DNA from: Elusimicrobiota bacterium
GTDB taxonomy: Bacteria > Elusimicrobiota > Elusimicrobia > Elusimicrobiales > UBA9959
Direction: 5' to 3'
NCBI GenBank assembly: GCA_027340875.1
Contig: DAIENX010000048.1
Location: 1-27,622, forward strand
Length of the DNA: 27,622 nt
Positions 1 to 27,622 of the stretch are shown here, in pieces. How positions within the stretch are numbered: position 1 is the stretch's first letter; the number at the start of each line of letters is the position of its first letter. The position numbers and the translations under genes were made by a program. Under the pieces are notes generated by a model. That model was not told the DNA's origin, did not search any database, and was given only the letters and a program-made list of their open reading frames with translations.

Positions 1-435
1 CTGGTGCGCCTGCCCAACATCATCGCCAAGAAGGAGCTTTTCTCGATCTGGCCCTTCGGCCGGTTCCTGCGCGACTGGGGGGCCATCCCGGTCGACCGCG
101 CCAGGGAAGGCGGGGACCTGGGCGCTCTGCGCGGCTGCCTCACCGCTCTCAGGCAGGACGGCTGCCTGGTCATCTTCCCCGAGGGCACCCGCGCCAAGGG
201 CCGGAAGCTCAAACCTAAGCCGGGAGTGGCCCTGATGGCGCACAAGTCTGGCGCCAGGGTGCTGGCCGCCCGCATTTTCAACAGCGAAAACTTCTCAAAA
301 TTAGGTAAAATAACCATTAAGTACGGCGCTATGAGGTCTTTCGAGCCTCCGGCAGACGGGGACCTTAAAGCGGCGTATGCCAGATTTTCTGAAGCCGTAA
401 TGTCCGATATCTTTTCTATAACAGAGGAGCAGTAG
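1..435 (+). CDS. plsC: 1-acyl-sn-glycerol-3-phosphate acyltransferase (5'-truncated by window)
   Basis: Acyltransferase motifs AKKELF, GAIPVDR and IFPEGTR. The frame is open from base 1. Position upstream of rpsA matches the common cmk-plsC-rpsA order. Confidence 0.9.
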   Translation: MVRLPNIIAKKELFSIWPFGRFLRDWGAIPVDRAREGGDLGALRGCLTALRQDGCLVIFPEGTRAKGRKLKPKPGVALMAHKSGARVLAARIFNSENFSKLGKITIKYGAMRSFEPPADGDLKAAYARFSEAVMSDIFSITEEQ

Positions 436-439
436 TCCC

Positions 440-1639
440 ATGGAAATCAACCCGACCAACCCCGCCGACGAGCAGGGAGCCCGCGAGAACGGCCCCGCCG
501 AGAAACCGGAAGAAGAGCTCTCGATGGCGGATCTTCTCAAGGCCGAAGAGCAGGTGGCCCAGAAGGTCAATGCCCGCGACGTCGTTTCGGTGCGCGTGGT
601 GCAGGTGACGGCCGACATGGTGCTGGTCGACATAGGCGAGAAGAAGGAAGGCGCGATCCCGCTGGCCGATTTCTCGGACGAGAAGACCCCGGTCCCCGGA
701 GACGAGGTCCAGGCCGTACTGGACAAAAAGGGCGGCGAGGGCCGCTACACGATGCTCTCGCACCGCCGCGCCCGCGAAAGGGCCGCCTGGGAGATGGTCA
801 AGACGCTTTTCGAGGCCAAGGAGCGCGTGAAGGGCAAGGTGGTGGAGACGGTCAAGGGCGGCTACATCGTGGACATCTCCGGCCTGCGCGCCTTCATGCC
901 GCTGTCCCTGTCGGAGCTCGGCGGGGCCCACAGGCATTATCTGCCCGTGAACGCAAAGATCAAGTTCTACATAACCGACCTCAGCGAGAAGGACCGCAAG
1001 GTAGTTGTTTCCCGCCGCCAGGTCCTGGAAGAGGACGAGAAGCAGCGCAAGTCGCAGGTGCTGGCCGAGATTGTCCCCGGCAACGTGGTGCGCGGCGTGG
1101 TCTCCAAGGTCACCGAGGACGCCCTGCTGGTCAGGTTCCAGGGGATAGAAGGCTCCGTGCGCGTGGAGGAAGTGGCCTGGAGGAACCCGCAGGAGGCGCT
1201 CAAGACCTACAAGCGCGGCCAGCGCGTGAAGTGCCGGGTCCTCTCCGTGGACCGCGAGAACGAGAAGATCGCCTTCGGCATGAAGCAGCTTATGGCCAAC
1301 CCGGTGGACATGCTCAAGCGCCGCTTCGCCCGCTACGCGCGGGTGAAGGCCAAGGTCGCCTCCGTGGCGCCCGAGGGCGCGCTGGCCAAGGTCGGAGAGA
1401 ACACCGAGGCCTGGATCCCGGCCGAGAACTACGGCGCCGACGGCGCGCCCAAGGAAGCCCAGGAAGTCAACGCCGTCGTGGTCGCCATCGACCATGAGAA
1501 ATACCGCCTTGTCCTTTCGGTGAAGCGCGCCGAGGAGATGGAGGACCGCAAGCGCATGGCGCAGTACCTGAAGGGCGCTCCTTCGCTGACGCTGGGCCAG
1601 ATCCTCCTGGAAAACTCGGAGGACGAAGGTGAGCTATGA
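440..1639 (+). CDS. rpsA: 30S ribosomal protein S1, short form with about four S1 domains
   Basis: Repeated S1 signatures (VLVDIGEKKEGAIP, KGGYIVDISGLRAFMPLS, KVVVSRR, EKIAFGMKQL). GAGGAG RBS upstream. Confidence 0.85.
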   Translation: MEINPTNPADEQGARENGPAEKPEEELSMADLLKAEEQVAQKVNARDVVSVRVVQVTADMVLVDIGEKKEGAIPLADFSDEKTPVPGDEVQAVLDKKGGEGRYTMLSHRRARERAAWEMVKTLFEAKERVKGKVVETVKGGYIVDISGLRAFMPLSLSELGGAHRHYLPVNAKIKFYITDLSEKDRKVVVSRRQVLEEDEKQRKSQVLAEIVPGNVVRGVVSKVTEDALLVRFQGIEGSVRVEEVAWRNPQEALKTYKRGQRVKCRVLSVDRENEKIAFGMKQLMANPVDMLKRRFARYARVKAKVASVAPEGALAKVGENTEAWIPAENYGADGAPKEAQEVNAVVVAIDHEKYRLVLSVKRAEEMEDRKRMAQYLKGAPSLTLGQILLENSEDEGEL

Positions 1640-2609
1640 GCGCAGCCAAGAAAGAACCGCGGCCGCGCTGAAAAAGATACTTCATTCCTACGGGGCGCCG
1701 CTGGGCATGCTGCTGTTCATCGTGCTGGCGGCGCTTTACATTTCCGTGTCGGGCCGCGGCGCCTCCGGGCGCGACTTCCCGAGACTGGGAACGCCGGCTC
1801 CGGACCAGGCGAAGGCCGAGCTGAGGCTGGAGGAGCTCCGCAAGAGGCTCGACGAGAACCCCAACGATATCCGCGCCCTGGACGAGGCCGGGCGCCTGAA
1901 GTTCCGGCTCGGCCCGGCGCATTACGTGGACGCGATCTCGGACCTCGAGAACGCCCGTTCGCTGGGACTGGCCGACCCCCGCTCCTTCTATTACCTGGGC
2001 GTGATGTACCAGGCCGTCGGCCTCTACGAGTTCTCCGCGCAGGAGTACCGCCGCTTCCTGAACAATTATCCCGGCGACAACGAGGTCAGGATGCTGCTGG
2101 CAAAGCTCTATTTCGCCTCCGGGGACTTTCCGGGCGCGGTCAGGGAGTACGAGGCCATGAAGCGCGACGGCTCCAGGGACCCGGTGCTCTTCGAGAACCT
2201 GGCCCTGGCGCTCTGGAAGAGCGGCGGGGATTACGCCCCGGTGCTGGCCGAGCTGCGCGCCTCCGGCGGGCAGGGCGCCTTCCTGGCGGACTACGCCGAG
2301 GGCCGCGTCCGCTACGAGCAGAAGGATTACGCCGGCGCGCTGCCGCTGCTGGAGGAGGCGGCCTCGGCCGAGGCCTCCTTCGGGGCCTTCTCCGACAGGG
2401 AATCGCTTTTCTGGATGGCCGGCGACTCCGCCGGCCGGACGAAGGACCTGGGCGCGGCCGCCCGTTATCTGGGCGAGCTGCTCAAGGTGAACCCGGGGCA
2501 TGAGGAAGGCAAGAGGCTGCTGGCCAAGGTCGAGAAGGCCGCGGCGGCGGAGGCCAAGGCCGCCGAGAAGGCCGCTAAAGCCGCGGCGAAGGCTTCCGTT
2601 AAGCGCTGA
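1629..2609 (+). CDS. Membrane-anchored tetratricopeptide-repeat protein
   Basis: N-terminal hydrophobic helix, multiple TPR-like repeats (YYLGVMYQAVG, LLAKLYFASGD) and an Ala/Lys-rich tail. GTG start overlaps the rpsA end. Confidence 0.8.
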   Translation: MSYERSQERTAAALKKILHSYGAPLGMLLFIVLAALYISVSGRGASGRDFPRLGTPAPDQAKAELRLEELRKRLDENPNDIRALDEAGRLKFRLGPAHYVDAISDLENARSLGLADPRSFYYLGVMYQAVGLYEFSAQEYRRFLNNYPGDNEVRMLLAKLYFASGDFPGAVREYEAMKRDGSRDPVLFENLALALWKSGGDYAPVLAELRASGGQGAFLADYAEGRVRYEQKDYAGALPLLEEAASAEASFGAFSDRESLFWMAGDSAGRTKDLGAAARYLGELLKVNPGHEEGKRLLAKVEKAAAAEAKAAEKAAKAAAKASVKR

Positions 2610-2639
2610 CCGCGCCGGGGCGCGGCGGCCTGTCAACAG

Positions 2640-5465
2640 ATGAGGAACCCGATTCTCCTGAAAGCGGCAGCGGCCCTCCTGATCGCGGCGGGGATGGCGA
2701 GGCCGCTCTCCGCCCTCGAAGAGAACAAGGTGATCGTCCGCGACTTCGCCTGGAAGATCTACTCCACCGAGCATTTCGACATCCACTACTACGACGGCTC
2801 CGAGCCGTGGGTCCCGTACGCTTCCGGCGTGCTGGAGGCCGCCTACCGCCGGGAATCCGCCGACCTGAACCCCGCCCTTTCCAAGCGCATCCCGTTCTTC
2901 CTCTACGGCAGCATCAACGACATGGAGCAGTCGACCATCGCCGACGTGGGGGACGGCGTGGGCGGCCTCACCGAGCCTTTCAAGGACCGCTTCATGGTCT
3001 GGTCCGACGGTTCCAAGGGCTGGCTGAAGGACGTCATAGAGCACGAGTTCGCCCACGAAGAGGAGTTCAGCGTCCTGATAGACGGCTTCTGGAAAAGCGC
3101 CCGCATCCTGAAGACCTACATCTACCCGCTCTGGATGATGGAGGGCATGTCCGAGTACGAGACCGGCATGAGCGACTACGCCGTCGAGAAGCTTTACGTC
3201 AGGGACGCGGTGCTCAGCGGAGGCCTGATCCCCCTTTCCCGGCTCAACCAGTTCTCCCATTTGAAACCGCACCAGGTCACGCTCGCCTACAAGACCGGCG
3301 CCCAGGCCATCCGCTTCCTGGCCGAGCAGTACGGAGAGGACAAGCCGCGCAAGATGCTGGAACTGTTCCGCAGCCGTTACGAGGCCGGCTCGGTGCTGAC
3401 GCCGTTGATAGGCTGCGACCTGGACGCTTTCGAGAAGAAGTTCAAGGAGTACCTTGAGTTCAAGTACCTCACGGAGGCGCGCGACGAGAAACTGCAGGAG
3501 CCGTGGCGTTACGGGGAACGCCTGACGCGCGGCAGCGGCAACATCCCGGAGTTCAACATGACCCCCGCGCCGTCGCCCGACGGCAAGCGCGTAGCCTATC
3601 TCTCGACCAGGCACGGACATCCCCCGGAGGTCAGGATCAGGGACCTGCGTTCCGGCAAGGAGGCCGCGCTGACCGCGCTTTCCGCCGGCGCCGAGAACAT
3701 CCCGTACGGCCGGTTCACGAAGCCCCTGCGTTCGCTGGCGTGGTCGTCTGACGGACGTTACCTGGCCTTCAGCGGCCAGAAGAACCACCGGGAGTACCTG
3801 TACCTCTACGAGCCGGACACCGGGAAGGTGCGCCGCTCCACGGTGGACGGGCTCTACGAGCTGCGCCAGCCGGCTTTCTCTCCCGACGGGAAAAAAGTGG
3901 CGTTCGTCGGGATGAAGGGAGGCTTCAACGACCTCTACGAGCTGCCCGTCGCCCTTCTGGCCCGCGGGGGGGATATCCCGCTGGACAAGGCCGCCAGGCT
4001 GACGGACAGCCCGCAGGACGAGAGCTCCCCCGCCTATTCCCCCGACGGCACTATATTGGCCTATTCCTGCGAGGTCGACGCCTCCAGCGGCCCGGTGCGC
4101 GACCTCTGCCTGCTGCGCCGGGGAGGCAAGCCGGAAGACGTGCATTTCGAGGGCGGCAGCGTATACGACCCGGTCTTCTCTGACGACGGGTCCATCTATT
4201 TCATCTCGGACGCCGGTTACGATTTCGAGCTTTACAAGCGCGACGCGACGGGGGCCGTCTTCCGCATGACGCGCAGCCTCGGCGGCATCTTTACGCCGGC
4301 CGTGTCCGGCGGGAAGATCTTCTTCTCGTCCTTCCGCAACGGAGGGGTGGACATCTATTCCGGCGCCCCGGAGGATTTCCTGTACGAGCGCCAGGGGACG
4401 GGCCCGGCCGCGGCGGAGGACTTCTCGGTAAAGCCTTCTTCGGGGACATACGGGCCCTACAGGTTCAAGGCTTCCACGGACCTGTTCTTCCCGGCGTTCC
4501 TGTTCTCCTCCCCCGGCGGACTTTTCTGGATGAACTACTGGCAGGCCTCGGACATGCTCGGGCGCCACAACCTGGCGCTTTACCTCAACTACAATTCCGG
4601 AGCGGATTTCCTGAGCCTGCAGGCCAGCTATACCTACAACCGCTGGCGCATGCCGCTGTACCTGCAGACCAGCGTGCTCACCTACAACGGCCTCACCACG
4701 GCCGACAGCCTGGAGTACGACAAGCGCTATTTCCGCCACGCCGCCGGCACGGCCTGGCCCTTCGACCGGTACAACCGGGTGGAAGCCTTCGCCATCGTGA
4801 AGGACGAGCGCAACGACTACAAGGACATCTCCCTGACCGAGAAGCTGCGCACCCGCGCCCTGCAGACCGGCTACGTGCGGGACACCGTAGACGGGCTCTA
4901 CCTGACGGCAGTGCGCGGCTCGAGGACGGAGTTCACCTGGCTGACGGCCAGGGAGACCGCCGGCGGCAACCTGATATACGACGTCTACATGGCGCAGTAC
5001 CTGAAGTATTTCCCGCTCTCCAAGAGGTCCGCCTTCGTGAACCGCGTGATGGCCGGCCAGAGCACCGGCCGGGACCGGCGCGTCTTCGATTTCGGCGGCC
5101 TCGGCGGCGTGCGCGGCTTTTCCCGCTCATCCGACCTTTACGAGAAGCCCGGCGTTATGATAGACAACGCGGAGTTTCGTTTCCCGCTGGTCAAGGATAT
5201 GGACTACTACATGTGGTACATGTTCCCGGATTTTTACTTCAAGGGGATCTACGGCAAGATTTTCGTGGACTCGGCCTACGGCTGGGACGAAGCCTCCCAG
5301 CTGCGCGGCCTCGGGATGAAGGACCTGAGGAGCGCGGTGGGCGCCGGCGTCAACGTGCACACCTTCATCCTGCAGGCCTTCCAGATGGTGCTCAGCTTCG
5401 ACTACGCGGTGCGCACTTCCGACGGCGGCCGGATATTCTATTTCTACCTGGGGCCGCTGTTCTAA
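2640..5465 (+). CDS. Omp85/BamA-family outer-membrane protein with N-terminal gluzincin-like peptidase domain and TolB-like PD40 beta-propeller
   Basis: Signal peptide; HEFAH followed by WMMEGMSEY; repeated P-x-W/F/Y-S-PDG motifs; C-terminal barrel with GGVRGF loop motif and terminal FYLGPLF. Confidence 0.85.
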   Translation: MRNPILLKAAAALLIAAGMARPLSALEENKVIVRDFAWKIYSTEHFDIHYYDGSEPWVPYASGVLEAAYRRESADLNPALSKRIPFFLYGSINDMEQSTIADVGDGVGGLTEPFKDRFMVWSDGSKGWLKDVIEHEFAHEEEFSVLIDGFWKSARILKTYIYPLWMMEGMSEYETGMSDYAVEKLYVRDAVLSGGLIPLSRLNQFSHLKPHQVTLAYKTGAQAIRFLAEQYGEDKPRKMLELFRSRYEAGSVLTPLIGCDLDAFEKKFKEYLEFKYLTEARDEKLQEPWRYGERLTRGSGNIPEFNMTPAPSPDGKRVAYLSTRHGHPPEVRIRDLRSGKEAALTALSAGAENIPYGRFTKPLRSLAWSSDGRYLAFSGQKNHREYLYLYEPDTGKVRRSTVDGLYELRQPAFSPDGKKVAFVGMKGGFNDLYELPVALLARGGDIPLDKAARLTDSPQDESSPAYSPDGTILAYSCEVDASSGPVRDLCLLRRGGKPEDVHFEGGSVYDPVFSDDGSIYFISDAGYDFELYKRDATGAVFRMTRSLGGIFTPAVSGGKIFFSSFRNGGVDIYSGAPEDFLYERQGTGPAAAEDFSVKPSSGTYGPYRFKASTDLFFPAFLFSSPGGLFWMNYWQASDMLGRHNLALYLNYNSGADFLSLQASYTYNRWRMPLYLQTSVLTYNGLTTADSLEYDKRYFRHAAGTAWPFDRYNRVEAFAIVKDERNDYKDISLTEKLRTRALQTGYVRDTVDGLYLTAVRGSRTEFTWLTARETAGGNLIYDVYMAQYLKYFPLSKRSAFVNRVMAGQSTGRDRRVFDFGGLGGVRGFSRSSDLYEKPGVMIDNAEFRFPLVKDMDYYMWYMFPDFYFKGIYGKIFVDSAYGWDEASQLRGLGMKDLRSAVGAGVNVHTFILQAFQMVLSFDYAVRTSDGGRIFYFYLGPLF

Positions 5466-5502
5466 GCCCGGGTGCCTGGCGGGGGTCCTCGGGAGGTATT
5501 TT

Positions 5503-6645
5503 ATGCTAGAATTCAAGGATATGAAGAACATGAATAAGATGTCCTTGCTGATACTCTTGTTCGCTGTCCCTGGCCTGCTGCAGGCGCAGGCTCCGTCCAA
5601 GGAGACTTCCGGGAAACCCGCGGTCAAGAAGACCGCGCCCGCCGCCAAGAAAAAGACCGCCAAGCCGGCCGCCGAGAAGGCAAAGCCGGCCGCCGAGAAG
5701 GCAAAGCCGGCCGCGGAGCAGACCAAGCCGGCCGCGGAGCAGACCAAGCCGGTCTCGCCGCAAGCAAAGCAGGAAGCTCCCGTGAGCCCTTTTGATTCCG
5801 CGATGGCCGGCCTGAAGTCCAAGGACGCCGCGGAACGCCGCCAGGCCGCGGAGAAGCTGGGGCAGTTGCGCGACCAGAAGGCCGTTCCCGCGCTTATAAA
5901 GGCCATTTCCGACCAGTCGCCGCTGGTGAGGCAGTCCGCCGTCGATTCGCTGGGGCTGATGACCAGCCGTGAAGCCGCTCCCGTCCTGGCCGATGTCCTT
6001 ATCAAGGATGCCGACCCAGCGGTGCGCCAGCAGGCCGCGATATCGCTCTCCTATATTATGGACCAGAACACGGGTCCGGCTCTGGTAAAGGCCCTCAAGG
6101 ACCCCGCTCAGCCTGTGCGCTACGCGGCCCTGCATACGCTGGGTGTGATCCATTACGCTCCAGCCGAGAAGGATATGATCGGCATGCTCGCCTCCGAGGA
6201 CCAGAGCATGCGACGGGGGGCCATCGCCTCGCTCGGCCAGATGCAGTCCAAATCCGCCGGCGAGCCCATAGCCGCCCAGCTCGGCGACCCGGACCAGTAC
6301 GTCAAGATAGAGGCCATCAAGGCCGTTGGCAATATCGGCTATGCGCCGGCCGCGCCGCAGCTCGTCAAGCTGCTGGACAAGTCAGAGCAGCCGCCGGTCC
6401 GGGTGGAAGCAGCCCTCGCGCTCTCCAAGATGGGCATGCCCGACGGTCTGATGACCGCTTACGAGTTCATCAGGTCTCCTGAGCTCAGCATGCGCAGCCA
6501 GTCGATGAACATAATAGCCGCCGTAGGAGACGCCCGCAGCCTGCAGTTCGTGCAGGAGTTGTACAACACCGAGACGGACCCCTCCAACAAGAGCATGCTG
6601 GACTTCACCGTCCAGAGGCTCAAGGCCAGGCTGTCCCAGAAATAA
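5503..6645 (+). CDS. Exported HEAT-repeat protein with Lys/Ala/Pro-rich linker
   Basis: GGAGG RBS; signal-like LLILLFAVPGLLQAQA; about eight HEAT/PBS-lyase-type repeats (VRQSAVDSLG, VRYAALHTLG, VRVEAALALS). Confidence 0.85.
   Translation: MLEFKDMKNMNKMSLLILLFAVPGLLQAQAPSKETSGKPAVKKTAPAAKKKTAKPAAEKAKPAAEKAKPAAEQTKPAAEQTKPVSPQAKQEAPVSPFDSAMAGLKSKDAAERRQAAEKLGQLRDQKAVPALIKAISDQSPLVRQSAVDSLGLMTSREAAPVLADVLIKDADPAVRQQAAISLSYIMDQNTGPALVKALKDPAQPVRYAALHTLGVIHYAPAEKDMIGMLASEDQSMRRGAIASLGQMQSKSAGEPIAAQLGDPDQYVKIEAIKAVGNIGYAPAAPQLVKLLDKSEQPPVRVEAALALSKMGMPDGLMTAYEFIRSPELSMRSQSMNIIAAVGDARSLQFVQELYNTETDPSNKSMLDFTVQRLKARLSQK
5662..5752 (+). repeat. In-frame 21-bp tandem repeat (4 units plus partial) encoding KPAAEKA x2, KPAAEQT x2
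   Basis: AAGCCGGCCGCCGAGAAGGCA x2, AAGCCGGCCGCGGAGCAGACC x2, then AAGCCGG. Confidence 0.95.
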
Positions 6646-6681
6646 CCCGGGCGCCCCTTCCGGCGCCCCGGACCCCGGCAG

Positions 6682-6954
6682 ATGGCAAGGAACAAGGCGA
6701 AAGCAAAGCGCGCGCAGGCGAACCAGCCCGCGCGCGCTGTTTTTCCGGCGCCGGTTGTCGTTCCGGCGGAAGAGGAGGGGGGGAGGAAACCCCTCTGGCT
6801 TTGGCTGCTGGCCGCGGTACTTATTGTCTGCGGCTATTCCCTCCTTGGTAAAGTCGATCCGTACGGCCAGAACATCTGGGCGGTGCTCTCCCCGGTGCTT
6901 ATTCTGGCCGGCTACCTGGCAATTATCCCGGCAATACTGCTGACCTTCCGGTAA
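6682..6954 (+). CDS. Small membrane protein with two predicted TM helices
   Basis: Basic N-terminus followed by two hydrophobic segments. Same strand as, and 36 bp after, the HEAT gene. Confidence 0.7.
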   Translation: MARNKAKAKRAQANQPARAVFPAPVVVPAEEEGGRKPLWLWLLAAVLIVCGYSLLGKVDPYGQNIWAVLSPVLILAGYLAIIPAILLTFR

Positions 6955-7202
6955 TTAACGGCTTCCCGGCGGATATTCTGTCCGGAAATGCCGGATTTCC
7001 CTTTACGGAGGGGGGAAAGAAGGTCTTGGCGGACTTTCTCGGACATTTACTGGCGCCGCTTTCCCCTCATTTTCCCTGAGATCCGGGCAAATCTCCGGAT
7101 TTTGGGCGTTTTGGGCCGTGAGGTCACCTTATTCTCCCGATAATTCCCCACCATGAGGCCGCCGGCTCCCCGACATCCGCGAATTGCAGCGGGTTTTTTC
7201 CT

Positions 7203-7554
7203 CCTCGTGGTATTTTCAAAGTTCCTTAGATCGCCCCGTACCCGGGCTTTTTGAGGTCTTGGCCGTCTTCATGGTATTTTGCGGAACGGCTATTTCCCGC
7301 CCTTTATTCTGCCTGTTTTGCCCCTCATTGCCTTCATAGTGTTTTGAAAAAGCCGAAAAACAGGCTGATTTTCGCCTGTTTTCAGGGGGGGTGGCTTGCT
7401 GGTATTTTGAGGAATTTGGCCCTATAGGGGGTATTTCAGGCCTGGGAAAACCCTGCTCAACCTCCCCTATCCGGGCCGGCTAAATGGGTTTTAAAAAGTT
7501 GCCAACTTTTCGCGGCTCCGGGTTCGCGGCACGGAGGCCTCTTCATGGTATTTT
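7203..7554 (+). repeat. Dispersed direct-repeat array, consensus CTTCATGGTATTTT (5 copies)
   Basis: Copies at 7203 (CCTCGTGGTATTTT), 7267 (exact), 7332 (CTTCATAGTGTTTT), 7395 (CTTGCTGGTATTTT) and 7541 (exact). Spacings 64, 65, 63 and 146 bp. Confidence 0.7.
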
Positions 7555-7802
7555 AGAGCGGGCCGATTTTCTGAAAATTTGCCTCTTTTTCCAAAACTCA
7601 TTTTTAAAAATTTGCCAGAAAAATTGATTTCAGGGTTCGGGGCGCCGGGGTTGGCAGCCCCGCCAGGGGGCATTCTGGCTGCTAGTTATGAAAATCTATA
7701 AATGATATTGGATATTGAAAAATAGTTATTGTAATATAAGGATATTTTAAGAAATACTTAGTGTGGTTGTTGATGTGAGCGCGCTAAAGGAGGAGATTGC
7801 AT

Positions 7803-7830
7803 TATTAACATAATATATATTATCGTGAGT
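7803..7830 (-). other. dif: dif site (XerC/XerD chromosome-dimer resolution site)
   Basis: Minus strand reads ACTCACGATAA-TATATA-TTATGTTAATA: 11-6-11 architecture. The XerD arm is nearly identical to E. coli TTATGTTAAAT and the central hexamer is as in B. subtilis dif. It lies in non-coding DNA exactly where gene orientation converges. Confidence 0.9.
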
Positions 7831-7959
7831 TGTATCCAGGGGGCGGGGGCGTGGCTCTTTCAGGTCGTGTTTTCTGCTTGTTCGCGGGTTTCGGCGGCGT
7901 TTCGCGGTGGCTTTTGGCTTGCGGGCTTGGATCCTCTCTGTGGCTTGGGTGATGCGCTG

Positions 7960-8460
7960 TTAGCGCCCCTCCATGAGCTTTCTGGCTTCAAGCCAGGCTA
8001 TTTCCAGGCCGCGGTCGGTTATTCTGTAGGTGCGGTTGCGCTTGCTTCCCGAGGCGGTTATCAGTCTGTCCCGGAGCGCCTTTGTCAGCGTTCTGTCCAG
8101 TCTTTCCGGTGCGTATCCCGAGGCCTTTATCGCTTTGGACAGGGTTATCGCGCTTAGCTCTCTGGCGCCCTGGAGGCTGGCCCCGGCTGCCAGCAGCAGC
8201 AGCGCCGCTTCCTGGGCCTTCAGGCCGTGGCGCTTTTCCTTTAATATGGTGAGTCCTTTGTGGCTAGCCGTCAGGGCGCTCCAGTCCGGGGTCTTTCCGG
8301 GCTGCTGCGGCTCCGGCCTGGCCGTCTCGGCCCCGGCCGTGTGGCGGGGCGCCTCTAGCCGGCCAAGAAAGCCTTCTTTCTCGCTCTGGATGAACTCCGC
8401 CGGGCCTTCCGCCTCGAATTCCGCGCCTGAAGGATGCTTGAGGCGTAATTTGTAGTTCAT
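7960..8460 (-). CDS. Hypothetical protein (166 aa) with C-terminal winged-helix-like domain
   Basis: ATG at 8460 preceded by AGGAG. C-terminus has a helix-turn-helix then wing pattern (RLDRTLTKALRDRLITASGSKRNRTYRITDRG), resembling PadR/MarR-type wHTH ends. Confidence 0.7.
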   Translation of the reverse strand: MNYKLRLKHPSGAEFEAEGPAEFIQSEKEGFLGRLEAPRHTAGAETARPEPQQPGKTPDWSALTASHKGLTILKEKRHGLKAQEAALLLLAAGASLQGARELSAITLSKAIKASGYAPERLDRTLTKALRDRLITASGSKRNRTYRITDRGLEIAWLEARKLMEGR

Positions 8461-8512
8461 GGTGGTCTGCTCCTGGCGGCTCTTGAGTGGTATTCGGGGC
8501 TTTTTGGGCTCT

Positions 8513-8593
8513 ATATGCCTATAGGCTAGCATATGGAATATTATATGTCAACATATGCCTATTATATGGCAGACATATGTCAACAATTGTTGA
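8513..8593 (-). promoter_or_regulatory. Putative sigma70 promoter of the wHTH gene embedded in an operator-like repeat cluster
   Basis: Minus strand TTGACA (8551-8546), 17 bp spacer, TAGCCT (8528-8523). Six ATATG pentamers; palindromes GCCTATAGGC, GACATATGTC and TCAACAATTGTTGA. Confidence 0.55.
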
Positions 8594-8898
8594 TATCCTG
8601 TTCACAAAGCCCTGGCTCCGTTCACTGCCTGGAGTGTTTTTTTGACGATATCTGCGTATATTATGGGCCCGGTATGGAATATTCCTCCATTCGCCCCGGT
8701 TTTGCGGGGGGAGGAGGGGCATAAGGGTTATTTTTCCCCCACTTCCCGGCATCTGCCAGGGGTGTGATATGCAGGCCCCCCCCTCCCGCCGAGCCGCTGC
8801 GGCCATAGCGGCCCGGCTAATGCCATTGTTCCCAATGCGGCGCCGCAGTTGCCCGTGGGCGCGCGGTATATGATCGAGGGGCTTGCCCCCCAGGCAAT

Positions 8899-8922
8899 AA
8901 AAAACCGGCGCGTGGCCGGTTC
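8899..8922 (-). terminator. Intrinsic terminator after beta-barrel gene 8942-10270
   Basis: Hairpin AACCGGC/GCCGGTT with adjacent A6 (U-tract on the minus strand). Confidence 0.7.
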
Positions 8923-8941
8923 GCGTGGCTTTGCCGGGACG

Positions 8942-10270
8942 TTAGAATTTGGCCGAGACGGCCCCGTAGACCAGTTTGGCTTCCTTGGCGTAGGGATACA
9001 GGCCGAGCGGCGTGAAGACCGCGTAGAGGGCCGTCAGGCGAAGATTGTCGCCCATCGGGTAGGCCGCCTTTATGTCCCACTCGCTGGCGATCTGCAGCGA
9101 GCCGTCAGCGGCGTTCTTGGAGGCCCGGAACTTGTAGAGGTCCGCGGAAAGGGTGAGCTTCTTGTACGGCAGATCGGCCCCGATGTTGATGATGTTGATT
9201 CCGGAGACGCCGTAAGGCAGCCCGTTCAGCGTCGAGGAGGTCTTGGCCATGTCGTAGAGGCTGGCCCCGGCTATCGCGCCGTAGCCGTTGCGCTCCAGGC
9301 CGCTGAATTTCCGGCCGAAGGTCGGGAAGAAGGCCTTGTCGGTATCGGAGCCGGTGCCGGGGTTGCCGGAGGAGCGGCCGTAGGCGAGCCTGAGCCTGGA
9401 CGGGCCGAAGAAAGCGATGTCCTGGTTCCAGGCGCCCTTCAGCATGAAGGCGTGGGCCTCGTATTTCCCGGAGCCTCCTCCGGCGAGTTTGGCCGTGCCG
9501 CGCTGTACTACGGCTTCTCCGTCGAAAGTGAGCTGGCTCTGCGTGAGGTAGTAACGTATGCCGGTGAACTTCTTGGTCCTGGAGGAGGCGTTGAAGAGGA
9601 TGTCCTGACCGGCTCCGCCGTCCTTCTCCCAGAAGTGGTACACCTGCCAGAGGCCTTCGGCCGCGGGGTAGTACGCCGCGCCGCCGAGCAGCGTGAAGTA
9701 GCGGCCGCCGGCGAAAGGCCGGAAGGCGAACACGTCGGCCTTTACCCGGCGGAAGACGTTCTCGGCCTCGAGGAGGCCGCCGGGCAGGCCCAGGTCGTCG
9801 CCGGAAAGAGTGATGCCCTGGCCCAGCGTGAAGTCCTGGCGGCCGAAGGTCGCGGTCACGTTGGGCTTTACGAACTTGTAGATCTTCACGTAGGCGTTGC
9901 GCACGTACGGAGTGCCGTCGGCGTGCGGCAGGCGCGCCGCGGCGTCGGCGAACTGCGGCGCCGAGAGCGTGTTGGAGGACGCCCCCTGGCCAACGCTCTG
10001 CAGCACGATCCCCACGTCCATAGACGAGGACTGCGTCTTCTCCAGGCGTATGCCCTTGATGACGAAGCCCAGCGTGGCGTTCTCGGAGAAAAGCGGCTGG
10101 GACACGGCCGAGTCGCCGTACGGCAGGTGCGCGTAATTGGAGGCCTTCAGCTCGACCTCGGAGGAGAGATCGAGCTTGGTGGCGCCGGCCAGGGAGGCCA
10201 GGGACAGTAGGAAAGCCGCCGCTGCCAGGCGGCGTGAGAGGCTATGGTGTCGGCGTTGCTGCCTGCTCAT
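8942..10270 (-). CDS. Outer-membrane beta-barrel protein (alginate-export/porin-like)
   Basis: Signal peptide, alternating beta-strand pattern, TFGRQ motif and C-terminal Phe (VSAKF). Extended -10 TGtTATAAT just upstream. Confidence 0.75.
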   Translation of the reverse strand: MSRQQRRHHSLSRRLAAAAFLLSLASLAGATKLDLSSEVELKASNYAHLPYGDSAVSQPLFSENATLGFVIKGIRLEKTQSSSMDVGIVLQSVGQGASSNTLSAPQFADAAARLPHADGTPYVRNAYVKIYKFVKPNVTATFGRQDFTLGQGITLSGDDLGLPGGLLEAENVFRRVKADVFAFRPFAGGRYFTLLGGAAYYPAAEGLWQVYHFWEKDGGAGQDILFNASSRTKKFTGIRYYLTQSQLTFDGEAVVQRGTAKLAGGGSGKYEAHAFMLKGAWNQDIAFFGPSRLRLAYGRSSGNPGTGSDTDKAFFPTFGRKFSGLERNGYGAIAGASLYDMAKTSSTLNGLPYGVSGINIINIGADLPYKKLTLSADLYKFRASKNAADGSLQIASEWDIKAAYPMGDNLRLTALYAVFTPLGLYPYAKEAKLVYGAVSAKF

Positions 10271-10315
10271 GTGCGTTTAAATTATAACAAATAATATACG
10301 CGCTTCCCCGCTGAC

Positions 10316-10353
10316 AAAAACAAAAGCCCCGGGGCCGCCGGGCCCCGGGGCTT
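10316..10353 (-). terminator. Intrinsic terminator
   Basis: 13-bp stem AAGCCCCGGGGCC/GGCCCCGGGGCTT with 4-nt loop, preceded by A-tracts. Confidence 0.8.
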
Positions 10354-10369
10354 CGGGCGCGCGCCGGTG

Positions 10370-11626
10370 TCAGAAGCCGATGTTCATATACAGGCTTCCG
10401 AGATTGACGGAGTCGTCCTTGCCTCCGATCTTGTAGGTGTCCGGGATGAACTTCGCCAGACCGAGCTTTAGCGCGACGTTCCTGGTGTGGGTCCAGGTCG
10501 CGACCAGGTCGGCCTCGTTGCCCGCGTGCTTCGCGCCGCCGAACTTCCGGGTGAACGTGAAGCTGTAGAACCTGGCCGCCAGACCGAGCTTCTTTACCTT
10601 CTCCGGGGCCCAGTCGGCGCCGAGGTTCCAGGTGGTCAGGTTGTTGAGGCTGGTGTTGGCGGAGTTGTTCACGGCGTTGACGGTGTCCCTCATGCCTACT
10701 CCGCCTATGATCAGGCCGGGGCGGTAGTTGGCGCTGATGTCCATGAACCCCTCGTTCTTGCCCGCCGAGCCTTTGTCGCCGGAGCCCCTCGCGAACTCTC
10801 CGCTGAAGGTCCACCTGCCCATGAAGGAGTAGTCGTAGGCCGCGTTCAGCTTGAACGCGTAGCCGGTGTATTTCTGGGCGGCCACGTGGTCGCGGCCGAG
10901 GTTCTTGGCGAACTCGCCGCCGTACCTTACGCCCATATATTCGCCTTTACCCTTCAGGCCGAGCACTATCAGGTCCTTGGGGCTGCCGAGGGCGGTCATG
11001 GTCTTTTTCTGGTAGACGTAGGCGGCCGGCTTGATGATCTTGGAGTAGTCGTAGCTGCCGGTGACGCCGTAGACGTCGGTGTCGGTGTTGGTTATCGTGT
11101 TGGTCTCGGCGACCTTGGCGACCACTCCGGAGACGGCGAGCTTGTCCTTGGCCCACTGCGAGGTCCACCCGTCCAGCGCGACGTTGTTGGCGTTGAGGCC
11201 GCGGGTGTACCAGTTGGCGGGCCCGTAGTAGATCACTATGTCCCCGTCGCTGCCGTAATACTGCCGGCCGATCCGGTGGTCCAGCGTGAAGAGGTTCCTT
11301 AGCGTGACGTAGGCCTGGTCTATGAGGAAGCTGTCGGCGGCCGTGGCGACCGGCGCCTCGGAGGCCTGCGCGAACTTCCTGTTGCACTTGTTGAAGCTCA
11401 GGTTCGCCGCCACGTCCTCGTTGAGGTCGAAGCCGGCGTTTATCATCACGCGGTTCTGCACATCGCCGAACTTGTCCGCCGCGCGCCTGTTGAAGTCGTT
11501 TGAATTGTTCACCACCATACCCGCCGCTTCCAGGGAACCGCCCGCCTTGAAGTTCTTCAGTATCTCGGCGTTGACGGCCGAGGCCGTAAGCGCCGTAAGC
11601 GTTATACCCAGTATTGCACGTTTCAT
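10370..11626 (-). CDS. Outer-membrane beta-barrel protein (alginate-export/porin-like), 418 aa
   Basis: True start MKRAILG at 11626 with AGGAGG RBS; signal peptide; IDQAYV..IGRQ and GNEADL motifs; C-terminal YMNIGF. Confidence 0.8.
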   Translation of the reverse strand: MKRAILGITLTALTASAVNAEILKNFKAGGSLEAAGMVVNNSNDFNRRAADKFGDVQNRVMINAGFDLNEDVAANLSFNKCNRKFAQASEAPVATAADSFLIDQAYVTLRNLFTLDHRIGRQYYGSDGDIVIYYGPANWYTRGLNANNVALDGWTSQWAKDKLAVSGVVAKVAETNTITNTDTDVYGVTGSYDYSKIIKPAAYVYQKKTMTALGSPKDLIVLGLKGKGEYMGVRYGGEFAKNLGRDHVAAQKYTGYAFKLNAAYDYSFMGRWTFSGEFARGSGDKGSAGKNEGFMDISANYRPGLIIGGVGMRDTVNAVNNSANTSLNNLTTWNLGADWAPEKVKKLGLAARFYSFTFTRKFGGAKHAGNEADLVATWTHTRNVALKLGLAKFIPDTYKIGGKDDSVNLGSLYMNIGF

Positions 11627-11685
11627 CGGATCCTCCTGTCCAGTCCGTCTTCCGCCCGCTGGCCGCGCGGGGCGGAGCAAAAGCG

Positions 11686-11718
11686 ATGAGCCCGTCCGCC
11701 TGCTGCGGACGGGCTCAT
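11686..11718 (-). terminator. Strong hairpin between OMP genes (terminator or mRNA stabiliser)
   Basis: Perfect 14-bp stem ATGAGCCCGTCCGC/GCGGACGGGCTCAT; only a short, offset U-tract. Confidence 0.55.
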
Positions 11719-11732
11719 GCGGTGATACGCTC

Positions 11733-12299
11733 TTAGAACTTGTAGTCGAGCTTGAGGCCGAGGTTGACAAAGTTGCTGTCCAGGTCGCCGCCGACCGAAT
11801 GGTAGCGCAGGTCCACCCCGCCGGTCCAGTTCTTGTTCAACTCGTAGGCGGCGCCGACGCCGAGGTTGATGCCGAAGTCGGTGCCGGAATCCGAGGCTAC
11901 GAGATTCCCCAGTTTGGCCGAGGACCAGTGGTAGAGGCCGAGGCCGACCAGGCCGTAGTAGGTGATCTTGTCCTGGGTCATGAAGTACTTGGCCGTAGGA
12001 CCGATGTTGAACACCTTCACGCTGTAGTTGCTGTCGACGGCCTTTACGGCGCCCTTGGCGTCGTAGCTGAAGCCGTAGCCCATCTCTAGGCCCACTTTTA
12101 TATTGGCCTTCAGCAGATACTCTCCGGAGACTCCAAGGCCCAGGGAACTGCTGACCGCGTCGCCCATGTCGCCCTGCGGCATCGAGTCGAACAGCATCGC
12201 GCCGTAAGTCACTTTGTCCTTCTCGAAGGTGAAGGCCGCCGAAGCGCTCGCCGCGAAGCCGACCGCCAACAGTACCGCTATCGCTATTGCTCTCTTCAT
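11733..12299 (-). CDS. Small 8-stranded outer-membrane beta-barrel (OmpA/OmpW-like porin family)
   Basis: GGAGGAG RBS, signal peptide, FGINLGVGAAY strand and terminal LDYKF. Confidence 0.85.
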   Translation of the reverse strand: MKRAIAIAVLLAVGFAASASAAFTFEKDKVTYGAMLFDSMPQGDMGDAVSSSLGLGVSGEYLLKANIKVGLEMGYGFSYDAKGAVKAVDSNYSVKVFNIGPTAKYFMTQDKITYYGLVGLGLYHWSSAKLGNLVASDSGTDFGINLGVGAAYELNKNWTGGVDLRYHSVGGDLDSNFVNLGLKLDYKF

Positions 12300-12506
12300 C
12301 AATTACTCCTCCAGTTATGTCGGCGGCCCCGTTTTTAGGGTCTTTGCCTGACCGGTCCGGGGCTGTCCCCGCGGTCAAGGCCTGTGCCCTTTATCCTGGC
12401 CGACGGCTTTTCGGGAGAAGCGCCGCTGTGTCGGCGCTCCGCTTCCCCCTTCTCCGGGGTTGGCGGAACCGCCGTATATGGCGGTCCTCCTTTACAGAGC
12501 AGGTAA

Positions 12507-12535
12507 ATTATGGCAGATAGATTTTTTAATGTCAA
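12507..12535 (-). promoter_or_regulatory. Near-consensus sigma70 promoter about 200 nt upstream of the small OMP gene
   Basis: Minus strand TTGACA, 17 bp spacer, CATAAT with extended TG. Confidence 0.75.
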
Positions 12536-12634
12536 CCGCATCAATATAATTTGTCTCTATATGCTTTATAAGTCAAAAATACGCCATATGAAAAAGCGGC
12601 ATGACCACGAATATCAATGCGATGGTAGGGCAAC

Positions 12635-12658
12635 AAAAAACCGGCGCATGGCCGGTTC
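12635..12658 (-). terminator. Intrinsic terminator after TPR gene 12690-13355
   Basis: Same hairpin plus A6 as 8899-8922 (23/24 identical). Confidence 0.7.
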
Positions 12659-12689
12659 TTTGTCCCTAGCGCGGCGCGCTAAGGTCTTA

Positions 12690-13355
12690 TTATTTTTTCT
12701 GCGGGACTGGCGGCTGCAGCCTGGCCTTGGCCTCCATGGCCCAGGGCGTGTCCGGGTAAAGCAGGGAGATCTTCTCGTAGGATCCGCGGGCAAGGTCCTT
12801 GGCCCCGGCCAGCGCCTGCGAGCGGGCCAGCGAGGCGTGCACTTCGGGGGCAAGGAAGCTCTCCGGGAACCTGGAAAGGAAATCCGAGTACTGCGCCTGC
12901 GCTCCCGCCAGGTCGTTGTCCGCCTCCTTGGACTTGCCCAGGCTGTAGATGGCGAAGGGGGCCAGTATCTTGTCGGCAGATACCTTGGCGTATTGGGCCT
13001 CGGCGTCCTTGTACTTGCCCTGCGCGAAGAATATGTCCCCGCGGGTGAGGGCGGCGTACGCGGCCGCGCTGGTCCCGGCGAAGGACGCCTCCACGCTCTC
13101 CAGTTGCCGCTGGGCCTCGGCCACGTTGCCGCCGAAGCCGGTCTGCTGGGCGATGAACAGCGCCTTCCAGGCGGAGTCCCTCGTGTCCCGGTAATGCATG
13201 AAGAAGTAAACGGCGAAAATGCCGGCGGCGAGCAGTATCACCACGGAACCTATGAAGGTCTCCCTGTTCTTCTTTATCCACTCCAGGGCCCGGTCGAACC
13301 GGGCGGGACCGGCGTGCTCCATGTTGCCGCTGGCTATCCACGTTGAATCTGGCAT
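12690..13355 (-). CDS. YfgM-like single-pass membrane TPR protein
   Basis: WIKKNR followed by one TM helix, then TPR-like repeats (YAALTRGDIFF, YPDTPWA). AAGGAG RBS. Confidence 0.75.
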   Translation of the reverse strand: MPDSTWIASGNMEHAGPARFDRALEWIKKNRETFIGSVVILLAAGIFAVYFFMHYRDTRDSAWKALFIAQQTGFGGNVAEAQRQLESVEASFAGTSAAAYAALTRGDIFFAQGKYKDAEAQYAKVSADKILAPFAIYSLGKSKEADNDLAGAQAQYSDFLSRFPESFLAPEVHASLARSQALAGAKDLARGSYEKISLLYPDTPWAMEAKARLQPPVPQKK

Positions 13356-13381
13356 ATCTTGCGTCGCTCCTTTAAATTCAC

Positions 13382-13453
13382 TGCCCTCTAGAGGAATCGA
13401 ACCTCTATTTAGAGTTTAGGAAACTCCCGTTCTATCCGTTGAACTAAGAGGGC
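13382..13453 (-). tRNA. tRNA-Arg(CCT)
   Basis: Cloverleaf GCCCTCT..AGAGGGC-A; anticodon arm GGAGT-TTCCTAA-ACTCT; T-loop GGTTCGATTCC. CCA not encoded. Confidence 0.95.
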
Positions 13454-13462
13454 GAAAACGGA

Positions 13463-14008
13463 CTAATATTTTATCAAAGAATAGATGCTGCGGCCAGCGA
13501 GCTTCGCTCGGCCCTTCAGGAATTCCAATTCTATCAGCATGGCTATCCCGGCCACCTTGCCGCCCAGCCTGTCCACCATCTCGCAGACGGCGGCGGCCGT
13601 GCCGCCGGTGGCCAGCACGTCGTCGACCACCAGCACCTTCTCTCCGGGTTTCACCGCGTCCTCGTGCATCTCGAGCGTGTCGGTGCCGTATTCGAGCGCG
13701 TAAGTGGCGGAAACTTTCTTGTAGGGCAGCTTCCCCTTCTTGCGCACCGGCACTATGCCGGCGCCGAGCTCGGCCGCTATCGGGGCGGCCAGCAGGAAGC
13801 CCCTGGCCTCTATGCCCAGCACCTTCGTGACGCCGGCGTCCCTGAAAGCGTCGGCGAAGGCCTTCACCAGGCCGGTGAAGGCGGCGTGGTCGGCCAGCAG
13901 CGGCGTGATGTCCTTGAAAACTATGCCGGGCTTCGGGAAGTCCGGCACGTCCCTGATCATCGATCTGGCCTTCTGCGCCACTGCCTCAGGTAATGCCTGT
14001 GTCATCAT
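13463..14008 (-). CDS. apt: Adenine phosphoribosyltransferase
   Basis: IRDVPDFPKPGIVFKDITPLL, IEARGF, LEYG and VDDVLATGGT motifs. Confidence 0.97.
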   Translation of the reverse strand: MMTQALPEAVAQKARSMIRDVPDFPKPGIVFKDITPLLADHAAFTGLVKAFADAFRDAGVTKVLGIEARGFLLAAPIAAELGAGIVPVRKKGKLPYKKVSATYALEYGTDTLEMHEDAVKPGEKVLVVDDVLATGGTAAAVCEMVDRLGGKVAGIAMLIELEFLKGRAKLAGRSIYSLIKY

Positions 14009-14021
14009 GGTACCTTCTTGA

Positions 14022-15074
14022 TCATTTCTTGCCGTTCTTCTTGCGCGGCACGTAGGGTTTGGTGGGGATGGCGTCCCCGAGTATGTCGGTTTTGGGCTTG
14101 GGCTGCTGCCAGCCCGGCTGGAGGTTCGCGTGGTCCGGCCGGCGGCCCAGCTCTATCAGGCCCATCTTCGCGGCTACGCGGCGCAGCCGCAGCAGCGCGC
14201 GCTCCTCTATCTGGCGCACGCGCTCGCGCGAGAGCCCCAGCTTCTTGCCGATGTCGTTGAGCGTCATCGGGGTCTGGCCGGTGAGGCCGTAGCGGTACTC
14301 GACTATCATCCGCTCGCGCTCGCCTATCTCCACCAGGGCGTCCTTGAGCTCGTCGTGCAGGCGCAGTATGGAGATCAGGTTGTCCGGAGTGGAGGAGTCA
14401 GCGTCCTTCAGCGTGTCGCCGACCGTGTCGTCCATGCCTTCGCTCGAGGAGAGCGGCGTCTCTATCGACGAGAGGCCGGTCACTATCTCGCTGGCGTTCA
14501 GCGCGGTGCGCACCTGGTTGGCGTTCCAGTGCATGTGCTTGGCCATCTCGGCCATCGTCGGGTCGCGGCCCAGCTTGCCGTGCATCGTGTCCCACTGCTT
14601 GAGCCACTTGCGCAGCGCGGTCCAAGCGTGCGGCGGGATGCGGATGGTCTTCGAGTTCTCCTCCACCGAGCGGCGCACGTACTGCTCTATCCAGTACGAC
14701 GCGTAGGTCGAGAAGCGGTAGCCCTTACGCGGGTCGAACTTGTCTATCGCGTGCAGCAGGCCGAGGTTGCCCTCCTCGACTAGGTCCATCAGGTCGGCGC
14801 CCTGGTACAGGAAGCGCTTGGCTATCGGGATCACGAGCTTGAGGTTCAGCTCCATGATGCGCTCTTTGGCGCGGCGGTCGCCGCGCTTTACGCGTTTCCA
14901 CAGTTCGTGCGACTCCTCGCGCGAAATCTTATGGTCTATCTGGCTGATCCTGCGTATGTACTGGTTGGTGGAGTCTATGTTTATGTCGCTCAGCTTTTCC
15001 TTGGGGGCAGGGGCAGCCGGGGTCTCTTTTTCCTCCCGCTCCTTCTCCGCTCCGTCCTTCTCTTCTTCAGCCAT
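14022..15074 (-). CDS. RNA polymerase sigma factor, sigma70 group-2 (RpoS/RpoD-like, lacking region 1.1)
   Basis: Regions 1.2, 2 (NLKLV, DLVEEGNLGL, KFDPRKGYRFSTYA), 3 and 4 (TLNDIG..LSRERVRQIE). GAGGTG RBS before ATG 15074. Confidence 0.9.
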   Translation of the reverse strand: MAEEEKDGAEKEREEKETPAAPAPKEKLSDINIDSTNQYIRRISQIDHKISREESHELWKRVKRGDRRAKERIMELNLKLVIPIAKRFLYQGADLMDLVEEGNLGLLHAIDKFDPRKGYRFSTYASYWIEQYVRRSVEENSKTIRIPPHAWTALRKWLKQWDTMHGKLGRDPTMAEMAKHMHWNANQVRTALNASEIVTGLSSIETPLSSSEGMDDTVGDTLKDADSSTPDNLISILRLHDELKDALVEIGERERMIVEYRYGLTGQTPMTLNDIGKKLGLSRERVRQIEERALLRLRRVAAKMGLIELGRRPDHANLQPGWQQPKPKTDILGDAIPTKPYVPRKKNGKK

Positions 15075-15087
15075 GTTCACCTCTCGC

Positions 15088-15366
15088 TTAAACCGTGGGT
15101 TTGATGTGAAAATCTTTTTCCGCAGCTTCCTGGTCCAGCATCTCCTGTGTCTCGGCCCTGTCTACGCGCGCCATCGGATTGCCGTTCTTGAGGGACTTGA
15201 CGAACGCGTCCAGCGCGGGCACGTTGCCCTGGGCTTCCCCCTCCACCGCCCCGTCCAGGGTGTTTCGTACCCAGCCGGTGACTCCGTGGCTGGACGCGGC
15301 TTCCTTTACGAACCAGCGGAAGCCGACTCCCTGTACCATGCCGAAAACCCTGAAGCTCAAGCGCAT
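15088..15366 (-). CDS. acyP: Acylphosphatase
   Basis: VFGMVQGVGFR and GWVRN motifs; start MRLSF at 15366. Confidence 0.93.
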   Translation of the reverse strand: MRLSFRVFGMVQGVGFRWFVKEAASSHGVTGWVRNTLDGAVEGEAQGNVPALDAFVKSLKNGNPMARVDRAETQEMLDQEAAEKDFHIKPTV

Positions 15367-15444
15367 ATTTATCGTGTTCCGACGGATACAATGATACTTT
15401 AAAAATATGCCCGCTAGCAAGGCGCTATTGACAGCGCAACGGGC

Positions 15445-15473
15445 AAAAATAACGGCCCGCCTCGCGGCGGGCC
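15445..15473 (-). terminator. Intrinsic terminator after tRNA-Pro(CGG)
   Basis: GGCCCGCC-tcgc-GGCGGGCC hairpin with a nearby A-tract. Confidence 0.7.
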
Positions 15474-15492
15474 TGGTACTGGGTAAATTGGA

Positions 15493-15566
15493 TCGGGGTG
15501 GTGAGATTTGAACTCACGATCTCTCGCACCCGAAGCGAGCGCTCTAGCCAGCTGAGCCACACCCCG
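15493..15566 (-). tRNA. tRNA-Pro(CGG)
   Basis: CGGGGTG..CACCCCG-A acceptor; anticodon arm CTCGC-TTCGGGT-GCGAG. Promoter TTGAAT-17-TATCAT upstream (15601-15629). Confidence 0.95.
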
Positions 15567-15641
15567 ATATCGCTTCCCGCTTCGGTAACGTTGCCGGTAT
15601 ATGATACCAGAAAAAAGGCCGGAATTCAATCTCGCGCAGTT

Positions 15642-16781
15642 TCAGCCGGCGCCGTTGCCGGTGAGCGCCGAGATGACCCTGGCGGCTATGTCGCGCGCCG
15701 CGTGCGGCCGCGCGTGTTCCGCCAGTGCGGCGGAGGCCTGCGAGAGCATGTGCGGGCTGGCGACGTATTTCTTGACCAGAGGCAGCAGCTCGGAGGCGGA
15801 GCCAGCGGATTCCGCCAGCCGGTGCCTCATCAGAAAAGCCGTGTTCCTGGCCTCCTGCCCCGGCAGCGGGGAGTAGATGATGAACGGCTTGGCCAGCGCC
15901 ATGGCCTCGGCCAGCGTAACGCCTCCTGGCTTGCCCACCACCAGGTCCGCCGCGCGGTAGTAGTCCTCCGGAGAGTCCGTGAAGTCCACGAAGCGGAGGT
16001 GGCGGGTGTTGGCGGCGGCCTTCTCCGCCTGCCTGCAGAGCTTGCGGTTGTTGCCGCAGAGCACCGCGGCCTGCAGGCGCCCCAGCAGCGGCTGCAGGGA
16101 CATGGCCGCCTCCTGCAGGTTCCCGAGGCCGCGGCTGCCGCCCGTGATCAGTACCGTGAACAATCCGGGGGCCAGGCCCAGCTTCTTCCTGGCCGAGACC
16201 TTGTCCGGCTGGACGCCGGAAAATTCCTTGCGCACCGGGATGCCGGTCAGGACGATCCTCTCCGGAGGAGCGCCGCGCTTCCGCAACTCCCCGGCGGCCC
16301 CGCGTTCCGGCACGAAGTACGCCTGCACGCCCCGCGGGGGCCAGTAGGCGTGGGCGCAGAAATCCGTCAGCACCGAGAACAGCGGCAGCCGCGAGAGCTG
16401 GCGGCTCTTCGTTATCATCAGCGACGGGAGCGCCTGCGTGGAGATGACGGCGCGCACCCCTTTCTTCAGCAGGAGCTCCTCCAGCTTCCTGGAGGAGAAC
16501 GGGAGTACGGCCTCCCGCAGCGCGCCGGCGGCGAAGGCCACGAAGTCGTTGTCGTACGCGTAATGCCACAGCGCCGGGGTCCGGCTCAGCACCTGCAGGT
16601 AGGTCCTGGCCACGAAGGGCCCGAAGTCCGGGTAGACCTCGGAAAGGTCGATGAAGACCGGTTCTATCACGCTTGGCGGGAGGAACTCCGCTATGGCCCT
16701 GGCCGCGGCGTAATGGCCCGACGGGCAGGTGCCGTAGATCAGCGCCACCTTTATCGGGTAGCCGGAGCGGCCTTTCATCAT
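15642..16781 (-). CDS. MGDG-synthase/UgtP-family diacylglycerol glycosyltransferase
   Basis: SGHYAAARA, VLTDF, TGIPVR, TGGSRG, KPGGVT and PLPGQEARN motifs. Start at 16781 lies 6 nt after TATAAT. Confidence 0.9.
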   Translation of the reverse strand: MMKGRSGYPIKVALIYGTCPSGHYAAARAIAEFLPPSVIEPVFIDLSEVYPDFGPFVARTYLQVLSRTPALWHYAYDNDFVAFAAGALREAVLPFSSRKLEELLLKKGVRAVISTQALPSLMITKSRQLSRLPLFSVLTDFCAHAYWPPRGVQAYFVPERGAAGELRKRGAPPERIVLTGIPVRKEFSGVQPDKVSARKKLGLAPGLFTVLITGGSRGLGNLQEAAMSLQPLLGRLQAAVLCGNNRKLCRQAEKAAANTRHLRFVDFTDSPEDYYRAADLVVGKPGGVTLAEAMALAKPFIIYSPLPGQEARNTAFLMRHRLAESAGSASELLPLVKKYVASPHMLSQASAALAEHARPHAARDIAARVISALTGNGAG

Positions 16782-16802
16782 AGGCTGATTATACAAAACG
16801 AA

Positions 16803-16832
16803 TGCCCCGCCCTTCCGAAGAAGGACGGGGCA
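16803..16832 (-). terminator. Hairpin terminator after ahpC
   Basis: TGCCCCGCCCTTC-cgaa-GAAGGACGGGGCA; the single mismatch is a G-U pair on the minus strand. Confidence 0.65.
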
Positions 16833-16900
16833 CCGTTTCTCTCTCTTTTACTGCCTTTTTCTTCCGTCCCGAAGGGCGTGAAGATCTTGTTGGCGCCGGC

Positions 16901-17509
16901 TCAGAGGTGCTCGGCCACGTGGCCGACCAGCTCCTCCGACGGCGTCAGGGTCTTCGCTCCCGGCTTCCACTTGGCCGGGCAGACCTCGGCCGGGTTCTTG
17001 TAGGTGTGGACGAAGGCCTTCATCTTGCGGACCAGCTCCTCCATGTTGCGGCCGACGTTGTTCAGGTTTATCTCCGCCCCCGCCAGCAGGCCGTCGGGGT
17101 TGATGATGAACGTGCCGCGGTAGGCCAGTCCGGTCTTGCAGTCGTAGGCGCCGAGGGACTTGGCCAGGCGGCCGCGCACGTCGGAGGCCATCCGGTACTT
17201 CACGTCCTTCAGCAGTTTCTCCTGCGCCTGCCAGCCCATGTGCGTGAACTTGGTGTCGGTGCTGACGGACAGCACTTCGGCGCCCAGCTTCTCCAGCTCG
17301 GCGTGCTTGTCGGCCAGGTCGGCCAGCTCGGTCGGGCAGACGAAAGTGAAGTCCGCGGGATAGAACACCAGCAGGGTCCATTTGCCCGCCTTGACCGCGT
17401 CCTCCAGGCGGAAGCGGCCGAACTTGCAGGAAACCGGGTCGAAGGTCTCCAGCTCGAAGCCGGCCAGCTTCTGGCCGACGGTCAGCGTCTCGTTCTTTTC
17501 TTCAGGCAT
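16901..17509 (-). CDS. ahpC: 2-Cys peroxiredoxin (alkyl hydroperoxide reductase C)
   Basis: FYPADFTFVCPTE and EVCPAKW motifs; start MPEEK at 17509 with AAGGAG RBS. Confidence 0.93.
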   Translation of the reverse strand: MPEEKNETLTVGQKLAGFELETFDPVSCKFGRFRLEDAVKAGKWTLLVFYPADFTFVCPTELADLADKHAELEKLGAEVLSVSTDTKFTHMGWQAQEKLLKDVKYRMASDVRGRLAKSLGAYDCKTGLAYRGTFIINPDGLLAGAEINLNNVGRNMEELVRKMKAFVHTYKNPAEVCPAKWKPGAKTLTPSEELVGHVAEHL

Positions 17510-17934
17510 TTCTTTGTCTCCTTGCGCGCCGCCTTTTTGCCGCAGGCGGGGCATACTCCGAAAAACTCTATGTTGCAGCTGAGCACCCTGAAGCCGCGCG
17601 GCTTGCCGGCCGGGGCCGGGGCCTTCGCCGGGGCCTTGACGTCGGCGATGCGGCCGCAGTCGACGCACATCAGGTGGGCGTGCGGGGTCATCCCGGGGTC
17701 GAAGCGGGAACGGCCGCGCTCTATGCGGACCTCCGCCAGCTCCCCTATGTTTATCAGGGACTGCAGGGTGTTGTAGACCGTGGCGAAGGAGACCCCGGGC
17801 AGGCGCTTCAGCACGCGGGAATAGATGTCCTCCGCCGTGGGGTGCGAGGTGTTGCCGTCGAGGATGCGGAGTATCTCGGCGCGCTGCGGCGTCATCCGGT
17901 ATCCCTTCGGCAGGTCTTTGGCGTTCTTTTTCAT
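17482..17934 (-). CDS. perR: Fur-family regulator, probably PerR
   Basis: TPQR, HPTAE, ATVYNTL, HAHLMCVDCG and CPAC motifs; co-transcribed with ahpC. Confidence 0.85.
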   Translation of the reverse strand: MKKNAKDLPKGYRMTPQRAEILRILDGNTSHPTAEDIYSRVLKRLPGVSFATVYNTLQSLINIGELAEVRIERGRSRFDPGMTPHAHLMCVDCGRIADVKAPAKAPAPAGKPRGFRVLSCNIEFFGVCPACGKKAARKETKKCLKKRTRR

Positions 17935-17988
17935 ATTAGAATCGTTATTGTCTAATAAATCTTACCAGATTAGAAGTATTCTTGTCAA
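17935..17988 (-). promoter_or_regulatory. perR promoter with two Per/Fur-box-like operators
   Basis: TTAGAATCGTTATTG (17936-17950) and TTAGAAGTATTCTTG (17970-17984) resemble TTATAATNATTATAA. They overlap or flank the minus-strand promoter TTGACA-18-TAAGAT. Confidence 0.65.
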
Positions 17989-18041
17989 GGGCCTTCTTCG
18001 GCCCGCTGTGCTATAATCTATTTTAAGGAATAGGAGGACGC

Positions 18042-18245
18042 ATGAAGATCGTTCTGAAAATCATGGGGATGAGCTGCGGCGGCTGCCGCAGCGGGGTGGA
18101 GAACGCCCTGCGGCGCGTTCCCGGAGTGATATCGGTGGAGGTCAGCCTCCCGAAAGGCGAGGCCGCCGTGGAATACGACGAAAAGAAGGCCGCCCCCGGA
18201 GATCTGAGGGCGGCCGTGGAGAAGGCCGGCTTCAAGGCCGGCTGA
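18042..18245 (+). CDS. copZ: Heavy-metal-associated domain chaperone (CopZ-like)
   Basis: GMSCGGC motif, terminal AGF, AGGAGG RBS, and TGcTATAAT promoter at 18009-18017. Confidence 0.88.
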   Translation: MKIVLKIMGMSCGGCRSGVENALRRVPGVISVEVSLPKGEAAVEYDEKKAAPGDLRAAVEKAGFKAG

Positions 18246-18248
18246 GCC

Positions 18249-19472
18249 CTACTGTTTCCTGGCCGGGTCCTCCACCCTGCCGATGAACAGTATCAGGCCT
18301 GTCCCCGGCTGCTCGATCACGAACAGGAAGGGCCTGTCCGCGCGGAAGACGGCGTAGTCGAGAACTATCGATTTCAGTCCCATCGCGGCGCCGGTGGCGG
18401 CCGCGGCCTCCGTCCCCTCCTCGGTGACCTCCACGAACGCCTTGTGGAAGGCCTTCTGTATGTAGAGGTCCTTGGTGCCGTCCATCCCGGAGAAGTCCGC
18501 CTTGTCGGTGAACGCGGTGGGCATTCCCAGGGCCGCCAGCGAAGAGTTCATCGTGAAACCGTAGCCGAAGGTGAACTTGGGCAGGAAGACCTTGACCTTC
18601 TGGGTATAGAGCTCCTTCCTCGCGGCCTCCAGCGCTTCCGGGGACAATCCGGCCTCGAGCGCGGAGAGCTGTACCCCTTCCTTGGGCAGCAGGACCAGCA
18701 TCGACAATCCTCCCCCCTTGTACGGCAGGCGCAGGACCTGCTTCTGCGCGTCCTCCCCGTATTCCAGCTCCCGTTCGCCCTTCAGGGCCATCATCGGTAC
18801 TTTCAGCTTGGCGCCGCCGGGCCCTGCGAAGTCGGCCTCCGCGGTTAGGGCCGGGTCGAAGCGGTGCTCCCACGAGCCCTTGAAATAGACGGCGTTGACC
18901 AGCACCAGGCGCGTGAGCGGGTCCAGCGAGCCCTCGGGGAAGAGCCCGCGTATCCTGCCGCCGGTGGCGTTCTCGGTCCACATGTTTATCCTGCGCCGCG
19001 CTTCGTCGGTCTTCCCCTTGAAGTCGGCGTTCATGGCCTGGGCCGAATAGTCGGAGCGCAGCGTTTTCAGGTAGTCCTTGCTGAACTTGTAGCCGTCCTG
19101 GGCCCAGAAGGAGTCGGCTTGCGTGAAGACAGCGCCTTTGAGCGATGAGGCCAGGGCTTTCTTCAGCTCCGCAGTTCCGGCCCGGAGGTCCTTGGTCTTG
19201 GGCGGGAAAGAGAAGACCGAGGACATCTCCTCGGCCGTGCGGCCCCGGGCCCCCTCGTAGACCCCAGAGAAGGCGCCGTAGATGCTGTAAGGGGAGAAGA
19301 AGAGGTTGCCGGGCTTCCTGGCTTCCGCGGCGTAGAGCTTGAAGGCGATGATGTTGGCGCGCGCCGCCGGGGACGGCTGCGGAGCTTGCTTCTTCCCGGT
19401 CTCCGCGGCCGAGCAGGCGCCGGCGGCGAAGGCGGCGATGGCGGCGGCCGCCAGAAGGTTCTGGAGCTTCAT
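18249..19472 (-). CDS. Exported serpin (serine protease inhibitor)
   Basis: NLFFSPYSI, LVNAVYFKGSW, hinge EEGTEAAAAT and FRADRPFLF motifs; N-terminal signal peptide; AAGGAGG RBS. Confidence 0.95.
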   Translation of the reverse strand: MKLQNLLAAAAIAAFAAGACSAAETGKKQAPQPSPAARANIIAFKLYAAEARKPGNLFFSPYSIYGAFSGVYEGARGRTAEEMSSVFSFPPKTKDLRAGTAELKKALASSLKGAVFTQADSFWAQDGYKFSKDYLKTLRSDYSAQAMNADFKGKTDEARRRINMWTENATGGRIRGLFPEGSLDPLTRLVLVNAVYFKGSWEHRFDPALTAEADFAGPGGAKLKVPMMALKGERELEYGEDAQKQVLRLPYKGGGLSMLVLLPKEGVQLSALEAGLSPEALEAARKELYTQKVKVFLPKFTFGYGFTMNSSLAALGMPTAFTDKADFSGMDGTKDLYIQKAFHKAFVEVTEEGTEAAAATGAAMGLKSIVLDYAVFRADRPFLFVIEQPGTGLILFIGRVEDPARKQ

Positions 19473-19543
19473 ATCATCCTCCTTGTGGCTTTCATGGGAT
19501 TATTCTACAACAAAAGCGCGGCCGGGCGGCCGGAGTAAAAAAA

Positions 19544-19646
19544 GTTCAGCCTTCATCATCGGGGCGCCGGGAATTGAACCCGGAACCTTTCGCACCCCAA
19601 GCGAACGCTCTACCATTGAGCCACGCCCCGAAGATGAAGGCTGAAC
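19544..19646. repeat. Perfect 14-bp inverted repeat enclosing tRNA-Pro(GGG)
   Basis: GTTCAGCCTTCATC (19544-19557) and GATGAAGGCTGAAC (19633-19646). Confidence 0.9.
19559..19630 (-). tRNA. tRNA-Pro(GGG)
   Basis: CGGGGCG..CGCCCCG-A acceptor; anticodon arm TTCGC-TTGGGGT-GCGAA; T-loop GGTTCAATTCC. Confidence 0.95.
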
Positions 19647-19709
19647 CTGAAATCAGTGCCGCTTTAAAGAACCGGAACTATTATAGCAAAAATAGGCGCG
19701 CCGGCCGGC

Positions 19710-20045
19710 TCAGAGCTCCTTGAGCAGCTGGCGGAGGTCCCTGGCTATCTCGTCGAGAAGGGCGCTTTTGGGGGCCGTGGCCGCCGTCCGCGGCGGCGCT
19801 TTCTTCTGGCGGCGCGCCAGGGAAAGCGCCTTCCTGGCCCCGTCGAGCGAATAGCCCTTCACGAAGACCAGGTCCTTGATCTGCAGCAGCGTGTCCACGT
19901 CGGCCCGCGTGTAGCGGCGGTGGCCGCTGGAAAGCCTCAGCGGCCGGAGCAGGCGGAACTTGGCCTCCCAGTAGCGTATGGTGTACTCCGGAAGCTGCGC
20001 GGCGCGCGAGACCTCGCGCATGGTCAGGTACGTCTTCTCGGACAT
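19710..20045 (-). CDS. MerR-family HTH regulator (ihfA-associated type)
   Basis: TIRYWE..F..LRP, GHRRY and GYSLDGARK motifs; TGATG-coupled to the IHF gene. Confidence 0.88.
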   Translation of the reverse strand: MSEKTYLTMREVSRAAQLPEYTIRYWEAKFRLLRPLRLSSGHRRYTRADVDTLLQIKDLVFVKGYSLDGARKALSLARRQKKAPPRTAATAPKSALLDEIARDLRQLLKEL

Positions 20046-20311
20046 CACATCCCGATGGTCAGCTTCTTGGACGGCTTGAAACGGATGCTTTTCCGGGGCC
20101 CCACCATCACGCGCTGGTTGGTCTTCGGGTTGCGCATCTGGCGCGGCATGCGCTCCTTCACCTTGAAGGTGCCGAAGTTGGAGATGACCACCTTGCGGTT
20201 GTCGCGCAGGGCCTCTCCCATGATCTCGAAGGTCTTGCAGACCGCGAGCTTGGCGTCCTTTTCCGTGGTGAGATGCTTGGTCAGTTCCCGGATAAGGTCA
20301 AGTCTGTTCAT
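20045..20311 (-). CDS. ihfA: HU/IHF-family DNA-binding protein (probably IHF alpha)
   Basis: VVISNFGTFKV, RNPKT and FKPSKKL motifs; followed by a MerR gene, as in the common ihfA-merR pair. Confidence 0.75.
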   Translation of the reverse strand: MNRLDLIRELTKHLTTEKDAKLAVCKTFEIMGEALRDNRKVVISNFGTFKVKERMPRQMRNPKTNQRVMVGPRKSIRFKPSKKLTIGM

Positions 20312-20876
20312 CGTCTTCTTCCCCCTCGCTATTCTCCTCCTCGTCCTGGCCCTCCTGTTTGTCGCCTGAGAGGAGCTGGCCGATGATGTCGTTTGGCTTG
20401 AGGTTCTTCAGGTCGTGCTTGAAGCGGGTGACCTCGTCCTCCGTTATCGGCTTGCTCAGGACCTGGGTCTTGGAGAAAACTTTCTCGGAAATATAGACGG
20501 GGCAGCCGAAGCGCACCGCCAGCGCCACCGCGTCGGAAGGCCGGGAGTCGACCTGCCTGGGGTCGGAGCCGTCCGGCTTCGCTATGTGCAGCGTGGAATA
20601 ATAGGTGTTCTCTACGATGTCGTCTATGACCACCTTCTTCAGGGTCAGGCCGAGCGTCTTGATCAGCGAGAAGAGCAGGTCGTGCGTCATCGGCCTGGGG
20701 GACGGGTAGCCGGACAGGCGTATGGCTATGGCCTGCGCCTCCATCGGCCCTATCCAGATCGGCAGTATCCTGGTGCCGTCGGTCTCGTCCAGGAAGATTA
20801 TGGACTCCGTCATGCTGGTGGCGATGGAGTAGATGCGCACCTCCACCAGATCGTCGGGGCTGCGTTCTTCCGTCAT
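20298..20876 (-). CDS. Bifunctional nuclease family protein (DUF151)
   Basis: LPIWIGPMEAQAI, RPMTHDL and DSRPSDAVALA motifs; start MTEER overlaps the plsY stop (ATGA). Confidence 0.9.
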   Translation of the reverse strand: MTEERSPDDLVEVRIYSIATSMTESIIFLDETDGTRILPIWIGPMEAQAIAIRLSGYPSPRPMTHDLLFSLIKTLGLTLKKVVIDDIVENTYYSTLHIAKPDGSDPRQVDSRPSDAVALAVRFGCPVYISEKVFSKTQVLSKPITEDEVTRFKHDLKNLKPNDIIGQLLSGDKQEGQDEEENSEGEEDDEQT

Positions 20877-21541
20877 TGTTCCTTCTTCTCCCCGTCCTGC
20901 GGAGGCGGCTGCTTCCCGTGTTTGAAGGAGAGCTCCGCGCCTTTCAGTATGCGGCGAATGTTGGCGATGTGGGTGTAGAAGATCAGCGCGCAGACGGCCA
21001 GCGCCAGCAGCGTGAACGGCCGCTGGTAGTCCTTGGCCAGAAGGAAGCAGAGCACCGGCAGCGCGACGGAGGCGGACATCGAGCCCACCGAGATATGGCT
21101 GGTGAGCGCCACCGCTATGCCGAACACCACGAAGGCCCCCGCGGTGGGGACGGGCAGCAGCGCGGCGAAAACGCCGGCCGCGGTGGCCACGCCTTTGCCG
21201 CCGCGGAAGTTGAGGAACACGGTCCAGATATGGCCCGCTATGGCCAGCGCGCCGGCCGTGACCGGTATCCACCAGTGGCCCTTGCTGAAATCCATCGAGC
21301 CGGGGATGAAGAAGTACTGCGTCGCCACCCAGGCCGGGCCGAAGCCCTTCAGGAAGTCGAAAGTGAAGGTCGCTATGCCGGGGCCCTTGCCCAGCGTGCG
21401 GTAGACGTTGGCCGTGCCCGGGTTCCCGGAGCCGTGCTTGCGTATGTCTATCCCCTTCAGCCGACCTATCAGGTAGCCGGTGGGGATCCCTCCCAGCACG
21501 TAGCTGGAGACGAAGAGAATGGCGATCTTTATATGTGTCAT
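20873..21541 (-). CDS. plsY: Glycerol-3-phosphate acyltransferase PlsY
   Basis: DIRKHGSGNPGTANVYR, FRGGKGVAT and HIANIRR motifs. Confidence 0.95.
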   Translation of the reverse strand: MTHIKIAILFVSSYVLGGIPTGYLIGRLKGIDIRKHGSGNPGTANVYRTLGKGPGIATFTFDFLKGFGPAWVATQYFFIPGSMDFSKGHWWIPVTAGALAIAGHIWTVFLNFRGGKGVATAAGVFAALLPVPTAGAFVVFGIAVALTSHISVGSMSASVALPVLCFLLAKDYQRPFTLLALAVCALIFYTHIANIRRILKGAELSFKHGKQPPPQDGEKKEQ

Positions 21542-21584
21542 GTAGGCTCTATGGAAAGTATAGAAAAAATAAGGGATTATTTCA

Positions 21585-22832
21585 TCAGGCGCCGGCCTTT
21601 TTCAACAGCCGGGCGTAATTCTCCGGCGTGGCCTTGAACTTCAGCGTGACGTCGCGCTGGCCGTATTCCGCCGCGCTGACCAGGCAGGAGGAATAGATCT
21701 CCGCTATCAGCCCCCTGGACCCGGCGGGTATTTTGAGCTCGTATTCCCCCCAGCGTTTGGAGAGCGCCCGCTCGCAGGCCGCGAGCAGCCCGTCCACGCC
21801 CTCGCCGGTAAGTGCCGAGACGAAGAGCGGCTTAAGGCTGGCCGGGGCCCAGGCGGAGGAGGACGGGTCCTCCACCGCGTCGGCCTTGTTGAAGACGTTT
21901 ATGACGGGTATGCCGCTGATACCCAATTCCTTCAGCGTGGCCTTCACGGCCTCGTGCTGCGGGCGTGCCTCCGGGGAACTGAGGTCGTGCACGTGCAGGA
22001 TCAGGTCGCTGTAGCGGATCTCCTCCAGCGTGGCGCGGAAGGCGGCGATAAGGTCGTGCGGCAGTTTTTGTATGAAGCCGACGGTGTCGGTGAACAGCGC
22101 CCAGCCGCCGGCGGGCAGGCGCACGCGCTTGGTGGTAGGGTCGAGCGTGGCGAAGAGCTTGTCGTCGGCGTAGATGCCGTGGCGGCTGCCGGTCAGTTTG
22201 TTGAGCAGCGTGCTCTTGCCTGCGTTGGTGTAGCCCACGATCGAGACCTGCGGCATCGGGACGGAGTCGCGCTGGGCGCGCTGGGTATGGCGCTCGTCGC
22301 GGATGGACTCTATCTCCCGCTCGAGCTCGGAGATCTTCACGCGCAGCTCGCGCTTGTCGTATTCCAGTTTCTTCTCGCCGGAGCCTCGGCCGCCTATCAT
22401 GCCGCGCTGCTGGTCCATGCTGCCGCCCTTGCCGCCTAGCCGCGACAGCGCGTAGTTGAAGCCGGCAAGCCTGGCCTGCAGCTTGCCCTCGCGAGTGCGG
22501 GCGCGCATCGCGAAGATGTCTATGATGAGCCGCGGCCTGTCGGCCACGTCCACGCCGAAGGCGCGCTCGAGGTTGCGGCCCTGGCCCGGGGTGAGCTCCT
22601 CGTCGAATATAACCGCGCCTGCCCCGGTCTCCTTCACCAGCGCTTTCAGCTCCTCCACCTTGCCGGAGCCTATCAGCGTGGCCGGGTTCCAGGCCTGCAG
22701 GCGCACGTGCAGCTTCCTCACCGGCTCCAGGCCGGCGGTCTCGGTCAGGCGCCAGAGCTCCTCGAGCGAGGTGCCCCCGCCGGAGGCCCTGCGCCCGCGC
22801 TTCAGCGAGGCGGCCACCAGTATGGCTTTCAT
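21585..22832 (-). CDS. hflX: GTPase HflX
   Basis: IGSGKVEEL, ARTREGKLQ, GYTNAGKSTL, LFATLDPT, DTVGF and NKAD motifs. Confidence 0.96.
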   Translation of the reverse strand: MKAILVAASLKRGRRASGGGTSLEELWRLTETAGLEPVRKLHVRLQAWNPATLIGSGKVEELKALVKETGAGAVIFDEELTPGQGRNLERAFGVDVADRPRLIIDIFAMRARTREGKLQARLAGFNYALSRLGGKGGSMDQQRGMIGGRGSGEKKLEYDKRELRVKISELEREIESIRDERHTQRAQRDSVPMPQVSIVGYTNAGKSTLLNKLTGSRHGIYADDKLFATLDPTTKRVRLPAGGWALFTDTVGFIQKLPHDLIAAFRATLEEIRYSDLILHVHDLSSPEARPQHEAVKATLKELGISGIPVINVFNKADAVEDPSSSAWAPASLKPLFVSALTGEGVDGLLAACERALSKRWGEYELKIPAGSRGLIAEIYSSCLVSAAEYGQRDVTLKFKATPENYARLLKKAGA

Positions 22833-23791
22833 GAATTTATTATCCGCTCGGCCAGCGCGCCGGCGTCGTAGTCCTCCGGCTTCTCCAGCTCTATCCTGAG
22901 GACGTTGCGGTAGCGGCCGAACCAGGTGTTCTGGCGCTTGGCGTAGGACATCGAGGCGGCCACTATCTGCCGTATCGCGTCCTGTTTCTCCAGGCGGCCG
23001 GCCAGGTAGTCCAGCATTTGCGGGTAGCCCAGCGTCTTCAGGCCCGGGCAGTCCTCCGCGTAGCCCAGCCGCAGCAGCTCCCTGGTCTCCTCCGCCCAGG
23101 CCTCGAAATTATCCATGGTGCGGCGTTTTACGCGCTCCGTCAGCAGCTCCTTGCTCCACTTCAGGAAGACGAACTTGCCGTCGTGCACGGGCAGCGAGTG
23201 GAAGAAGCGCCCCGTCCAGAGCTGCGAGGCCGGCCTGCCGGCGGCCCTGGTTATCTCTATGGCCCGCATCACGCGCTGCACGTTGCCCGGCGGGATGCGG
23301 CGCGCGGCCTCGGGGTCGAGCTGCTGCAGCTCCGAGTACAGCGCGAGCTTGCCGCCGCTTTCCGCCAGGGCGGTCAGCTGCTGGCGTATGGTCGGGTCCG
23401 ACGGAGGGAGCTCGTCGAGGCCGTTCCAGTAGGCCTGTACGTACATGCCGGTGCCGCCGGCCATTATGGGCACCTTGCCGCGCTTCCAGATCCCGGGGAC
23501 CAGCTTCTTCGCCTCGCGGACGAAGGACCCCGCGTCCCAGGACGCGCGCGGGTCGAGTGTGTCCACCAGGTGGTAGGGAACCCCGTCCACCAGGTAGAAT
23601 TTGCCGTCCGGGGTGTCGGTCCAGGCTCCGCGCGGCTTGGCGGTGCCGGCCTCCATCAGGCGGTAGACCTGCCTGGAATCGGCCGAGAGCACCTCGCCAC
23701 CCAGGCGGCGGGCCAGCTCCAGGGCCAGCCCGGTCTTGCCGGAGGCGTTGGCCCCCATCAGCACCACGGGTTTCAAAAGTTGAACGGACAT
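22829..23791 (-). CDS. miaA: tRNA dimethylallyltransferase
   Basis: GANASGKT, SADSRQVYR, GTAKP, GGTGMY and YAKRQNTWF motifs. Confidence 0.95.
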   Translation of the reverse strand: MSVQLLKPVVLMGANASGKTGLALELARRLGGEVLSADSRQVYRLMEAGTAKPRGAWTDTPDGKFYLVDGVPYHLVDTLDPRASWDAGSFVREAKKLVPGIWKRGKVPIMAGGTGMYVQAYWNGLDELPPSDPTIRQQLTALAESGGKLALYSELQQLDPEAARRIPPGNVQRVMRAIEITRAAGRPASQLWTGRFFHSLPVHDGKFVFLKWSKELLTERVKRRTMDNFEAWAEETRELLRLGYAEDCPGLKTLGYPQMLDYLAGRLEKQDAIRQIVAASMSYAKRQNTWFGRYRNVLRIELEKPEDYDAGALAERIINS

Positions 23792-23861
23792 TCGTCTATA
23801 ATGGAAGCGGCCAGGGGCGTCAAAGCCGTCTGGCCGCTCAGGTCCTTGCTCCGAACTCCTG

Positions 23862-24344
23862 CTATTTCTTCTTGAACAGCGGCTCGTCCTTCTGCGGCTT
23901 GTTGCAGAGGCCGTTGGCGCGGCAGGTCTCCACGCAGACCTCCGGCAGCTTCAGCGCGAAGCGCGTGTCGCAGTCCGAGTAGTCCTCGGCCATGTCGTTG
24001 ATGCGCTTCCTGTCGTCGGGGCTGATCCCGGTGAAAGCGATGCCGTTCATGAAGACTCCGCCCTTGTCCTTTACCCAGGAGATGCGGCCGGTGACCGGGA
24101 TCTCCTTGATGCCGCTGAGCTTGAGGATGATGTTCAGCTCCTTCGTGTGCGGCGGCGCCATGAAGGTTATCAGCCGCATGCCGCCGGCGGAAAGGTCCGA
24201 CAGGATGGCCGGCTGCGGCACGGCCTTGCCGGCCGCGTCCTCGGTGAAAAATTCTATCTCCACGGGCTCCAGGATGCCGTGCAGTATGGGCAGGCGCACG
24301 TGCTGCCGTCTTTCCTTGAGAACCTTGCTGGTTTTTTTCGTCAT
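23862..24344 (-). CDS. PilZ-domain protein with Cys-rich C-terminal extension
   Basis: ERRQHVR (RxxxR) and DLSAGG motifs; tail C-x11-C-x3-C-x5-C. ATGA-coupled to miaB. Confidence 0.85.
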   Translation of the reverse strand: MTKKTSKVLKERRQHVRLPILHGILEPVEIEFFTEDAAGKAVPQPAILSDLSAGGMRLITFMAPPHTKELNIILKLSGIKEIPVTGRISWVKDKGGVFMNGIAFTGISPDDRKRINDMAEDYSDCDTRFALKLPEVCVETCRANGLCNKPQKDEPLFKKK

Positions 24345-25633
24345 ATCAGCTTCCCGTATAAAGTATTTTTTTCGGCCCCGGCCACCAGCACACCCGAGAG
24401 CTTCCCGGGTGTCCCCCCGGCCTTTACCCTCACCGCAAAATTCGCGGAAGAGCGGCCGTACGTGTCGGTCTCGAAAAGAACTTCCTCTATTCTACCAATT
24501 CTTTCTTCCAATACAACCCGGGAATTTTTCTTTACGGCGGCCAGCAGCCTCTCCAGCCTGGCCTCGAGCTCCGCTTCCGGGATGGTAGCCTTCATCTCCG
24601 GCCTGTCGGAGCGCGGCGAGTACTTGAAGCAGTAGGCCAGCGAGAAACGGCCCTCTTCCACGAGGCGCAGCGTGTCCAGGAAGTCGTCCTCGGTCTCGCC
24701 CGGATAGCCCACGATGAAGTCCGTGGAGACGGCCAGGCCCGGCGCGGCTTCCCTGAGCCTGGCCAGCAGGTCCAGGTAGGCCACGCGCGTGTAGCCGCGG
24801 CGCATGGCCTTCAGTATACGGTCGGAGCCGCTCTGCGCCGGCAGGTGCATGTGGCGGGCGAGCTTCGGCTCTTCGGCCAGCACCTTCATGAAGGCCGCGT
24901 CGTAGTAGAGCGGGTGCGGGCTCATGAAGCGCAGGCGCTCCAGGCCCGGCAGGCGCAGGACTTTCCTTAAGAGTTCGGAGAACGTGGTCCGCCCGTGCCT
25001 GTAGGAGTTCACCGTCTGGCCCAGCAGCACCAGCTCCCTGGCCCCGGCGGAAAGCCTGGCGGCCGCGTCCTCGAGGAGGGCCTTCGGGGACAGGCAAACG
25101 GCCGGGCCGCGCACGGCCGGCACTATGCAGTAGGAGCACTTCATCGAGCAGCCGCGCATCACCGTGACGTAGGCCGTCTGCGGGGAACGGAACAGGTTCC
25201 GGTGCTCGGCCTCGCCTTCGGTCGCGGGCCCCAGCTGGCGTATCAGCGAGTCTTCGAACTTCTCTATCGCGCGGGCGCCCACCACCTCGTTGATGAAATC
25301 GAAGCGGCCCTTCAGGTATTTCTCCCCCAGCTTCTGCGCCGCGCAGCCCACCACGAACAGCTTGCCGTCCGGATGGCGCTCCTTCCAGACGCGCAGACGG
25401 CCTATCTGGGAGATGGCCTTGTTCTCCGCCTTCTGGCGCACCGTGCAGGTGTTCACCACCACGGCGTCGGCCTTCTTCAGCTCGGGCGTGACCACGTAGC
25501 CGCGCGCTCTGAACGCCGCGGCTATGTCCTCCGAGTCGGCCTCGTTCATCTGGCAGCCGAAGGTGATAATACAGACCCGTCGTGCTGCCCCGCCCGCCCC
25601 GGGCGGGGCGGCACGTTTTTCAGATTTCTGCAT
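24341..25633 (-). CDS. miaB: tRNA-i6A37 methylthiotransferase MiaB
   Basis: TFGCQMNEADSE, NTCTVR, GCAAQ, radical-SAM CSMKCSYC, LLGQTVNSY, TDFIVGYPGET and a C-terminal TRAM-like domain. Confidence 0.93.
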   Translation of the reverse strand: MQKSEKRAAPPGAGGAARRVCIITFGCQMNEADSEDIAAAFRARGYVVTPELKKADAVVVNTCTVRQKAENKAISQIGRLRVWKERHPDGKLFVVGCAAQKLGEKYLKGRFDFINEVVGARAIEKFEDSLIRQLGPATEGEAEHRNLFRSPQTAYVTVMRGCSMKCSYCIVPAVRGPAVCLSPKALLEDAAARLSAGARELVLLGQTVNSYRHGRTTFSELLRKVLRLPGLERLRFMSPHPLYYDAAFMKVLAEEPKLARHMHLPAQSGSDRILKAMRRGYTRVAYLDLLARLREAAPGLAVSTDFIVGYPGETEDDFLDTLRLVEEGRFSLAYCFKYSPRSDRPEMKATIPEAELEARLERLLAAVKKNSRVVLEERIGRIEEVLFETDTYGRSSANFAVRVKAGGTPGKLSGVLVAGAEKNTLYGKLI

Positions 25634-27177
25634 TTGTTTTTTTCCTTTAAAATTAAAAAATTAAATGGCGCAAAAAATTCTGCATTTTTAATTTTTTTGT
25701 CCCCGACTTTCACGTTCCGCACCAGGACGCCGAGGAGCCGTTTCTTGTCCGCGGCGTCCGGCTCTTTCTCCCCTATATTACCGTCGGAGAGGAACTTGCG
25801 CGCCCTCGCCAGATAGTCCGCGGATTTTTCGCGGTCTATCTGGCGCAAATCGTAGAAGGCCGCCAGTTTTTTCAGTTCTTCGCCTTTCTCCATCAGCTCT
25901 TTATTTGAAGCCTCAAAAACTTCCTTGGACATGAGGCCTTCTATGTAGGCGTCAGTCAATTTCGCCTGTTTGGCGAAATTGTCTGACAGGCCCTGGTGAA
26001 CCGCCTTTTTAGCCTCTTTTTCGTCTTCCGGCAGCTTTATGGGCGGCACGGTCATGTTCGGCCATCGGTTCCCAAATTCGTTACTTCTGAGCAACAGCTC
26101 CAGGAATAATTCAAGTTGCGGTTCAATGACTTCTGCCTTGATGCTCTTGTTGTGGCAGGTCTTATAACTGTTGGTTATTGAAGAGCAACGGTACCATTTC
26201 TTTGTGGCCTTGGTGCGGTGGTTGGAAACCGCGGACGCGCCCACGAACTTGTGATTGCAGTTGCCGCAGAACAGCAGGCCGGACAATAAGTAGTCCCCCG
26301 GTTTGGCCTGCCGGATGGTTATGCGTTTTTCAGCGTGAAGCTTTTGCGCTTGCGCAAAGGCTTCCGCGCTGATTATCGGGAGATGCCTGCCCTGGGCGGT
26401 AATAACCTCGCTGGCGGGGTTTTTGACGTATTTATAGCCCTTTGGTGTTCTCTTGGCCTTGTCGTAATGGTGGGTGTTCCAGACGATCTTGCCGGTATAG
26501 ATAGGGTTTTTAAGTATATCACCTATGGTTTTGGTGCCGAAATAGTTGCCCTTGCGGTTCCTTACGCCCTGCTTGGTAAGGGCCGCGCCTATGGATAAAG
26601 TGCTTTTGCCCTCCAGGTACATGGCGTAGATTTGCCGCACAACCTCGGCCTCGCTCTCAACCAGTTCCAGCAGCTTGGCCGGTTTGTTGTAGGCGTAACC
26701 GTAGGGCGCGTAGCGCGAACCCTGCCAGTTACCCTTTTGAACGCCTTTGACCATGCCGGGGAAAACGCGCTCCGCAATGCGGTTGCGCTCGAACTCGGCA
26801 AAACTGCCAAGTTGCTGAAACATAAGTTTACCGGCCGAGGTTGTGGTATCAAAGGGTTCCCCCGCCGACTTAAAGCCTACGCCGTAGCCGCAAAGCTCGT
26901 CCACCAGGATTAAGAGGTCTTTCAGGTTGCGGCTGAACCGGTCCAGTTTTGCTACCAGTACCAGCCCGAACTTGCCGCCTTTGGCGTCAGCCAAAAGTGC
27001 GGCAAGCGCGGGCCTGCGCGTGGTGGCGCCGCTGATGCCGTCGTCGGAGTAGACCTTGTAGATTTCGTGGCCTTCCCGTTTTACAAAAGCTTCGAGGGTT
27101 TCCCTCTGAACCTCAAGGGAATAGCCTTCCCTCGCCTGGTCTTCCGTGGATACTCGCAGATATAGAGCGGTCTTCAT
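25546..27177 (-). CDS. Large serine recombinase (resolvase catalytic, recombinase and zinc-ribbon domains)
   Basis: ALYLRVSTEDQ (catalytic Ser), DDGISG, KLDRFSRN, FAEFER, APYGY, ILKNPIYTG, LLSGLLFCGNC..YRC..C and a coiled coil. Codon usage visibly more AT-rich than host genes. Confidence 0.95.
   Translation of the reverse strand: MKTALYLRVSTEDQAREGYSLEVQRETLEAFVKREGHEIYKVYSDDGISGATTRRPALAALLADAKGGKFGLVLVAKLDRFSRNLKDLLILVDELCGYGVGFKSAGEPFDTTTSAGKLMFQQLGSFAEFERNRIAERVFPGMVKGVQKGNWQGSRYAPYGYAYNKPAKLLELVESEAEVVRQIYAMYLEGKSTLSIGAALTKQGVRNRKGNYFGTKTIGDILKNPIYTGKIVWNTHHYDKAKRTPKGYKYVKNPASEVITAQGRHLPIISAEAFAQAQKLHAEKRITIRQAKPGDYLLSGLLFCGNCNHKFVGASAVSNHRTKATKKWYRCSSITNSYKTCHNKSIKAEVIEPQLELFLELLLRSNEFGNRWPNMTVPPIKLPEDEKEAKKAVHQGLSDNFAKQAKLTDAYIEGLMSKEVFEASNKELMEKGEELKKLAAFYDLRQIDREKSADYLARARKFLSDGNIGEKEPDAADKKRLLGVLVRNVKVGDKKIKNAEFFAPFNFLILKEKNKCRNLKNVPPRPGRAGQHDGSVLSPSAAR
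25581..25620 (+). terminator. Plus-strand intrinsic-terminator-like hairpin inside the miaB/recombinase overlap
   Basis: 15-bp stem CGTGCTGCCCCGCCC/GGGCGGGGCGGCACG (G-U pair only on + strand), 5-nt loop, followed by TTTTT. Confidence 0.6.
25632..25699 (-). repeat. Left copy of >=68-bp perfect inverted repeat
   Basis: Exact reverse complement of 27555-27622. Confidence 0.95.
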
Positions 27178-27181
27178 ATGG

Positions 27182-27355
27182 CTACCTTATGGTTTCCTTC
27201 CACTTTTTGATTTTGCGTATATCCGCCTCAGTGAACACCGGGAAGTCTTTGTAATCACGCCCGGGCTTTATCCATCCGCGGCTTATCCAGTTGTAGAGGG
27301 TCTGGCGTGTTACGCGCAGCAGTTTGGCGGCTTCAACCATGTTGTAGCGCTTCAT
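27182..27355 (-). CDS. Small excisionase/MerR-like HTH protein (57 aa), candidate recombination directionality factor
   Basis: YNMVEAAKLLRVTRQTLYNWISRG and VFTEADI motifs; 4 bp upstream of the recombinase. ATG lies 6 nt after TATAAT (AAGACA-17-TATAAT). Confidence 0.85.
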   Translation of the reverse strand: MKRYNMVEAAKLLRVTRQTLYNWISRGWIKPGRDYKDFPVFTEADIRKIKKWKETIR

Positions 27356-27554
27356 AGAGATATTATACAAGGTTTTACACCCGTTGTCTTCTTCTTTTTC
27401 CCCGCTAATACCGGGGCAGCCCGGCTTGCCCGGGCTGTACCGGTTTTAGCTCCGCCTCTTCCGGGGGCTACATATAATTAACAGGAAAGCCAGCCAGGGC
27501 CGAGCGTACGCGAGGCCGGGGCGGGTTTTCAATCAACCGGTGGCCCCCGGTCTT

Positions 27555-27622
27555 CAAAAAAATTAAAAATGCAGAATTTTTTGCGCCATTTAATTTTTTA
27601 ATTTTAAAGGAAAAAAACAAAT
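27555..27622 (+). repeat. Right copy of >=68-bp perfect inverted repeat (runs to the window end)
   Basis: CAAAAAAATTAAAAATGCAGAATTTTTTGCGCCATTTAATTTTTTAATTTTAAAGGAAAAAAACAAAT. Confidence 0.95.

What the first reader, a model, noticed from the sequence alone, without database searches (positions are those of the whole stretch)
25632..27622. Serine-recombinase module bracketed by a perfect >=68-bp inverted repeat carrying the miaB RBS/start: candidate self-inverting switch
Seen: 25632-25699 is the exact reverse complement of 27555-27622, with a sharp inner boundary. The 1.85-kb interior holds only a small HTH gene, most of a large serine recombinase and divergent promoter-like sequences. Each repeat ends in AAAGGA-AAAAAACAA-AT. 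On the left this is the RBS and ATG of miaB; on the right it points to whatever begins just past the window. Known: serine recombinases invert DNA between inversely oriented sites, but large serine recombinases usually integrate or excise. Inference: flipping would preserve the recombinase through KKIKNAEFFAPFNFLILKEKNK, swap its last ~28 residues, and swap which promoter drives miaB-pilZ (and possibly miaA-hflX) versus the gene on the other side. That would give phase-variable control of tRNA ms2i6A37 modification. Caveat: the right copy reaches the window end, so an assembly artefact or a longer inverted duplication cannot be excluded.
Basis: partly seen in the sequence, partly recalled or inferred. 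Interest (0 to 1): 0.85.

Follow-up and report, generated by a model that had tools for sequence, protein, structure and literature searches.

The report
Integrase island with second inverted attP
The repeat is real and marks the end of a mobile defence-gene island that inserts into a tRNA-modification gene and, unusually, carries a second, back-to-front copy of its own attachment site; it almost always sits one way round, so it looks like an undescribed island design rather than an on/off switch for the host gene.

Summary
The 68-bp inverted repeat is real but is the contig-cut part of a 146-bp arm. The large serine recombinase (LSR) belongs to an island integrated at the Cys codon of miaB's TFGCQMN motif; the island supplies a new miaB start. 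The right-hand copy is half of a complete second attP, inverted, inside the island. The rest of the island (about 25.5 kb of defence cargo, attL) is on contig C11. The inverted copy occurs in 41 of 63 close relatives and 0 of 35 distant ones, and around an unrelated tRNA-targeting LSR family (20 of 30 loci). Arms evolve in concert, yet orientation is nearly fixed: the promoter-side arm joins miaB in only 2 of 29 cases, a tRNA in 2 of 19; cargo faces one way in 13 of 13. So flipping happens rarely, and a miaB phase switch is unlikely. Only the attP form of the LSR has a conserved C-terminal helix, predicted to dock at the coiled-coil base. Most likely: a fixed-orientation island whose arms pair with each other while it is mobile. 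No description was found in 10 paper searches.

The parts
24341..25633 (-). miaB (430 aa); codons 1-26 supplied by the island, the rest is host
   Evidence: UPF0004 + Radical_SAM; native start MKKVHIITFG left at attL on C11; empty site in G005; 97-98% identical LSRs sit next to 76-82% identical miaB with the same 5' end
25554..25555 (-). Probable central dinucleotide (TG of the Cys codon) of attR
   Evidence: Arms end exactly here; the base 3 nt before the end follows the left partner in hybrid junctions of G024 and G000; inference
25554..25699 (-). P1 arm at attR (146 bp): LSR 3' codons, miaB RBS and replacement 5' end
   Evidence: 146-bp inverted pairs in G056, G265, G162, G458, G461, L069
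25581..25615 (.). GC-rich hairpin inside P1
25546..27177 (-). Large serine recombinase, attR (short) form, 543 aa; reads across the crossover and stops 2 codons into miaB
   Evidence: Pfam PF00239, PF07508, PF13408; Ser10 motif and 4 Cys invariant; nearest solved relative SPbeta integrase
27182..27352 (-). 56-aa HTH_17/MerR-type gene, conserved in front of the LSR; regulator or directionality factor (role inferred)
27362..27390 (-). Sigma-70-like promoter for HTH-LSR (and by read-through miaB)
   Evidence: 10 of 12 consensus matches; not evidence of function
27462..27547 (-). Element E: A-tract/GC stem/T-tract hairpin, repeated in direct orientation just inside attL on C11; terminator-like or a cis signal
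   Evidence: 86% match to C11:42299-42386; twice per island in G024, G049; fold z -1.9; no Rfam family (run on the G024 copy)
27555..27622 (+). Inner 68 bp of the inverted P1 copy = left half of the internal second attP; continues past the contig end (about 127 bp missing) into the P2 arm at the end of C11
20873..24344 (-). Host genes downstream of miaB, abutting or closely spaced: pilZ-domain, miaA, hflX, and a PlsY-like gene (last label recalled, not scanned)

Best explanation
The window ends in the right part of an LSR-integrated defence island whose layout, read in the direction of miaB, is: native miaB start | P2 - E - cargo - inverted P2 | inverted P1 - E - HTH - LSR - P1 | rest of miaB. 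SHOWN by sequence comparison: the target (miaB Cys codon), the replacement start, the complete second attP in inverted orientation, near-identity of the arms within each island, near-fixed orientation of both modules, rare junctions in which the second attP has been joined to a host target, and a C-terminal helix that the LSR has only when its gene runs into P2. INFERRED from LSR biology: the island excises (attL x attR) and re-integrates (attP x attB) through the attP at the end of its own gene; the short and long LSR forms differ in directionality. INFERRED and weakest (about 0.35 on its own): the two 600-bp arms exist to pair with each other in the mobile stage, most simply a single strand folding back into a dumbbell whose stem is a double-stranded attP; this would keep the arms identical without randomising orientation. 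The flip of the HTH-LSR module is then a rare by-product (RecA within P1, or use of the second attP), not the purpose. I put about 0.85 on the anatomy plus 'not a miaB phase switch'.
For: Anatomy complete on single contigs in G024 (2 islands), G049, G059 and split over C11/C112 in this genome. Inverted copy in 41 of 63 loci with >=52% LSR identity, most of the 22 others having short flanks; 0 of 35 more distant loci, 20 of them with >=7.5 kb upstream. Same layout in a 21%-identical tRNA-targeting LSR family: 20 of 30 loci, sharing the P2 hairpin core. Own arms differ at 0-8 of 146 positions against a median of 43-96 to other islands; own arm is nearest in 16 of 18; P2 pairs up to 99.7% over 330-470 bp. 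Promoter-side arm joins P2 in 27 and miaB in 2 of 29; P2 in 17 and a tRNA in 2 of 19; cargo has E at the attL end in 13 of 13 decidable islands (5 miaB-type; 8 tRNA-type). P2 folds far better than shuffles as single-stranded DNA (z -4.4, 0 of 100). A118 integrase does not recombine attP with attL or attR and does attP x attP at <5% (PMC3556126, passages), so LSR-driven flipping of the module is not the expected reaction. Helix: conserved in translation across P2 arms, modelled as residues 541-559 after a loose linker, and predicted to dock at the coiled-coil base (score 0.66, best of 3 controls 0.00; mark reached by 116 of 157 solved and 2 of 215 mismatched pairs; runs agree in >=78% of contacts, partner pLDDT >=66), the region the SPbeta RDF helix restrains (PMC11722253, passages).
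Against: No single-stranded or circular form was observed; no raw reads were available. Arm mismatches show no G.T strand bias (P1 38 vs 41, P2 38 vs 48) and no transition deficit relative to between-island differences (12:14 vs 60:87), so two sequence signatures of fold-back were looked for and not found. Serine recombinases cut both strands (established), and it is not clear how a dumbbell would be inserted without breaking the chromosome. No vehicle was found: no MOBQ relaxase in 0 of 43 genus genomes, no VirB4 family in 0 of 5. Flipped junctions do exist (G134, L070, C39, L366). Orientation counts come from short-read assemblies of related genomes, which give only the majority form and are not independent; bubble-popping could inflate arm identity. 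The docking test used two pieces of one protein (a 90%-identical relative, L036) with my own alignment, a case that tends to pass.
Confidence: 0.55

Rival explanations
1. Self-inverting switch: the LSR, or RecA, flips the HTH-LSR module at useful frequency, turning miaB-pilZ-miaA-hflX read-through on or off.
For: Flipped form in G134 and a miaB junction on the promoter side in L070; the native miaB promoter-like site is left behind at attL; E looks like a terminator and would sit in front of miaB after a flip; the OFF state could be counter-selected and so rare in assemblies.
Against: 27 of 29 promoter-side junctions are unflipped; same bias at tRNA targets where nothing is regulated; does not explain the 330-470-bp P2 inverted pair around the cargo or its fixed orientation; both arms carry the same RBS, start and AT-rich tract; attP x attR is not a known integrase reaction.
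Confidence: 0.12
2. Integrase-state switch or spare site: the second attP lets the resident island occasionally make full-length, integration-type LSR (by flipping) or offers a ready attP, so that it can capture LSR-less cassettes or join new attB sites; arms are kept alike by ordinary gene conversion.
For: Tandem arrays of LSR-less P2-E-cargo-short P1 units at miaB in G010, G019, G020, G049, G017; promoter-side arms joined to a second host target that differs from the first (C39, 91% identical flanks; L366, tRNA-Ser versus tRNA-Glu; L070); attP-only helix.
Against: Gene conversion with no accumulated cargo inversions in 13 of 13 needs an extra assumption; the double-attR contigs may be chimeras of two strains; tandem islands already give full-length LSR without any flip.
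Confidence: 0.22
3. 2-micron-like amplification (recalled model): in the excised circle the LSR recombines the two inverted attP sites during replication to raise copy number.
For: Two inverted arms of about 600 bp, each with the recombination site, split the circle into a recombinase part and a cargo part; weak attP x attP recombination is known for A118.
Against: Predicts both cargo orientations among integrants; seen 13 of 13 one way. No replication gene among the 25 C11 cargo ORFs scanned. SPbeta attP-attP synapses are thought to be blocked.
Confidence: 0.05
4. Assembly artefact at a contig end.
For: The right copy stops at the contig end; MAG contamination is 5.5%.
Against: Same repeat, with island-specific sequence, in 41 loci from many assemblies; junctions seen in separately assembled contigs; matching P2 and attL on C11.
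Confidence: 0.02

Closest known systems
Large serine integrases of phages and islands (SPbeta, A118, Bxb1, phiC31)
   Same: Catalytic, recombinase, zinc-ribbon and coiled-coil parts; four kinds of att junction around an asymmetric 2-bp core; SPbeta is the best sequence and fold match. A 42% relative sits in attP form on a phage contig with a terminase small subunit and a T7 gp14-like protein (L228).
   Different: One element carries attL, attR and a complete extra attP in inverted orientation with 150+450-bp homogenised arms; attP lies inside the LSR gene so that integration removes a conserved C-terminal helix.
dusA-associated genomic islands (PMC4482086, passages read)
   Same: Insert in the 5' end of a tRNA-modification gene, supply a replacement 5' end, carry type I restriction-modification cargo.
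   Different: Those use another integrase family (tyrosine type, recalled) and another gene; the paper lists rimO, mnmE and rluA as other such targets but not miaB; no internal inverted attP is mentioned in the passages seen.
Invertible switches (Hin, Mpi, FimB/E; gene-altering programmed inversions, PMC9881135, passages)
   Same: Recombinase gene between inverted repeats; a flip would move a promoter and change a C-terminus.
   Different: Repeats here are long att arms of an integrase; orientation across genomes is about 93% one way; same design at tRNA sites.
Elements that use folded single strands (CTXphi attP, integron attC, strand-biased SE elements; all recalled, not searched)
   Same: A site made double-stranded by fold-back; strand-fixed insertion; cassette arrays at one site.
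   Different: All use tyrosine recombinases with one strand exchange; none is known to me with a serine recombinase; no single-stranded form shown here.
Yeast 2-micron plasmid (recalled)
   Same: Two inverted repeats of about 600 bp, each with the recombinase site, recombinase gene running into one repeat.
   Different: 2-micron flips freely into two equimolar isomers; these islands show one isomer and are integrated.

Membership tests
Large serine integrase island | Resolvase catalytic domain with Ser, recombinase domain, zinc ribbon with coiled coil | tested here: met
   Pfam, invariant S10 and C304/C307/C331/C341, model with long coiled coil, PDB matches
Large serine integrase island | attL and attR hybrids of a host attB and an element attP around a short core | tested here: met
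   attB in G005 and G021, attL on C11, attR in the window, attP internal and in tandem junctions
Large serine integrase island | Horizontal spread with precise ends | tested here: met
   LSR 97-98% identical beside miaB 76-82% identical; island GC 46-58% versus 64% genome
Large serine integrase island | Excision needing a directionality factor | not testable with these tools
   HTH gene conserved but its binding was not tested; no empty-site contig among the loose ends shown (55 rows not shown)
   A second complete attP remains inside the integrated island
Phase-variable inverton | Inverted repeats around an invertible segment with a recombinase | tested here: met
Phase-variable inverton | Both orientations frequent within a population or across strains | tested here: inconclusive
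   Across assemblies 2 of 29 and 2 of 19, 1 of 401 genomes by pattern; within-population frequency not measurable, only k-mer contigs available
Phase-variable inverton | Flip changes expression of a target gene | not testable with these tools
   No RNA run offered; only inward promoter-like sites
Mobilisable element with MOBQ-type oriT | Cognate relaxase in element or host | tested here: not met
   PF03389 in 0 of 43 genus genomes; other relaxase families not searched; likeness of E to the nick site is recalled and not kept in Omnitrophota copies
2-micron-type amplifying circle | Two isomers in similar amounts | tested here: not met
   Cargo orientation 13 of 13 one way
Fold-back single-strand element | Single-stranded intermediate with paired att stem | tested here: inconclusive
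   Arms can pair and P2 is hairpin-rich; no G.T strand bias; intermediate itself not testable

The most novel reading that the evidence does not exclude
A widespread class of serine-integrase islands in Elusimicrobiota, Omnitrophota and neighbours that travels as a single strand folded into a dumbbell, presenting a double-stranded attP made from two inverted copies, and whose integrase sets its own directionality by gaining or losing an att-encoded helix at the coiled-coil hinge: a serine-recombinase counterpart of CTXphi and integron fold-back chemistry, with integron-like arrays of LSR-less defence cassettes.
Probability: 0.25. Interest if true: 0.92.

Novelty: new variant of a known kind. 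Interest (0 to 1): 0.72.

Why it matters
Integrases are held to use up their one attP on integration. Here two unrelated LSR families in the same bacteria keep a second, inverted, sequence-matched attP inside the island, and tRNA-type LSR matches occur in 42 of 80 family genomes and P2-like arms in 41 of 43 genus genomes, so it is a main route by which these groundwater bacteria gain defence genes, and a likely reason their assemblies break at these loci. It makes two questions directly testable with short synthetic substrates: whether a serine recombinase can act on a folded single strand, and whether an att-encoded helix can replace or oppose a directionality factor, which matters for integrase engineering. 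It also adds miaB to the tRNA-modification genes used as restored integration targets.

Tried and rejected
Assembly artefact: rejected. Continuation of the right copy inside this assembly by exact overlap: none; C11 was found by homology instead. MOBQ oriT role for E: no MobA_MobL in 0 of 43; no VirB4 family in 0 of 5 genomes. REP/RAYT link for P2: Y1 transposases are present in 5 of 5 genomes but P2 has no match in their 10 flanking loci at E<=0.05. Rfam: only 2 sub-threshold hits. G.T strand bias and transition deficit between arms: not seen. Release of a cargo-plus-attP circle between the two E copies predicts reversed LSR-less units; the LSR-less units seen have E first. One search's pattern was too loose: 11 of its 43 listed matches are true E-P1-P2 junctions, the rest chance. 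Single-sequence fold was unusable (pLDDT 36.5). Viral contigs gave no element with the inverted attP among 45 loci. One search's labels were shifted by a scripting slip; results were re-read by locus id and rechecked. Earlier-findings look-ups gave nothing on this locus. Paper searches with no description of this layout: (open-access library only; supplements not read).
Full report
Observation. The 68-nt perfect inverted repeat is at the stated coordinates and brackets an HTH gene and a 543-aa large serine recombinase, LSR. The window is the whole contig C112 of a 112-contig MAG, and the right copy ends with the contig. Record titles of the closest relatives say Elusimicrobia; more distant ones say Omnitrophota and Planctomycetia. 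The repeat is not an end artefact. It is the only one of 224 contig ends with such a self-inverted tail. Separately assembled contigs cross the inner boundary (30 letters in the repeat, one short of the tool's bar) and show the junction expected beyond the contig end (four runs of one study, possibly including the source).

What it is. The LSR has a match at E<=1e-40 in 19 of 43 genus genomes, nearly always ending on miaB. LSRs 97-98% identical sit beside miaB genes only 76-82% identical that share the same first 26 codons, so the miaB start travels with the LSR. Empty sites have a shorter native start with a -10-like box just before it (G005, G021). That native start is on contig C11 of this genome, followed by a stop, a 450-bp hairpin-rich arm (P2), an element E, about 25.5 kb of cargo and an inverted P2 at the contig end. 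About 127 bp are missing between C11 and the window. Cargo includes a type I restriction-modification set, PDC-S02, SIR2-like and PLD/helicase genes (25 C11 ORFs scanned, 15 of them). Long contigs show the whole layout: native start | P2 - E - cargo - inverted P2 | inverted P1 - E - HTH - LSR - P1 | miaB, twice in G024, in G049 and in G059. All junctions meet at the TG of miaB's Cys codon, window 25554-25555. The right-hand repeat is therefore half of a complete attP, inverted, inside the integrated island.

How general. Of 98 miaB-type LSR loci tallied (30 elements from genome handles; L069-L104, L113, L117, L155-L183, L227, L228), 41 of 63 with >=52% identity carry the inverted copy; most of the 22 others have short flanks, but G058, L086, L090 and L095 have 2.5-7.7 kb without it. 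None of 35 below 52% has it, 20 of them with >=7.5 kb upstream; two of these show a plain attL-cargo-LSR island (L163, L175). The remaining loci were distant recombinases and were left out; one search showed one bracketing repeat among them (L243, 73% over 2.2 kb), and its print-out was cut between L145 and L188. A second LSR family, 21% identical and aimed at tRNA genes, has a match in 42 of 80 family genomes and the same bracketing arms in 20 of the 30 loci returned (99-140 bp, 88-99%), with the same P2 core. These loci are related and some are near-duplicates, so the counts are not independent.

Concerted arms, fixed orientation. In 18 loci with both arms readable to the core, an island's own arms differ at 0-8 of 146 positions, against medians of 43-96 to other islands; P2 pairs reach 99.7%. 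Yet among the 41, the promoter-side arm joins P2 in 27 and miaB in 2 of 29 readable cases, and the LSR end joins miaB in 27 and P2 (tandem islands) in 3 of 30. For tRNA types the LSR end is at the tRNA in 29 of 33, and the promoter-side arm joins P2 in 17 and a tRNA in 2 of 19. The cargo has E at its attL end in 13 of 13 decidable islands; G009, two G056 contigs, G014 and C78 of this genome were left undecided, and C78 may be reversed. A pattern for the flipped junction hit 1 of 401 phylum genomes (21 of the 43 genus genomes were in that draw): G134, where the LSR points away from an intact miaB operon. So flips occur, but rarely, and equally rarely where no gene could be regulated.

The integrase changes with its site. 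The LSR frame crosses the core. At attR it stops after two residues; at attP it gains 19-21 residues whose pattern is conserved in translation across phyla. For the 90%-identical long form L036, the model puts a helix at 541-559 after a loose linker (mean pLDDT 78.9). As a separate piece it docks on helices at the base of the coiled coil: score 0.66, best of 3 controls 0.00, a mark reached by 116 of 157 solved and 2 of 215 mismatched pairs; runs agree in >=78% of contacts, partner pLDDT >=66. These are two parts of one protein with my own alignment, which tends to pass; solved relatives match only up to profile position 498. In SPbeta the essential RDF helix packs between the second DNA-binding domain and the inter-hinge segment (PMC11722253, passages). 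A role in directionality is inference.

Mechanism. Ordinary excision and integration explain the ends and the spread. They do not explain why two identical attP sites are used so unequally or why the arms stay matched without cargo inversions. A118 integrase recombines only attP x attB well, attP x attP at <5% and attP with attL or attR not at all (PMC3556126, passages), so LSR-driven flipping is not expected. The simplest single cause is pairing of the arms with each other in a mobile single strand; P2 is strongly structured as single-stranded DNA (z -4.4). Against it: no G.T strand bias or transition deficit, no vehicle found, and double-strand serine chemistry (established).

Comparison and novelty. 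It is a member of the LSR integrative islands by every feature that could be tested except the single attP. The 5' replacement resembles dusA islands (PMC4482086, passages). PMC9881135 (passages) has no occurrence of miaB in its main text. Other papers were seen as search listings only. Ten searches found no description of miaB-targeting LSR islands or of an internal inverted attP; the library lacks most subscription papers and no supplements were read, so tables of LSR target sites could list miaB. CTXphi, integrons, SE elements, the 2-micron plasmid, Hin and Mpi are cited from memory. Verdict: real, new variant of a known kind, interest 0.72.

Noticed in passing
G000 C39 (L068) 6003-7459 and 8954-10408: A tRNA-His-type LSR has attR-like junctions at both ends, each running into a tRNA-His and a Memo/AMMECR1 gene; the two copies are 91% identical over 1461 bp. 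Second attP joined to another strain's target, or a chimeric contig.
   Followed up: partly
G391 (L366): LSR ends in tRNA-Glu while its promoter-side arm is of tRNA-Ser type and joined to a tRNA-Ser: possible island-driven chromosome rearrangement.
   Followed up: partly
G010 C27, G019 C60, G020 C5, G049 C51, G017 (L017): Head-to-tail arrays of LSR-less units (P2, E, cargo, short miaB-start copy) at the miaB site, like integron cassettes.
   Followed up: partly
G000 C46/C27, C78, C84: At least three more islands of the same family in this genome: tRNA-Ser LSR with 101-bp arms (C46, attL on C27), a type I RM island on C78 whose cargo may be reversed, and a P2 junction at the end of C84.
   Followed up: partly
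L063:10761-11375 and L063:8103-8501; homologues in G024, G049: Two uncharacterised genes (204 aa with a signal-like start; 132 aa) recur near the cargo end next to the inverted P2 in several islands; no Pfam or PADLOC match.
   Followed up: no
G024 C15 612184-613686; G002 C303; L161; L315: Cargo genes, including AbiV, inserted between the HTH gene and the LSR or between the arm and the HTH gene, so the recombinase module also carries cargo, up to 8 kb.
   Followed up: no
L228 9728-11455: A 42%-identical miaB-type LSR in attP form on a viral contig with terminase small subunit and T7 gp14-like genes: temperate podovirus-like phages may use the same site.
   Followed up: partly
G134 C11 132839-133287 and 139018-139463: A second copy of the native miaB upstream region plus P2, 90% identical, inside the island array: captured host flank from another strain.
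   Followed up: no
G019 (L046): LSR with an in-frame stop after residue 454 beside intact arms: a decayed copy.
   Followed up: no
window 5639-5773: Five 21-bp-spaced repeats in a Lys/Ala/Pro-rich coding stretch; histone-like tail by appearance.
   Followed up: no
window 18249-19472: A 407-aa serpin-like protein with a signal-like start next to tRNA-Pro (label from recall, not scanned).
   Followed up: no
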